A stretch of DNA of 64,000 nt. Origin: an uncultured Verrucomicrobiae bacterium. GTDB lineage: Bacteria > Verrucomicrobiota > Verrucomicrobiia > Chthoniobacterales > JAFAMB01. Positions 1-64,000 of this stretch are shown piece after piece. Position numbers and translations under genes: made by a program. A model generated the notes under the pieces. It was given only the letters and a program-made list of their open reading frames with translations. It ran no database searches and had not been told where the DNA came from. Location of the stretch: the NCBI GenBank assembly GCA_963762565.1, contig CAVXLD010000001.1, positions 416,001 through 480,000 of the forward strand, given 5' to 3'. Each line of letters starts with the position of its first letter. The stretch's first letter is position 1.

Positions 1-511
1 CCGCTGGTTGGTGCTTGATCGGATAACGCTTCGTAATGTAGAAACTCGGGCTCGGGATATCCGCCCGGCGGAGCGTGTAACGCTGACCATCACTGATAAT
101 CTGAAACCCGCGGGACTCCGCGATTTGATAGAACGCTTGCAGCGGAGTGAGATTAGATAGTGCAACCGAGATCTTCTCGTCTTCCGAAATGTTCGGCTCG
201 ATATAGTTAATTCCGGCTTGTTCCGCCAAAATTCGTAAGACTTTCGCTAGGGGCTGATTGGTAAATCGATGAGTCCTGGGTTTATCGGGCGGCAGTTGGG
301 CCGTCGTAGCTGACTCCGCGTTCTCGCGTTCCCGTAACAATCGCTCGATTTGATCAACCACGCTCTCGGGACTTTGAGAGGATTCATTGCCCGGCGTTGC
401 ATCTGCAGCAGGTACTGGCCCGGGACTTTGGCTCTGTGCCGGCGTGGGGCTACCGTTTTGCGCAGATGCCAGCAAAGGCCATACGACCACTATGATCAAC
501 CTCTTAATCAT
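1..511 (-). CDS. Secretin-like (PilQ/GspD family) protein, N-terminal part; runs off the window
   Basis: Not in the ORF track. ATG at 511 overlaps the end of the 504..1088 gene and the frame stays open to position 1: MIKRLIIVVVWPLLASAQ (signal peptide) ... HRFTNQPLAKVLRILAEQAGINYI, an STN/N0-like secretin segment. Last visible gene of the pilMNOP-like run. Confidence 0.65.
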   Translation of the reverse strand, partial: MIKRLIIVVVWPLLASAQNGSPTPAQSQSPGPVPAADATPGNESSQSPESVVDQIERLLRERENAESATTAQLPPDKPRTHRFTNQPLAKVLRILAEQAGINYIEPNISEDEKISVALSNLTPLQAFYQIAESRGFQIISDGQRYTLRRADIPSPSFYITKRYPIKHQPA

Positions 512-1088
512 GCTCAGATTTCTTTTTCCGCTCCAACGTGATCCGTTCCGTCCCGCTGTCGCCGACATACGGGAGCTTGCAAAGGGGGGCTCTAAATCCC
601 GGTAGAAGAATGGCAACTCCACCCGAGTCAATTGGCCCTACCTCTAATAAAATAGTGCTCTTCTCGCTCATATCTCTTTCGAGGGGCAGACCGTAAGTGC
701 GCGCCAACTCAGTGAGTTGGACCAGATCATTATCCGAAACCGTGACCGGAATCTTTTCCGTTTCACTGAAGGCTACCCCATTGATCAGGGCGATAGCATG
801 GCTACTTCCCTCTCCTGTGCTAACTCCCTCAACAAAAAGGTCGTTCTGTATCGCCGCCACCAGGGTTTGAAGGTAACGTTGAGCCGCTTTGCTACTGAAC
901 GAGTTATCTAGCTCCACACCTTTCCCAACCAGCGTCTTACCGGCATCCGCGCTGATAAATGGATCCCGCGAGGCGGGCGTGTATCTAAATGCGTACAGGT
1001 CCGGTAAGCGAGGCATGATGGCCTCTCCGGCTAAGCCGAGACTCGACGTGAAAACTACAAGTAGTATCAGATACCCTGTTGTCCTCAT
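504..1088 (-). CDS. Hypothetical exported protein, PilP-like by position
   Basis: N-terminal hydrophobic signal, 'RDPF' motif typical of PilP, 'AIALING' strand; lies between the PilO-like and secretin genes. Confidence 0.5.
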   Translation of the reverse strand: MRTTGYLILLVVFTSSLGLAGEAIMPRLPDLYAFRYTPASRDPFISADAGKTLVGKGVELDNSFSSKAAQRYLQTLVAAIQNDLFVEGVSTGEGSSHAIALINGVAFSETEKIPVTVSDNDLVQLTELARTYGLPLERDMSEKSTILLEVGPIDSGGVAILLPGFRAPLCKLPYVGDSGTERITLERKKKSEHD

Positions 1089-1095
1089 TAGGCTT

Positions 1096-1671
1096 TCATT
1101 TCCCCGTTAGCATCCGAATGGTCAGCCGAGTCTCCAGATAAGTGGGATCGGTCGAAAAAGGCGGAATATTAGGCGGACGACTCAATAAGACCTTGTCAAA
1201 ATACATGAAGAGGTCGGCATTCTCCTGTTCTGCCAGAAGCGGTACCAGTCTGTGGAATTCGAGGCCAGCGGTACCGGCTTCATAGATGATCGACATTTCG
1301 CCATTTGGAACGCGAACGGGCTGCACAATAAGACCCGCCTGGGTAAAGCCTGCGATACCGGCGGCTTCCAATGAAGAACTGTCACTGTTTAAAGGGGTTG
1401 CCGGCACCGAGTTAATATGCAGCGACGAGGCGCCTCGAGACGCGATCATCGTATCGCTCAGGCGAGTGTAAAGCGCCTCAATCCTGGTTTTACTAACTCG
1501 TAGACCATCGATTTCACCTTCGAGATGGTTGTTCGCAATTTCCTGATGATTGTTCTCTTGATCTAAAAGCCGAACCTCGGTCCAACCGTCTAGCAACAGT
1601 TTGACCTCCAGTCCGACCAAACCGGCCGAAACCACGAGCACACCAAAGAAAAAGAGCGCCTTGAATTTCAT
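1096..1671 (-). CDS. PilO/GspM-like bitopic membrane protein
   Basis: N-terminal TM helix, coiled coil, then a compact C-terminal domain; position in the operon. Confidence 0.5.
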   Translation of the reverse strand: MKFKALFFFGVLVVSAGLVGLEVKLLLDGWTEVRLLDQENNHQEIANNHLEGEIDGLRVSKTRIEALYTRLSDTMIASRGASSLHINSVPATPLNSDSSSLEAAGIAGFTQAGLIVQPVRVPNGEMSIIYEAGTAGLEFHRLVPLLAEQENADLFMYFDKVLLSRPPNIPPFSTDPTYLETRLTIRMLTGK

Positions 1672-1721
1672 TTAGTCAATCATCGGCCTCGCAAGCGAGG
1701 CGCGCTCCACAAGGTAAGCAT

Positions 1722-2366
1722 TCATAAGCGGTCCGGATCCGCGATCCGCTGCACCCCCAAGGCCGAATAGTTGCCGACCGGCAGAATCGAATAAACCAGA
1801 AGAAATGGCACCAGGCTCTCTGTGCCCTCGAGCAGTTTTGATCTCGCCACCTGAGACCCGACCGGCAAACGCTTCTTCAGCTGGTTAGTAAAACTCTCTA
1901 GTTCCTCTGCGTGCCCAAATTTGAGACTACCCTGGATGGAGAGCGTATAGAGCTCTGGCACCCGATAAGTCCCGCCGGCGACAGGAAGAGCCTGATACCG
2001 GGAGGACTCTATCGCAATTTTTTCCAGAACAGCATTCGCAGGCACGGTTTGTTCAATCGCCGCGAGCACGGCGCTACACGGAAGCCGGCCTCGCAGAATC
2101 GGCTCCCATTGTTGGATCTGGCTTAATTTCTGGCGTGTGTCTTTGAAAGCGACCAGCCGGATTTGCAACTCATTTTGGGCCGCCAAAAGTTGAGCCTGTT
2201 CATCGGTTCGAGCCTGATGGCCCCGCCAGATAGTAAACGCAAAGAAAAGGACCGGCAATTGGATTAGTCCCGTGATTAATGCGATAAGGCCGACTCCCCG
2301 GAAAACCAGCTCCCGCTGATAGCTTCTCAGAACGATTCTTTCAGGGCTAACAAACAGATTTTTCAT
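1722..2366 (-). CDS. PilN-like bitopic membrane protein
   Basis: TM helix, coiled coil, 'VLAAIEQTVPANAVLEKI...LSIQGS' resembling the PilN core; 4-bp overlap with the upstream gene. Confidence 0.55.
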   Translation of the reverse strand: MKNLFVSPERIVLRSYQRELVFRGVGLIALITGLIQLPVLFFAFTIWRGHQARTDEQAQLLAAQNELQIRLVAFKDTRQKLSQIQQWEPILRGRLPCSAVLAAIEQTVPANAVLEKIAIESSRYQALPVAGGTYRVPELYTLSIQGSLKFGHAEELESFTNQLKKRLPVGSQVARSKLLEGTESLVPFLLVYSILPVGNYSALGVQRIADPDRL

Positions 2367-3358
2367 TTGAGCTCCTGGGCGAGCCAGCGCGACAACAGCG
2401 CGATCGGCGAACGCGTGGCGGTACTGGGAGCCCGTTGACGTTGGATGATAATATCCCCGCCCTCAATCTGTTGGAGAACAGGTCCTGTGAGCTGGAATCC
2501 GTTGATCCCAGAATGGACTGGGTCTTCCTCGGAAGACCATGACCAGACACAAACATACGGCTCCTTTTCCGGGCTCAATTGTTTGGCGAGTTTAGCTAGT
2601 TCCTTACTGACGGACTCGGTGTCTTCCTCGTACTGTCGAAACAAAATAATTTTTCTGTCTTGGATGGCAGCCAGGGCTAGCGAGCTGGTAAGGCTCAATA
2701 ATAAGAAGGCTGTCCTCTCTTGGGTCGGTATCCTCTTTAAGAACCAAGCAAGACACGCTACCGGAACGGGCAAGATTGCCAGTAACGCCCCGTCTTGCCG
2801 TTCTGTCCAAAGCTCGCACTCAGCGCAGTAGTCAGCGGGCATTCCGAGAATAATGATCTGGGAATGCTTCCCCTCTACGGGCCCGGCAATGGGCTTTAGC
2901 GTTGCGTCCAATACCGCCCAGCGAAAGGGCCGGTCCTCATCCCAAGCGCCGATTACCTGCCGAGGCTCCTCAGCCAAGCTCTCCAAGATTCCTTCAACGG
3001 TTGATTCCCTCAGGTTCGGTACCAAATGAACGTTGCAATACAGATCGCTCACGGTGCAATCCGGCAATAGGAGCATTTCCGCCTTTCCTCGTAATCGGTT
3101 TCGAGCCAACAGCTTAGAAGTGAAGCTGCGAACTCCCACTGTGCCGGGGTCCGATTTCTCCGGGATCGGGGGTGCATCCGGTAGATCTCCGATGTTTTCT
3201 TCGAACGCCACCACCCGTTGGCGCCGAGTTAGGAGGACGGAACAAGTCTTCGAGGAAAGAAAAAATACGCCAATTTGTTCAGGCGTAGTGAACAGTCCGC
3301 CGGACAGGTAATACCGGAGCGGAAAGTGTCTGAGATAATGCCTGAAAGAATAGTGCAT
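2363..3358 (-). CDS. Divergent PilM/GspL-like cytoplasmic protein
   Basis: 331-aa soluble protein directly upstream of the PilN-like gene; no clear ATP-binding motif, so the assignment is mainly positional. Confidence 0.4.
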   Translation of the reverse strand: MHYSFRHYLRHFPLRYYLSGGLFTTPEQIGVFFLSSKTCSVLLTRRQRVVAFEENIGDLPDAPPIPEKSDPGTVGVRSFTSKLLARNRLRGKAEMLLLPDCTVSDLYCNVHLVPNLRESTVEGILESLAEEPRQVIGAWDEDRPFRWAVLDATLKPIAGPVEGKHSQIIILGMPADYCAECELWTERQDGALLAILPVPVACLAWFLKRIPTQERTAFLLLSLTSSLALAAIQDRKIILFRQYEEDTESVSKELAKLAKQLSPEKEPYVCVWSWSSEEDPVHSGINGFQLTGPVLQQIEGGDIIIQRQRAPSTATRSPIALLSRWLAQELK

Positions 3359-3414
3359 CGGTTTCTGTTAGATCATTAAATCAGATATATTACAACTTCT
3401 TATTAGTCTGTAAT

Positions 3415-4632
3415 CTAAATATGTTGGATTATCTCCATCGCCGGCAGGAAAGTAGCGAAGACGATCCCGCCAATTACTAATCCAAGCGCGATTATCAGAA
3501 GGGGATCAAGGATCTGTCTCAGAGCAGTTAAACGGCTGTCCAATTGCCGCTCCAGTAACGTGGTAAGCCTGAACAATCCATCGCTCCCTGCACCGGCCGC
3601 CTCCATGAATGCGAGTCCGTTGATGACCATCTCGCCAAAAATATCCCGGTCGTCGTTCAATGCCGCGGCCAATGATTCACCGCGTTGTACCCGGACCAAG
3701 GTGCGACCGATAGCCGATCGATATTCATAGTTCCAGCTCAGGTCACGGCACAGAAGGAGCGCCTGGGTTGTCTTTGCCCGGACATGTTTCAGCTGAGCGA
3801 AAGTCCGGACGAAATTCGCTCGCATCAGCAGCAGCGTTAAGGGGCCCACACCAGGCAACCGCAGAACGGAACGGTGGAGGCTTGGGTGCCCTCGTACATA
3901 GGCCGGGATCCTGGAACTGAGGAGGATTAGAGCGCCTGTCAGCCCCAATACAGCCAGAGGGTAATTGCTACAAAGTCGCGAAAGATTCAGCAAACAAAGA
4001 GTCGGAAGTGGCAGGTCCGCGTGCATCTCCCCAAGGATCCCGATAAACTGCGGCACGACTCGGGTCATGAGCAACCAGACCACACCGGCAGCGGCAGCAA
4101 AGACGATCATGGGATAGATGAGCATCATGAGAAGACGGTGTCTGAGGTCTTCGTTCCTGGCCCAGATCTTGCAGACGTTAGTCAAGGCCTCGGTTAGTGT
4201 GCCGCCCTCCTCACCGGCCGAGATCAATCCAACCGCAACTTGATCGAACACCTCCGGATAGGAAGAGATGGCGTTCGCGAATGACATCCCTTTAGAAACG
4301 CGGTCCCGGAGCCTCTCGACAATGTGATGCATTCGCTTTCCAGACCGATCCCGAGTTGAGGTAGTGCTCAGACAGATCGAGAGCGCGGTCCGAAAATCCA
4401 TCCCGAGGTAAACCGATGCCTCTAGGTTCTCGAGAAATGTCAATCTCGTCCGAAGTGAGACGCGTTCTTTTTTTTCCGCGGTCGTTTTCCGGGAAGGATC
4501 CGCAATCAGGACAATTGGTTGATTGAGGTTATTCAGGCGGATACTCACTTCGGCCAGTGAGTTGCCATCGATTACTGATCTGATGTACGAGTCGCCTTTG
4601 CGCTTTTGCGTGACGTACTCGAACCTCGGCAT
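3415..4632 (-). CDS. pilC: Type II secretion F-family / PilC platform protein
   Basis: Two GspF repeats (VSKGMSFANAISSYPEVFD..LISAGEEGGTL; VQRGESLAAAL; LDPLLIIALG..FLP). Start moved to ATG 4632 (MPRFEY) to avoid overlapping the pilin. Confidence 0.85.
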   Translation of the reverse strand: MPRFEYVTQKRKGDSYIRSVIDGNSLAEVSIRLNNLNQPIVLIADPSRKTTAEKKERVSLRTRLTFLENLEASVYLGMDFRTALSICLSTTSTRDRSGKRMHHIVERLRDRVSKGMSFANAISSYPEVFDQVAVGLISAGEEGGTLTEALTNVCKIWARNEDLRHRLLMMLIYPMIVFAAAAGVVWLLMTRVVPQFIGILGEMHADLPLPTLCLLNLSRLCSNYPLAVLGLTGALILLSSRIPAYVRGHPSLHRSVLRLPGVGPLTLLLMRANFVRTFAQLKHVRAKTTQALLLCRDLSWNYEYRSAIGRTLVRVQRGESLAAALNDDRDIFGEMVINGLAFMEAAGAGSDGLFRLTTLLERQLDSRLTALRQILDPLLIIALGLVIGGIVFATFLPAMEIIQHI

Positions 4633-4660
4633 AGATTCCGGATGCCCAAATTTCCTGAGA

Positions 4661-5152
4661 TTAATTTCCGCCCGAGCCGCCCTGAGGAAGTGGAGCCGTT
4701 GGAATATTATACTTGCTGAGGTATTGGTTGGAAGAAGTGCCTTGCCCTCCGACGAAGTACGGATTGCTACCCCAAGTCCCAAGATTAATCGAACCGCCCG
4801 TCCCTTCGTTGAGTTCGGTCGTACTCGAGATCTCCACGCCAAATCTGGTCAAGTACTGCTGAATCCACGGAAACTGCACTGGTTCACCGTTATTCGGCAA
4901 GGGCGAGGCATTGGCCTGCGCGTCGATCGCGTATTGCACTTCAGCCTTTTGCACTGCATCGAGCCGCTGTGCAATCATTGCTGCCTGCGATTTCTTCAGC
5001 GAATCCATTATCGCAGGGTAGATAAGGGCCGCGAGCGCAGTAATAATCGCGATTACCACCAGTATCTCGACCAAGGTCATCCCACTCGCGCTCCTCCTAT
5101 GCGCGTAAGAGATTTCCCGCTGACTCATTAGCACCCTCAGCGCTACTCTCAT
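4661..5152 (-). CDS. Type IV pilin / pseudopilin
   Basis: Class III prepilin cleavage motif RRSASG|MTLVEILVVIAIITALAALIYP; start may be 5128. Confidence 0.9.
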   Translation of the reverse strand: MRVALRVLMSQREISYAHRRSASGMTLVEILVVIAIITALAALIYPAIMDSLKKSQAAMIAQRLDAVQKAEVQYAIDAQANASPLPNNGEPVQFPWIQQYLTRFGVEISSTTELNEGTGGSINLGTWGSNPYFVGGQGTSSNQYLSKYNIPTAPLPQGGSGGN

Positions 5153-5329
5153 AACGTTAATTCCTTATGTTATAAGCTCGGGCTTTATCGATTTATATCA
5201 AATGCAATTCCGTTGGCAACGATTATCTATTTTTAGATGGAGGAAAAATTTGTGCGAATGGAAGCGGCCGGAGTCATTTGAACTATGTGAGTGCGGTACC
5301 GGAGTTTGCGTTTTCGGGACAGAGCCCGC

Positions 5330-6163
5330 TTATGGATGCTTAATTTCCACCGACAAGTCTGAATCAGCTTCGGAAATATAACCAACTAGATCGCCCCTCT
5401 TAGGCGTTGTAAATGAAGTAGTTGCATTCATCCCTCTCACTAATGTCTGCTGTTTATCATTGGGTCCAACCCGATAGCTCCAAACATTAACCAGGGAAAG
5501 CTTATGCGTTCCTTCATTCAAAACTGGCAGAGGCAGCACGCGATCCGTGTGCAAAGTATCGAAGAAGCCCAGCGTATCGCCATCGATCACGACTAAGCCA
5601 TCGAAAACTAAAGGGAGTTGACTCCGAAAAGAGATCGAGCCGTTCTGCTTAAGCAGGTTCTCCCACTTCTGTTGATAGTCAACTAGGGCCTGAGGCCATT
5701 CTCTGCAGTCGATGCCCGCTGTGGTGGCTACATTCAGTCCTCGATAAAATCCCGTTCCATAGTACGGAGCAAATTTCTGACCGATGTCGACGAAGTGAGC
5801 AAGAACTGCCCGTAGCACTGCTCGCCCCGCATCGCTGCGGCTTAGCTGTTCCGCGGCCCACGCATCCGCGGCCGCTTCGTCCCGGGTCCCAAGCGCAAGA
5901 TGACCATATTCATGCACGCGAAAGAAGAACGAAGCACCAGGATGCCGTTGATCAATGGCTGCGGCTCGATCAGGACAAAGGTAGATAATTCCGTGCGGAT
6001 TGAAGAGGGTTGGCTGGAACGACATGCCAATTCCTCCCTGCGTTTTTTTACAATCATGTCGGACCGGAATGCTTCGAAGGGAATCAGGCGGAGTCCATTG
6101 GGCGAGTCCAAAGTGGCTTAAAGACAGCGAGATAAGACAAAAAGCAAACGAGCGAATGATCAT
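5330..6163 (-). CDS. Secreted protein with HExxH zinc-metallopeptidase motif
   Basis: Signal peptide MIIRSFAFCLISLSLSHFGLAQ; VHEYGHLALG followed by DEAAADAWA. Confidence 0.55.
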   Translation of the reverse strand: MIIRSFAFCLISLSLSHFGLAQWTPPDSLRSIPVRHDCKKTQGGIGMSFQPTLFNPHGIIYLCPDRAAAIDQRHPGASFFFRVHEYGHLALGTRDEAAADAWAAEQLSRSDAGRAVLRAVLAHFVDIGQKFAPYYGTGFYRGLNVATTAGIDCREWPQALVDYQQKWENLLKQNGSISFRSQLPLVFDGLVVIDGDTLGFFDTLHTDRVLPLPVLNEGTHKLSLVNVWSYRVGPNDKQQTLVRGMNATTSFTTPKRGDLVGYISEADSDLSVEIKHP

Positions 6164-6346
6164 GTTTCGGAAAACCCGTTTAGAACAGCCCAAAATCTCG
6201 CGCAAAGACGCAAAGGCGCAAAGACCAAGACAAAATTCACAGCCAAGCCTGAAGGATCAGAAAGAGCCAAGAGCGCTGCTCCACCACTCCACGGCTCCGC
6301 GCAGCCGGATTCGAGGACGAGGACGAGTACGAAGCGCCTGGTGAAG

Positions 6347-6961
6347 CTACCGGTTGCTGCTAACGGGCTGAGTCTCATCGAATGCAGAGTTCAGCTCTTC
6401 AATGGAGACATTACCGGTTATCCGGAGCAGAAAATCCGACCCGTCGGAAACATTAACATAGGTACCATCCCGGTAGATTGCTTGCTTAACGCCGGCCTCG
6501 TTCAAGTTTGGATCTTGCGTGCTTCGGAGGCCCTCGTCATTTAACGGGTCGAGCATAGTCGCAGTGACGCGAATCAGATGGTCACTAACATAGAACGTCC
6601 ATCTGTCATGAGATAGGATCCGGTTGCGCTCGGGGTCGCAGAAGCCTTCACCGATGACTTTAGTACCGGCCGGGACAATGATTTTACCAACAGAACTGAC
6701 TATATCTGCTTGAACATTACCGACGATTGTAATGCGTTCTTCGAGATTATTAATATCACGCAACGTTTTGCAGTGCACTGTAACCTGCGATTCGTTGGTG
6801 GCCTCGGCCGCCGGCGAGTAAACTGAAAAAAAAGAGGGCTGCCCAACCGGTAATGCCAAGCCAGTTGGTTTCGTCGACGCTAAGGAATGTTGGTCCGCAA
6901 GATGATCTAACGCCGCGACTTTCGCGTTAATAAACAAAACGAGGAACAAGTAGGGCAACAT
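6347..6961 (-). CDS. Exported protein with TrbI/VirB10/TraM-like beta domain
   Basis: Signal-like N-terminus (MLPYLFLVLF). 'VQADIVSSVGKIIVPAGTKVIGEG...NRI...ATMLDPLNDEGL' resembles the VirB10/TraM core. Confidence 0.45.
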   Translation of the reverse strand: MLPYLFLVLFINAKVAALDHLADQHSLASTKPTGLALPVGQPSFFSVYSPAAEATNESQVTVHCKTLRDINNLEERITIVGNVQADIVSSVGKIIVPAGTKVIGEGFCDPERNRILSHDRWTFYVSDHLIRVTATMLDPLNDEGLRSTQDPNLNEAGVKQAIYRDGTYVNVSDGSDFLLRITGNVSIEELNSAFDETQPVSSNR

Positions 6962-7101
6962 AGGGTGAAGAAAAGCAAGGGGTACTGGAGTATTGGAGTA
7001 TTGCAATGATGGCAGCTGCTGACTGTGCTCCCTAAGAGACACGCATTAAAATCTGTCTAAACCAACTAACCCTTGTAGCTCTTGCTCTGCTTAGCTCTGG
7101 G

Positions 7102-8313
7102 CTAATCACCTTTGTCTCCAGGATCGTACAGGTCGTCAAGCGCCTTCGTGATCTGACTAAACCGGTCTCGCATTCCGGGAAGCAGCCCTCGCCCTTCGTG
7201 CACAACCAACATGCAGATCCGCCCCTCCAGAAAAATGCTGATTGGCGAATCGGCGAGCAAGGTGCAAGCGCTCACTTCAACTGAACTGAGGGTGGTTCCA
7301 AACTCGCGGACTGCCCGCATGAGTGCAGGAGCCGGTAACGCGGCGTTGACTCGATAGTTCTCTGGTAGATCTCCTCCTAACACCGTGCCGTCATCTGACA
7401 TGATAAGAGCAGCCCGCACCTTAGGAAAAGCGGACAACAAATGCGCCACTTGTGCGGCATCTAGAAAATCATCGGTGAGGAATAACTCTTGTAGGAGTTC
7501 AAGTCCGCGACGGCGTTGCGGTTTAGCAGGCGTCTGCTTTGACTCAACCGGCTTCGGCGTTTCCTCGGCCGGAGGTGGGGTTGCGATAACCGGCGGCCCG
7601 GGCGCCGGCAGTTTCGGTTTAGGCAAATCAGCGAAGGGATCTTTCTTAACAACGCCGGGATCGCCGGCACCGGAGCGAGATTCACCTATCTCTTTTGAAG
7701 GCAGCGCTTTTTCGCTAGGGGACGGAGCTACGACTTGTACCGGGGGGATCGGAGGAGGATTATCGCGAACTTCCTCTTTCTCGCGAATTAAAGGAAGCAC
7801 CGAGCCGAGATCATCGGTTGGGGAATTGGCTGGCCGATTTGCAACAGAAGTAGAGGCATGTCCCTCTAGTTGGAAGAAGCCTTCGTCCTCACGAGCGACC
7901 TGAGCAATCGGAGTATCAAAATCGGGCGCGCCGGCGAGAGCGGCGCCATCATTGAAGGAGCGCATTACATTTTGGAGCTGAAGTACGACCGAGCGAAGCG
8001 ATAGCGGGAAGGTAGTTTCTTCTTTTAGTTGCTCCGGGACCAAACCCGGATAGAGGTCGCGCAACATCCTGGCGGAAATAGTAACTCGCCCCTCCATCAA
8101 GCCGTCGGTTTGCCCCAATTTCACTCGGATTTCTCTCGACTCTCGAGAGCCCCAGTTTAAAGCGCCGCCAATCTCGGTTGTAAAATCTAACGGTCGAAGC
8201 ACGATTTCCTGGTCCTCTACCGGCCCTGTACCAGTGGGATCAGCGGAGGCTTTTTCAGGTGAGCCGGCCGATTTTAGGTTGCGGAAAAGGTAGTTCCCAA
8301 ATTTTGGAGCCAT
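7102..8313 (-). CDS. Protein with Pro-rich linker and C-terminal Roadblock/LC7 (MglB-like) domain
   Basis: C-terminal FPKVRAALIMSDDGTVLGGDLP...ICMLVVH pattern; start set at MAPKF (8313). Confidence 0.6.
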   Translation of the reverse strand: MAPKFGNYLFRNLKSAGSPEKASADPTGTGPVEDQEIVLRPLDFTTEIGGALNWGSRESREIRVKLGQTDGLMEGRVTISARMLRDLYPGLVPEQLKEETTFPLSLRSVVLQLQNVMRSFNDGAALAGAPDFDTPIAQVAREDEGFFQLEGHASTSVANRPANSPTDDLGSVLPLIREKEEVRDNPPPIPPVQVVAPSPSEKALPSKEIGESRSGAGDPGVVKKDPFADLPKPKLPAPGPPVIATPPPAEETPKPVESKQTPAKPQRRRGLELLQELFLTDDFLDAAQVAHLLSAFPKVRAALIMSDDGTVLGGDLPENYRVNAALPAPALMRAVREFGTTLSSVEVSACTLLADSPISIFLEGRICMLVVHEGRGLLPGMRDRFSQITKALDDLYDPGDKGD

Positions 8314-8378
8314 AAAAGAATACGAATAACTAGGATACGAATAACTCGCGGATGATCGGCAATTCAATTGCGTGCATC

Positions 8379-8654
8379 CCAGTGTTCTGTCCCATAAATA
8401 ACGTGGCTTTCGTTGCGATCAAAATAGCCGCCGGCAAGGCCGAGGAGGCGCATATCTTGATCGATACGTAACCGACGAGCAACGCAGCCGCCGGCCCATT
8501 TTCATCGCAACCCTCCGGGCCGTGGCCAGTTGGCTGTTTTTCCGCGTTGCTCGCTCGACCCGTATGAACCAGATATGGGCGCTTCGCTCGCGCCTTGAAA
8601 AACAGCCAACTGACCGACGGCGAAAGCCACGTTATTTATGGGACCGGACACTAG
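8379..8654. mobile_element. MITE-like non-autonomous element
   Basis: 32-bp terminal inverted repeats at 8381-8412 and 8621-8652 (30/32 match); CCAG/CTAG at the ends; two internal long hairpins; no convincing ORF. Confidence 0.7.
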
Positions 8655-8701
8655 TTGCACATCTAGCCTGACCGATAATAACTATCAATAATAATGTTGT
8701 A

Positions 8702-9913
8702 TTATTTAGTGTCGCTTTTCCCAACCACCGCTCCTCGCGAGGAAACCTGGTCCCGGTAGATGCGGTCCTTCCAGGTGATGCCTTTGCCCTTAGCTTGCCA
8801 AAAACTATTAACCGCAATCAATAAAGCCAAGCTATAGCCGATGGGCTGAAAACAGATGCTGAGCCAGGATGTCTTAAACCGGATGGCAGCAGCGATCCGC
8901 AGGCAAAGAATGATGCCCGTCGCCAGACAAAGTTCAGTCCGATGATAGAACGGTAAGACCAGAAAAGGGAGTACACACACCAGGAACTGCCAGATAATCG
9001 CCAGCCAAAACCCGACCCAATCGCCATCGAATACAGGCCAAAGGTTCTTAGTAAAACCTTCCCAAATCTGAGCTAGGGAAGTATACATGCGACAACTGAC
9101 GAGGCGGGTGCCGTCGCAGGTTACTACACGCCAGCCATCAGGAATTCGTTCAGCGATCTCACGCGCCAGCGAGATGTCTTCGACCAAGTGCTCCCCCACC
9201 GCTCGATGACCGCCCATCTCAAAATAGCTCTCGCTCCGGAATAAAAGAAATTGTCCGGTGGCTGTACCACAAAGAGACAGGAATTTGCCTCCTAGGATAC
9301 GAGCGAGCCAAGGGACGCGCTGGGCCCAGACTAAGAGCCAATGAGGCAGATAGGAGCCGCCAACCACGAAGATCAACGGAACAATGAGTTTTTCGGCAAA
9401 AGTAACCGTGGTCTGATACGGCCAAAGCGTCAGTAGATCACAACCAAATTGTTGAGCATCGGTAATCGCTGAAGAAACCGCTTCCGGTTGATGATGAGTA
9501 TCCGCGTCCGTAAACAACAAATATTCTCCGTGCGCGGCTTCAGCTAACTGATGGCAGGCCCAGGATTTTCCGGTCCATCCCGGTGGTAAGGGCGCTCCCA
9601 AAATCAGCCGGTGATTGGACTCCGGACCGGTCGAGAAACCGAGAGTGCGAACAATATCGGCGGTAGCGTCCAACGATTCATCGTCGAGGACAATGATCTC
9701 CAACGAAGGATAATTTTGTCCTAGCAGTGATTCTAAACAGGGTCTGATTCGTGCCGCCTCATTTCTAGCCGGTAATAAGACCGAGACTCGAGGCGGCGCC
9801 TCCGGCGCGATCTGAGGACGGAGGCGGGGCAGGAGCAACAAGTTCAGAATGAACTGGATAAAGAGGGCCGCACTGACTACGAGCGAGAACCAGAGCCAGA
9901 GGTTAACGATCAT
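8702..9913 (-). CDS. Family 2 glycosyltransferase (carotenoid/hopanoid-type GT2)
   Basis: PARNE, DDES, GWTGKSWAC, FTDAD, VEDISLA, RMY..GFTKN motifs; N- and C-terminal TM segments; start MIVNLW. Confidence 0.85.
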   Translation of the reverse strand: MIVNLWLWFSLVVSAALFIQFILNLLLLPRLRPQIAPEAPPRVSVLLPARNEAARIRPCLESLLGQNYPSLEIIVLDDESLDATADIVRTLGFSTGPESNHRLILGAPLPPGWTGKSWACHQLAEAAHGEYLLFTDADTHHQPEAVSSAITDAQQFGCDLLTLWPYQTTVTFAEKLIVPLIFVVGGSYLPHWLLVWAQRVPWLARILGGKFLSLCGTATGQFLLFRSESYFEMGGHRAVGEHLVEDISLAREIAERIPDGWRVVTCDGTRLVSCRMYTSLAQIWEGFTKNLWPVFDGDWVGFWLAIIWQFLVCVLPFLVLPFYHRTELCLATGIILCLRIAAAIRFKTSWLSICFQPIGYSLALLIAVNSFWQAKGKGITWKDRIYRDQVSSRGAVVGKSDTK

Positions 9914-10085
9914 AAAGCCGTCATCGCCGACAATGCCATCAACGCGAGCAAGGCACGCTCCAGCGTCCCGACCGGGTCGGCCTCGCAAGCGAGGCACGCT
10001 CCACGGCTCGCGACGCTGACGGCATTCATGGCATTAAAAAGGTGTCTTGACAGGAAGCGGCTCTTGAATGGCATAAACTTCGGCG

Positions 10086-10646
10086 ATGTTCAGGGCAATC
10101 CGACAAAATTTGTTCACGTTCCCGGCGTTGACCGGTCCCGCGGTCGCGGGAGCGTTGGCGGTGTTATTCATAACCGGCTGCGCGGAGATCGAAAACACGG
10201 TTTACGATATCAGAGGGCTACCGCCCGGCAAAGTGTCGCTCGTCGTGGATCTGACTGCGCAGGAGGCTTACCTTTATGCCGGCGGCCAACTGGCGCTGAA
10301 AGCTCCGATTTCGACCGGCCGCGAGGGCTACAACACATCGCCGGGCCGGTACAAAATCATCCAGAAGGATATCGATCATCAGTCAAGCATTTACGGTGAA
10401 TACGTAAAGGACGGGATCGTTATCAAAGCCGACGCGAACGTCTACAAAGATCCGAAACCGCGCGGCGCTAAGTTCGTCGGAGCGCCGATGCCTTATTTCA
10501 TGAGGATTTATGGCGGAGTCGGTCTCCATGAAGGAGATCTGCCGGGCTACCCAGCGTCTCACGGTTGTATCCGGATGCCCGGCTCAAAAGCAAGACGGTT
10601 CTTCGACGCTGTGGAGTTGGGAACACCGGTCAAGGTGGTCAGGTAA
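10086..10646 (+). CDS. L,D-transpeptidase (YkuD family), probable lipoprotein
   Basis: ISTG, LHEG..PGYPASHGCIRM catalytic motif; lipobox-like FITGC. Confidence 0.9.
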   Translation: MFRAIRQNLFTFPALTGPAVAGALAVLFITGCAEIENTVYDIRGLPPGKVSLVVDLTAQEAYLYAGGQLALKAPISTGREGYNTSPGRYKIIQKDIDHQSSIYGEYVKDGIVIKADANVYKDPKPRGAKFVGAPMPYFMRIYGGVGLHEGDLPGYPASHGCIRMPGSKARRFFDAVELGTPVKVVR

Positions 10647-10861
10647 GAGCCGGGAAGCAGATTGTGGAGCGTGCCTCGCTTGCGAGGCCGTGGTAAACAA
10701 GGCCGACGAAAGGGCGCCACTCATGACGGGCAGCGCCATTACGCTCGCACAGGTAAAAGTCAGCACACAAAGGCGCTGACAAAAACAGGGTAAGACATCG
10801 AGGCGTCCCGTTGCTTACCACGGCCTCGCAAGCGAGGCGCGCTCCAGGGCTGGCTCCTTCG

Positions 10862-11413
10862 TCAGGCCCGCACGTTTTGCTCCGCCCACTTCAGGAGTGT
10901 TTCCTTCTCGTAATAGAGGTAATCCCAGTTCGACTTAAAATTACCCGTAGCGGACCAGCCCAGATAAAGAGCTTTGACCAGGCTTTTGGTCCCTTGAGAA
11001 ATAACTCTTCCCCTGCCGTCAAGGACGGTATAATCGAAGGTCATCCGGATTGGCTGGGAATCCCGGTCGTATCGGATCTGGCTGTGCTGCGGCTTCCAAG
11101 GCTCGTAACGGCCGCCGAGATCGATATCGGTGAACTTCAGGATTAGGGTACAGCCGGGTGCTGCCTTAGCCACAACCGGAGACAACGCCTCTGTCATTTC
11201 GTCACCGAAGATCTTCGCCGATTTCCACTCATCGAAATCGTGGATTTTGATATCGGTGAAATATTTGGGATTAGCGAATTCGATCCGGACATTCGGCCCC
11301 GATTCGGTATTGACTGACGGTCTCCCACTTGAAGCCGACCCGGCAAAGGCAGTGATGGCGATGGTTGAAGCCAGCGGCACCAGTAAATTGCGCCACAGAC
11401 TCAAGATTTTCAT
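10862..11413 (-). CDS. DUF3016-like secreted protein
   Basis: Signal peptide; 'FANPKYFTDI...LKFTDIDLGG...PIRMTFDYTVLD...YYEKETLLKW' pattern; start MKILS. Confidence 0.7.
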   Translation of the reverse strand: MKILSLWRNLLVPLASTIAITAFAGSASSGRPSVNTESGPNVRIEFANPKYFTDIKIHDFDEWKSAKIFGDEMTEALSPVVAKAAPGCTLILKFTDIDLGGRYEPWKPQHSQIRYDRDSQPIRMTFDYTVLDGRGRVISQGTKSLVKALYLGWSATGNFKSNWDYLYYEKETLLKWAEQNVRA

Positions 11414-11459
11414 AGTCAAGCAAATAAGCACAGAAAGTGCCCGTGCGCACCCGGTTTTC

Positions 11460-11845
11460 GGTAGGGCGAAAAACTCGGCGCGCCAAGCGCGTGACCAACG
11501 AAATGGGCTTTGTCGCGCCGGTTTTGAGCCGTTCCGTGCGGCAACTTGGTGGGGCGAGGCTCCCAAATGGCCTGAGAGGTTTCGCAGCGGGCTAGCGCCA
11601 TGCCTCCGTCGCTAGGTTGCCTAGGCCTAAACTCCGCCGAGCCGTGGTCCATCGCGGGCCACGGCTCGGCGCACTTGTCGACCTTGGCAAACGATCGATG
11701 GGCAACCCTCCTTTTCTCTGTGAAAGCGATTCGGCCGTTCGGGAGCCTCGCCCCACCAAACCAACAAGCGGCGCGGCTCAAAACCAGCGCGACCAGACGC
11801 TAAGAACAACTATAATCTAGGGCGCGCCGAGTTTTTCGCCCTACC
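11460..11845. repeat. Nested REP-like palindrome (three paired arms)
   Basis: GGTAGGGCGAAAAACTCGGCGCGC 11460-11483/11822-11845; GTCGCGCCGGTTTTGAGCCG ~11512-11531/~11774-11793; TTGGTGGGGCGAGGCTCCC 11546-11564/11741-11759. Confidence 0.85.
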
Positions 11846-11967
11846 AGCGCCCCGCCCCTGATTATGCGAGCCGGAAATGCGGACCAACGCCCTAGGTGCG
11901 ACCCTCTGCGATTTAAACCACTCCTTGCAAACCGGCCGTCTCTGGGATAACGGAGCGAACCCGATGT

Positions 11968-13530
11968 ATGCATGCCCGTTCTATAACGCTCTACGACACC
12001 ACCCTGCGTGACGGTACACAGGCCGAGGGAATCTCTTTCAGTGTCCAAGATAAGATTCGGATCGCAGAAAAGCTGACCGCCTTTGGCATCCATTACATTG
12101 AAGGAGGATGGCCCGGTTCCAATCCCAAGGATATCGCGTTCTTTGAGCAGGCGAAGGGACGCGATTGGGGGCAGGCGAAGATTTGCGCTTTCGGAAGCAC
12201 TTGCCGGCAGAAAATAAGTCCGGCTGAAGATCCCCAGGTACGGCTACTGCTTGAGGCCGCCACGCCGGTGGTAACCATCGTAGGGAAAAGCTGGCGTTTG
12301 CACGTCGAGCAAATCCTGGGCGTTTCGCTCGAAGAAAATCTTAGGATGATTAGGGAGACGGTTGATTACCTGAAACAAGCAGGACGCGAGGTGATCCTTG
12401 ATGCGGAACATTTTTTCGACGGCTACAAGGACGACTCGGACCAGGCGCTGGCTGCGATAGCCGCAGCAAGAGACGCCGGCGCCGATATGGTCGTACTTTG
12501 TGATACCAACGGCGGATCGATGGTGCACGAGGTGAGCGAGATCACCCAAAAAGTTGTGCACCAGCTGAGGTTACCCGTGGGGATTCACACGCATAACGAC
12601 TGCGAACTTGGCGTCGCCAACGCCCTGGAGGCTTTGCGAGCCGGCGCTACTCAGGTCCAAGGGACGATTAATGGCTACGGGGAGCGCACCGGGAACTGCA
12701 ATCTGACCAGTGTCATCCCAAATCTCCAGCTCAAGCTCGGTATCGAAGTGGTGCCCGATCTCACCCGATTGCACGAGCTTTCCTCGTTCGTGGACGAGCT
12801 CGCGAATTGCCAGCACAATATCCGGGCCCCGTTTGTCGGGGCTACCGCTTTTGCTCATAAAGGCGGCCTGCACGCGAACGCAGTGGAGAAGCTGGCCAGG
12901 AGCTACGAACACATCACGCCGGGAGCGGTGGGTAATCAGCAACAAATTCTGGTTTCCGAGTTATCCGGACAAAGCAACGTGATTGCAAAGGCGCGGCAGC
13001 TAGGGTTCCAACTGGATAAACGTTCTCCGCAGGTGGCCGCGATTCTAACGGAGGTCAAACGCCTCGAACATCTGGGGTATGAGTTCGAGGCGGCGGAAGC
13101 TTCCTTTGAACTGTTGGTTCGCCGGGTACTGACCGGTCCGAAGCCATTTTGGGAGCTGCTCGAATATCACTGTACCTATATCCGATCCGTTCGGAACCAA
13201 TTCGAGACTTGCGAAGCAACTGTCAAATTACGAGTGAGAGATCAAGATATTTATATGGTGGCCGAGGGAGATGGTCCGGTAAACGCCTTGGATGGCGCCC
13301 TGCGCAAAGCGTTAGTTCCGACCTATCCCGAGATTGAGAACATCCGGCTGACCGATTACAAGGTTCGGATCATTGGAGTAACCGCCGGGACGGCAGCCAG
13401 AACCCGGGTTCTGATTGATTCAAGCGACCACCGAGAGACATGGAGCACGGTCGGAGTGTCTGATAATATCATCGAGGCAAGCTGGCTCGCGCTGGTCGAT
13501 AGCTACGAGTACCAGTTGCGCCAGCGATGA
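11968..13530 (+). CDS. cimA: Citramalate synthase
   Basis: DTTLRDGTQAEG, IEGGWPGSNPKD, DAEHFFDG, HTHND, GYGERTGN, FAHKGGLH and the LeuA-type regulatory C-terminal domain. Confidence 0.9.
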   Translation: MHARSITLYDTTLRDGTQAEGISFSVQDKIRIAEKLTAFGIHYIEGGWPGSNPKDIAFFEQAKGRDWGQAKICAFGSTCRQKISPAEDPQVRLLLEAATPVVTIVGKSWRLHVEQILGVSLEENLRMIRETVDYLKQAGREVILDAEHFFDGYKDDSDQALAAIAAARDAGADMVVLCDTNGGSMVHEVSEITQKVVHQLRLPVGIHTHNDCELGVANALEALRAGATQVQGTINGYGERTGNCNLTSVIPNLQLKLGIEVVPDLTRLHELSSFVDELANCQHNIRAPFVGATAFAHKGGLHANAVEKLARSYEHITPGAVGNQQQILVSELSGQSNVIAKARQLGFQLDKRSPQVAAILTEVKRLEHLGYEFEAAEASFELLVRRVLTGPKPFWELLEYHCTYIRSVRNQFETCEATVKLRVRDQDIYMVAEGDGPVNALDGALRKALVPTYPEIENIRLTDYKVRIIGVTAGTAARTRVLIDSSDHRETWSTVGVSDNIIEASWLALVDSYEYQLRQR

Positions 13531-13596
13531 CGCGGCCTTTGCTAGACATTGACGATACCGTTGTTTTCAGCTTCTCTGGCTTGAACTGAGCCAACT

Positions 13597-14376
13597 ATGG
13601 CGACGATCACTCTCCTTGGGACCGCTCCCGGGTACCCTGCCCCATACCGCAATCATTCTAGCTTTCTTTTGGACACGGGCGAGCACAAGGTCCTGGTCGA
13701 TGCCGGCGAATCCTGTAGCCGAACCTTGATGGAGTTGGGGATCGAGCCAGTCGAGCTGGATACGATCATTATCACCCATGGGCACTCCGATCATACGGCC
13801 GGGTTAGCCATGTTGATCCAATCTTGCTGGATCGTCGGACGGCAGCGGCCTCTGCCGATCTTCTTGCCCAAAGAGCTGATTCAACCGTTGACCGTTTGGT
13901 TGGACGCCTCGTATATCGGCCCGGACTTTATCCCATTTAAACTCCAGTTTCAGGCTTGGGAGGAGAGCGATCACGCCAATATCTGCGGTATAAATGTTCG
14001 GATAGCACCCACGACCCATCTGGATTCGCTGGTCAAACGGTTTGGCAATGGCCGGTTTCATCCTTTTAGCCTGGCCTTCGATTGTCCGGCGTTCGAATTC
14101 GTCGCCTCGGGCGATCTGGGTGGTCCGGAAGATTTACTCCCTCACTTGCGGAACGGAACCGACCTATTGATTTGCGAGCTGGCCCATTTTCCGCCACTGG
14201 ACCTTTTTAAGTTTCTGCAGCAATTCAGGATAAGCAGATTGGTATTAACGCACGGTTCGGCCGAGGTTCTGGCTGATATCGATTCAGTGGTAGCCAAGGC
14301 GCGAGCGATGCTGCCAAACACCGAGGTTTTCTTTGCGGAAGACAAAATGAAGGTGGAGTTGGTCGCGAGGAAGTAG
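13597..14376 (+). CDS. MBL-fold metallohydrolase (RNase Z-like)
   Basis: LLGT, VDAGE, THGHSDH, SGD and LTH motifs. Confidence 0.8.
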   Translation: MATITLLGTAPGYPAPYRNHSSFLLDTGEHKVLVDAGESCSRTLMELGIEPVELDTIIITHGHSDHTAGLAMLIQSCWIVGRQRPLPIFLPKELIQPLTVWLDASYIGPDFIPFKLQFQAWEESDHANICGINVRIAPTTHLDSLVKRFGNGRFHPFSLAFDCPAFEFVASGDLGGPEDLLPHLRNGTDLLICELAHFPPLDLFKFLQQFRISRLVLTHGSAEVLADIDSVVAKARAMLPNTEVFFAEDKMKVELVARK

Positions 14377-14676
14377 GGAGAGGCGGACGGGTCGCAACCC
14401 GTGGAGCGCTGCCTCGCTTGCGAGGCCGATGGTGCGCAAGGAGGCGTCGTGAGCGCTGTCTGCCCATATCTGTTTCGCGACCTCTATTTCCCTCACGCTG
14501 AAGGGCACAGTTCACCATCGCTCTGGCCCATCATCGGCCCTGCTTACCATGGGCCTCGCAAGCGAGGCAGCGCTCCACATTGGCGCCCCCCGGAGGCTAC
14601 GTCGAGCGGGCCAGCTGAATGCCGGCCCGAATTTTTAATTGTGCCACTCCCGCTCTGACCTATGTTCAACCTCCTT

Positions 14677-16533
14677 ATGGATTCAGATCTGCAAGCTTTG
14701 GTCGACTCAGGAAAGATTGCGGCGAAGACTGGCCAACAGCTTCAGCAGCTAAAACCGGGAACCTATTGCCTCCACAAAAGTTGGGGCTTCGGCCAGGTAA
14801 AGGCCTGGAATTTGTTACTGAATCAAGTCGTCGTTGATTTTGAGAGCAAAAAACATCACACCATGCAGCCGCAATACGCGGCTGAATCTTTGCAGCCGCT
14901 GCCGGAAAATCATTTTCTGGTCCGAAAAGCAATCGGCCTTGATGCCCTTAAGACGCAAGCTGACAACGATATCCCCGGTCTCTTTGTGCTTCTGCTCAAC
15001 GGGTCCGGAGGGAAACTGACTCAGGACCAGATTCAGAAGGCGGTAACGCCAGAGGTCGTCTCCGAAGCGGATTTCAAGAAATGGTGGGACAACGTCAAAA
15101 AGATTTTGCGCAAGGACGGTCGATTCGCGCTTCCGACCAAGAAGACAGAACCGGTTAGCGTTCGGGAACAGGCGCTCAGTTATAGCGATGAACTCATCGA
15201 AACGTTCCAGAAGGCAAGACAGCTTAAAGATCAGGTCACTCGCCTGGATCAGATCGTAAAGAACGCCGGCATTTTCGGGGACAAGACCGAGTCCCTGCAA
15301 GCGGTGGCAACGCAAGCCGAAGAGAGTGTCAGCCGCAACCGGCGTCTGCATCCGGCGCAGGCCATGGAGCTACTAATCGAGTGCGACGATCTGCTCAAAG
15401 AGGTGCCCAGTTTGTCCGCAGGCGCAATTAGCTTGACCCAATTGTTGCAGGAACATGAATCGAAGCTCAGCCAGATCGTGTCCCAAGTGGCCGCCGCTCG
15501 ACAACGGCGAGTCCTATCCGAGTTTCTAATTGCGTTCCCGCAGGATTGGGATCGGCGATTGCTACATATTTTTCAGGACGCCGGCTATAGAATCGTGGCG
15601 GAGATCGCCAAGGTGTTTGTCGAGAACCAGCGAACTGAAGATCTGCGGCAATATCTCGTACGATCGATCCGGGACCATTCCGCCTCTTCGGACATCCTGT
15701 ATTGGTTGGCGAAAGAGCGGGCAACGATAGAATTTCCCGACTTGATCGAGCCGGACGTCCTGGCTGCGATGTTCGGCGCCCTGGAACGCGACCAATTTGC
15801 TGAAGCTCGCCGAGGCTCAAAGCTGCATGATCTACTAATCGACGACAAAGAGCTGATCTCTGACCTAATTATGAGCGCATCGCTGAGCCAGGCACGCGAT
15901 TTAATGCGCCGGTTGATGCTGACGCCCGTTTTTGAAGAGTTGAATAAGCGCTCGTTGATGGCTCGAATGATTAAGGTCCACGGCGAATTGCAGCAGATGG
16001 TCAGCGGCGAATCTGAAGAGAAGGAAGAAGCTTTGGTTGTATCCTGGCCCAGCCTGGAAAGGCGGAAAGGCGAATACGACGATCTGGTTTCAAAGAAAAT
16101 CCCTGAGAACACCAGGGAGATTGGTATCGCCCGTTCCTACGGTGATCTGCGGGAAAATTTCGAGTACAAAGCCGCTAAAGAAATGCAGACCGTCCTGATG
16201 CGGCGAAAGGCCGAGCTCGAACAGATGTTATCCCGCGCTCGCGGCACTGGTTTCGATAATGTCGACTCCGGTCAGGTATCTATCGGAACATCAGTCGTAA
16301 CCCGGGATATAGAGAGCGGGGAGCTGTCCACCTTCCATATCTTGGGGGCCTGGGATAGTGATCCAGCTAAAAGTATCGTTTCCTATCAAACCGCGATCGG
16401 TCAGGCTTTGTTGGGGAAAACCGCTGGTGACACGGCGGAGTTGCCGGGCGAGGCCTCGATCAAAAAGGTGGAGATCGTGGAGATTACGGCCTGGCAAGAC
16501 ACGGAGAACGAGGCCGTCGCAGTCAACGAGTAG
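14677..16533 (+). CDS. greA: Long-form GreA transcription elongation factor
   Basis: C-terminal GreA domain (ARSYGDLRENFEYKAAKE, VSYQTAIGQALLG) after a ~450-aa N-terminal extension; start 14662 or 14677. Confidence 0.85.
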   Translation: MDSDLQALVDSGKIAAKTGQQLQQLKPGTYCLHKSWGFGQVKAWNLLLNQVVVDFESKKHHTMQPQYAAESLQPLPENHFLVRKAIGLDALKTQADNDIPGLFVLLLNGSGGKLTQDQIQKAVTPEVVSEADFKKWWDNVKKILRKDGRFALPTKKTEPVSVREQALSYSDELIETFQKARQLKDQVTRLDQIVKNAGIFGDKTESLQAVATQAEESVSRNRRLHPAQAMELLIECDDLLKEVPSLSAGAISLTQLLQEHESKLSQIVSQVAAARQRRVLSEFLIAFPQDWDRRLLHIFQDAGYRIVAEIAKVFVENQRTEDLRQYLVRSIRDHSASSDILYWLAKERATIEFPDLIEPDVLAAMFGALERDQFAEARRGSKLHDLLIDDKELISDLIMSASLSQARDLMRRLMLTPVFEELNKRSLMARMIKVHGELQQMVSGESEEKEEALVVSWPSLERRKGEYDDLVSKKIPENTREIGIARSYGDLRENFEYKAAKEMQTVLMRRKAELEQMLSRARGTGFDNVDSGQVSIGTSVVTRDIESGELSTFHILGAWDSDPAKSIVSYQTAIGQALLGKTAGDTAELPGEASIKKVEIVEITAWQDTENEAVAVNE

Positions 16534-16676
16534 AAGTCCAAGCACTGCCGATACATCCAAATTGCGAACCGTCGACAGGTACCATTTCGCCTCGACGGCT
16601 CCCTGTTCGTAAGCTAGAGCCGAGCGGCCACCTTTTTGGGCGTGACCGATCGCCCATAAGCAAATACTAATCTTAG

Positions 16677-17972
<1,296 letters not shown>

Positions 17973-18314
17973 GTGCGGTCGGCCTACGATAGCTTTGATG
18001 ATTCTCATACTGACTGGCTCCGATTGTTGCTCAATCGGATCCTCTATATTCTGCTGATCGCAGCTATCCTGATTCTAATGATCTGTTGGTTTCTGCCGCT
18101 ATTAAAAGAGCGGCAGAAACAAGAGTTAGCTCTCCAAACCCTTCAACAGCAACTAGCTGGGGCAAAGCTGGTCTATCGACGAGAACAGAAAAAGCTTTCG
18201 TGGATTCAGCACGACCCCGATTACCTGGAGTTGTTAGCCAGGGATAAGCTCGACCTCAAAAAGCCGGAAGAAAAAATCTTTCGAGCTGAGCCTAGTCCGG
18301 GGATTGGGAAGTGA
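17973..18314 (+). CDS. ftsB: Septum formation initiator (FtsB/DivIC family)
   Basis: TM helix + coiled coil + DPDYLELLARDKLDLKKPEE; classic position directly after eno. Confidence 0.8.
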   Translation: MRSAYDSFDDSHTDWLRLLLNRILYILLIAAILILMICWFLPLLKERQKQELALQTLQQQLAGAKLVYRREQKKLSWIQHDPDYLELLARDKLDLKKPEEKIFRAEPSPGIGK

Positions 18315-18325
18315 GACGTGATTGG
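18294..18325 (+). repeat. 32-bp direct repeat, copy 1 (attL-like)
   Basis: AGTCCGGGGATTGGGAAGTGAGACGTGATTGG, includes the ftsB stop codon; identical to 19783-19814. Confidence 0.9.
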
Positions 18326-18432
18326 TGGCAGCCAGCGGAATCTTGCAGGGCATCGTCATGCGTCACGTGAGTCGCTCCTAGCATTTAAGCGGGCTACCTT
18401 GCTCGTCTACCCATCGGCGGTATTCTCGTGGA

Positions 18433-18981
<549 letters not shown>

Positions 18982-19110
18982 CCGGTCGCCGGATCATCTG
19001 CCTAAAATTGCGTTAACCGGAAGAGTAATATCTGCGAAGGTTTGTTGAAGACCGAAGCATGGCCATTATTGTTTTCGACATCTGATGCGTGATGCGTGAT
19101 GATTGAGTCA

Positions 19111-19335
19111 ATGAGAACGACCTTAGATCTGGATGATGATATCTTGGCTGCGGCCAGATCGATTGCAGCTGCTCGGAAGGAAACGATGGGGAAAGTGGTA
19201 TCGGACCTGATTCGGCAAAGCCTCGCTGCCAAGGTAAAGAAGTCCCGGAGCGGTTTACCTCTGCTGCCTCATCGTCGGGGGGTGGTCGTCACCCAAGAGC
19301 TCATCGATAGACTACGGGAAGAACAAGGAATCTAG
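19111..19335 (+). CDS. VapB-like RHH antitoxin
   Basis: MRTTLDLDDDIL...VVSDLIRQSL; abuts the PIN toxin gene. Confidence 0.85.
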   Translation: MRTTLDLDDDILAAARSIAAARKETMGKVVSDLIRQSLAAKVKKSRSGLPLLPHRRGVVVTQELIDRLREEQGI

Positions 19336-19761
19336 GTGCAACGCCTTTTGGATATTAGCGTGCTAATCGCACTCTGTGACCCCAACCACCTCGCCCATGA
19401 GCGAGTCGCGTTGTGGTTTGAAGAAACGGGCGGAAAGGCCTGGGTCACATGTCCTATCACCGAGAATGGTTTTCTTCGAATTATATCCAGTCCCAGCTAC
19501 CCGGGGCTATCCGGTAGTGTGCCGGTCGCAGCCGAACTTCTGCGAAGGTTAAGGCGCCACCGAGGTCATCACTTTTGGGCAGACGACTACAGCATCGCGA
19601 ACGGTGTTGTTGACCTTCGACGAATCGCGGGTCCGAAACAGGTTACCGATCTTTACTTGTTAGGCTTAGCGACTCAACGGAAAGGTAAATTTAGCTCGCT
19701 GGATCTGAACGTCCCGGCAAAACTGGTGCAAGGAGGTACCGAAACCTACGAGATCATCTAA
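19336..19761 (+). CDS. vapC: VapC PIN-domain toxin
   Basis: LLDISVLIAL, CPITENGFLR, QVTDLYLLGLA, SLD acidic PIN residues. Confidence 0.88.
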   Translation: MQRLLDISVLIALCDPNHLAHERVALWFEETGGKAWVTCPITENGFLRIISSPSYPGLSGSVPVAAELLRRLRRHRGHHFWADDYSIANGVVDLRRIAGPKQVTDLYLLGLATQRKGKFSSLDLNVPAKLVQGGTETYEII

Positions 19762-19782
19762 GCTGCTAAGGCGTGATGAACC

Positions 19783-19814
19783 AGTCCGGGGATTGGGAAG
19801 TGAGACGTGATTGG
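19783..19814 (+). repeat. 32-bp direct repeat, copy 2 (attR-like)
   Basis: Exact copy of 18294-18325. Confidence 0.9.
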
Positions 19815-19857
19815 CAAGGCAAAACCAGCCGGACCGCAGTTTTAAGCCGACCAAGAG

Positions 19858-20187
19858 AATTACGTAGTGGTGTGTAATGCCACAGATGGGACGGTCTCTC
19901 GCAAAATCTTAGCGGCGCCGGACATCTGGGCGGATTTGAGTTTGGGACAACCTGCGCTGACACCCGATGGGAAGTACCTGTACGTCCCCTACTCATACAA
20001 CAACCAGTTGACCAGACCTTGTCACCAGGTCGCGATGATTGACGTCGGTACCGGAAAAATCCTTGGGAAAGTGATCACCGTAGGTAACTACCCCTATTGA
20101 GCCCAAGCGTCGCCAGACGGTAAAACCCTCTACGTCGCGAATGTGAACGATGGAACGGTCACGGTGATAGACATCTCTCCGCAATAA
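19858..20187 (+). pseudogene. YVTN/YncE beta-propeller fragment
   Basis: LTPDGKYLYV...ITVGNYPY*AQASPDGKTLYVANVNDGTVTVIDISPQ*: in-frame TGA at 20098-20100 and no N-terminus. Confidence 0.75.
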
Positions 20188-20209
20188 CGCTCCGCTCTGC
20201 GCTTAATCA

Positions 20210-21388
20210 CTATCGATTCTTTTGCGCAGTTTCGATTGCCTCTGCGTAGACTGCTTCCAACTTTCCGATCTGCTGCTGTTGCTCAAAGTTCTGAGCTACA
20301 GACCGACTGGCTTGTGTTCCCATCTGTCGCCAAAGATCCGTCTGGCTTGCGAGCTTGAGCAGAGCCCCAAACAACGCTGGCTCATCCCGCTCGGGAACTA
20401 GGATCCCGTCCGCTCCTTCTTGCACTGCTTCCGGGATTCCTCCGTGCCGGGTAGCAACTACGGGCAGCCCACTGGCCATCGCTTCCAACATGGAATTTGG
20501 AATCCCTTCTTGGTTAGAGTCGGCGGTAAGTTCGCTTGGATGAATGAAAATATGGCTCTCTCGATAGACCTGGCGCAGGTCGTCCTGATTGAGAAAGCCG
20601 GTCAACCTGACTTGATCCCCAAGCGAAAGTTCGTTGATCCTCCGCGCCAAGGCGTCTTTCATGGGGCCTTCCCCCGCGATCACTAACCGGGCGTTGGGAT
20701 AGTCACTGCTAAACCGGCGAAACGCAGCCAAGGTAGTTAATAAACCCTTTTTCTCCACCAACCGGCACGCCTGAACCAGCTGCCACTGGCCGTTGACCGG
20801 AGCCGGACGATCAACCCAAGGGAAGTTCTGCAAAGGGATACCCGTGCGATTCAATCGGATCTTTTCGGGTTTACATCCGAGCTCCTGGAGCCGGTTCGCC
20901 AGGGATTGGCTGCGCACCAACACCAAAGGCGCGAGTTGCAGCATTTGGGTTAGTTTCTGGTCGTACCCTTTTTCCTTGGGCCGTCTTTGAACATCCATCC
21001 CGTGAAAGGAGACTACCCAGGCACGGTCCCATCGCGTGAGTAGAGGCAGCAGGTGAACGCCGGTATTTCCAAAATAGACATGAATCAGTTCGGGATCGCG
21101 CCGGATCAAAATCCTACGGATAGCATCATATTCTCCGCGATAAACTAGCGCCGGTTTTCTGGCAAAGTACTTCAGATAACCTCGCCGCAGCAGATGCCGT
21201 TTCGGCGCAATCATGGGTTCGATATCGTCGAAAGGGAAACGATCCGCATTTTGCCGATGTTTCGTAATCACAAAAGTCTGAAACGTTTGCAGCCCGGTTA
21301 GCTGGCGATAGATATGCAGCATTTCCGGTTTCAGGAAGAAAGTGCAGAAACTAGCGACCAGGGGCTTGGGCGATGACACAGGGGACAA
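20210..21388 (-). CDS. Family 4 glycosyltransferase (WcaL-like)
   Basis: SFHGMD, RLVEKKG, EGIPNSMLEAMASGLPVVATRHGGIPE. Confidence 0.9.
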   Translation of the reverse strand: MSPVSSPKPLVASFCTFFLKPEMLHIYRQLTGLQTFQTFVITKHRQNADRFPFDDIEPMIAPKRHLLRRGYLKYFARKPALVYRGEYDAIRRILIRRDPELIHVYFGNTGVHLLPLLTRWDRAWVVSFHGMDVQRRPKEKGYDQKLTQMLQLAPLVLVRSQSLANRLQELGCKPEKIRLNRTGIPLQNFPWVDRPAPVNGQWQLVQACRLVEKKGLLTTLAAFRRFSSDYPNARLVIAGEGPMKDALARRINELSLGDQVRLTGFLNQDDLRQVYRESHIFIHPSELTADSNQEGIPNSMLEAMASGLPVVATRHGGIPEAVQEGADGILVPERDEPALFGALLKLASQTDLWRQMGTQASRSVAQNFEQQQQIGKLEAVYAEAIETAQKNR

Positions 21389-21678
21389 ATCTCACACAAA
21401 GGTACAAAGGCACAAATTTGGAGCGCGCCTCGCTTGCGAGGCCGTGGTGAGCAGGGCTGAGGGTCAAGCAGAAGGGTTATCCGGCCCGCGCTCTGCAGGT
21501 ACCCGAGATAGAGCGCAAACAGAGATGGGACGCATATCACGATGTCCCCTTGTCACTACGGCCTCGCAAGCGAGGCAGCGCTCCACGGGTGGCGATCCCT
21601 TCGGTCTCGCGAGCGCGCCTCGCCCTACCAGAGAATCTCGCGCGTGAGTTTCCTCCCACGGTGCACTATTTTGTTTTG

Positions 21679-22566
21679 ATGGCAGCCATTCAGAACACGG
21701 TCGGGATCGTGTACGACTATGACCAGACCTTGAGTCCTGCCTACATGCAGGACGATGTCATTTTCCCGGCATTTGGCATCAATGCGGAGAAGTTCTGGCG
21801 TCGCTGCGCTGAGTTGGTTCAAGAACAAGGGTACGACCAGGAACTCGCTTACATGAAATGTTTGCTCGACTATTTGGCGGTCGACCGGCCGACAAATCAG
21901 CAGCTACAACAGCTCGGAGCCAAGATGAGCCTATACCGCGGGCTGCCGGAGATGTTTGAAGAATTTCAGGAAGGATTATTGACTGCGGAACAGGTCGAAA
22001 CCGGAATTCGAGTCGAGCATTACGTCGTTTCTTCCGGGCTCAAGGTGCTAATTGAAGGGAGCAGAATCCGTCCTTTTCTGCGGGCCGTGTTTGGTTGCGA
22101 ATATGCCGAAGATGAGGCTGGCCGGATTACGTTTCCGAAAAGAGTAATCAGCCACACCCAAAAGACCCAATATCTGTTCAGGATCAACAAGGGCCTGCTG
22201 GATATGTCGCAAGACGTAAATGATCACATGCCAGATGACGTTCGTCCGATCCCGTTCCGGAACATGATCTATATCGGCGACGGTCCCACTGATGTTCCTT
22301 GTTTCACAATCATGAAAAAAAATGGTGGGAACGCCATCGCCGTTTACAATCCGGACGATCCGGAACGAGCCAGCTTTCGAAAATGTTTCGACTTAGCCAC
22401 GCGAGCCCAGCGGGTCCGGCACATTGCGCCGGCTGATTATCGGCAGAACAGTCATTTCCGCCTGCTCCTGGAAGAAATGGTCCGCGATGTGGTGGACCGG
22501 ATCCTAGCGGAACGAAAAGCAAGCGCGGAAGCCGGGGTTGTGCACGCACCGAAACACCTGGTCTAG
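21679..22566 (+). CDS. HAD-superfamily hydrolase
   Basis: YDYDQTL, VVSSG, KT and YIGDGPTDVP motifs; start moved to MAAIQN because the upstream extension is REP sequence. Confidence 0.85.
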   Translation: MAAIQNTVGIVYDYDQTLSPAYMQDDVIFPAFGINAEKFWRRCAELVQEQGYDQELAYMKCLLDYLAVDRPTNQQLQQLGAKMSLYRGLPEMFEEFQEGLLTAEQVETGIRVEHYVVSSGLKVLIEGSRIRPFLRAVFGCEYAEDEAGRITFPKRVISHTQKTQYLFRINKGLLDMSQDVNDHMPDDVRPIPFRNMIYIGDGPTDVPCFTIMKKNGGNAIAVYNPDDPERASFRKCFDLATRAQRVRHIAPADYRQNSHFRLLLEEMVRDVVDRILAERKASAEAGVVHAPKHLV

Positions 22567-22616
22567 AGGAGCGCTCATCTTCGTTATTGTCCTCGTCGTT
22601 CCCTCGCCCACGACCT

Positions 22617-22826
22617 GGAGGGGAGCCGCTTTGTAAGGTGGCAGCTCTGTAAGTTAACAGCAGGCGGCTCCCGAGCACGGCCCCTGAGCTCGGCAGTTCT
22701 ATGGCGGCGTCGCAAATCGGTGCCTGTTCCAAGCGCGTCTAGGCTGCATGGCTAAAGCTGGGTAATTCCCGGGAGCCGCCCGCTGCTTCCCGGTAGAGCT
22801 GCCACCTTACAAAGCGGCTCCCCTCC
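22617..22826. repeat. GGAGGGGAGCCGC-type palindromic element
   Basis: Inverted arms GGAGGGGAGCCGCTTTGTAAGGTGGCAGCTCT / AGAGCTGCCACCTTACAAAGCGGCTCCCCTCC; relatives at 61740 and 63103. Confidence 0.8.
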
Positions 22827-23010
22827 AGGTCGTGGGTAGCTCGACGACACGGAGTGATGCCCACTGTCGGTAAACCGTCCTCGGTTCCGACCGCATCGGC
22901 CTCGTCCCGCGGCGCGCGGGGACGCGCGCCCTCCCACGCTATTACTCCACAATTGACTCCAAAAAGTGCGTCTAAATTGATAACAACCCTTACGTTGCGA
23001 CGCAGGAGCT

Positions 23011-26000
23011 ATGGACAGAAATCCCGAACCGGCATCGGTCTTCATTAGCTGCTCTTCGGCGGACCATCCCATCGCCGAGGCGGCATGTGAAGTCTTGGAA
23101 ACGAACGGAGTCGCGTGCTGGATGGCGCCGCGAAACGTGGATCCCGGATTACCCTATGCCGGACAGATCATCCAGGGTTTGCGGGAATCCAAGGCGGCCG
23201 TCCTGCTCTTCAGCCAAAACGCTAATCAGTCGGCCGACGTTTTGCGCGAGATCGAATTCGCGATCAACCAGGGTATGCCTGTCCTATCAGTCCGGTTAGA
23301 CCAGACCGTCATGAACGACGATCTAGCCTATTTCTTGCGCGTTGTTCATTGGCACGATGTTTCGGGACGCGCGAACGACCAGGAGCGAGTAACCGATTTG
23401 CCTGGCCAGGTGCTCAGACTGTTCGCTATCTCTGGATCCGCTGAGGAGAAAACACCACCCGCCGTTGCGGCAGCCTCCCGGTTTGGCGATTTCGAGATTC
23501 TCGCTGCACCGGATGGTCGGCCAGTTGAACTAGGCCGAGGCGGCATGGGAGTAACTTATCGCGCCCGCCAACTTTCAATGGGAGGAAGGGAAGTCGCTCT
23601 CAAAGTAATCAATCCTCAGCTAATGGGCGATGAGGGGATCCGGAAACGGTTCCTGCGTGAAGCGCAAACCGCCGGCGCCATTGAACATCCAAATGTTGCT
23701 TTGGTTTATTCCCGGGGCCAAGAGGGCGATTCTTATTTTTATGCGATGCAATTGGTCGATGGAGTCGACCTGGACAAATATGTTAAGGAACACGGTCCAC
23801 TCTCGGTCCCCCAGGCGTTAAGTGTGACCGCTCAAGTCGCAGCCGCCTTGGAAGCGGCCCGGGTTAAGGGTCTGATCCACCGCGACATTAAACCGAGCAA
23901 TATCATGGCGGCCGAAGGTCGGCGGAGCCGGTTACAAATCAAGCTCATCGATTTCGGATTAGCCAAGAACGTTGGCGGCGCCACTACTCAGCAATCGATG
24001 GTCAGCGGCGAGCAATTCATAGGAACATTCGCGTTTGCCAGCCCAGAACAATGCAGACGACAGGAATTGGATACGCGCTCGGATCTGTATTCGCTTGGAG
24101 TTACTCTGTGGTTTTTGTTGACCGGAAAAGCGCCCTTCCGGGGCAGCCCGGAGGAAGTTAGTGGTTCGCACCTATTTCAAGACGCGCCATTCGAGGCGCT
24201 CCCATCGCTGCCGCTCGAAGTAATCGAGCTGCTCAAAAGTCTGCTGGCTAAAGATCCGGCCGACCGACCACAGACTCCGGCCGAGTTGGAGGATCGGGTT
24301 GAAGCGCTGCTGAGCACTCTCCCGGCGGACTTGCCGGCACCACCGGCGGAACCTGCACCAACCGGAGCAAGCACCCTGGTCCGGACATCGGGTGACGACC
24401 TTGGCGGTCGGACGTTAATCGGTTCGCTTGTATTGTCGACTTACCTGGCCGCAGCCGCCGGACAGAGCAAGGAAGAACGGTTTCAATTGATACAGGAACT
24501 CCGGGAAGGGGTTAGCGGCCGGCTATTCCGGGCTCGAGAAGCCAGAGGCGATACGTCTCGCGAAGTGGGTCTCAAGTTCCTGCATCCGAGCATTGTATCC
24601 GACGCCGAAAAACAGAAATTGCTCCGCGACCAGTTTGATCGGGTCTCCAATTTACCCCTCGAACATCTTGTGGCTCATTACAGTCTTGAGCTGAGTGCAC
24701 AGCCTCCTTTTCTGGTCCGCGAATGGCTCAACGGTTTCAGTCTCAGCGCTCTGCTACGTTGGAAACAGGTTCTATCGGCGAAGGAACTGATCAAGTTACT
24801 AGCACCGTTGCCGGCGCTCCTCGATCAGCTGGCAAAGCATTCGCTCGCCTTAACCGAGGTTAGTTTGGCGAAAGTCTTTTTAGCCTTTCCTCCAGATATC
24901 ACATCCGAGACGTTCCCGGTGCTGGCCAAACGTTCAATCGAAGGACTCCAGTACGGACAGCTCAAACTCAACCCGTTGAGTCTTCGGGGCCTGGCAAAGC
25001 GCTCCAGCAACTCAGACAGTGATCCGACCCTACTTTCGACTAGCCGGCTACTCGCATTGAGCCAGGCTAAAATGGGCATCCGCGGCAAGGCACCCGTACC
25101 ACTGCTTGGCCGGGTGGTTTACGAGCTCTTGAGCGGCTACCCGTACCCCCCGCAAGGGGCCGAGAGCTACGCTCCGCTAACCGCAATCAACGAGGCCGGA
25201 AACAGACTGCTCCGGACGGCGATCATCACGCCCGCCTCCGCCGGCGGTTTTTCTGATTGTCAAAGTTTTTGGCAGGCTTTCGGCCCGAGCTTGGATCTAT
25301 CCCGCAGAGCAGTACCTACGCCGGTCGCGGTGCCACCGCCGCGACCCGTTGAACTGCCGCCAAGGATAACACCACCGTCAAGGATAACGCCGCCGCCGGC
25401 GACTGTGCCGACCCCAACGTATCTTCCCCAAAAATCTTCTCCAGACTGGTCAACACAGACAGCCGCAACGGGACCGGCCCCGTTTCCGAACGCAGTGGCT
25501 CCACCGGCACGCAAGCGCTCAGTATGGATGTTTGTTTGGATCTTGCTCACGGTTGGAGCACTTGGATTTTGCTTGCTGGCAATCGCGGCGTTCTCGGTGA
25601 GTCAATTGATGCTCGCCGGCAGGCGTTCACAGACAACCGCAATAACGCCGGCGAGCAGCTCGACGCCGGCCCCCTCTGGTACGACCACAGAAGCGACTCC
25701 CCAACCCACCCTGGTGGCCGAAGCGACACCTCAGTCATCTCCGACCATCGCGGCGCTCAAAGCGACGCCTTTGGCCTCACCGAGTGTTGCTCCGCCATTC
25801 AACGAAGCCTTTACCCGAGGAAAGCGCGAGGCAGAACAGGATCAGTACGACAAGGCCATCGCCGACTACACTGAGGCGATCCGGCTCAAGCCGGATTTCG
25901 CGGATGCGTATGCCAATCGGGCGTTTGCTTACGGCAGCCTTGAGCAGTACGACAAGGCCGTCGCTGATTGCAACGAAGCCATCCGCCTGCAGCCGGATTC

Positions 26001-26913
26001 CGCCGAAGCATACAAAAACCGAGGTGGCGCCTATTGTAACCTAAAGCAGTACGATAAAGCCATCGCCGACTGTAACGAAGCGATCCGCCTAAAGCCGGAT
26101 TTTGCCAGAGCTTACAGCAACCGGGGCAATTCGTACCTCGGTCTGAAGGAATACGACAAAGCCATGGCTGACTACAATCAAGCGATCCGTCTCGATCCTG
26201 AGCTGGCCCAGGCCTACAGCAATCGCGCAAATACCTTTAGTCTCTTGAAGCAATACGACAACGCGGTTGCTGACGCTACTGAAGCGATCCGCCTCAAGCC
26301 CAACTTTGCTCTGCCTTATATCAATCGCGCCTTCGCTTACAACTGCCTAGGGCAATACGACAAAGCGATTCCTGACTGCACCGAAGCGATCGGCATTAAG
26401 CCCAATTTCGTTCTGGCCTATACCAATCGCGGCATCGCTTACAACAACCTGAAGCAATACGACAGAGCCATCGCCGACTTCACTGAGGTTATACGACTCC
26501 AGCCAGACCTTCCGGATGCTTACAACGACCGCGGCTTCGCTTACAATGGCCTGGCGCTTTACGACAAGGGTATCGCCGACTGCACAGAGGCTATCCGCCT
26601 TAAGCCAGATTATATCGCACCCTACCTCAATCGAGCAGTAGCCTACGGTAGCCTTAAGCAATACGACAAAGTCATTGCCGACTGCACTGAAGCCATGCGC
26701 ATCGATCCCAACAATGCCGTGCCTTACTATGACCGCGGAATTGCCTACTATTGGCTAAAGCATTACCAAAAAGCGGTTGAGGATTATACCGAAGCGATTC
26801 GCCTCCAACCGAACTATTGGCAAGCCTACGGGAATCGAGCAAACGCCTACCAACAACTGGGCGAAACCGAGAAAGCTAGACGCGACCTAGCCCGAGCCAA
26901 AGAATTGAAGTAA
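23011..26913 (+). CDS. TIR domain - Ser/Thr kinase - pseudokinase - TM - 11x TPR protein
   Basis: TIR (VFISCSSAD, WMAPRNVDPG, VLREIEFA); kinase (GRGGMG, VALK, HRDIKPSN, DFGLA, SPEQ); second kinase-like lobe lacking HRD/DFG; TM (VWMFVWILL..); eleven ~34-aa TPRs. Confidence 0.9.
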   Translation: MDRNPEPASVFISCSSADHPIAEAACEVLETNGVACWMAPRNVDPGLPYAGQIIQGLRESKAAVLLFSQNANQSADVLREIEFAINQGMPVLSVRLDQTVMNDDLAYFLRVVHWHDVSGRANDQERVTDLPGQVLRLFAISGSAEEKTPPAVAAASRFGDFEILAAPDGRPVELGRGGMGVTYRARQLSMGGREVALKVINPQLMGDEGIRKRFLREAQTAGAIEHPNVALVYSRGQEGDSYFYAMQLVDGVDLDKYVKEHGPLSVPQALSVTAQVAAALEAARVKGLIHRDIKPSNIMAAEGRRSRLQIKLIDFGLAKNVGGATTQQSMVSGEQFIGTFAFASPEQCRRQELDTRSDLYSLGVTLWFLLTGKAPFRGSPEEVSGSHLFQDAPFEALPSLPLEVIELLKSLLAKDPADRPQTPAELEDRVEALLSTLPADLPAPPAEPAPTGASTLVRTSGDDLGGRTLIGSLVLSTYLAAAAGQSKEERFQLIQELREGVSGRLFRAREARGDTSREVGLKFLHPSIVSDAEKQKLLRDQFDRVSNLPLEHLVAHYSLELSAQPPFLVREWLNGFSLSALLRWKQVLSAKELIKLLAPLPALLDQLAKHSLALTEVSLAKVFLAFPPDITSETFPVLAKRSIEGLQYGQLKLNPLSLRGLAKRSSNSDSDPTLLSTSRLLALSQAKMGIRGKAPVPLLGRVVYELLSGYPYPPQGAESYAPLTAINEAGNRLLRTAIITPASAGGFSDCQSFWQAFGPSLDLSRRAVPTPVAVPPPRPVELPPRITPPSRITPPPATVPTPTYLPQKSSPDWSTQTAATGPAPFPNAVAPPARKRSVWMFVWILLTVGALGFCLLAIAAFSVSQLMLAGRRSQTTAITPASSSTPAPSGTTTEATPQPTLVAEATPQSSPTIAALKATPLASPSVAPPFNEAFTRGKREAEQDQYDKAIADYTEAIRLKPDFADAYANRAFAYGSLEQYDKAVADCNEAIRLQPDSAEAYKNRGGAYCNLKQYDKAIADCNEAIRLKPDFARAYSNRGNSYLGLKEYDKAMADYNQAIRLDPELAQAYSNRANTFSLLKQYDNAVADATEAIRLKPNFALPYINRAFAYNCLGQYDKAIPDCTEAIGIKPNFVLAYTNRGIAYNNLKQYDRAIADFTEVIRLQPDLPDAYNDRGFAYNGLALYDKGIADCTEAIRLKPDYIAPYLNRAVAYGSLKQYDKVIADCTEAMRIDPNNAVPYYDRGIAYYWLKHYQKAVEDYTEAIRLQPNYWQAYGNRANAYQQLGETEKARRDLARAKELK

Positions 26914-26926
26914 ACCGATCTTCAAT

Positions 26927-28672
26927 TCAGGGTCGCTTCCGCCGCAAAACTTTCGCAACTTCTTCACCTGGCAGGCAGTTAATCACGTCCTCTCGTGATA
27001 ACCATCCTTTGCGGGCGGCTTGCACACCGAACCAAAGGTCCTGGAAACCGGCCATCGAGTGCGCATCCGGGTTGATCGAACAGAGGACACCCAATTCTTT
27101 GGCATGCCGCCATAAGCGCCAATCCATGTCTAGACGGCGCGGATTCGCGTTCAGCTCGATAATCGTCTTGGTTGCGGCAGCGGCTTTGATGATCTCGCCC
27201 AGATCAACTTTGTAGGGCTCACGAGAAAGGAGCAACCGGCCCGTTGGGTGACCAAGCATGGTGACATACGGGTTCTCCATCGCCCGAATCATCCGGTCGG
27301 TCATCGCTTTTTCCGGCATCGACAGAGCATTGTGGACGCTGGCCACAACAAAATCCAATTGCGCTAGAATCTCATCCGAAAAGTCGAGTTTGCCATCCCG
27401 GAGAATGTCGCATTCCACGCCGGTAAAAATGAAAAACTCCCCATGAAATCCCGCGTTCAGCTCGCGAATCGCTTTCACTTGTTGCAGCAGCTTTTCTTCG
27501 GAGAGTCCGTGGGCTTGGAACGAGCTTTTACTATGATCCGACATTCCGAGATACTGCAGTCCCAGATCCCGCGCTGCTGCCGCCATTTCGGCCAAGGTAT
27601 TTCTACCGTCAGTCTCGCTAGTGTGAGCGTGAAATGTTCCTCGAAGATTAGTGAGTTCGATCAGCTTCGGTAATTTACCGGCTTCAGCCGCTTCAATCTC
27701 TCCGGTTGCTTCTCTCAGCTCGGGAACGACATAGTCTAAACCGAGAGCAGCATAAAGGTCGGTTTCCGTATCGATCGCGGGGATCGGCTTGGGAGGCTGC
27801 TTAGCGGTCGGTTCGGGACCGAGTCGATATTCGTTCAGAGTCCAGCCATTTCGCAAAGCTCTGCCTCTGAGAGCGACATTGTGTTCTTTGCTACCGGTAA
27901 AATAAGCCAAAGCGAAAGGGAACTCATGGTTAGCAACCACCCGAAGATCGGACTGCATTCCGTTCTTCAACAACACGCTGGTTTTGGTTTCTCCTTTCGC
28001 CAACACCCGCTCAATCAACGGGAAAGTCACAAAATGTTCGGTAATGCTTTTTGGATTCTTGGTTGCAATCAGGACATCGAGGTCGCCGATGGTTTCTTTA
28101 GATCGCCTCAAGCTGCCGGCCGAGCTGATCTGAGAGACATCCGGATGGTCCCGGAAGTGTTCTAGCATTTGTTCCATCACCGTGGTGGCTTCCGAAAGCA
28201 GATGCCGGTCGGAATGTTTCTCTCGCCGTTCAATCGCCCGGAGAAAATTATCGGCCGTCTTTTCTCCAAAACCCGGCAAGTCGGCAACCCGACCATCGCG
28301 ACAGGACGCCTCCAAATCGGCGATACTTTTCACGTGCAACGTTTCCCACAAAACCTTGATTTTTTTCGCGCCAAGCCCCTGAAGCTCGAAGAGTTCCGAT
28401 AGGCTGTCCGGGAAACTACCGCGAAGCTCCTCGTAATACCCGAGCTTACCGGTGGTAGCGAATTCTTCGATCTTCTTAGCGATGGCGGAGCCGATCCCTT
28501 CCAGTTCTTCGAGGCGTTTCTGCGTTACTAACTCCGGGAAGTTGCCGGAAAAGGTCTCCAACGCTCGACCTGCATTCGTGTAAGCGCGAATCTTGAACGG
28601 ATTCTCGCCCTTCAACTCAAGCAACCTCGAGATCGATTCGAGCAAGGCAATGGTTTGTTCTTTAGTAACCAT
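26927..28672 (-). CDS. polX: DNA polymerase X / PHP
   Basis: GENPFKIRAY, HhH motifs, AGSLRR..IGDLD, FTGSKEHN, PHP motifs HAHT, DHS, HPTGR, PDAH. Confidence 0.95.
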   Translation of the reverse strand: MVTKEQTIALLESISRLLELKGENPFKIRAYTNAGRALETFSGNFPELVTQKRLEELEGIGSAIAKKIEEFATTGKLGYYEELRGSFPDSLSELFELQGLGAKKIKVLWETLHVKSIADLEASCRDGRVADLPGFGEKTADNFLRAIERREKHSDRHLLSEATTVMEQMLEHFRDHPDVSQISSAGSLRRSKETIGDLDVLIATKNPKSITEHFVTFPLIERVLAKGETKTSVLLKNGMQSDLRVVANHEFPFALAYFTGSKEHNVALRGRALRNGWTLNEYRLGPEPTAKQPPKPIPAIDTETDLYAALGLDYVVPELREATGEIEAAEAGKLPKLIELTNLRGTFHAHTSETDGRNTLAEMAAAARDLGLQYLGMSDHSKSSFQAHGLSEEKLLQQVKAIRELNAGFHGEFFIFTGVECDILRDGKLDFSDEILAQLDFVVASVHNALSMPEKAMTDRMIRAMENPYVTMLGHPTGRLLLSREPYKVDLGEIIKAAAATKTIIELNANPRRLDMDWRLWRHAKELGVLCSINPDAHSMAGFQDLWFGVQAARKGWLSREDVINCLPGEEVAKVLRRKRP

Positions 28673-28958
28673 GTTGAGTAACGCCGGGAACGCTCCGGCA
28701 GCTAGCGATGCGCGTCAACTTAACGAGTTGGCCCCCTGACGTGGGAGGGCGCGCTGCCTCGCGCGCCGCGAACAGGTCTGTATCATCGCCATAGCTAGAC
28801 GTTCGGGTCTGGTCTGTGATGGGCTCCGAGAACAACTGATCGCGGGGATCCGCTGTCGCCCTCCGTCCTGCGACACGCAATATTCGCACGAAGGCTATGG
28901 CGGACGGGCTGCGATCCCTCCCAGCGCTGGGTCCGCCGTTCCCGGCGTTGTCGGCGTT

Positions 28959-29408
28959 TCACCGGGGGATCCCGGTCACCTTAACCCCGGGGTCGACATG
29001 GTGCTTTTGGAACCATCCCTGATTTACCTCTAGGGCGTAGCAGATATCGCTCGTAGCGCTACGGGTGGTGCGCTCGTCGAACGGTTGCATATCATGCACT
29101 TCCTTAAGGATCGAATTACCGTCGATGAAGCCGATAGAGAGAGGGATTTTCGTGTTCTTCATCCAGAAACTGGCTTGCTCTGCCGGGCCTAAGATGAAAA
29201 TCATACCCTGCTCGTCAGGAAGGGCACTCCGATACATCAATCCATTTGAGAGCGATTGAGGGGTATCAGCCACTTCGACTTTTAAATGGGTTCCACCGAC
29301 GTTGAGATCGACGGTCCTTAAGCCAAACGCTCCAGTCTGGGCGTCCGGCGAACAAGCCGACAAAACAAGGATGACTAGCCAGAGAACCGCCCTAACGACG
29401 TGACGCAT
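28959..29408 (-). CDS. DUF192 family lipoprotein
   Basis: LSAC lipobox; EVADT..GLMYR..GMIF..FWMKNTKIPLSI..ALEVNQG. Confidence 0.9.
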   Translation of the reverse strand: MRHVVRAVLWLVILVLSACSPDAQTGAFGLRTVDLNVGGTHLKVEVADTPQSLSNGLMYRSALPDEQGMIFILGPAEQASFWMKNTKIPLSIGFIDGNSILKEVHDMQPFDERTTRSATSDICYALEVNQGWFQKHHVDPGVKVTGIPR

Positions 29409-30537
29409 GATGTAATTCCATTTTGATCTTCAAAGCTTCCGCCACCGCTTCATCGATTGTCGGAGCGAGCACACAATAATGCCCCATTTTCCTGCCGGAT
29501 CGACCTTCGGTTTTGCCATAGAGATGCAGTTTAGCATTGGGCCGTCGAAGGATCGGTGACCAATCGGGCGGACGACCGTTGACCCAAAGATCTCCCAGGA
29601 GATTGACCATACAGACTGGGGAGAGCAAATCCGGCAGGCCCAGCGGTAGTCCGCAAACCGCCCTGAGTTGTTGTTCGAACTGGCTCGTAATACACGCATC
29701 GAACGTGTAGTGCCCGGAGTTGTGCGGGCGCGGTGCCAGCTCATTTACTAAGAGTTTGCCGGCCGTGGTTAGAAAGAATTCGACCGCGAGAAGTCCAATC
29801 ACCTCTAAATCATTGGCTAGCGACTTGGCAATTTCGGTTGCCTCCCGTTGCAATTGTTCCGGCAGTCGGGCGGGCGCAATCGAGTGGTCCAAAATATGCC
29901 GATGATGTACGTTCTCCGCCGCTGGAAACGTCGCCAACTGGTCGTCACCCCCGCGAGCGCAAATCACCGAAAGCTCACAATCGAATTCTATCCATTTTTC
30001 CAGAATGCCCTTTCTGCCTTGCAGCGTCGAGGCATCCACCTCATTGGCATCCTGAATTTTCTGTTGGCCTTTCCCATCATAGCCAAAGTCCGCTGTTTTC
30101 AGAACCGCTGGTACGCCCAAGGCCGCTAATCCATTTCGAATATCTTCCTCGCCGGCAACGATGCGAAAAGGGACGTGAGGATAACTATGCACAGACAGAA
30201 AATTCTTTTCCCGCTCGCGATTTTGACAAATATGCAGGACCTCTGATCTCGGGTGAACCGGCTTTTGCAGGGCGAGCCGGTCGATCACCGCGGAGGGGAT
30301 GTTCTCGAATTCGAAGGTCATGACATCAACGGATTGGGCGAATTCATTGAGCGCCGTTTCGTCCGTATAAGACCCGGTAAACTCCCGATCCGAAACCTGG
30401 CCGGCCGGACTATCGGGTGTCGATTCATAAGTATGCACGCGGTAGCCCATTCTTCGGGCGGCAATGCCGAACATTCGGCCGAGTTGGCCACCGCCAAGAA
30501 CACCAATGGTCGATCCGGGACAAATCCAACGCCGCAT
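29392..30537 (-). CDS. purK: N5-carboxyaminoimidazole ribonucleotide synthase
   Basis: GGGQLGRM, TFEFEN, GYDGKGQ, NELAPRPHNSGH, GRKMGH. Confidence 0.95.
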   Translation of the reverse strand: MRRWICPGSTIGVLGGGQLGRMFGIAARRMGYRVHTYESTPDSPAGQVSDREFTGSYTDETALNEFAQSVDVMTFEFENIPSAVIDRLALQKPVHPRSEVLHICQNREREKNFLSVHSYPHVPFRIVAGEEDIRNGLAALGVPAVLKTADFGYDGKGQQKIQDANEVDASTLQGRKGILEKWIEFDCELSVICARGGDDQLATFPAAENVHHRHILDHSIAPARLPEQLQREATEIAKSLANDLEVIGLLAVEFFLTTAGKLLVNELAPRPHNSGHYTFDACITSQFEQQLRAVCGLPLGLPDLLSPVCMVNLLGDLWVNGRPPDWSPILRRPNAKLHLYGKTEGRSGRKMGHYCVLAPTIDEAVAEALKIKMELHHASRR

Positions 30538-30612
30538 ACAGGATAATAGAACTGCTTTAAAGGGCCTATTCTAGCATCTTCGGCGGCGGACCGGAAGATG
30601 ACACAAACACAG

Positions 30613-30693
30613 AATGACAAATGACAGATTACAGATGACAAATCGAGCCGAGCCGGGTCATTAATTTGTCATCTGTCATTTGTCATCTGTCAT
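30613..30693. repeat. Inverted heptamer tandem arrays (TGACAAA/TGACAGA)
   Basis: ATGACAAATGACAGATTACAGATGACAAAT facing ATTTGTCATCTGTCATTTGTCATCTGTCAT. Confidence 0.75.
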
Positions 30694-30735
30694 TTCTGAG
30701 GTTTCCCCTCCCACCCTGACTACGTATAATACGAG

Positions 30736-31257
30736 ATGATGTTCGCAGAATGGGAAATCAAGGCGCGGAGCCACGCTTGCGCGCACACCCAGATTCCTTT
30801 CAACGACGGTGACACCATTTGGACTTTGTTGTACCGGGATAAACACGGCTTTCGGCGGGAAGACATTTCCGACGCGGCCCGGACCCAGTTGAAGGAATCA
30901 GCTCAGCCGTTTTCGTTTTGGAAATCGAAATATCAGGCCCCACCCGCGACCCCGCCTGAACCGATGCAAAAGGAGTCGGTGGAGGCGTTGTTGCGCCGGC
31001 TGATCGAGGAAGACCGTCCGGAATATCTCAATACCCGTTACGTGCTGGCTGCGATGCTCGAGCGCAAAAAGATTCTAAAACCGGTCGATGTTCGAGAGAC
31101 CGGCTCGGAGAAGATACTGGTGTACGAACACGCAAAGAGCGGAGAGGCCTTTTTGATCGTCGATCCCGGGTTACGGCTGGATCAGCTGGACGCGGTGCAA
31201 GACGAAGTCGCCTTGTTGCTTGCGAACGGCTTAGCGTCCCAACAGCCGGAACAGTGA
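30736..31257 (+). CDS. Hypothetical protein
   Basis: 173-aa ORF divergent from purK, with TATAAT immediately upstream; no recognised domain. Confidence 0.75.
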   Translation: MMFAEWEIKARSHACAHTQIPFNDGDTIWTLLYRDKHGFRREDISDAARTQLKESAQPFSFWKSKYQAPPATPPEPMQKESVEALLRRLIEEDRPEYLNTRYVLAAMLERKKILKPVDVRETGSEKILVYEHAKSGEAFLIVDPGLRLDQLDAVQDEVALLLANGLASQQPEQ

Positions 31258-31258
31258 C

Positions 31259-31491
31259 GGTAGGGCGAAAAACTCGGCGCGCACAGGGCATCGTTTTATC
31301 ATTCGATCTATCCGCGCCGGTTTTGAGCCGGGCCGCGCGTGCCTTTGCTCCGCGACCGTGCAGGAGAATACCGACGCTTGGTTTCGCATGAATTCCCGAC
31401 CTATTAAACTCGTTAGGTCGCGGCTCAAAACCGGCGCGGACGAACTGATTTGACAAACTAAGCCCAGGGGCACCGAGTTTTTCGCCCTACC
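31259..31491. repeat. Nested REP-like palindrome
   Basis: GGTAGGGCGAAAAACTCGG arms enclosing TCCGCGCCGGTTTTGAGCCG / CGGCTCAAAACCGGCGCGGA arms; same families as 11460-11845. Confidence 0.8.
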
Positions 31492-31575
31492 GAGAAGGGG
31501 AGACGCCACCAAAATCCGCCCCCCTCTTGCTAAAACTCAGGTCTAGATAATGGTAGTCAGCAACGAATTCATTAT

Positions 31576-32313
31576 ATGCCGAGCAATAATCCGGTTTTAA
31601 GAAGAGCGCCCTTCAGCTCAGTTCAGCCAGGGGAAATGGCAGAACCTATGACGCTGAATGGCGTGATCCTCCGCACATTTTTCCTATTGGTTCTCGTGGT
31701 CGCGTCCGCTGCTACTTCCTGGACCTTTTTACAAAGTCGCCCTGAAGCTCTCTCTGGTACGATTCTAGTTGGCGTCTTAGGAGGACTTGGCTGCGCGCTT
31801 TTCACGACTTTCAACCCGCGGAGGGCTGCGATTGCAGGATCCATTTACTGTCTCTTTGAGGGGACAGCCATCGGAGGTATCACTTTCTTCGCCGAGGCTC
31901 GCTACCCTGGCGTCGCGTTTCAAGCTGTATGCCTGACCTTCGCCATCTTGTTTGCCCTGCTTGGACTTTACTCGTTTCGCATTATCAGGGTTTCCCAAAC
32001 GTTTCGGAGCCTGATCGTTTCAGCGACCCTCGGAATCGCGGTGGTCTACGGGTTGAATATGCTGCTGAGCATTTTCCATATGCCAATAGGCTTTGTCTCC
32101 GGGTCTGGAACATTCGGGATTTTATTTAGCCTTTTCGTGGTTGTAATCGCCGCGATGAATCTCATTCTGGACTTCCAATTCATCGAGACCGGCATCGAGA
32201 ACCGGGCTCCAAAATGGGCGGAGTGGTACGCCGGCTTCTCGTTGATGGTGACACTGATCTGGCTGTACCTGGAGATCCTTAGATTGCTGATGAACTTGGC
32301 GCGGAGACGGTAG
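31576..32313 (+). CDS. Bax inhibitor-1/YccA family membrane protein
   Basis: SNNPVL, about 7 TM helices, LILDF..IE.G..APK..EWY..F.L.VTLIWLYLEILRLL. Confidence 0.9.
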   Translation: MPSNNPVLRRAPFSSVQPGEMAEPMTLNGVILRTFFLLVLVVASAATSWTFLQSRPEALSGTILVGVLGGLGCALFTTFNPRRAAIAGSIYCLFEGTAIGGITFFAEARYPGVAFQAVCLTFAILFALLGLYSFRIIRVSQTFRSLIVSATLGIAVVYGLNMLLSIFHMPIGFVSGSGTFGILFSLFVVVIAAMNLILDFQFIETGIENRAPKWAEWYAGFSLMVTLIWLYLEILRLLMNLARRR

Positions 32314-32364
32314 GGGGCGGGCCTTTGGCACGCACAGCCGGCGCGCCGAATTTTTCGCCCTACC

Positions 32365-32973
32365 TCACGCCTTCGCTTTCGCCGCCATGTGCAGCGCGGT
32401 CTTTCGACTGCAAGAGCCTTTCTCGAGAAGATCGAGGCAGGCCGCCTCGATGCGAACCGTCAACTTCATCGGTTTAAAGCCGAGACTGTTCGCCAGGAAC
32501 CGTTCTCGCAGGGTGATGCAGTCGTCTCGCACCTGGACAACCTCGTGACAGTCCGCGCAAACAATGTGAAACGAGGCCGGAGATTGTTCGCGGTTCACCT
32601 CGTAGTACCGGTGCTCACGGTTCAGCTCCACGTCTCGGATCAGCCTGCTATCCAACAACATCGGCAAAGTGCGATAAACCGTGGCCAGTGAAATGAGCCG
32701 GTCGTTCTGGCGGGCTCTCGCGAGAAGATCTTCGGCGTGAAATGGACCTGGGAACGAGATCGCCGCCCGAACGATAACTTCCCTCGGTTTCGTCACCCGG
32801 AAGCCACTGGCTCGCAGATATCTCACCGCTTCATAAAACAGATCGTCAGGCTGTTTCTTAAGCCCTTCGACGCGTTCTGGCCGTTTGCCGGTGTTGGCAG
32901 GGAAAGTCCATGGCGCGATCTTATGCATAGCGCACTCTGTCCGTTCGAATTTCATGGTTGCCAACAACGACAC
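32365..32973 (-). CDS. Fur-family transcriptional regulator
   Basis: GFRVTKPR, HAEDL, ISLATVYRTL, HIVCADC; true start probably downstream of 32973. Confidence 0.88.
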   Translation of the reverse strand: MSLLATMKFERTECAMHKIAPWTFPANTGKRPERVEGLKKQPDDLFYEAVRYLRASGFRVTKPREVIVRAAISFPGPFHAEDLLARARQNDRLISLATVYRTLPMLLDSRLIRDVELNREHRYYEVNREQSPASFHIVCADCHEVVQVRDDCITLRERFLANSLGFKPMKLTVRIEAACLDLLEKGSCSRKTALHMAAKAKA

Positions 32974-33046
32974 TTATTACCCTAACCCTTATGCACCCGA
33001 TAGCGGCATAACGCAAACGCCGACAACGACGAACACACCCAAAGCC

Positions 33047-33258
33047 AACCGCAGATGAACGCAGATTTACGCAGATAAAGACAACTGCGAATGGAGGCGA
33101 ATTGAGAGGAATGACTGTCTTTTATTCGCGTTTGTTCGTGTCCATTCGCGGTTCATTCCTCTGTTTGCGGTTGCGGTTCCGCTGCGTTCTGAATTCTACC
33201 CGATGTTAAAGTTGGTTTTACGGGCCTTATCTGCGTAAATCTGCGTTCATCTGCGGTT
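33047..33258. repeat. Perfect 32-bp inverted repeat made of ~10-nt CGCAGAT units
   Basis: AACCGCAGATGAACGCAGATTTACGCAGATAA 33047-33078 and its exact reverse complement 33227-33258. Confidence 0.85.
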
Positions 33259-33266
33259 GAAGTTCC

Positions 33267-34637
33267 CTAACCCGCTTTTACCCGCGTCCGCAAGAACGTC
33301 GGCACGTCAAGATCTTGTCCGTCGACGATGGTTGGTTCGCTTTTTTCGAATCTACCCCGAGAGACCGCATCAAATTGAAGCACCTCCTGCTTAGCCTCTA
33401 TCTTCTTCGGGGGAGGCTTCGGAGCTCCCTTACTTACTGGGACAATTTCCTTATTTGAGGCGTGATTCTCCGCAGGTTCTGAACTCTTCTCCGGCTTCGA
33501 GCTAAACACTTCAATCGCCCGCCCGTTGTTCGCCGGTTCATCACCAACCTTCAAATTATTCACCGGCTCCGGAACAATCGCCGTGGTTAGGCTTGGAACT
33601 GGTTCGAGTCGCTCAGGTTCCTGGAGGGCCGGGTAGGCGGTTTTCAAAGTGCCCTCCGAACTACCCCCCAACGAACTGATAATACTCACTGACAATCGCG
33701 ACCCCATACTCGAATCGATAGCGATCCCCATTATCAACTGCGTGCGATCACTGACATGTCGATTGAGCTCTTCCATCACGTTCCCGACTTCCCCCAGAGT
33801 CACATTTGCTGTGCCCCGGATCTGGATGATCACATTGACAGCATTCGCCAACATTTCTCCGCGATGCATTAAGGGATTTCGTAGCGCTTTCACGAGAGCA
33901 TCGTGAGCCCGGTTCTCGCCTTCAGCTTCTCCAAAACCGAACAGGGCGCGCGTATCGCCGTCTCGAATGACCGCGCAAATATGGTCGAACCCCAAACGGA
34001 TCAGGCCCGGTTGTAGAAGTAGATTCGCAATTGCCCTGATGCTTTGACTAATGGTTACGTCAGCCGCAGCAAAGGCTTCATGGATCCCCATCCTCGGCAG
34101 AGTAACCTCGGCCATGCGGTCATTCTCGAAGCAGATCACCGCATCAGCATGCTCCCGCATGAGTTGCAAACTTGCGGCGGCTTGCGCACAACGCCGTCTT
34201 CCCTCGAAAGTGAAGGGCATTGTGATAAGTGCTATTACTAAGGCTCCGGCTTCTTTGGCCAGCTTGGCAATAAATGGCGTGGCTCCAGAGCCGGTTCCAC
34301 CGCCCAAGCCCGCACATAGAAAAATGATATCGCAGCCGGCGATGGCCGCTTGGATTTCATCAGTGCTTTCTTCGGCCGCCGCCAATCCCAATTCCGGATC
34401 GCCGCCAGAACCCAGACCCCTGGTTAGGTTCCGGCCGAGTTGAATTTTCTGGTTCGTAACCGAGCCGGTTAAAGATTGGACGTCCGTGTTCACGGTCGTC
34501 AGCTCGACATGATCAATTCCATCGAGCATGGCGCGATCCAGAATATTAGATCCGGCGCCACCAACACCGATCACTCTGATCTTCCGGGTTTCGTCGGTGC
34601 TTTCTTCCCGGCGATATTGCCTATTCAATTGGACCAT
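33267..34637 (-). CDS. ftsZ: Cell division protein FtsZ (divergent)
   Basis: GVGGAGSN, NTD, GLGGGTGSGA, PFTFEG, C-terminal DLDVPTFLR. Confidence 0.95.
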   Translation of the reverse strand: MVQLNRQYRREESTDETRKIRVIGVGGAGSNILDRAMLDGIDHVELTTVNTDVQSLTGSVTNQKIQLGRNLTRGLGSGGDPELGLAAAEESTDEIQAAIAGCDIIFLCAGLGGGTGSGATPFIAKLAKEAGALVIALITMPFTFEGRRRCAQAAASLQLMREHADAVICFENDRMAEVTLPRMGIHEAFAAADVTISQSIRAIANLLLQPGLIRLGFDHICAVIRDGDTRALFGFGEAEGENRAHDALVKALRNPLMHRGEMLANAVNVIIQIRGTANVTLGEVGNVMEELNRHVSDRTQLIMGIAIDSSMGSRLSVSIISSLGGSSEGTLKTAYPALQEPERLEPVPSLTTAIVPEPVNNLKVGDEPANNGRAIEVFSSKPEKSSEPAENHASNKEIVPVSKGAPKPPPKKIEAKQEVLQFDAVSRGRFEKSEPTIVDGQDLDVPTFLRTRVKAG

Positions 34638-34648
34638 ATGGGTGTTTT

Positions 34649-35866
34649 CTAAGTTCTAAAGATGCCGCTGAGCCGCTTCATCGTTCGGCTAAGAATCCCG
34701 CTCGTCATTGGGCGATCAAGGTGCACAAGGTGCGCGTACCGGACTAACCCGATAGCCGTGGAAAATTGTGGATGCTCAAAAGCAGAGGTAACTCCGGCCA
34801 ATGGCATAGGAGCCGTAGTCCGTGCCGGCATCCCGAAGACATCGCTGGCTAAGTGTTCGATCCCGCGCAGCTGGCTGCTGCCGCCCGTAATAAAAACCCC
34901 CGCCCCTAAGTAATTGAGGTTCTGATCAGCTGCGACTTGTCGCTCCACGATCTCGAGAATTTCGCGGACGCGGCAGTGAATAATTTGATTGAGGGTTTCC
35001 CGCTCGATTTCTTTGCCCGCAAAGCCGGTCTCATCTCGCAGCACGACCGTCTCTCCGGGGAAAGCGTTACCCAAAGTCACGTCTCCTTCTTCGATCTTAA
35101 GTTTCTCGGCGCGCGCGCTTGGTATTTTGAGACCGATGGACAAGTCGTTTGTGATGTGATCGCCGCCGACCGCGATGACACCGCTTTGCTTCACGGCGCC
35201 CTCGACATACACAACGAAATCGGTGGTGCCGCCGCCAATATCGATAACCAGAGCTCCAAGCTGTTTATAGTTCTTATCCAAGACCGCTTGAGCGGTAGCA
35301 AACGAGTTGATGACGACATCGGCTGTGTCTAGTTCGAGCTCTTTAACACAACGGATAGGATTTTGGATCCGGGTACGAATGCCGTAAACAATGTGGAACT
35401 CTGCTTCTAGCTTTTTTCCGAACAAACCCAACGGATTCAATACGCCATCCTGACCATCAACGTAGTAATGTTGGATGATAGTGTGAAGAACGCACTCCTC
35501 GATAGGTAGACTCACGTCGCGTGCATTGGTGCGAACGTCTTCGAGATCCTGCTCGTCGATCTCCTCTCTTCCCTCCTCTAACAAGACAACCCCGCGGTTG
35601 TTGAAGCTGCGAATATGCCCACCCGATATGCCAAGATAGACTTCACTAATCTCGACATCGCTTCGCTCTTCGGCATCCGCTATAGCATCATGGACGCAGC
35701 GTTTCGCAGTTTCGAAATCGACGATCTCGCCTTTGCGGATACCGCGAGAAGGTGCACTACCCACCCCTAATATCTTGAGCGTGTTATCATGGCGGGCCTC
35801 CGCCACAACCACGCAGACTTTAGTGGTGCCGATTTCTATTCCTGCAAAGATATTGTCTCTAGCCAT
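34649..35866 (-). CDS. ftsA: Cell division protein FtsA
   Basis: EIGTTKV, GIRKGEIVD, DIGGGTTD, VGGDHIT, ITGGSS. Confidence 0.97.
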   Translation of the reverse strand: MARDNIFAGIEIGTTKVCVVVAEARHDNTLKILGVGSAPSRGIRKGEIVDFETAKRCVHDAIADAEERSDVEISEVYLGISGGHIRSFNNRGVVLLEEGREEIDEQDLEDVRTNARDVSLPIEECVLHTIIQHYYVDGQDGVLNPLGLFGKKLEAEFHIVYGIRTRIQNPIRCVKELELDTADVVINSFATAQAVLDKNYKQLGALVIDIGGGTTDFVVYVEGAVKQSGVIAVGGDHITNDLSIGLKIPSARAEKLKIEEGDVTLGNAFPGETVVLRDETGFAGKEIERETLNQIIHCRVREILEIVERQVAADQNLNYLGAGVFITGGSSQLRGIEHLASDVFGMPARTTAPMPLAGVTSAFEHPQFSTAIGLVRYAHLVHLDRPMTSGILSRTMKRLSGIFRT

Positions 35867-36971
35867 TGAAGGGCTTCAGTTCAGTACTTTTCGGTTTCTT
35901 GTGCGTGTTCTTGGTTTGGCTGGGGGATTTATCTGACTTGCGTCCCGGGTGGGTTACCGGCAAAGCCCGGCGGACAATCGGTTCCGGCGAAACCGCCGGT
36001 TGCGCCGGCTCCGCCGACCTCGTTGACTCCGCCGACCTCGTTGACTCCACCACAGGCTGAGGGCTCGCTGCGGCCAGGGCAGGCTCTTTGAATACCACGG
36101 GAATATTCCTTTCCGGCATCAGATTTGCCGACTCCAGGTCTCTGCCAGCGCGCTCGCAGTAGGAGACCAGCATGTCTAACTCCCGAAGCTCACGCATTAA
36201 ATCGTCGGGATCGAACTTTATCGCCACGCCCTGTTTATTAGTCGCTGATAAACAATATTCTTTTGAAACGTCAATCGTAGCAATTTGGTACCGGGACTTC
36301 AGCACATCCGGACAATCGCGGATCAGTTCAAGAGCCGATTTAACTGCATCATCGTCTATCGGCTGTCCAGCTGCGACCTTTTTGGTATCGACTCCGATGA
36401 TAATAGGTAGGGTCATATACTCGGGCGCCGAGCCCTTGGGTTGCAACGCGATCCCGCGCCGATCCACCAAAAGAGCGCCATCATAATTAAAGCCGGTTTT
36501 ATTAGCGTCTGCCGATGCGATCCAGGCGATCGGCCTGCGTTCCTGAATCACGATCACGAGTTTGTCCGGGAGCAGCCGTTGCACATCAACTTCTTCAACC
36601 TGCGGAAGCGCCCGCAGGCGATCTTCAACCGCGGAGAGGTTAACCGAAAAAATGTTGGTACCGTTCGCGATCTGGGCAGCTTGCAACACCGCGTCTCGCG
36701 CCAGATCGCCGTCCGTCGTTACTTCAACGGAATGAATAGCGTAATCGGGGTTAGTGAAGAAAACCGAATTGAGCAATCGCTGAGCGCCGAAAACGCCGGC
36801 ACCTAACAGTGAAAGGAGAATCAGAAGCAAAGAGAGAACAAAGAACCCCTTCTGGACCCGGCGGGCAGACGCTCGACGAGCGCGTACTTTGACGTCCAAC
36901 AGGTGCTGTTGCCGTCGCTGTCTCGACGTAGATAGTCTCCGGTTTTGCTTAGTCGGTCTTCTCTTGGTCAC
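35859..36971 (-). CDS. ftsQ: Cell division protein FtsQ/DivIB
   Basis: Basic N-terminal tail, TM helix, POTRA (LPQVEEVDVQRLLPDKLVIVIQERRPIA); upstream of ftsA. Confidence 0.9.
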   Translation of the reverse strand: MTKRRPTKQNRRLSTSRQRRQQHLLDVKVRARRASARRVQKGFFVLSLLLILLSLLGAGVFGAQRLLNSVFFTNPDYAIHSVEVTTDGDLARDAVLQAAQIANGTNIFSVNLSAVEDRLRALPQVEEVDVQRLLPDKLVIVIQERRPIAWIASADANKTGFNYDGALLVDRRGIALQPKGSAPEYMTLPIIIGVDTKKVAAGQPIDDDAVKSALELIRDCPDVLKSRYQIATIDVSKEYCLSATNKQGVAIKFDPDDLMRELRELDMLVSYCERAGRDLESANLMPERNIPVVFKEPALAAASPQPVVESTRSAESTRSAEPAQPAVSPEPIVRRALPVTHPGRKSDKSPSQTKNTHKKPKSTELKPFNG

Positions 36972-37105
36972 TGCTTGCTCACCACTCTCCTTTCCAGAGA
37001 TATCGTCGCAGCACGTCGTGGACAGTCAGCGCTTGCAACGCCCAAATTCAATCGGGGCAACATTATCCCGGCTGTTCTAGCAGCCTTCGGCAAGACAGTT
37101 TCGTT
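36968..37105 (-). pseudogene. ddl: Possible 3' remnant of D-alanine--D-alanine ligase
   Basis: ETVLPKAARTAGIMLPRL...ISLERRVVSKQ* resembles the Ddl C-terminus (TETSLLPKAAxAAGI); canonical position between murB and ftsQ; stop overlaps the ftsQ GTG. Confidence 0.45.
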
Positions 37106-37490
37106 GTTGATAACAGTTCTTGCCGAAAGTTCCAAGCTTAACCCGCAAAAAACGCACGCACCCACAGGGAGGGATCGCGTCCTCGCGATCAGTTGTTGCC
37201 GAAGCCGAGTACGTATCTTAATCGGGGACGAAAATACGCCTTTAGGTCCTGGCACATTCTCGCGGCGCGCGGGAACGCGCACCCTCCCCGACAAGAGCAG
37301 TAATCCAAAACTCCAGTACTCCGACACTCCAATACTCCGGCTCGCCGAATTCGAGGACAGCCTGTCCGCCGTAGCCCACGGTGTATGTTGCCAACCGCTC
37401 GAAGTCGGCCTCGCAAGCGAGGCGCGCTCCACAACCAGGAGTCGGCGAAGGCGGAACGACGAGAACGAAGCTATCCCGTGTTGCATGTAA

Positions 37491-39791
37491 TTAATACGTT
37501 TCATCGTCGGTCCCTACTACCTGAACTTCTAACTCAAGCTCGATCCCGCGCTCCTGTTTGGCAGTCTGCTGGATTTGGGCGATCAGATTCAGCACATCCT
37601 TCGCGCTCGCTGCGCCATCATCATTGACAATGAAATTGCCGTGAATCTCGGATACGCGCGCAGCGCCGACCTGCCGATTTTTTAGTCCCAGCTCTTCTAC
37701 CAGCTTACCGGCGGGACACGCCGCCGGATTCTTGAAAATGCAGCCTGCACTCGATGCGATGGGTTGCGAGTGCTTCCGCTTAGAGCTCGCTGTATCGAGC
37801 TTCGCATCGATCTCAGCTAACGTAGATTTCTGACCCTGAAACCGCGCAGAAACCGCAAAGCGTTCGCGCAATGTAGGAACATTCCGGTAGCGGATCTCCA
37901 TCATACCGGGAGTTAACACCTCAAATTCACCGCGCAGGCTAACCACCTGCACGCTTAGAACTTGCTCAAAGGTCTCTGCCCCAATTGCGCCTGCATTCAT
38001 TCGCAAGCTTCCACCCACACTTCCGGGGATGCCTTCCATCCACTCGAATCCTCCGACCTCAGCATTTCTCGCTGCGCCAACCAACTGCTTCAATCGTACA
38101 CCTGCGCCGGCCTCGATTTCCGTCCCCTCAACTTTGATCGCCCCGAAATCTCCTCTGACCAAATGAATGACACATCCGGGAATACCTCCGTCTCGCACCA
38201 GCAGATTCGAACCGCGACCGATTATCATCACTGGGTAGCGATTGGCCGAACAGAAAGCCAAAACATCTGCCAGGGCGCCCCGAGTCTCAGGTTCGACCCA
38301 AAACTGTGCTGGCCCGCCAACACGCAAGGTGGTGTGTCGAGACATTGGCTCGTAAAGCCGGACCTCGCCTACGCCCATGGCTTCGCGCAAAGCCTGAGCA
38401 ACCTCCAAATCCTGAACGAGTTTGCTGGCCTCTTCGTGGATATCACCAGCTCCAAGGCTCAGAATCACGTCACCTCTCTTTGCGATGCGGGCGAGTTCAC
38501 GATGGAGGTGCTGTCGGACCGGGACATAGGCTACGGAAGGATGTCCATGCTCACGAACCGCGTCAGCCACGGTCGCTCCAGTCACGCCAGGAATTGGTTG
38601 CTCGCTGGCAGGGTATACATCGGTGACGTAGACGACATCGGCGTCATCAAACGCTGCGCCAAATTGATTCCTCAGCGCCTGGGTCCGTGAATAGCGGTGT
38701 GGCTGGAACATTACCACCACCCGAGCTCCGCCCACGCCACGAGCCATTTTTAGAGTCGCTTTTATCTCCGTGGGATGATGCCCGTAATCATCGAAGACCT
38801 GGGCATATTCATTTTTGAGTTTGGCCTCGAACCGACGGCGCGCCCCGCGAAAACTGGCCAGCGCTTCGGAAATGTGGACCATTGGAACGCCTAGCTCGCT
38901 GGCCAAAGCGACTACCGCCAAGGCGTTACTAACGTTGTGTCTTCCCGGCACTCCCAAGTCAACCGAACCGAGCAGTTGGCCGGAGTGCCAAGCGTCGAAC
39001 CGGGAACCACTCGCCGTTAGCTGGATATTGCGAGATTGATAAGTTGCCTCCGCTGATTCACCATAGGAAATCGTTCTATCCCGCTCTCTGCATAGGTCAG
39101 ATGCATGCTCGTCGTCTGCACAATAGATGATGGAGCCACTCGTCTGGGCGATCAACTGGATGAAGACGCGATCGATAGCAGCGAGATCCCTATAGTAGTC
39201 GAGATGCTCTTCCTCTACATTCAGAATCACTGAATGCCGCGGCTGGTACAGGCAAAGAGTTCCGTCGCTTTCGTCTCCCTCCGCCACAAAAAATTTTCCT
39301 TCCCGGTCCCAATAAGCGTTGGTGCCAAGAATCGGGATCTCGGCGCCAACATAATGGGATGGACGGAGTCCGCCGATTCTTAGAACGTGAGCCGCCATGG
39401 CTGAAGTCGTGGTCTTGCCGTGCATCCCTGCGATCACGATGCCCTCTCGCGATTGCATAATCGCGGCTAGCGCTTCCGCCCTTCGCACCCGCGGAATATT
39501 CAGACGGACCGCCTCGTCGTAAGCCGGGTTCCCTTCCTTGATCGCTGACGAATAAATGACGAGGTCCGCACCGTAAACCGTCTCCGGCGTCTGGGGAAGA
39601 TGGAAAGTCAGACCTAAGTTTTCCAGGCGCCGAGTCTCGACAGAACTGACCCGATCGCTTCCACTGACGATATGCCCGAGTTCGAGCAGAAGTCCGGCGA
39701 TGCCGCTCATGCCGCTACCGGCCACCCCTATCAGATTGATCTTCCTGGGCGGATTCACCAGAATGGCTAAAGCCTGATCACTTGCTTCCAT
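37491..39791 (-). CDS. murC: Fused MurC-MurB
   Basis: MurC (IGVAGSGMSG, GMHGKTTT, EGDESD, DDYGHHPTE) continuing in frame into MurB (HTTLRVGGPA, GRGSNLL, GIPGSVGG..MNAGA, SAGCIFKNP, HGNFIVN). Confidence 0.95.
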   Translation of the reverse strand: MEASDQALAILVNPPRKINLIGVAGSGMSGIAGLLLELGHIVSGSDRVSSVETRRLENLGLTFHLPQTPETVYGADLVIYSSAIKEGNPAYDEAVRLNIPRVRRAEALAAIMQSREGIVIAGMHGKTTTSAMAAHVLRIGGLRPSHYVGAEIPILGTNAYWDREGKFFVAEGDESDGTLCLYQPRHSVILNVEEEHLDYYRDLAAIDRVFIQLIAQTSGSIIYCADDEHASDLCRERDRTISYGESAEATYQSRNIQLTASGSRFDAWHSGQLLGSVDLGVPGRHNVSNALAVVALASELGVPMVHISEALASFRGARRRFEAKLKNEYAQVFDDYGHHPTEIKATLKMARGVGGARVVVMFQPHRYSRTQALRNQFGAAFDDADVVYVTDVYPASEQPIPGVTGATVADAVREHGHPSVAYVPVRQHLHRELARIAKRGDVILSLGAGDIHEEASKLVQDLEVAQALREAMGVGEVRLYEPMSRHTTLRVGGPAQFWVEPETRGALADVLAFCSANRYPVMIIGRGSNLLVRDGGIPGCVIHLVRGDFGAIKVEGTEIEAGAGVRLKQLVGAARNAEVGGFEWMEGIPGSVGGSLRMNAGAIGAETFEQVLSVQVVSLRGEFEVLTPGMMEIRYRNVPTLRERFAVSARFQGQKSTLAEIDAKLDTASSKRKHSQPIASSAGCIFKNPAACPAGKLVEELGLKNRQVGAARVSEIHGNFIVNDDGAASAKDVLNLIAQIQQTAKQERGIELELEVQVVGTDDETY

Positions 39792-40872
39792 TGCCTGCAG
39801 TTTCGATAAGTTGACTGATCTCGGTCGCAGCATCCTTGGTCGCTAAGCGGCGCATGTTGTTCGACAGCAATTCTCGTTGCTCCGGCTTTGCTAACAGCTG
39901 TTCGATCAGATTAGCTACGGTTTCGCCGTTGGCAGATTCGGCGTCGATTACCTCTGCAGCCGAGGCTTGCTGAAAGATCTTCGCGTTCAGGGTCTGATGA
40001 TCGTCGGCAGCGAAAGGATACGGGATCAAGATGGTAACGCAGCCGAAATATGCCATTTCGCTCAGACTGGCCGCGCCGGATCGAGCGACGACGACATCCG
40101 CAGCGGAGTAGACTTCCTCCATCCGATGATGAAACGCGGCGATGAAGGCCGGTACACCCTCTTTCTTGTAGCGATCATAAATATACTGGTGATCTTCTCT
40201 TCCGGTTAGATGAACAAATTGAACCGGCTTCATGGCAAAATGGGGAAGGGCGGCTGCGATAGTCTCGTTTATGCCGTGGGCGCCTTGACTTCCGCCGATC
40301 ACGGCAACGGTTTGCAGATCTGGATTAAGCTTTAACAACCGTCTGGCCTCCGCTTTCTTGATCTCAGTCTTGACGCTCTTGCGAATCGGAGTGCCAGTGA
40401 CTACGACGGGTTTCTCCGGAAAATAAGTCGCGCACTCAGCGAAGCCCAACGCCACCCGATCCGAAAAACGAGCATTGATCCGATTCGCTTTGCCCGGAAT
40501 CGCGTTCGACTCGTGAATCATGGTCGGGATCTTGGACCACCGAGCGGCTAAGATGGGGGCGGTGGAAGTGAAGCCGCCCATACCGAGAACTGCATTCGGG
40601 CGAAAGGTTTTGAATACCCGGCGACAAGCAAACAGCCCGTTCAAGAATTTAGAGGTGAACGTCACGATCTCGGGTGAAAACAACCGAGGCAGCCCGACTG
40701 CTGGGATCCGTTCGATTTTAAAGTCCGTCCGATCACGGACTGCCAAAGAGTCGATCTGTTTCTCGGAGATAAAAAGTAGTACATCGTGACCGCGGTCCCG
40801 AAGGACCTCGGCAACAGCTAACCCTGGGAACAGGTGTCCACCCGTTCCGCCACATGCGATCGCAACATTCAT
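39778..40872 (-). CDS. murG: MurG glycosyltransferase
   Basis: GGTGGHLFPG, HESNAIPG, GGSQGA, RSGA, DHQTLNA. Confidence 0.97.
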   Translation of the reverse strand: MNVAIACGGTGGHLFPGLAVAEVLRDRGHDVLLFISEKQIDSLAVRDRTDFKIERIPAVGLPRLFSPEIVTFTSKFLNGLFACRRVFKTFRPNAVLGMGGFTSTAPILAARWSKIPTMIHESNAIPGKANRINARFSDRVALGFAECATYFPEKPVVVTGTPIRKSVKTEIKKAEARRLLKLNPDLQTVAVIGGSQGAHGINETIAAALPHFAMKPVQFVHLTGREDHQYIYDRYKKEGVPAFIAAFHHRMEEVYSAADVVVARSGAASLSEMAYFGCVTILIPYPFAADDHQTLNAKIFQQASAAEVIDAESANGETVANLIEQLLAKPEQRELLSNNMRRLATKDAATEISQLIETAGNGSK

Positions 40873-40878
40873 GAGAAC

Positions 40879-42024
40879 TTAAAATTTTGAGAGGTGCCGC
40901 ACCCTAACCATCATTTCGGGTCGGTTGGCAGGCGCCTCTTCCTTACCACGCCGATAGATATTTATCAGCACCCCGACACAAACTAGGCAGAAAAAGAGGT
41001 TGGAACCGCCGTAGCTAATAAAGGGTAAGGGCGATCCTTTGTTGGGCAGCATGGAGGTAGTCACTCCGACATTAACCAGAGCCTGCAAGGCAAGCAGCGA
41101 AGTGCAGCCGAAACCAAACAGCATACCGAAGCGGTCTCTAGCGTTCAGGCTGATGAGTGTGCCGCTAGTCAAAATCAACAGGTAGCAGAAAACGATCACG
41201 AGTGTAACCCGCAGACCGAGTTCTTCGCCGACGACCGGAAAAATGAAATCCGCATAGGCGTATTCCAGGTAGAACATCTTCTGGCGACCGTTGCCAAGAC
41301 CCAGTCCGTCGATGCCACCGGACCCGAGCGCAATCAACCCCATAAACTGCTGTTGAGCTTCGCTATTCTGATATTGCTCAGGATGAACGAAGGCGAGCAA
41401 TCGACTCTGCCTTCCGGGAAACATCCAGGCAAAGGCTAAAAGTCCGACCAAGCCTGCAACTATGCTGGGTATCAGGAAACGCAGGTTTACCCCCGCAACG
41501 AACATTATCAGCAGTGCGGTAGCACCAATCATGGCCGTCGTACCAAGATCGGTCTCCTTCACTATTAGAGCCAGGATTCCGCCAACGACTGCAAATGGGA
41601 TCAACAAGCCCTTTACGATTCGATTTTGTTCGGATTCGAACCTGGCGAACCACCAAGCGACAAATACTACTACCGCGAATTTGGCGAGTTCAGATGGTTG
41701 CACGGTCACGGATCCGAGGCGGACCCAGCGGTAGGAGTGATTTATATAGAGCCCGAATGGCCGAATGAAGCAAAGGGCGAGAAGCAGGTAAGAGGCGGCG
41801 ATCAAGACGATCCAACCGCGTTGCCACCAGCGGTAATCAATCGTGGCGCACGCCACAGCGACTACAAAGCCGAATCCGAGCCAGAAGCCCTGTTTACGGA
41901 GAAAGCTGAATTGATCGCCATGACCGTCGGACGCAAATGCTCCGGCACTGAAGAGCATGACGACCCCGATCGCGATCAGGACGGCAACAGAAAATAGAAG
42001 AATGAAAGCGCTCTTTTTGTGCAT
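40879..42024 (-). CDS. ftsW: SEDS lipid II polymerase FtsW
   Basis: RW, QPSELAK, DLGT, DFIF..GEELG, PNKG.PLPFISYGGS. Confidence 0.95.
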   Translation of the reverse strand: MHKKSAFILLFSVAVLIAIGVVMLFSAGAFASDGHGDQFSFLRKQGFWLGFGFVVAVACATIDYRWWQRGWIVLIAASYLLLALCFIRPFGLYINHSYRWVRLGSVTVQPSELAKFAVVVFVAWWFARFESEQNRIVKGLLIPFAVVGGILALIVKETDLGTTAMIGATALLIMFVAGVNLRFLIPSIVAGLVGLLAFAWMFPGRQSRLLAFVHPEQYQNSEAQQQFMGLIALGSGGIDGLGLGNGRQKMFYLEYAYADFIFPVVGEELGLRVTLVIVFCYLLILTSGTLISLNARDRFGMLFGFGCTSLLALQALVNVGVTTSMLPNKGSPLPFISYGGSNLFFCLVCVGVLINIYRRGKEEAPANRPEMMVRVRHLSKF

Positions 42025-42252
42025 AACTCAGCCTGCAATGTCCGGCAATCGTCAAAATTACCGGACATTGCAGGCTATGGCGGCAGAGCGCCCGGCTAAC
42101 GCCGGTCACTCTGCCGCAGTTAAGGGTTTAAAATTGTATGTCTTGAGAGCTGTTCGGCAGGCGGTGACGCCGGTCGAACAGCCACAGCCTGCGCGCACCG
42201 GCAGTTTGGAGAGAGGTTTGATACCTCCCTCGAAACTGCCGGTGCGCGCAGG

Positions 42253-42936
42253 CTATGGGATTAAAATGCGTTGGCCTACCTGTAGTTTCTTCGGGTCGTC
42301 AATGTTGTTAACTCGTAAAAGCTGCGATGCGGTTACCTTGAATCTCCTGGCGATCGCTGCTGGGTTGTCGCCACGTTGAATCGTGTAGAATTTTCCATTC
42401 TCACCGCCGCCTGCCACGGTCCGTCCACCGGTCTGGCGGCTATCCAACAATTTCTCTAGTTCTGCGCTTCCCTTCGCATTCGTGTGCTCAGGAATGACGA
42501 GCTCTCGTCCTATGGCCACGATCGTGCCCGGAGCTAGATTGTTGGTCGTTTCCAAATCACGCGCAGTCAGTCCGAACTGAGCGGCGACCCCCGCCAACGT
42601 GTCACCGGCCTTCACCTGGTAGACCAAGGTCTGGCCAGAAGAATGAGCGCGCCCGTTCGCGAGATTCGCTACCGGCGTCGAGGTCGGGCTAGCCGGTTCC
42701 GCTTGGTTCTTGACCGCGTTCGTCGATGACTGGCGGTCCTTCAATGTGCTGAATGCGAAGATCCCTCCGACCGCCACGATGTGTAGCAGAAGCACTACCA
42801 CAAAAGCGCGAGAGAGCTTAACGTTCGGTTCTTCGACGAAATATTCGTCTTCGTCGTAACGCGCGGATTTCCTTGCTGCCGCTGCTCTCAATTTTTTCCG
42901 CGGCATTCGCTGGACGGGACGTTTAATCATCTTCAT
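42253..42936 (-). CDS. Membrane-anchored double-LysM protein
   Basis: One TM helix; YQVKAGDTLAGVA and YTIQRGDNPAAIA LysM repeats. Confidence 0.9.
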   Translation of the reverse strand: MKMIKRPVQRMPRKKLRAAAARKSARYDEDEYFVEEPNVKLSRAFVVVLLLHIVAVGGIFAFSTLKDRQSSTNAVKNQAEPASPTSTPVANLANGRAHSSGQTLVYQVKAGDTLAGVAAQFGLTARDLETTNNLAPGTIVAIGRELVIPEHTNAKGSAELEKLLDSRQTGGRTVAGGGENGKFYTIQRGDNPAAIARRFKVTASQLLRVNNIDDPKKLQVGQRILIP

Positions 42937-44255
42937 TTGGCAAGATCCTGGACCTGTTGGCGAAATTGGTTCCCCCGATCCGCATAGTTTTTAAACATGT
43001 CGAAAGAGGAGGTACCTGGAGAAAAAAGAACTGTATCGCCGGGTATGGCCTGGCGGCGGGCGGCGGCGACAGCATCAGCTAAGTCCACGGCCTGAGTACA
43101 TCGGACGACCGAAGACCAGGACCGCTCAATTCGCGCCGCCATCTCTCCGATCAAAACCGCGTGTTTTGTTTTTCTTTTAACTAACTCGGCGATGGAATCG
43201 AAAGGGAACCCTTTATCCTTTCCGCCGGCGATCAGTATGACCGGGTGCGACTGCGACTCGAGGGCTTTGGCCAATGCATCGAGATTCGTGGCCTTAGAAT
43301 CATTGATAAACACGACTCCATCGACTTCCCCGACCCGCTCGCAGCGATGCGGCAGAAGCCGGTATTCGCTCAACCCAGCGGATGCTTCTTTCCACGGGAC
43401 GTTTAGTGCATAAGCGACACCTAAAGCTGCCATCAGATTCTCGGCGTTATGCACACCGCTCAAGTTGGTGGACTTCATGTCGAGCACGGGTTCACCGTGG
43501 AACAGCAGCCGCTCACCCGACACGCAGAGATCGGCCTCTCCCGGATACACGTTAAAAGTGATCGTTTTTGATTTGAGCCCAGGAAGTTGATCTCGAGCAT
43601 TCACCACCGCGAAATCGCCCGCCTCCTGTCGCTCAAAGATCCGGAGTTTAGCGTCCCGATACTCTTGCATATCACGATATCGGTCGAGATGATCCGGCGT
43701 GAAGTTTAGCCAAACCGCGACGTGCGGCCGGAATGTCGATATGGTCTCTAGCTGAAATGAACTAACTTCGACGGTAAAGAAATCCAGCTCATCTTGGTGT
43801 TCGATCGCTTGGCAAAACGGCATACCGATGTTGCCGCACGCGATGGTGCGGACGCCCGCGCGCTGAAGCATTAGCTCTACTAACTGAGTGGTTGTCGTTT
43901 TACCGTTTGTCCCGGTAATAGCGATGACGGGTTTATGGCAAAACCGAAAAGCCAGCTCCAATTCACCAGTAAACTCCGCTTTTTGCCGGGCAAAATTTTG
44001 CACGAGCTCAACCTGAGGGTCGATTCCCGGGCTCAGGACCGTAAGATCGAAATTAACAGTGCCCCGTTCGGCATCTGCTCCCAAAATCGTCTTGATTCCT
44101 AGGGCGTCCATCTTCTGAGCGCGCTCGCGAAGCTGCGGCGTATCAGCGCTATCAAAAACCGTCACGTCGGCCCCTTCCTGCTGGAGAAGCCGGGCGGCTG
44201 CTTCTCCGCTGGTGCCTAATCCTAAGACGGCAGCTTTGGTCGCGTTAAGTTTCAT
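42933..44255 (-). CDS. murD: UDP-MurNAc-L-Ala--D-Glu ligase
   Basis: GLGTSG, SPGI, ITGTNGKTTT, EVSSFQL, DHLDRY, NDSKATN; start MKLNATK overlaps the mraY stop. Confidence 0.96.
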   Translation of the reverse strand: MKLNATKAAVLGLGTSGEAAARLLQQEGADVTVFDSADTPQLRERAQKMDALGIKTILGADAERGTVNFDLTVLSPGIDPQVELVQNFARQKAEFTGELELAFRFCHKPVIAITGTNGKTTTTQLVELMLQRAGVRTIACGNIGMPFCQAIEHQDELDFFTVEVSSFQLETISTFRPHVAVWLNFTPDHLDRYRDMQEYRDAKLRIFERQEAGDFAVVNARDQLPGLKSKTITFNVYPGEADLCVSGERLLFHGEPVLDMKSTNLSGVHNAENLMAALGVAYALNVPWKEASAGLSEYRLLPHRCERVGEVDGVVFINDSKATNLDALAKALESQSHPVILIAGGKDKGFPFDSIAELVKRKTKHAVLIGEMAARIERSWSSVVRCTQAVDLADAVAAARRQAIPGDTVLFSPGTSSFDMFKNYADRGNQFRQQVQDLAK

Positions 44256-45364
44256 CTGAGTTTCAATGTGGCCAGACCTAGCAACGCGAACATCAAGGAC
44301 ATGATCCAGAACCGCACGATAACGGTGTTCTCTTTCCAACCTTTCAGCTCGAAGTGATGATGGAGCGGCGCCATTAGCAGCACCCGTTTACCCCTGGTCT
44401 TGAAGCTGAATACCTGGACGATAACGGACACCGCTTCGATGACGAAGATTCCACCTACTACGGCCAATAGCAGCTCCTGCTTACAGCAGATTGCGACGAC
44501 GCCGAGCGTGCTCCCAATCGATAGGGAACCGGTATCGCCCATAAAGACTCTGGCCGGATGGCAATTGAACCACAGAAAGCCCAGACCTGCCCCGGCCAGC
44601 CCTGTGCAAAGAACTGTCAGCTCGCTGCTCTGCGGGTAGTAAGGCAACTCCAGATAGGTCGCTACAACCACGTTACCGGCAGCATACGCAAGGATTGCAT
44701 AGGTTGTCGCGACTGTGACCGTGCAACCGGTGGCTAAACCATCCAGACCGTCCGTCAGATTCACGGCATTCGAGGCGCCCACTACCACAAGCGCAAAGAA
44801 AAGAATGGTCAGCCAACCGAGATTGGGGATGATCGGCTCTTTGAAAAACGGGATGTAAAGCTCTTTGGCCTGGATCTCCAGAGACGGATTGGTGAGGAAG
44901 AACGTGGTAACGACTGCGGCCAGAAAGAACTGGCAGATCAGTTTTATTCGGCCGGGAACGCCATCCGATTTCTTTTTTGTGACCTTTAGATAGTCATCGG
45001 CAAAACCAAGGCCGGCGGTGAAAACAATGGTGAAAAGACAGAGCCAAATGAAGCTGTTGTCCGGTCGCGCCCAAATCAAGGTGCTGATGACAACGGATCC
45101 CATTAAAAGGACACCGCCCATGGTGGGCGTCCCTTTCTTCGAGCCGTGCAGTTCGTAAAGCCGATGCACCTCTTCGGCGGTGCGAATAGGTTGGCCGAAT
45201 TTGAGCGAGGTGAGCTTGCGAATGACCCAGCTGCCGCTAACTAAGCAAAGCAAGAACGCGGTAATCCCAGCGCAAACAGCCCGGAATGAGACATATTGAA
45301 ACACGTTAAAGCCGGTACTGACGGGATGTGGGCCCTGGCTCAGGTGATAAAGGTAATACATCAT
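44252..45364 (-). CDS. mraY: Phospho-MurNAc-pentapeptide transferase
   Basis: KKGTPTMGG, DDY, NAVNLTDGLDGL, FMGDTGS, MAPLHHHFE. Confidence 0.98.
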   Translation of the reverse strand: MMYYLYHLSQGPHPVSTGFNVFQYVSFRAVCAGITAFLLCLVSGSWVIRKLTSLKFGQPIRTAEEVHRLYELHGSKKGTPTMGGVLLMGSVVISTLIWARPDNSFIWLCLFTIVFTAGLGFADDYLKVTKKKSDGVPGRIKLICQFFLAAVVTTFFLTNPSLEIQAKELYIPFFKEPIIPNLGWLTILFFALVVVGASNAVNLTDGLDGLATGCTVTVATTYAILAYAAGNVVVATYLELPYYPQSSELTVLCTGLAGAGLGFLWFNCHPARVFMGDTGSLSIGSTLGVVAICCKQELLLAVVGGIFVIEAVSVIVQVFSFKTRGKRVLLMAPLHHHFELKGWKENTVIVRFWIMSLMFALLGLATLKLR

Positions 45365-46749
45365 TGCGCCCTCCTTTGGCCCGAGGTTCGGGCCGCTTCA
45401 AGCAGCGGAATGATTTGATCGATGGCGGCGCTCCGGCTGCCCTTCAGCAGAAGAAGGTCCCCCGGCTCTAAAATTGTGTTCAGGAGATCGGCCGCTTCAG
45501 CGTTGCTTTTGGCCGTCCGACTTTCTGTCAATCCGGCAGCAAGGGCGCTTCTAGCAATCGGATACGCTGTTTCACCAACCGCAACCAGTACGTCAAATCC
45601 GTGCTCAGCCGCCGCTCTCCCTACCCTCTCATGGCCAACCAGGCTCTCTTGGCCGAGTTCACCCATTCCCCCCAGGGCGGCAACCCGACGACCATTTGCC
45701 GGCAGGCTCGCAACAGTCCTGAGCGCGGCAATCATTGAGTCAGGATTCGCGTTGTACGCGTCGTTAACGATAGAGATCCCCCCCAGTGCCTTTACCTGCA
45801 ATCGTCCCGATGGAAGGGCCGTCTTCGCTAACCCGGCGGCGCACTCGGCTAGCGACAAGCCAAACGTCAAACCGATTGCGACTGCCTGCAAAGCATTGAC
45901 CACCATGTGCTCGCCCAGCACCGGCAAATGCACTCGATGTTCCTCTTTTTGCGTTGCGATGGTGAATTCTTCTCCCTCAGGGCTATGCCTGATACCTCGA
46001 GCCCGGATTTGCCCTTTGTCTAATCCGACTGTCACGACCTGGGCCTGGCAGCGTCCGGCAATCCAGTCGGCAAAATCGTCGCTGGCGTTCAACACGACCA
46101 CGCCTTCCTTGAGGACGCTTTCTGCCAAAACAGCCTTTTCGCGGGCGATCCCTTCCCGGCTCCCGAGAAACTCGATGTGGGCAACCCCGATGTTCGTAAC
46201 GATTGCGTGCTGGGGTGACGCGATGCCGACTAAGCTGGCGATTTCTCCGGGATGGTTTGTTCCGTATTCGATAATCGCGACCTGATGGTGGCGCTCAAAT
46301 CGCAATACGGAGAGCGGCACCCCGATGTGATTGTTCATGTTGCCGACCGTCTTAGTGACTTGAAATTTTTCACTCAAAACCGAGGCCACCATTTCCTTGG
46401 TACTCGTTTTGCCGTTGCTTCCTGTAATCCCCACGATCGGGATCTGGAATTTTCGACGATAGTTTGTCGCCAAGGTCTGCAGACCAACCAACGAATCAGG
46501 CACCTCGATTTGCGGCAGATCCGGTAATGCTTGATTCACCTTTTCCACCAAAGCGGCAACAGCCCCTTGTTCGAACGCGGTCGCCAGGAAATCATGCGCG
46601 TCAAACCGCTCGCCGCGCAAAGCGACGAAGAGTTGGCCGGGCTGGATCGAGCGGGTATCAGTCGAAACTGCGGTAACCACTCCTGAGCCGGAGCCAAACA
46701 ACTTTCCGGAAGCCAAGCCGGCGATTTCAGCGACGGTGCTAGGTTCCAT
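45361..46749 (-). CDS. murF: UDP-MurNAc-tripeptide--D-Ala-D-Ala ligase
   Basis: TDTR, ITGSNGKTSTKE, NNHIGVP, NDAYNANPDS, LKGSR. Confidence 0.96.
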   Translation of the reverse strand: MEPSTVAEIAGLASGKLFGSGSGVVTAVSTDTRSIQPGQLFVALRGERFDAHDFLATAFEQGAVAALVEKVNQALPDLPQIEVPDSLVGLQTLATNYRRKFQIPIVGITGSNGKTSTKEMVASVLSEKFQVTKTVGNMNNHIGVPLSVLRFERHHQVAIIEYGTNHPGEIASLVGIASPQHAIVTNIGVAHIEFLGSREGIAREKAVLAESVLKEGVVVLNASDDFADWIAGRCQAQVVTVGLDKGQIRARGIRHSPEGEEFTIATQKEEHRVHLPVLGEHMVVNALQAVAIGLTFGLSLAECAAGLAKTALPSGRLQVKALGGISIVNDAYNANPDSMIAALRTVASLPANGRRVAALGGMGELGQESLVGHERVGRAAAEHGFDVLVAVGETAYPIARSALAAGLTESRTAKSNAEAADLLNTILEPGDLLLLKGSRSAAIDQIIPLLEAARTSGQRRAQ

Positions 46750-48247
46750 ATTCCCCTAATTTAACTGGGTGGTCTTCCAATGCTCTCAGGGCCACCTCGA
46801 TGTCATCGAACGGCACCGTGTGATCTCGGAACTCTTGATATTTTTCGTGACCCTTTCCGGCGATCAACACAATGTCCCTAGGCTGGGCCAAAGTGATTGC
46901 GCGGCTGATGGCTTCCCGCCGGTCGACGATGATTTCAAATTTTCGTTTTTTGAAACCCGCTACGACTTCATGAATGATCGCCTCGGGATCTTCCTTACGC
47001 GGATTGTCTGAGGTCACAATGGAGTAATCCGCAAATTGATCGGCCACCGCTCCCATCAGCGGCCGTTTGGCCCGATCCCGGTCGCCTCCACACCCAAACA
47101 CCACGATCAGGCGGCCAGGATTCAGATCACGGCAAGTCTTGATCACGTTCAATAGCGCATCGTCCGTGTGCGCATAATCGACAAAGACTTGAAACTGCCG
47201 CTTGGCCGGAACCGCTTCCAGGCGCCCGGGAATTTGCGGGGCGCGAGCCAATGCTAAAACTGAGGACCGAATATCGATGCCCAGGGCAGACGCCGTGGCC
47301 AGCGCCGCCAACGAGTTATAGATATTGAATCGGCCGATTAGAGGAACCCGGACCAAATAGCTCTTCCCCTTTACATCGAGTTGATAAGAGGTGCCCGTAG
47401 ATTCGACTCGGTAGCTGCTTGCTCGGAAGTCAGCTCGAGCACCCATTCCGTAGGTCACCAAATTCAACCGATCAGAGAAACGAGCCACCAATTGCTGGCC
47501 GTAAGGGTCATCAACATTGATTATCCCGATCCCGGATTTCGGCGTCTCATCACTGATCTTTTCGAACAGCTTTTCCTTCGCTTGGAAGTACTCTTTCATT
47601 CCTCGATGAAAATCGAGATGGTCCTGAGTGAGGTTGGTGAAGACAGCAGCTCGAAACCGCATTTCGTCGACTCGGTTTAAAGCCAGCGCGATCGAGGAAA
47701 CCTCCATCGCCAGATTAACGCAACCGGCCTCCAAGGCTTGGGAAAAAAGTTGCTGCAAGTCGACGGACTCGGGCGTTGTCCGTTGAGCCGGCAAGATTCG
47801 TTCCCCGATCTGGTAAGAGACGGTGCCGATGACACCAGTCCGTTGCCCGGCTCGTTCCAGAAGATGCTTAATTAAGAAGGTAGTCGTGGTTTTACCGTTT
47901 GTACCGGTCACGCCCACCAGTTTTAGCCGGGTAGACGGATCATCGTAAAAAGTTGCCGCCAGACGTGCCAGCGCGTCACGGGAATCTTTTATCTGGATAT
48001 GGGTCGCTCGTGTTGTCAGGTGCGGTTTCTGCGAGACCACGGCGGTTGCCCCCCTCTCAATGGCTTGCTCGATAAAAGCATGCCCATCCACCTGGTTCCC
48101 TTCGATCGCACAAAACAAGCTTCCTGGAGCAACCTGGCGCGAGTCGTAACAAATAGCGGTTACATCTCGGGCAAGCGACCCGGTAACTAAGGGCTTTTCC
48201 AGACGACGAATTAATTTCTCCAGCTCCATATCTGATCGATTAACCAC
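46739..48247 (-). CDS. murE: UDP-MurNAc-dipeptide--meso-DAP ligase
   Basis: VTGTNGKTTT, TTPES, DHLDFH, DYAHT, DNPR (DAP-specific), AGKGHE. Confidence 0.96.
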   Translation of the reverse strand: MVNRSDMELEKLIRRLEKPLVTGSLARDVTAICYDSRQVAPGSLFCAIEGNQVDGHAFIEQAIERGATAVVSQKPHLTTRATHIQIKDSRDALARLAATFYDDPSTRLKLVGVTGTNGKTTTTFLIKHLLERAGQRTGVIGTVSYQIGERILPAQRTTPESVDLQQLFSQALEAGCVNLAMEVSSIALALNRVDEMRFRAAVFTNLTQDHLDFHRGMKEYFQAKEKLFEKISDETPKSGIGIINVDDPYGQQLVARFSDRLNLVTYGMGARADFRASSYRVESTGTSYQLDVKGKSYLVRVPLIGRFNIYNSLAALATASALGIDIRSSVLALARAPQIPGRLEAVPAKRQFQVFVDYAHTDDALLNVIKTCRDLNPGRLIVVFGCGGDRDRAKRPLMGAVADQFADYSIVTSDNPRKEDPEAIIHEVVAGFKKRKFEIIVDRREAISRAITLAQPRDIVLIAGKGHEKYQEFRDHTVPFDDIEVALRALEDHPVKLGEYGT

Positions 48248-50033
48248 GCCCGGCCAGAGTTGAAGTCAATTTTTTCGGTGTCTCAACTAAACCAGGGGGC
48301 TCCACTGGTGCGGTTGGTTGCAATTCAAGATAATCCGCAGCTCGTTTGGCGATTCTAGCAAACACCGGGGCGGCTACCTTGCCACCGTACGCTCTGGGGA
48401 TGTCAGGAGCATCAATCACCACCAACAGAGCGAATTTCGGGTCGTCTGCGGGCAGGAATCCCACGAAAGAAACCACATACTTCCCCTCCATATAGCCGCC
48501 TCGCGGATCGATTTTCTGCGCCGTCCCGGTTTTGCCGGCAACCGTGAAGCCGGGAACCGCAGCGTCCTTCGCCGTCCCGTTTTTGCTAACTACGTCCTTC
48601 AGGGCCGAAACAATCTTTTTAGCCGTGTCGGCAGAAATGACTCGGCGGACCTGCACCGGGGAATAGGTCACCACGGGTCTGCCATCGGGGTCGTCGATCT
48701 CTGAAACAATCATCGGTTTCATGAGAGTACCGCCGTTCGCGATCGCAGACATGGCGCTAACGAGTTGCAGAGGGGTGACGGCAACGGATTGCCCCATAGG
48801 CACACGCGTAATATCTAGCTCGCTCCAGCGGTACGGCGGATTTACCAAGCCGGGAATCTCCCCAGACAAGGAAATACCCGTACCCTCGCCGAACCCATAA
48901 CGCCGAATGTATTGGTAGAATCGATCTTTACCGAGCTGGATTGCGAGCTTCGCGGCTCCGATGTTACTCGAATGCGCCAACACTTGATGCAGGGTCAGCA
49001 TCCCCATGGGCTCGTCATCGTGAAGAATATGGCCGGCGTAGAAATAAGCTCCGTTCTCGCAATAGATCTTGGTTTCCGGGGTCGCGACTTTCTCTTCAAC
49101 TGCAGCTGAGGTGACAACGATTTTAAACGTTGACCCCGGTTCGTACATATCGGTAATAGGGCGATCCTTTTGTTCGTCCGGAGTAGAGACGCCTGGGTTA
49201 TTACAGTCAAAACTCGGCCGGCTGGCCATCGCCAGGATCTCTCCAGTCGTCGGGCGAATCATCACCGCAGCTTCCATCTGGGGTTTGTATTGAGCCCAAG
49301 CGGCATCTAATTCGCTCTCGACGATGTTTTGCAGCTCCAAATCAATGGTCAGCCTGACATCGCAGCCGTCTTTAGCCGGGGTCTCCAGGCCGCGATACTG
49401 GACCAATTCATGACCTTTTTGGTCTTCCTCCAGATAGCGGAATCCGTTGGTCCCTTTTAGGAAATCTTGCATCGATCTTTCGATCCCGAGCCTTGGTTCA
49501 TGACCCGCATCGAGAAAACCGATGACCTGAGCTAATAAGCTCCCGTTCGGATAAAGCCGATCAAAATTGAGGTCAAAATAAATACCGGCCAGCTGCTTTT
49601 GGCCTTTAGTAATTTTGTCAATGTTCTCGTAGACCTCTTCCGAGACACCTCTCTTCAGGACCCTCGATTCCGTTTTCTTGTCCGCTATGGTTTTAGCGAC
49701 AACGGCTTTCAGCTTTGCTTCGAGCTCAGCTGGATCCATTTCCAACTGACCAGCGATTGCCTGCGCCAAAGCAGCCGGGTTCCGAATATGCGAACCGTCG
49801 GCAGCCACGTCGTAGATGCGCCGGTTCTCGGCGAGCGGTTCGCCGCGACAACCACGGATGACCCCGCGACGCGCGTAGATGATTTGCTTGTGGACATGCT
49901 TTTCCGCGGCAAGCGCTACATACACATCGTGCTGGATGACCTGGAGATAGATGAGTCTGACTGAAAACAGACTAAACACTCCCACCAGGGCGAAGCAGAC
50001 GATGGCAGCTCTGGCTTGCTCATTCCGATTCAT
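48240..50033 (-). CDS. ftsI: Class B PBP (FtsI/PBP3)
   Basis: RRG dimerisation motif, EPGSTFK, SSN, KTGTAQK. Confidence 0.95.
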   Translation of the reverse strand: MNRNEQARAAIVCFALVGVFSLFSVRLIYLQVIQHDVYVALAAEKHVHKQIIYARRGVIRGCRGEPLAENRRIYDVAADGSHIRNPAALAQAIAGQLEMDPAELEAKLKAVVAKTIADKKTESRVLKRGVSEEVYENIDKITKGQKQLAGIYFDLNFDRLYPNGSLLAQVIGFLDAGHEPRLGIERSMQDFLKGTNGFRYLEEDQKGHELVQYRGLETPAKDGCDVRLTIDLELQNIVESELDAAWAQYKPQMEAAVMIRPTTGEILAMASRPSFDCNNPGVSTPDEQKDRPITDMYEPGSTFKIVVTSAAVEEKVATPETKIYCENGAYFYAGHILHDDEPMGMLTLHQVLAHSSNIGAAKLAIQLGKDRFYQYIRRYGFGEGTGISLSGEIPGLVNPPYRWSELDITRVPMGQSVAVTPLQLVSAMSAIANGGTLMKPMIVSEIDDPDGRPVVTYSPVQVRRVISADTAKKIVSALKDVVSKNGTAKDAAVPGFTVAGKTGTAQKIDPRGGYMEGKYVVSFVGFLPADDPKFALLVVIDAPDIPRAYGGKVAAPVFARIAKRAADYLELQPTAPVEPPGLVETPKKLTSTLAGRG

Positions 50034-50392
50034 TTTCTAAAGGGCCGATTGGAGACAACACGGAGGTCGTCTCCATTCGGATAGTCTTGGTTAAGGCGAA
50101 CGACTTGATCAGTCGTAATCGGGACAAGACCAAAAGAGTTTTCCGCCAATTTCTTCTTTATCGCCGGCAAAGAGGTGAGGCTGTCGATCTGTAGCTGCAT
50201 GCCCTCGTTGTCCTTGCGGATTTCGGCCAGATCATGTTCCAGTTTGATCTGTTCGTCTCCCGAGAGCTTTAGCTGGTTCTTCAGGTAGACATAGCTTATG
50301 CCGGCGGATGCGATAAACACCGCCGCAATAATGACCTTACACAGAGATGCGATCCGTATGGATGTAGCGGGCGCCCGTCGGTAGGAATTCAT
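50030..50392 (-). CDS. ftsL: FtsL-like protein
   Basis: TM helix + coiled coil between rsmH and ftsI. Confidence 0.65.
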   Translation of the reverse strand: MNSYRRAPATSIRIASLCKVIIAAVFIASAGISYVYLKNQLKLSGDEQIKLEHDLAEIRKDNEGMQLQIDSLTSLPAIKKKLAENSFGLVPITTDQVVRLNQDYPNGDDLRVVSNRPFRK

Positions 50393-51381
50393 AGTGTGTT
50401 ACGCTCAATGACTCGGAGCTTGGCGCTGCGAGCTCGTGGGTTCCTCAGCTTCTCCTCAGGCGACGCCTCGATTGGCCTCGTCGTGATCAGCTTAAAATTG
50501 AATGCCGGATTGGGCCGCGGTGCAGGCCATTCCGGGCGATCGATCCATTCTTGCGAAACTTTACGAAAATAATGTTTTACAATTCTGTCTTCGAGCGAAT
50601 GAAACGTGATCACCGCCAGCCGCCCTGCGGACTTCAACCATCCCGCGAGAGCTGGTAACGCCTGCTCTAAGACCCCAAGCTCATTATTAACTGCGATCCG
50701 CAGCCCCTGGAATACTCGAGTAGCCGGATGTCGAGGTCCCCTTCGCGGAACGACCTCCTCCACCGCCTTGGCCAGATCTGTTGTGGTTTGAAAAGGCCGT
50801 TCTGAGCGCTTTCGTACCAAATGCCCGGCGATTCTTCTGGCCGCTGGTTCCTCGCCCAATCGGCGGAAGATATCGATCAATTCCTCCTCTGGAGCTAGGT
50901 TCACCAAGTCCGCTGCTCGCAGGCTAATATTTGGTCCCATTCGCATGTCGAGCGGACCCTCCTCTTGAAAACTGAAGCCGCGGTAAGCAGTATCGAGCTG
51001 GTGCGACGACACGCCGAGGTCCATTAAAATCCCGTCAAACGCTGCCACACCAAGCGCTTCGAAGTGTCGAGGCGCCTCCACAAAGTTGGCCCTGATCAGG
51101 TGCAGTCGAGAACCGAACTCCGCTAAATGACCCAACACTTCGGAGATGGCTTCAGGGTCCTGATCCGAGGCTACCACGTCCGCGCCGGCTCCCAGCAAAG
51201 CGCGGGTATGGCCGCCCCCTCCCAAAGTGGCATCAAAAAAAAGCTTTCCCGGACTCGGGTTCAGCAACTCGATAGTCTCCGCTAACAAGACTGGTTCGTG
51301 GAAAGGCCTAGGCTGTCCCGCGTTCCGCACCATGACTTCTTTTTCTAGCAAACCGATCATGTTCTCCTCCGGACAAACCAA
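50389..51381 (-). CDS. rsmH: 16S rRNA m4C1402 methyltransferase
   Basis: HEPVLL, DATLGGGGH, DLGVSS, PLDMRM, FHSLEDR, NPRARSAKLR. Confidence 0.97.
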   Translation of the reverse strand: MVCPEENMIGLLEKEVMVRNAGQPRPFHEPVLLAETIELLNPSPGKLFFDATLGGGGHTRALLGAGADVVASDQDPEAISEVLGHLAEFGSRLHLIRANFVEAPRHFEALGVAAFDGILMDLGVSSHQLDTAYRGFSFQEEGPLDMRMGPNISLRAADLVNLAPEEELIDIFRRLGEEPAARRIAGHLVRKRSERPFQTTTDLAKAVEEVVPRRGPRHPATRVFQGLRIAVNNELGVLEQALPALAGWLKSAGRLAVITFHSLEDRIVKHYFRKVSQEWIDRPEWPAPRPNPAFNFKLITTRPIEASPEEKLRNPRARSAKLRVIERNTL

Positions 51382-51411
51382 ATTTTTGCACCAACGGGCC
51401 GGTTCTTGCCG

Positions 51412-51864
51412 TCAGATTCCAAGCACTCCCAACATGTGATGGAACGTTGGCGCGTCCTCTTCCCTTACCTTTTGCCATGCCCCTGGACTCCAAACTTCGA
51501 ACCGCGAATGGCTGCCCACTAAGATGACTTCCACTTTGAGGCCAAGCTGACGACAGTGCTCCTCGGGCAAGATGATCCGGCCCTGCTTATCTGTCGTCAG
51601 ATGTTGAGCTCGCGAATAGAACTGTCGAATGAATCGCTGAACATCCTGGGCTGAAAACCTAGAATCGCTCTTGGCCCGTGCTGCGACTTCGTGCGCCACC
51701 GCAATGGGCATCACCATTAAACAGCCATTCTCTGGATTAGGTACGGCAAAGAACTCATCCACCTCACCGCTCCGCCAACGCGCGGGGATAGTGACGCGAT
51801 TTTTCGCGTCCAAGGCGTGCCGGAATTCCCCGGCAAAGATTGGCTGAGAGGTGTTGGGATCCAT
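51412..51864 (-). CDS. mraZ: Division/cell wall cluster repressor MraZ
   Basis: LDAKNRVTIPARWR and DKQGRIILP repeats. Confidence 0.95.
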   Translation of the reverse strand: MDPNTSQPIFAGEFRHALDAKNRVTIPARWRSGEVDEFFAVPNPENGCLMVMPIAVAHEVAARAKSDSRFSAQDVQRFIRQFYSRAQHLTTDKQGRIILPEEHCRQLGLKVEVILVGSHSRFEVWSPGAWQKVREEDAPTFHHMLGVLGI

Positions 51865-51884
51865 TGTTCAGCATGGCTATCCAA

Positions 51885-51928
51885 CCATTTTGAACCACAA
51901 TGCCCCACTTTTACCCACCAACCCCCAT
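51885..51928 (-). promoter_or_regulatory. MraZ-binding repeats
   Basis: Five RTGG boxes with exact 10-bp periodicity (CCAT/CCAC at 51885, 51895, 51905, 51915, 51925) just upstream of mraZ. Confidence 0.8.
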
Positions 51929-52030
51929 TCGGGTCAATGAAATTCGTGCGGATTTAGAACATTTTGTGGCTTCAAGCGCGAGGGACCACCGTGCGCGTGG
52001 AATCAGGAACGCCCGCAGCGATGCGAACGG

Positions 52031-52112
52031 ATGGGACTTATGGGACTAATAGGACTTATATGCGGCCGATCGGCCCTGTCCTATAAGTCCCATTGGTCTT
52101 ATAAGTCCCATC
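52031..52112. repeat. Inverted TGGGACTTAT-type short-repeat element
   Basis: ATGGGACTTATGGGACTAATAGGACTTAT facing TATAAGTCCCATTGGTCTTATAAGTCCCAT. Confidence 0.65.
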
Positions 52113-52270
52113 CATGACCGGCATGCTAAACACCCACCATACGCCTGACGATTTCAGGCCCAACGGCCTCCAATTTTTACAAGAACAACCGATTTTTGAC
52201 GGGTAATTTAATGAAAATCGGCTGAATTCCCCTCGTTTTGAATACTTTATATGCTATACTGGAAGTCCCT

Positions 52271-52591
52271 ATGGCTATTCAGAAGAAAAACGCCTTCTCC
52301 CGCCGACTGCCAGATCTAGTGACCGAGGAGCTAGTCTCCGTTCTGTCGCAAAAAAAATCGTTCGAGTTCAAGCAATTGTTTGAAGTCGTTCATGAAAATT
52401 TACGACAGCGTAACGCGGCCAGCGGCGGTGAAGAGATGTTGCGTTTGAGAGCTTACGAAAAACTTCAAAATTTGGTGGCGCGCGGTGTTGTGAAAAAGAA
52501 CGGTAAAAGCTACAAAGGGGACGCAGCCGCATTAGCAGCGATGGCTGCAACCACAGCCCAGGCCGCCGCAGCTATCGTCTCCAAAACGTAA
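52271..52591 (+). CDS. Small basic hypothetical protein, possibly winged-helix
   Basis: Start MAIQKK, preceded by extended -10 TGCTATACT (52252-52260); helical with LVARGVVKKNGKSY wing-like end. Confidence 0.7.
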   Translation: MAIQKKNAFSRRLPDLVTEELVSVLSQKKSFEFKQLFEVVHENLRQRNAASGGEEMLRLRAYEKLQNLVARGVVKKNGKSYKGDAAALAAMAATTAQAAAAIVSKT

Positions 52592-52600
52592 TATCTAGGA

Positions 52601-52978
52601 ATGGCCCAAGATTACCTTCCGATCCTCATTCAAGTCCTTTTCGCGATCGGATTCGCCGGGTTCGCCTTATTCCTTAGCGTAGTCATCGGTAGGGTTGGTA
52701 AGCGAACCCCTATCAAGGATACAGCCTACGAGTGTGGAATGTTACCGGAAGGCGAGGCTCAGCCTCGCTTTAGCGTGAAGTTCTACCTGGTGGCGATGCT
52801 CTTTATCCTCTTCGATATCGAGATCGTTTTCATGTACCCGTGGGCGGTCGTCTATCGCGATTTCGTCGCCAAATATAGTGCCCTGCCCATCTTCGGCAGT
52901 ATGCTTGGCTTTGTCGTGATCCTGTTGGTAGGGTTCGTCTACGCGGTGAAAAAAGGCGCTCTTGAGTGGAGACGGTAG
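52601..52978 (+). CDS. nuoA: NADH-quinone oxidoreductase subunit A
   Basis: YECG, RFSVKFYLVAMLFILFDIE..FMYPWA, KKGALEW. Confidence 0.95.
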   Translation: MAQDYLPILIQVLFAIGFAGFALFLSVVIGRVGKRTPIKDTAYECGMLPEGEAQPRFSVKFYLVAMLFILFDIEIVFMYPWAVVYRDFVAKYSALPIFGSMLGFVVILLVGFVYAVKKGALEWRR

Positions 52979-52984
52979 TAGGCC

Positions 52985-53230
52985 ACTAGTAATCAGTAGT
53001 CAGTAATCAGTTTTAGGAGCTAGGAGCTAGGAGAGGCGCTGAGCGTATCCGAGCCGATTCTTCCGATTCGGCGCGTGCGCTTAGCTCGCCTGCCCTATAG
53101 GCCTCATTGGTCCTATAAGTGCCACCGGCGCGCAGGCCCAAACAGATACCAGAACCTTGTGCGCTAATACTCCCACGCCCCTGCTAGCTCCTAGATTCTA
53201 GCTCCTAGCTCCTAAACTGATTACTGATCA
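52985..53230. repeat. Palindromic element with TAGGAGC heptamer arms
   Basis: AGTAATCAGTTTTAGGAGCTAGGAGCTAG ... CTAGCTCCTAGCTCCTAAACTGATTACT. Confidence 0.7.
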
Positions 53231-53251
53231 CTCTTTACTGCTCACTGAAGA

Positions 53252-53524
53252 ATGACTGCCAAGCGGGTCATCTACGAGGGCCGCGTCCAAGGCGTGGGGT
53301 TTCGGTTTTCGGTTAAGGAGATCGCTCACGGTTACGAGGTTGCAGGTTGGGTCCGGAACCTGCCGGATGGTCGCGTCCAGCTAGAGGCTCAAGGAGAACA
53401 GTCAGAAATCGACGGCTTCCTGCAGGGCATCGAAGACTCACACCTGCGGGCTCATATTCGGCGGAAGGTCGTAACGCCGATCGAGCCTGCGGGGGGACTG
53501 AAAGGATTCCAAATCCGCGCTTAG
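53252..53524 (+). CDS. acyP: Acylphosphatase
   Basis: GRVQGVGFR, GWVRNLPDGRV. Confidence 0.93.
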   Translation: MTAKRVIYEGRVQGVGFRFSVKEIAHGYEVAGWVRNLPDGRVQLEAQGEQSEIDGFLQGIEDSHLRAHIRRKVVTPIEPAGGLKGFQIRA

Positions 53525-53937
53525 GAGCGCTTTGTGCGCACAACTGCGTAGGCCGTTCGGCATCTCCAACCAGCTACGCGGGTGCTTTTCTTACTTGGCG
53601 TAGTACTCCAACACTCCCACACTCCGCGTGGCCGGATTCGAGGACAGCCTGTCCGACGAAGCCTATGCTCTATGTTGCCAAACCGCTCGAAGTCGGCCTC
53701 GCAAGCGAGGCGCGCTCCACAACCGGGACGTTGGCGAAGTCGGAAGGACGACGACGAGGACAGCCTGCCCGACGTAGCTTGTGGTCTGTAAGCTGCAACC
53801 CCTGTTCGGCAGCGAAGTCGGGAGAACGAAGCGCCTTGTGAGGAGCCTCGCCCCACCAAGGCCTATATGCATTTGTGGACGCTAAACAGTATAAATCCTA
53901 GACGCTCTCCGTTTTCGGACCAATATTCGTGCGAAAG

Positions 53938-54660
53938 ATGCGCTTCGCGATTTTCGGCGACATCCACGCAAACTTTGAGGCGTTCGAGGCCGTTCTCGCC
54001 GATGCCAAGCGAGAAAAGTGTGACCGCTTCATTTGCCTGGGGGACGTTGTGGGTTACAACGCAGATCCTCAGGCCTGCCTGGCGATCGTAAGGGAACTTG
54101 ATTGCCCAGTAGTGAAAGGCAACCACGATGAGTACGCCTCCAGCCATTGTTCGCTAGAAACCTTCAACCCGTTGGCAGAATCGGCGATTCGATGGACGCG
54201 GGAGACCCTGACTCCAGCGGAGAAAGAGTTTTTGGGCTCCCTCCCCCTAACGGCCGATGTGGAATCGTTCACGATCGTCCACGCCACCCTGGATAGTCCT
54301 GGGGATTGGGGCTATGTCCTTAATCAACTGGATGCCGCGGCCAGTTTCTCGCGACAAGAGCGGCCGCTTTGCTTCTTCGGTCATACCCATTCCCCGCGCC
54401 TCTTTGTTAAGGACGGATCCGTCGTTGGATTCCCTCTTACTGAGGTCAAGATCGAGCCAAACAAGCAATATTTTATCAACGTCGGAAGCGTTGGTCAGCC
54501 ACGAGACGGGGACTGGCGTGCTGCGTACGCGATCTACGATCTTGGTTCTAAAAAGGTGACCCTTCGCCGTCTCAAGTACGACATAGAGAAAGCTCAGGCG
54601 AAAATCAGAAACGCCGGCCTGCCAGTAAAGCTAGCGGATCGGCTGTTTCTTGGGCGATGA
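53938..54660 (+). CDS. Metallophosphoesterase (calcineurin-like)
   Basis: GDIHAN, GDVVGY, GNHD, GHTH, NVGSVGQPRDG. Confidence 0.92.
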   Translation: MRFAIFGDIHANFEAFEAVLADAKREKCDRFICLGDVVGYNADPQACLAIVRELDCPVVKGNHDEYASSHCSLETFNPLAESAIRWTRETLTPAEKEFLGSLPLTADVESFTIVHATLDSPGDWGYVLNQLDAAASFSRQERPLCFFGHTHSPRLFVKDGSVVGFPLTEVKIEPNKQYFINVGSVGQPRDGDWRAAYAIYDLGSKKVTLRRLKYDIEKAQAKIRNAGLPVKLADRLFLGR

Positions 54661-55637
54661 CGCCGGATACCATTCTCCTGGTCAAGCCAAGCTCTCTCGG
54701 GGATATCGTCCACACATTACCCGCGCTGAGATTCGTCAAACAGTCGTTCCCGAGAAGTAAAATCTATTGGGTCGCGAACACAGAGTGGAGCCCGCTGCTT
54801 GAAGATAACCCGGACTTGGAAGGCGTTATCCGGTTTCCCCGAAGGAGTTTTCGCGGTCTTAGAGGGGTGATCCGGTTCTGGCAGTGGTGCCAAGAGTTGG
54901 GCAAGCTGCGGGCTGATCTGGTACTCGATTTTCAAGGCCTCTTTCGGAGCGCCTTGATCTCGCGGAGCGCGGGTAGCCGACTGGTATTGGGTTTGGCTGA
55001 CGCGCGGGAGGGAGCTAGATTTTTTTATCAAAAGGCCGCTCCCGTAACGCCGACCCAGCATGCGGTCTTGCGTTATCTGGCTCTGGCCGCGCTCGCCGGC
55101 GCGGATGTCTCCGGTCAAATCGAGTTCACATTACCCCAGGGCCGTCCGATACCAAATTTTGAGCTACCAAATCAGTTTGTCGTCCTTCACCCTTTTTCAA
55201 GGGGAACCGGCAAATCGTTAGGTGAAGCCGAGATTTACCAGTTAACCGCAGCACTGGCTCCCATTCCTGTCATTATCGTTGGGAAGGCTGACTCTCCGAT
55301 CTCCTTTGCTCGGAACGCAGCCTCACTAGTTAACCTAACCGATCTGGAACAGCTAATCTGGCTGCTGCGCAAGGCCGCCTTCGTAATCAGCGTCGATAGC
55401 GGACCAATGCACCTGGCAGCAGCCGTATCGCGCGAGATTCTATCAATCCATTTTTGGAGTGACCCCAGAAAAGTCGGACCATTCCGGCCGGACGCCTGGA
55501 TCTGGCAAGACAACAAGATATTACGTAAGGAAGAGCTGCCCGAAGAGTCACGAGAAGGAGACAGATCGGTGCGGCCGCGTCCGGAGCAGATCGCGTTGTT
55601 CATCCGGGAACGACTTGGAATAGGAGCTAGGAGCTAG
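54657..55637 (+). CDS. Family 9 glycosyltransferase (LPS heptosyltransferase-like)
   Basis: KPSSLGDIVH, DFQGLFRS, SVDSGPMHLAAA. Confidence 0.92.
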   Translation: MTPDTILLVKPSSLGDIVHTLPALRFVKQSFPRSKIYWVANTEWSPLLEDNPDLEGVIRFPRRSFRGLRGVIRFWQWCQELGKLRADLVLDFQGLFRSALISRSAGSRLVLGLADAREGARFFYQKAAPVTPTQHAVLRYLALAALAGADVSGQIEFTLPQGRPIPNFELPNQFVVLHPFSRGTGKSLGEAEIYQLTAALAPIPVIIVGKADSPISFARNAASLVNLTDLEQLIWLLRKAAFVISVDSGPMHLAAAVSREILSIHFWSDPRKVGPFRPDAWIWQDNKILRKEELPEESREGDRSVRPRPEQIALFIRERLGIGARS

Positions 55638-55726
55638 AATTCAGGAGCCAGGAGGGGCGGTGGGCCCTATCTTGGTAGATGCCATGGTGTTGTCAGGCTG
55701 CCGGATCAACAGCAGCCTGACAAACA

Positions 55727-56833
55727 ATGATTGAATACAAACTCAAGGCGGCACCGACCGCCGTAAGCCAGGAAAAGAACAGCCAAAAGGAAGCGAAGGC
55801 AAACCGGATCGTGCTGGGAGTCGATGCGCACCTAAAGAGCTATCAGGCGGCCCGCAAGATCGATAACGGGGCTGTGGGAGTAGCCCAGACATTCGGGAGC
55901 AAGGAAGCGTTGTTGCTTTACGTTGAGAAGCAGCGAGAGCAAGCCAAGGAAGTGGTGGTGGTCTACGAAGCCGGGCCGCTGGGGTACTCGCTGTATCGGC
56001 AGTTAAAGGCAAGCGGGATTGAGTGCCTGGTCTGTGCACCCCGCAGCGGAGAGCAGAAGAGGAAGCGGGGCAAGAACAACTCAATTGATGCGCGAACCTT
56101 AACCAGTGATCTGAGCAATTATCTCAATGGCAATGAGCAAGCGCTGCAACTGGTCAGAATACCGAGGGAGGCTCAAGAGCAGGCTCGAGTGGAAAGTCGC
56201 CAGCACGATGCGCTGGTGCAAGAACGCCAGCGCATCGGCGTCATGGGCAACTCCCTTTTGCTGAGCCAGGGCTACCAGAGCTGGAGCAATTGGTGGCGGC
56301 CCAAAGCTTTTGAGCACTTAAGCAAGGGGGTGGCGCCTTGGATTGTAAAACATCTTGGTCGCTGGGTTGGGATATTACGCGAGCTAGACCAGCAAATTGA
56401 GCAAGCCAAGGCAGAGCTAACCAAGCAGTACCAAGGCCCACGGCCAAAGGGGATGGGAGCTCCCAGCTTGGCGCAATTGAATGCTGAAGTACTGGATTGG
56501 AATCTTTACTCAACTGAACGCAAGATCGGCTGCTTAGCCGGGATGGTGCCCAGTGAATGGAGCAGCGGAGAGAGCCAACGCTTGGGTGCAATCACCAAAG
56601 TGGGACTACCGGCTCTGCGGCGCATCATCACCGAGATGGTCTGGCGGATGATCCTCTTCCAGCCCGAGTATAAAGCGGTGCAAAAATGGCGTGAGCTACT
56701 GGAGGGCTCTAACCGAGGACTGAAGAAAAAAGCCGTGGTGGCCATCGGCCGGCAACTGATCGTCGATATCTGGCGGCTACAAACCGGTCGTATTACTGCC
56801 CAGCAATTGGGTCTCATCATGATCGAGGGCTAA
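55727..56833 (+). CDS. IS110-family transposase/recombinase
   Basis: RuvC-like GVDAH, YEAGP, KNNSIDAR; C-terminal AGMVPSEWSSG..GAITKVG. Confidence 0.93.
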   Translation: MIEYKLKAAPTAVSQEKNSQKEAKANRIVLGVDAHLKSYQAARKIDNGAVGVAQTFGSKEALLLYVEKQREQAKEVVVVYEAGPLGYSLYRQLKASGIECLVCAPRSGEQKRKRGKNNSIDARTLTSDLSNYLNGNEQALQLVRIPREAQEQARVESRQHDALVQERQRIGVMGNSLLLSQGYQSWSNWWRPKAFEHLSKGVAPWIVKHLGRWVGILRELDQQIEQAKAELTKQYQGPRPKGMGAPSLAQLNAEVLDWNLYSTERKIGCLAGMVPSEWSSGESQRLGAITKVGLPALRRIITEMVWRMILFQPEYKAVQKWRELLEGSNRGLKKKAVVAIGRQLIVDIWRLQTGRITAQQLGLIMIEG

Positions 56834-56989
56834 AACCATTTTAGAAGTGACCCGAAGACTCGGGTTTTAACTTGGGGCTCTGCCCCAAACCCCGGTTCGG
56901 GGGAAACAGGAGCAAGCTGGCGCCTCTAAAGAGGCCCCATGGTTAAGGGAGAAGCTGACACAGCACTAGACTAAACATTTTAACTCTGG

Positions 56990-57135
56990 ACTTTGGAACG
57001 GCGCGCGCTCGTGCTCGCCCCTGGGCTTTAAAAGCCCGTTGGTAGATTGGGCGCGCTCGTTCCTCTTGAGCGATGCGTATAGAGCATCTTGCGCTGTCAA
57101 ACCCTGACAGGCCGGATAGGAGGCTGCCTTGTCCC
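56990..57135 (+). ncRNA. Putative bridge/seek RNA core (target- and donor-binding loops)
   Basis: Loop 1: CTCGCCCC (57014-57021) + hairpin + TTGGTAG (57039-57045) match the REP target halves. Loop 2: GCATCT (57084-57089) + hairpin + ATAGGAG (57116-57122) match the predicted circle junction. RNA ends unknown. Confidence 0.7.
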
Positions 57136-57596
57136 AATCGAGCTCGGAGACATGAGCCACAAGAGGAAACGTACCAACCGTCGCAAACCGGCTCGATCTC
57201 TGAACTAAAAATTTTGGCAACTACGTTGCTCTACAAAAGATGACAAACCGCTAAAAACACGCAGGGTAGCTTGACAACACCATAGGGGGGCGAGGCTCCC
57301 GGAGAGCCCTGCGATTCTCCAGGGTGGGTGGCACAAACGCCAAAATACAAATGCGCAAGGCCAAGGAAACGCGCCGAGCCGTACCCACAGTAAACCACGG
57401 CTCGGCGCGCTTTGAAGTGTAGCAACATTCTCCGGAGGTTTAATATTGGACGCTGCGCGATAACTTTGAGTTCTTTCGGGAGCCTCGCCCCACCAAGATA
57501 GGGCCCACCGCCCCCTCCTGGCTCCTAGATTCTAGCTCCTAGCTCCTGTTCTACTTTCCGCTTTAAATAACCCCAGAAGCATCTATCTAACACCAT

Positions 57597-58085
57597 ATGC
57601 CTTCGTTCGACATCGTGTCGGAAGTCGACAAGCAAGAGATCGACAACGCCCTCAACCAAGCTAAGAAAGAGCTGAGTACCCGATTTGACTTCAAGGACAG
57701 CAAAGCCTCGATCGAGCGCACCAGCCCCGACGTGCTTGAACTAACAGCCGAAGATGCCGCCAGATTGCGGTCTTTGATGGAGATCATGGTTGGCAAGCTG
57801 GCTAAACGCGGCGTCGATTTGCGCAACGTCGAACGGAAAGATCCGGCAATTTCCCCCTTAGGGCACGCGCGCCAGGAAATTCATATAAAACAAGGGCTCG
57901 AGGGAGATAAGGCAAAAGAGATCACCAAAGCGATCAAAGCTGAAGGAATAAACGTGCAGTGCCAATTACAGGATCGCCAGATCCGAGTCTCCGGAAAAAA
58001 GAAGGATGATCTGCAGACAGTGATCCAGTTTTTGCGGAAAAAAGATTTCGGCGTAGCGCTGAATTTTAAGAACTTCCGAGATTAG
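57597..58085 (+). CDS. yajQ: YajQ-family nucleotide-binding protein
   Basis: MPSFDIVSEVD, RFDFK, RVSGKKKDDLQ, NFRD end. Confidence 0.95.
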   Translation: MPSFDIVSEVDKQEIDNALNQAKKELSTRFDFKDSKASIERTSPDVLELTAEDAARLRSLMEIMVGKLAKRGVDLRNVERKDPAISPLGHARQEIHIKQGLEGDKAKEITKAIKAEGINVQCQLQDRQIRVSGKKKDDLQTVIQFLRKKDFGVALNFKNFRD

Positions 58086-58440
58086 GAGTTCGGTAGGGCG
58101 AGGCTCCAACAGACAAAGTAAGCAGTAAGCAGTAAGCGGTTTTAGGAGCCAGGATCCAGGAGGTGCTCAGCCCGGAATGCGCGGCGTATCAATCCGGGCT
58201 TTCTCCGACGCAATTCTTGCCTGAAACTCTGGAATCTGAAGAATCCTGTCCTTCCTCTATTAATTAATGACAAAGTGATTTGCTTTTGAAACCGGCGCTT
58301 TCGTCGGCTCAGCGTGTGGCCCAGCCGAAAAACCTCCTGATTCCTGGATTCCGGCTCCTGCCTCCTAGACTGCTTACTGCTTACTGCTTACTGCTTACTG
58401 CTTACTTTGTCCGCCGGAGCCTCGCCCTACCGAACTCCTA
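58083..58440. repeat. REPIN-like palindrome between convergent yajQ and nos
   Basis: TAGGAGTTCGGTAGGGCGAGGCTCC / GGAGCCTCGCCCTACCGAACTCCTA arms with inner AGTAAGC heptamer arrays. Confidence 0.85.
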
Positions 58441-59679
58441 CCCAAACGGACAACGCCTCGCGCTTCCCTCGGCCCAACGCTTCGGTTGCGCCAGAAAGTT
58501 CGGCTTCACCGTTCGGTCTTTGAACGAGCGGTGAAAGACTGGTGTAGTGGCCCCTGATATTGGAGGCACAATCCAGCTCCAATCCGCATAAACGCAGCGT
58601 CCCGCTTCCTTCTCTCTATTCTCATGAAGTAGAAACTGCTTGGTAACGGTGTGGTGATCGACCATCGCTACCCCAGCCTCGGCGAACGACCAAAGAACAG
58701 CATCGTTCAGCTCGATAAGAGCTCGGTCCTTCCATAGGTTCCGATTAGAGCCGACATCCATTCCAAGAAGTCTGCCAATCTCAGGCAAAACATTGTAACG
58801 GTCTATGTCCGCCAGATCGCGCGCACCGATCTCGGATCCGACGTACCACCCGCTAAAGGGAGCTGCCGGAAATGAAACGCCTCCAATTTCGAGAAGCATC
58901 CCGGAGACCGCCGGCAAGGCGAACCATTTTAAACCCATTTGCTCAAACCAGCCGTAGCGAGGGTGGCGAATCGGGACTTCCAAGACGTCATCAAACGGTA
59001 AATCAAACCAATGGACTGTGCTGTCCATCTCGATCACGATCGGCAGTAGGTTAAAACGGCCTCGCGGTGGTCCCTTCCAACCCAGCGCTTCAATCCGGTG
59101 GGTGAAACCAAGATTGATCGGATCTCCTAAGACCGATCCGTCGGCTTGTCGATATCCGGCGTAGCCGATCAACTGCCGGTTCCAAATCCTAACCCGTGGT
59201 TTTTCGACGGATCCGGAAGCGAAAACCGAGACCATCGGAACGATGCGCCCGCCGTTTGTGGAAAACTCAACATGGTCGACCAGCGCGGCAAACACCTCTT
59301 GCGGAGTATTTAGGTGCCTCAGGTCTCGAACCAACAGATTCTCCCACAGTAATCGGCCAACACACCGAGTGCTATTTCGCCAGGCTACTTTCGCTCCGTA
59401 TACCAGCTCCTCCCGGCTCAGGTAATCCAACTGGCCATCCCGAATTTGTTTCCTGACTTGTGCCCACCGCGAGTTGAAAACCTCGGATGAGCCGGAGCTC
59501 ATCCCTAACGTTTCAGAATAGAACTGGTCGAGCCATTTACGAGCCTCTTCCAGAAGAAGGGTCGCATGGGCGCCATCATTGACCTCGGCTGGATCATCTC
59601 GGATCACAGCCGCCTGCTTCCGAATTTGCTTCAGGCGGCGCTGCCCGATCATGGCGCGTGGATCAGCGTCGTTTTTCAT
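58438..59679 (-). CDS. nos: Bacterial nitric oxide synthase oxygenase
   Basis: AWRNSTRCVGR (heme Cys), RIWNRQLIGYAGY, PFSGWYVGSEIGARD, LWKDRAL, DHHT, ADWSWIVPPISG; no reductase domain. Confidence 0.95.
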   Translation of the reverse strand: MKNDADPRAMIGQRRLKQIRKQAAVIRDDPAEVNDGAHATLLLEEARKWLDQFYSETLGMSSGSSEVFNSRWAQVRKQIRDGQLDYLSREELVYGAKVAWRNSTRCVGRLLWENLLVRDLRHLNTPQEVFAALVDHVEFSTNGGRIVPMVSVFASGSVEKPRVRIWNRQLIGYAGYRQADGSVLGDPINLGFTHRIEALGWKGPPRGRFNLLPIVIEMDSTVHWFDLPFDDVLEVPIRHPRYGWFEQMGLKWFALPAVSGMLLEIGGVSFPAAPFSGWYVGSEIGARDLADIDRYNVLPEIGRLLGMDVGSNRNLWKDRALIELNDAVLWSFAEAGVAMVDHHTVTKQFLLHENREKEAGRCVYADWSWIVPPISGATTPVFHRSFKDRTVKPNFLAQPKRWAEGSARRCPFG

Positions 59680-59685
59680 TTCGTC

Positions 59686-61044
59686 CTATGCTTTTGAAAG
59701 TTCCGTAACCGCGGCGCGCTGGCCCCGACTGTTTCGGCGGCGCTGCCGTAGCCGATCAAAAAATTGGGTTCGCCGCCAAGTCGCGAATTCTTTGTCGTAG
59801 ACCTTCGCCATCAAATCGCGGAGCCCGGTTTCCAGCGTCTCTACCGTCATCCTGTCGGGCCGAAAATTGACATCGAAAAGCGTACACCGATTCCACGCTC
59901 GCGGGTAAAGCAAACGACCCTCACGCTCCAGACGCTTGTAGAGGGGAGTTCCTGCGAACGGTGTCAGAACGGTCAACTGAACCTCGAAGAGAGCGGTTTC
60001 CTGGATAAACCGCCAAACCGCTTCAAAAGTCTCCGGACCCGACCCATCCAAGCCGAGGATGAAACAGCCGTTCACCGTAATACCATTGTCTTGGATCCGG
60101 CGAATAGCCGCACGGTAGCGCTCTACCTGTTTCACTTTCCAATTGGCTTTCTGTTCCAACCCATCCATACCCGCGATAACCGGGCTTTCCAGGCCTATCA
60201 AGATCTGGGAGCAACCGCTTTCCCGCAGGAGCCGAAGCAACTCCGGATCGTCGGCCACCGAGATATCCGTTTCGGTAAACCAATGAATATTTTCAGCGGC
60301 CAACGCTCGAACCAAATGCTTTCCCCGAGCCCGGTTCGCGAAGGTGTTGTCATCCGCTAGCTCGATAAAAGGATGGCTCCACAGCTTTTTGATCTGGTGA
60401 AGCTCAGCCACCACCCGATCGATTGGTTTAGTCCGGAATTGTGGCGCTATGCGGATCGACGCGGCGCAAAATTCGCACTTGAACGGACATCCGCGCTGGG
60501 TCTGCACCGTTATTCGGTTGTATTGCGCCGGATTGAGCAGATCGAAACGGGGCATGGGTGAGTTTGCCAGGTCGAATTGCGATCCCTCGTTCTTGTAAAC
60601 GTGCTGCATCCGGCCAGCTTCCCAATCCTCTAATAGCTTCGCCCAGACCGGTTCCGCTTCACCGATGACAATAGCGTCCGCATGTTCAAGGGCCTCTTGC
60701 GGCTCCGCCGACACATGCAGACCGCCCATGATCACACAACTTCCCTCGGTTCGGTACCGGTCGGCTAACGCATAAGCTTCTTCGACCTGTGCTGCCAGGC
60801 TGGAGATAGCCACCAGATCGAACGGACCGGGCGGCTTATCCAGCTTATTGATGTCAAAAACATCGTGATAAGAGATTTCGAATCGATCAGGCGTCAACCC
60901 TGCCAACGTTAGAAGCCCAAGCGTTGGTAATGAGGCAATCACCTTACCGCGATCGACAAATCCGGGCAGGGTCAGCCCTAAACTAATGAGCTCTGGGTTC
61001 ACAACGCGAACTCCGCTCATCGCAATCAAACCAATCGTTTTCAT
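59686..61044 (-). CDS. B12-binding radical SAM protein
   Basis: PTLGLLTLA, GGLHVS, IGEAE, RGCPFKCEFC, DDN, IGLES, TPFAGT; start MKTIGL at 61044 (ATGA overlap with the upstream gene). Confidence 0.9.
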   Translation of the reverse strand: MKTIGLIAMSGVRVVNPELISLGLTLPGFVDRGKVIASLPTLGLLTLAGLTPDRFEISYHDVFDINKLDKPPGPFDLVAISSLAAQVEEAYALADRYRTEGSCVIMGGLHVSAEPQEALEHADAIVIGEAEPVWAKLLEDWEAGRMQHVYKNEGSQFDLANSPMPRFDLLNPAQYNRITVQTQRGCPFKCEFCAASIRIAPQFRTKPIDRVVAELHQIKKLWSHPFIELADDNTFANRARGKHLVRALAAENIHWFTETDISVADDPELLRLLRESGCSQILIGLESPVIAGMDGLEQKANWKVKQVERYRAAIRRIQDNGITVNGCFILGLDGSGPETFEAVWRFIQETALFEVQLTVLTPFAGTPLYKRLEREGRLLYPRAWNRCTLFDVNFRPDRMTVETLETGLRDLMAKVYDKEFATWRRTQFFDRLRQRRRNSRGQRAAVTELSKA

Positions 61045-61433
61045 GAGTGTGGCCAATGCCAGAGCAAAAGGGAAACCGACGTGCCCAAGCTGAGCACCGG
61101 CACCGGAAACAAATGACGAAGCCAGGAACGCCACGCCGAAAGGAAACAGCACACCGGCATCGTGACCTGACCGATAAAAAACCATCTTCCCGCCAACCGA
61201 ACCGTATCCGCATCGAGTGCCAGTTGGCGAACGGTGATTCCTAGTAAGACGCTTAGGATCCCGAGACCGAAGAAAGAGATATGACCAAGGCGAACCAATC
61301 GCCGGGGAAAGCTGTTGTAACCCCCGAGCCATTGTTCTTGATGAAAGAAAAGACCGATCACGGCGCCGGACACAATTCCGGCTACCATCCCGATCCAGCC
61401 CCAATAGAGGCTATTATAAGGTAACCAATTCAT
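61041..61433 (-). CDS. Small 4-TM membrane protein
   Basis: Four hydrophobic segments, LGGYNSFPRRLVRLGHISFFGLG; translationally coupled to the radical SAM gene. Confidence 0.8.
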   Translation of the reverse strand: MNWLPYNSLYWGWIGMVAGIVSGAVIGLFFHQEQWLGGYNSFPRRLVRLGHISFFGLGILSVLLGITVRQLALDADTVRLAGRWFFIGQVTMPVCCFLSAWRSWLRHLFPVPVLSLGTSVSLLLWHWPHS

Positions 61434-61561
61434 CGTGCCGGATCCTAGTGTTGAATCCGGCCATTGCGGTAATTGAAGAAATTTGGTCGGTTATCAGGAG
61501 AATCGATGAGCGCATCGGCGTGTGGGAGTGTCGGCGTATCGGCGTGGTTAAGGCCACAAGA

Positions 61562-62143
61562 CGGTCGTTCTCGTCCTCGTCGTCGTTCTTCCGACTTCGC
61601 AAACGTCCTGGTTGTGGAGTGCGCCTCGGTTGCGAGGGCCGACCTCGAGCGGTTGGCAACATAGAACGTGGGCTTCGTCGGACAAGCTGTCCTCGAAAGC
61701 GGTTATTGGTTCCAGCGCCCGGTTTTGCTCCAACGCACCGGAGGGGAGCCGCCTTGCAGAATGGCTAGCCCTATGAGATGGCAACAAGCGGCTCCCGGGA
61801 AGAGCCCAGCGTATTCCATTACCGCTCGGCCTTTCGGAAATGGGGCTTGCAGAGCTGATAGAACAAACGCATCAGGGACCGTTCCCGAGAGCCGCCTGTC
61901 TACCCCGAATGCTTTCGGTGGCTAGCAACCGATAGAGCTTGCAGGCCTACAAAGCGGCTCCCCTCCAGGCTGCAGAGCAATTCGAAGCGCTGGGCAAGAA
62001 GACGTTTTTCGAGAACAGCTTGTCCGACGAAGCCCACGTTCTATGTTGCCAACCGCTCGAGGTCGGCCCTCGCAACCGAGGCGCACTCCACAACCAGGAC
62101 GTTTGCGAAGTCGGAAGAACGACGACGAGAACGAGAACGACCG
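61562..62143. repeat. Large composite palindrome with 137-bp arms
   Basis: 61562-61698 and 62007-62143 are near-perfect reverse complements and enclose a GGAGGGGAGCCGC element (61740-61966). Confidence 0.88.
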
Positions 62144-62198
62144 ATTCGCGAACCTGACCCACGCCGATACGCCGAAACACCGGCACACCCACACGCCG

Positions 62199-62441
62199 TC
62201 AGCCTCCCTGCACAGGAGGCATCAGCGAAATCATGTCCCCAGTCTTTAGTACATAATCCCGCGCCACATACTCAATACCCGCGGCAATCAGCAGACAGTG
62301 GTCCCATTGCTTGAGGCCCGGCAGAAGGCCGTAGAGCTTCTCCAGCAACCCGGCAACGGTAGTACCGGGATCCAGGTCCAATTCTTCGGGGCCTTTCAGG
62401 TCACGCAGTTGAGAGAAATATTGCAAATGAATCGAGATCAT
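62199..62441 (-). CDS. moaD: MoaD/ThiS-family sulfur carrier
   Basis: YFSQLRD, C-terminal PPVQGG. Confidence 0.88.
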   Translation of the reverse strand: MISIHLQYFSQLRDLKGPEELDLDPGTTVAGLLEKLYGLLPGLKQWDHCLLIAAGIEYVARDYVLKTGDMISLMPPVQGG

Positions 62442-62968
62442 GGGTGTCGCAGAACTCCGATTAGAGGCAAATTCCGGTACCGTTCCTGATAATCCAATCC
62501 GTATCCGACGACGAATTCATCCTCAATATCGAACCCCACGTAATCCGCTTCGATCGGACGTGCCCGTTTTTTAATTTTTCGCAGCAGTACACAGCTCTTG
62601 ACGCTTAATGGACGGACATCCTGTCGGACGGCGCCGACGATGGCCGCCAAGGTATGGCCGCTGTCCAGGATGTCATCGAGAAGAAGCACGTGACGATCGC
62701 TCAGATTAGGTAAAGCAGCTCGATCAAAATCCACCTTACCAGAGGACTCCATTTTGTCGTAATAACTCCGCACCCGGAGACAATCGATCTGGAGCGGCAA
62801 CGGGACTCTGCGGAGTAAATCCGCCATAAAGATCAGGCTCCCGTTTAGAATGGCCAGGACGGTTAGATCCTTTCCTTCGTAGTCCGCAGTAATCTGGGCG
62901 GCCAGCGTATCAAGCCGCCTCGCGATTTCGTCTTCACGAAAAAGGACTCGATCCAGGTCAGAATGCAT
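62438..62968 (-). CDS. hpt: Hypoxanthine phosphoribosyltransferase
   Basis: ILNGSLIFMADL, LLLDDILDSGHTL, FVVGYGLDY..YRNLP. Confidence 0.95.
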   Translation of the reverse strand: MHSDLDRVLFREDEIARRLDTLAAQITADYEGKDLTVLAILNGSLIFMADLLRRVPLPLQIDCLRVRSYYDKMESSGKVDFDRAALPNLSDRHVLLLDDILDSGHTLAAIVGAVRQDVRPLSVKSCVLLRKIKKRARPIEADYVGFDIEDEFVVGYGLDYQERYRNLPLIGVLRHP

Positions 62969-63102
62969 CGGAAAGCCTAGCCTTAGCCTGGATCAGCCAC
63001 AAATCGGTATGGCGAAAAACTCGGCGCGCCCCTGATCTATCGTTCTCGTCCTCGTCCTCGAAAACCTTTGGGTTCCAGCGTCCGGGTTTGGTCTGCCGCG
63101 CC

Positions 63103-63305
63103 GGAGGGGAGCCGCTTTGCAGGATGGCAAGCTCTATGAGATGGCAGCAAGCGGCTCCCGGGAAAGACCCAGCGTATTCCATACCGCTCGGCCTCTCGGA
63201 GATTTGGCTTGCAGAGGTGATAGAACAAACGCATCAGGGACCGTTCCCAGGAGCCGCCTGCTAGCAACCGATAGAGCTTTCAGGCCGATAAAGCGGCTCC
63301 CCTCC
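63103..63305. repeat. Second copy of the ~210-bp GGAGGGGAGCCGC element
   Basis: Aligns along its length with 61740-61966, including the interior (GATAGAACAAACGCATCAGGGACCGTTCCC). Confidence 0.85.
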
Positions 63306-63381
63306 GGCGCTGCAGACCAATGCCTTAGGCTGGGACCGAAACCGGAATCGAGGACGACGACGAGAACGAGAACGAGGCCCT

Positions 63382-63999
63382 CTACGCCGCCACGGAAGGC
63401 AGATTCGCGGCCAACCGGCGACCATAACGCCGGATCGTTTTGATCAGGTGTGGCTTAGTTGTTTTGTCGGTGAAACGGATACCGTTGGTGGCTGCTAATC
63501 GACGTAACTCGCCAAAGGTTCGCTTAGCGATGGTGGTGGCGTACTCATCCTCCGACAAGCGGCCGAGCGCGTAGAATTCCTGCTGAAGTTGACCTTTCTC
63601 TTTCCCGGCCGGCGCAACATACGCCGCTTCAGCAAAGGCGTGCTTCAAGAACTTGGAAGCAGCGTCAGCCCGATCCTGTTCATGGACCGTTTCAACGAAC
63701 TCTCGTTTGGCCGCCACTAATTCTTCGGCCTTTAAACGTTTGCTGCAGGCCTCTCGCAAAGCCTTCCTTAGAAGCTCTAACGACAGATGTTTCTTCGCAG
63801 CGGGCGATCTTAGCAAAGTTTCTAAAAACAACTCGCCGGACTTCCGGCTGGCCAGAAACCCATCCAAAGTCGCGTCAAAGTGCTCGATATCGGTTGCCAG
63901 CTTTACCGCGGACTTGCCAATAACGTCACCTTCAAGCTTGTTCCCATGTTTTTGGAGCCTTTCGGCAACGTGAAGAAGCTTACCCGCTAGCTCCTGATA
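63382..63999 (-). CDS. Hypothetical helical protein, 5' end outside the window
   Basis: Frame stays open to the window edge (YQELAGKLLHVAERL...); C-terminal TFGELRRLAATNGIRFTDKTTKPHLIKTI resembles a Rho-N/SAP-like helix-extension-helix. Confidence 0.65.
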   Translation of the reverse strand, partial: YQELAGKLLHVAERLQKHGNKLEGDVIGKSAVKLATDIEHFDATLDGFLASRKSGELFLETLLRSPAAKKHLSLELLRKALREACSKRLKAEELVAAKREFVETVHEQDRADAASKFLKHAFAEAAYVAPAGKEKGQLQQEFYALGRLSEDEYATTIAKRTFGELRRLAATNGIRFTDKTTKPHLIKTIRRYGRRLAANLPSVAA

Positions 64000-64000
64000 G

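Follow-up and report, generated by a model that had tools for sequence, protein, structure and literature searches.

The 3′ non-coding region of an IS1111-type insertion sequence from Verrucomicrobiota very probably encodes a bridge or seek RNA of about 180 nt, lying at approximately 56993-57171 on the plus (transposase) strand of the window, the whole stretch of 64,000 nucleotides of DNA analysed here. Four guide words sit in two consecutive stem-enclosed loops, and each loop contains a central hairpin that is flanked 5′ by an antisense guide and 3′ by a sense guide. An earlier, sequence-only reading had described a stem, hairpins, four guide words and a junction identity, all of which are present in the window. 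Its guide module holds, but the RNA does not stop at 57135 as it proposed: the outer stem of the second module reaches 57168, and the element itself, closing with ..CCATAGG, ends at 57286. Because the guides match the flanks across homologs, the sequences support its interpretation of the element as a putative RNA-guided recombinase that has been programmed naturally.

The element, its transposase and its repeated target

Outside the putative RNA, the following features define the element and its surroundings.

55677-57286, plus strand: IS1111-type insertion sequence of 1610 bp, starting AGATGCC and ending CCATAGG
55727-56833, plus strand: transposase gene, 368 aa, IS110 family by Pfam and NCBIfam scores
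55672-55676, plus strand: left target flank TTGGT, kept in all three genome copies whose left end is intact
57287-57294, plus strand: right target flank GGGGCGAG, the first 8 bases beyond the right end of the element and part of the GGGGCGAGGCTCCC repeat
57485-57497, minus strand: unoccupied 13-bp target (TTGGTGGGGCGAG on the minus strand), 199 bp downstream of the element
55684-55697, plus strand: left subterminal inverted repeat ATGGTGTTGTCAGG, separated from the left end by 7 nt
57270-57283, plus strand: right subterminal inverted repeat CTTGACAACACCAT, separated from the right end by 3 nt
56874-56903, plus strand: twin hairpin GGGGC..GCCCC-AAA-CCCCG..CGGGG, between the transposase gene and the guide RNA

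The 13-mer target occurs unoccupied 208 times in the genome, and comparison with these sites set the element boundaries. Four near-identical copies of the element are present, all in the same orientation and at one point of the repeat, between TTGGT and GGGGCGAGGCTCCC (extended target-site sequence, TTGGTGGGGCGAGGCTCCC). TTGGT was also found to the left of the C9 copy, and the upstream flank of the target copy at 57485-57497 nearly equals the left flank of the element. Members of the clade in metagenomes supplied a further 19 left and 18 right boundaries, all with distinct flanks and all at the same repeat point and orientation. As in the IS1111 group, insertion is site- and orientation-specific and proceeds without conventional target duplication, both in all four genome copies and at the metagenome boundaries. 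The four copies and 208 potential sites account for one kind of insertion at repeats in this genome. Relatives were found in MAGs titled Verrucomicrobiae, Verrucomicrobiota or Chthoniobacterales, in agreement with the Verrucomicrobia-like host suggested earlier.

Other attributes of the IS1111 group are also evident. The subterminal inverted repeats are 14 bp long with one mismatch, within the 7-17 bp of the group, and are followed by short terminal extensions; the right repeat includes a perfect TTGACA. Non-coding DNA amounts to 50 nt before the transposase start codon and 453 nt after the stop, the long downstream region being typical of the group. Within this genome the twin hairpin at 56874-56903 is confined to the four element copies. 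It is kept in relatives, and in the distant loci L006 and L009 it lies 3′ of the RNA.

The predicted transposase appears to combine a DEDD/RuvC-like N-terminal domain with a C-terminal Transposase_20 domain carrying the G--P----S/T-G signature, as expected of the IS110 family. PF02371 matched with 46.4 bits (cut-off 21.3), PF01548 with 28.3 bits, just below its cut-off of 29, and NF033542 ('IS110 family RNA-guided transposase') with 134.7 bits (E 4e-39), just below its cut-off of 140. Because the protein falls just short of curated family cut-offs, automatic pipelines may leave it unnamed. The signature reads G272-x-x-P275-x4-S280-G281 in the translation, with position 280 outside the invariant columns of alignment A1. 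A search of PDB sequences with a five-sequence transposase profile, at E ≤ 0.01 and then at E ≤ 10, gave no match, and thus no residue-level mapping onto IS621.

Target-loop fold and guide-flank covariation

The first of the two loops carries the words that match the insertion site.

56995-57063, plus strand: target-binding module, an outer stem around an internal loop with an inner hairpin (RNAalifold consensus)
57014-57021, plus strand: right-target guide CTCGCCCC, the reverse complement of GGGGCGAG, pairing with top strand GG-GGCGAG (57287-57294)
57039-57047, plus strand: left-target guide TTGGTAGAT, made up of TTGGT-AG plus AT and identical to the left junction at 55672-55680

The outer stem joins GGAACGGCGCGC (56995-57006) to GCGCGCTCGTTCC (57051-57063) with a single T bulge, and the inner hairpin GGGCTTTAAAAGCCC occupies 57023-57037. 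RNAalifold analysis of 53 distinct homologs gave an outer stem of 16 pairs, 4 with compensatory changes, in which 99.3% of cells are paired; one of its pairs switches between GC and AU in 20 sequences. Over the whole target module, compensatory changes affect 6 pairs and 99.4% of cells are paired, versus 36-57% when partners were slid. Five pairs of the stems take the form G-U in 50 or more of the 53 sequences, as does a sixth in 36; the opposite strand would have C-A at these places, which points to the plus strand as the one that folds. Enclosing structure is conserved in both modules, with compensatory change in the target module and invariance in the donor module. Of two checks proposed with the sequence-only reading, folding was favorable, with z = -3.49 for the single-sequence fold of 56834-57280, whereas the covariance-model scan of 55500-57600 found no relevant match in Rfam at E ≤ 10 (Rfam 15 may hold no bridge-RNA model). 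The best Rfam match, Ysr251 (E 0.12), was far under its gathering score and was dismissed as noise.

In the window the target loop presents two guide segments, of 8 nt and 5 (+2) nt, and both vary with the flanks in homologs. The AT of the left-target guide matches the left end of the element. Since the words are only 5-9 nt long and were selected, with the flanks already in view, from 450 nt of GC-rich sequence, such agreement might reflect chance or hindsight. In 200,000 dinucleotide-preserving shuffles of 56834-57277, a segment 9 nt short of the full non-coding region, CTCGCCCC and TTGGTAG appeared together 37 times and GCATCT with ATAGGAG 120 times, but at least three of the four guide words appeared only 7 times. 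Genome-wide and on both strands, the pattern CTCGCCCC-N10-40-TTGGTAG occurs 4 times, each time in one of the four element copies; used to seek orphan RNA copies across the genome, this target-loop pattern revealed none outside the four elements. The corresponding donor pattern, GCATCT-N10-40-ATAGGAG, has 10 occurrences, of which 4 belong to element copies and 6 lie in unrelated contexts, so the donor pair alone is weak evidence. Agreement between guides and flanks across homologs is a stronger argument than these word counts.

Seventy-two homologous loci were parsed, with the right flank available in 61 and the left flank in 61. On the right side, the 61 loci comprise 18 different combinations of guide and flank, with 12 guide classes, the natural variants including the CCCACTCT type. 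Set against their own flanks, the 12 classes are complementary at 94 of 96 positions (permutation mean 63.3), a score reached by 0 of 100,000 permutations, and of the 24 substitutions that set the guides apart from CTCGCCCT, 22 are accompanied by the complementary base in the flank. On the left side, the guide's final three nucleotides agree with the flank at 58 of 61 loci, and five triplets are represented (GGT, GGA, TGT, GCT and TCC); over 5 nt, the 7 guide classes match at 26 of 35 positions (permutation mean 14.3), which 16 of 100,000 permutations reach. The loops thus vary with their targets, the opposite of the unchanged loops that had been named beforehand as grounds for abandoning the guide interpretation. 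Right-guide, left-guide and substitution tests all contradict chance agreement, to which we assign a negligible probability.

Right-side pairing is imperfect at L053 (6/8 Watson-Crick), L021, L077 and L103, and also at L108 (4/8), where the boundary is probably shifted. Seven RNA-bearing loci fell outside the pattern parse and were not counted. L055, L059, L097 and L101 carry GCTCGCCCT with flank AGGGCGAGG, a full match in the alignment, and L075 carries GCTCGCCCT with AGGGCGAAT (7/8); L105 is without a right flank, and L096 is cut by a contig end and absent from that alignment. The family amounts to a natural retargeting series, in which one conserved scaffold bears at least 12 right-target guides and 5 left-guide triplets beside known insertion flanks. 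Such a series is material for defining the pairing rules of IS1111-type elements, including how long the arms are, how much wobble is tolerated and what the core contributes.

Sequence comparison gives the same result for an RNA guide and for a DNA strand of equal sequence, and these words might therefore act in DNA, either as protein-binding sites within the element that mimic its ends and target (for transposase titration or immunity, for example) or through pairing of a single DNA strand. However, each site is represented by two halves of opposite sense with a hairpin between them and hence is not copied as a duplex, and both the one-strand G-U pairs and the compensatory changes point to a folded single strand. 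Moreover, in four IS1111 members RNA from the downstream region was co-purified with the transposase and required, as reported in PMC11187229. We consider action at the DNA level very unlikely and favor a guide RNA.

Donor loop and core dinucleotide

The second loop of this guide RNA carries words that match the ends of the element.

57060-57168, plus strand: donor-binding module, stem TTCCTCTTG (57060-57068) with CAAGAGGAA (57160-57168) (RNAalifold)
57084-57089, plus strand: right-donor guide GCATCT, complement of AG-ATGC at the left end of the element (55677-55682)
57116-57122, plus strand: left-donor guide ATAGGAG, which joins the final 5 nt of the element to its initial AG

Donor guides in the window measure 6 nt and 7 nt, and the donor hairpin CTGTCAAACCCTGACAG lies at 57094-57110. 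Base pairs of this module are all invariant or vary on one side only, leaving covariation neutral on its structure, and the loop is invariant in the close family, whose element ends are invariant too. Variation comes from distant relatives. A phylum-wide protein search matched 8 of 401 genomes at E ≤ 1e-40, including G000; the other 7 are all distant (32-36% identity) and informative for the donor loop only. Distant relatives (31-36% protein identity) have the ends ..CATAGC and AGATGAC and, at the places of the donor guides, ATAGCAG plus GTCAT or TCA(A/C)CT. Their donor guides follow their ends, ATAGC being accompanied by ATAGCAG and ATGAC by GTCAT. All 11 elements whose right end is known hold the cognate left-donor 7-mer, ATAGGAG or ATAGCAG according to the end, within their own non-coding region. 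In distant relatives the guide base opposite position 4 of the right donor arm varies in step with the donor, and this base fits in 13 of 13 elements inspected by eye. Support for the donor loop thus consists of few independent changes, and the donor stems never co-vary.

These properties bear on the idea that the target module guides alone, with 57060-57168 serving as a structural or regulatory scaffold and the donor ends being read by protein through the subterminal repeats. Donor stems and guides are indeed invariant in the close family, GCATC doubles as the 3′ arm of a predicted hairpin (57072-57088) and hence is predicted to be paired, its partner being GATGC, and the long IS1111 subterminal repeats could serve protein recognition. 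A short RNA of ~82 nt with target matches was also enough for movement of ISEc11 (PMC11187229). However, the composition of ATAGGAG, the element end plus AG, fits the circle junction (ATAGG+AG) and not the integrated right junction of the clade (ATAGG+GG). The changes of both donor words with the ends in distant relatives, the left-donor 7-mer and the base facing the fourth position of the right arm likewise speak against a purely structural module. We judge guidance by the target module alone to be very unlikely and retain an RNA with both target and donor loops.

It had been proposed that both donor guides include a shared AG/CT dinucleotide. This is so in the window clade but not in most relatives, which have the right-donor guide GCATCA and leave the first core base unpaired. 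All four guides in the window include core-facing bases, with the left-target guide keeping AG and the right-target guide having CC. The clade has GG as its target core (TTGGT-GG-GGCGAG) and AG as its donor core (..ATAGG-AG-ATGCC), and its insertions display AG at the left junction (19/19) and GG at the right junction (18/18). Over the 61 loci, the last two guide bases and the right-junction core are CT/AG in 38, CC/GG in 20, CC/AG in 2 and CT/AA in 1. Potential sites in the genome are divided between 246 with an AG core and 258 with a GG core, and all 4 copies occupy GG sites. Alternative shared-core registers (GG, GT and TG) were tried for the window clade, and none regenerates both junctions from the empty site.

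We tentatively suggest that the clade moved naturally to a target whose first core base is unlike that of its own donor, that the right-target guide alone adapted (CC for CT), and that the junctions reflect mechanism and not later selection, a scenario that we regard as possible but somewhat short of probable. If true, it would constitute a natural experiment in which an IS1111-type recombinase tolerates a core mismatch. Each core base would remain attached to the arm on a constant side of the crossover, which would define, relative to the transposase strand, where the first strand exchange takes place and with what polarity. This is the expected outcome if the strand antisense to the transposase is cut 3′ of the CT/CC core and exchanged first, as is the top strand of IS621. 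The combination of a GG target core and an AG donor core bears on both the strictness of core matching and the location of strand crossover.

Expression, proposed mechanism and comparison with known systems

A run search found relatives of the element in small shares in soil RNA libraries, and contigs from 4 runs cover the transposase gene and the non-coding region, a weak hint of transcription; DNA carry-over is possible in these contigs, which show no ends, strand or level and whose uncovered parts are uninformative. A scan of the integrated element for sigma-70-like promoters yielded 0 sites. At the circle junction, a candidate promoter consists of TTGACA (perfect -35), a 16-nt spacer and CATGGT (poor -10, 3/6).

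By analogy with published relatives, the molecule encoded by the element probably functions as an RNA that is bound by the transposase and steers recombination. In the mechanism that we propose, the RNA-loaded DEDD/serine transposase would join the excised circle to a repeat copy in which TTGGT is followed by GGGGCGAGGCTCCC. The target guides, CTCGCCCC and TTGGT-AG, would pair with the insertion site, and the extra AT would match the incoming donor arm once strands had been exchanged. The donor loop would do likewise for the circular element, with GCAT-CT pairing with AG-ATGC of the left end. Strands would be exchanged at the 2-nt core, which is AG in the donor.

The seekRNAs of IS1111 elements (ISEc11, ISPa11, ISKpn4 and ISPst6; Siddiquee et al. 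2024, PMC11187229) are encoded downstream of the transposase gene, and the segment complementary to the top strand lies 5′ of that complementary to the bottom strand. The two-guide loop layout downstream of the transposase gene agrees with these RNAs, as recognized in the sequence-only reading, and the elements are also alike in subterminal repeats, in guide order and in matches that abut or overlap at the insertion point. ISPa11 shares with the present element a repeated extragenic target. Between ISEc11 and ISXne4 guide bases are swapped while the stem is kept, a change seen 12 times here. Module sizes are comparable, 69 and ~180 nt here versus 70-100 and 145-170 nt for seekRNAs, but the transposase is longer, with 368 aa versus the 330-350 aa given for IS1111 transposases (PMC11187229). 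Unlike the seekRNA examples, this element resides in a Verrucomicrobiota host from soil, its transposase scores under the NCBIfam/Pfam DEDD cut-offs, and it was read from sequence alone. A donor loop is readable here, whereas none is described in the available text of PMC11187229.

In IS621 (Durrant et al. 2024, PMC11208160; Hiraizumi et al. 2024, PMC11208158), the LTG lies 5′ and the RTG with handshake bases 3′, and the core is CT. The IS621 bridge RNA and the RNA described here both have two internal loops, target then donor, and the extra two bases by the target guide here fit the donor arm in the manner of IS621 handshake guides. On the strand opposite the transposase, the CT core and guide order equal those of IS621, which bears out the earlier suggestion that the target is read antisense to the transposase. 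Unlike in IS621, the RNA is downstream and not upstream of the transposase gene, guide order is reversed on the transposase strand, the subterminal repeats are long (14 bp), and matches span 3-5 nt in the left arm and 6 nt plus core in the right arm. The PDB search also gave no sequence-level match between the solved IS621 protein and the present transposase.

ISPpu9 of Pseudomonas putida, with its RNA Ssr9 (Pares-Guillen et al. 2025, PMC12288879), likewise has a small RNA gene downstream of the transposase gene. Its insertions fall at one set position within REP sequences, frequently in inverted REP pairs, just as a fixed repeat point is used here, and both elements have a conserved AG dinucleotide at both ends. 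ISPpu9 belongs to the IS110 group without subterminal repeats and has orphan RNA copies, in contrast to the present element, which has subterminal repeats and for which the target-loop pattern revealed no orphan copy. Collectively, the element is a well-supported new example of known bridge/seek RNA systems and not a new kind; because this type of system was published in 2024, the finding adds an example rather than a principle.

Element anatomy and genomic copies

The insertion sequence and the repeat around it have the following features:

55677-57286: inserted DNA, AGATGCC...CCATAGG, 1610 bp
55727-56833, + strand: transposase-sized open reading frame, 368 aa
55684-55697 and 57270-57283: arms of a 14-bp inverted repeat with one mismatch between them, set in from the left end by 7 nt and from the right end by 3 nt
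57014-57021 and 57039-57047: right and left target guide words
57084-57089 and 57116-57122: right (GCATCT) and left (ATAGGAG) donor guide words
57485-57497, - strand: unoccupied copy of the 13-mer target, inside the window

Upstream of the reading frame lies the left junction, ..CTTGGT|AGATGCCATGGTGTTGTCAGG, and 453 nt downstream of it the right junction, ..CTTGACAACACCATAGG|GGGGCGAGGCTCCC. The predicted product scored above the cut-off for Pfam PF02371 (46.4 bits; cut-off 21.3) and below those for PF01548 (28.3 bits; cut-off 29) and NCBIfam NF033542, 'IS110 family RNA-guided transposase' (134.7 bits, E 4e-39; cut-off 140). It carries G272-M-V-P275-S-E-W-S-S280-G281, an instance of the G--P----S/T-G motif ascribed to such transposases by Siddiquee et al. 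(PMC11187229). Judged by this motif together with the family matches, the element is an IS1111-type member of the IS110 family, somewhat diverged from curated models.

The host genome (15 contigs, 6.1 Mb) holds four copies of ~100% identity, three of them with identical junctions (TTGGT-AGATGCC... / ...CCATAGG-GGGGCGAGGCTCCC). The fourth, L004 on contig C9 (about 31860), has unchanged flanks and an altered left end, reading TTGGTAGA-GCTGTGTTGTCAGG versus the usual TTGGTAGATGCCATGGTGTTGTCAGG, and is otherwise ~100% identical; with both the donor right arm and some of the inverted repeat changed, this copy is probably incapable of moving. The genome also has four IS110-family transposase genes or fragments unrelated to the element (C3:84910-86073, C3:840837-842067, C12:255512-256731 and C7:319662-320033), two of which exceed the NCBIfam cut-off.

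Unoccupied, the site reads TTGGT|GGGGCGAG. The genome contains 150 copies of GGGGCGAGGCTCCC, almost all with TTGGT in front among the first 80 matches listed, and 208 of the exact 13-mer TTGGTGGGGCGAG. The upstream flank of the unoccupied copy at 57485-57497 is nearly equal over 30 nt to the left flank of the element (55640-55676), so the two copies form an inverted pair with the element inside one arm; by analogy, the arrangement resembles REP doublets (BIME/REPIN). At least three variants of the repeat exist in this genome (GGT-GG-GGCGAG, 258 copies; GGT-AG-GGCGAG, 246; GGT-AG-GGCGAA, 116), the latter two being targets for other clades of the element family in metagenomes. On contig C6 (about 44513), the last 7 nt of the element precede a target with the element absent (..TTGGTGGGGCAGT-CCATAGG-GGGGCGAGGCTCCC), perhaps a remnant or the scar left by excision.

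Target guides and their flanks among homologs

All sequence words that the sequence-only reading had named in proposing a bridge-RNA-like guide at 56990..57135 were found in place, and TTGGTAGAT occurs twice within 55600-57400, once at the left junction and once in the loop. Among 200000 dinucleotide-preserving shuffles of 56834-57277, both target words appeared together in 37, both donor words in 120, and at least three of the four guide words in 7. Genome-wide, the target-loop pattern was confined to the four element copies; the donor-loop pattern also had six matches in unrelated sequence. Given these matches, the donor pair by itself is weak evidence; the joint arrangement of the putative guide words is not.

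A protein scan of species genomes returned 11 loci (61-83% identity), 10 of them in metagenome-assembled genomes (MAGs) whose titles name Verrucomicrobiae, Verrucomicrobiota or Chthoniobacterales; the eleventh is in a MAG with the title Solirubrobacterales. This last locus, L023, is complete, has 63% protein identity and shares its guide and flank type with Verrucomicrobiae copies; it lies close to one end of a 473-kb contig and may have arrived by horizontal transfer or stem from faulty binning or assembly. Metagenome contigs scanned with a five-protein alignment yielded 126 relatives, of which the best 80 (60-89% identity) were kept. The RNA scaffold with both anchors was found in 71 loci and the loop was parsed in 72; seven unparsed loci were excluded from counts, and those readable by eye agree with the pattern. 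In one decayed locus, L025, the guide-RNA region is lost and unrelated sequence begins ~140 nt past the stop codon. The right flank was present in 61 loci, giving 18 distinct guide/flank pairs in 12 guide classes.

Right-target guides, their flanks and the number of loci
CTCGCCCC / GGGGCGAG: 18 loci
TTCGCCCT / AGGGCGAA: 11 loci
CCCACTCT / AGAGTGGG: 5 loci
GCGACCCT / AGGGTCGC: 4 loci
CGGACCCT / AGGGTCCG: 3 loci
CCCGTCCC / GGGACGGG: 2 loci
GGCGCCCT / AGGGCGCC: 2 loci
CTCTCCCT / AGGGAGAG: 1 locus

With one flank for each of the 12 classes, right guides were Watson-Crick complementary to their own flanks at 94 of 96 positions; flanks permuted among classes gave a mean of 63.3 and reached 94 in 0 of 100000 trials. 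Where guides depart from the reference CTCGCCCT, the flank carries the complementary base in 22 of 24 substitutions. Mismatches occur in L077, L103, L053 (6/8), L108 (4/8, with an extra A at the boundary) and L021, a degraded copy that has lost its left end and has point changes in the right-target guide. For the left guide, the three nucleotides just before AG are identical to the flank in 58 of the 61 loci having a left flank (GGT 47, GGA 5, TGT 4, GCT 1, TCC 1). Extended to 5 nt over seven classes, 26 of 35 positions match (permutation mean 14.3; 26 reached in 16 of 100000), agreement at positions -4 and -5 being partial (0.64 and 0.47 in the TTGGT class). Target guides thus change with their flanks across homologs, the comparison by which the sequence-only reading had proposed to check itself. 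From the right and left matches together, the recognised target would thus comprise about 3-5 nt, a 2-nt core and 6 nt.

Predicted RNA fold and the donor loop

The non-coding region folds more stably than its own shuffles (z = -3.49). An RNAalifold consensus from an alignment of 53 distinct homologous RNAs has a target module, in which a 16-pair outer stem encloses an internal loop with the target words flanking a small hairpin, and a second module, closed by its own outer stem (57060-57068 / 57160-57168) and containing the hairpin GATGC..GCATC, a central hairpin and the left-donor word. Paired cells amounted to 99.4%, versus 36-57% with partners slid by 1-3 columns, and 0 of 500 column shuffles matched any of five measures. 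Two-sided changes affect six pairs (40 cells), every one in the target module; donor-module stems showed no two-sided variation in the 53 sequences, so covariation is uninformative there. Among stem pairs, five are G-U in 50 or more of the 53 sequences and one more in 36, making the fold consistent with the + strand only.

In the predicted hairpin at 57072-57088, the right-donor guide GCATC forms the 3' arm, and the 5' arm, GATGC, repeats the sequence of the donor right arm. Distant relatives L014 and L011 have an analogous hairpin (ATGACC/GGTCAT) and L010 and L012 have none; the hairpin might keep the guide covered before the RNA is bound, or be incidental. Between the transposase gene and the guide RNA lies a twin hairpin (56874-56903; GGGGC-loop-GCCCC, AAA, CCCCG-loop-CGGGG, then AAC), found in the genome only in the four element copies. 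It is kept in relatives, standing 3' of the guide RNA in distant L006 and L009, and is a possible processing or binding site.

Neither the ends (AGATGCC.. / ..CCATAGG) nor the words ATAGGAG and GCATC(T/A) vary among close homologs, so the close family gives no test of the donor loop. Elsewhere in the phylum, relatives of 31-36% protein identity end in AGATGAC.. / ..CATAGC (boundaries set for one by comparing four copies) and their non-coding regions have the same two-module layout. Of nine elements whose right flank could be read, eight contain the cognate right-target 8-mer in their own non-coding region, and L027, the exception, has one G-U; the cognate left-donor 7-mer (ATAGGAG or ATAGCAG, matching the end) is present in 11 of 11 elements with a known right end. 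Read by eye, the place equivalent to GCATCT holds GTCATC in L010, GGTCAT in L011 and L014, TCAACT in L006-L008, TCACCT in L009, and GCAACT in L012 (left end AGATGCC). Opposite the fourth base (C or A) of the right donor arm, the guide has a fitting base in 13 of 13 elements, also by eye; opposite the first base of that arm, or the first core base, it often does not. ATAGGAG corresponds to the circle junction (ATAGG+AG) rather than to the integrated right junction of the window's clade (ATAGG+GG), which favours the donor reading. The proposal that the donor guides match the circle junction is thus supported by words that shift with the ends in distant relatives, less firmly than the target reading because independent changes are few.

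Core dinucleotide, transcription and known RNA-guided systems

Most clades have ..CCATAGG-AG-GGCGAA.. at the right junction and ..GGT-AG-ATGCC.. at the left, so that one AG is common to target and donor, like the shared core described for IS621 in the relevant part of PMC11208160 and the AG noted at both ends of ISPpu9 (PMC12288879). In the window's clade, the empty site has GG at the core and the right-target guide ends in CC, not CT; the left-target guide retains AG. Over 61 loci, guide ending and junction core were CT/AG in 38, CC/GG in 20, CC/AG in 2 and CT/AA in 1. The 26 loci of the window's clade have the left boundary ..AGAT-GCCATGG in 19 of 19 readable cases and the right boundary CCATAGG-GGGGCGAG in 18 of 18, with outer flanks distinct across all counted boundaries. 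The genome offers 258 GG-type and 246 AG-type candidate sites ending in GGCGAG; the AG-site insertion junction CCATAGGAGGGCGA has 0 occurrences there, and no element copy occupies an AG site. Read antisense to the transposase gene, the target would be CTCGCC-CC-ACCAA and the donor GGCAT-CT-CCTATGG, and a cut 3' of the core followed by exchange would yield exactly the observed junctions; the IS621 top strand is cut 3' of the core and then exchanged, according to the portion of Hiraizumi et al. (PMC11208158) dealing with this step. The uniform AG-left/GG-right outcome may come straight from recombination, or repair or selection may have shaped it.

A search of sequencing runs gave small shares only, in soil RNA libraries. 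Contigs of relatives spanning the transposase gene and non-coding region came from four runs in four studies, at most a hint of transcription; three RNA-library contigs from one soil run match the twin-hairpin stretch only. A promoter scan found no internal sigma-70-like promoter in the integrated element, in agreement with the published view that transcription starts from a promoter formed at the circle junction. In the candidate junction promoter, a 16-nt spacer separates the TTGACA of the right end from a weak -10. At 57217-57229 (- strand), near the right end, a terminator-like hairpin followed by a T-run, kept in relatives as GGCAAC..GTTGC, lies on the strand opposite to the element genes and might stop transcription coming into the element from outside.

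With guides that track flanks in homologs, the reading of an RNA-guided IS1111-type element is supported, and the system belongs to an already known type. Of some interest are the long series of natural retargetings carried by a single scaffold and the mismatch between GG and AG cores in the window's clade. In the sections of Siddiquee et al. (PMC11187229) concerned, IS1111 members have a long non-coding region downstream of the transposase gene, from which RNAs of ~80 and ~150 nt co-purify with the transposase; the bottom-strand-complementary segment follows 3' of the top-strand-complementary one, the reverse of the IS110 type, and ISEc11/ISXne4 form a natural retargeting pair. The element agrees with this account on every sequence-testable point, its own RNA being predicted from DNA. 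Durrant et al. (PMC11208160), in the part used here, define LTG, RTG, LDG and RDG with the core in each and predict bridge RNAs in the right end of 93.0% of ISfinder IS1111 elements; close relatives of the element may already be in their Supplementary Table 5. In IS621, handshake bases sit 3' of RTG and pair with the donor after exchange, in the passages of Hiraizumi et al. (PMC11208158) describing them. Here, AT (GT in some clades) after TTGGT-AG fits the first two bases of the element left arm and, on the antisense reading, would share the position and role of those bases; 'target read antisense to the transposase', as the sequence-only reading put it, is therefore a fair account of the IS1111 layout mapped onto IS621.
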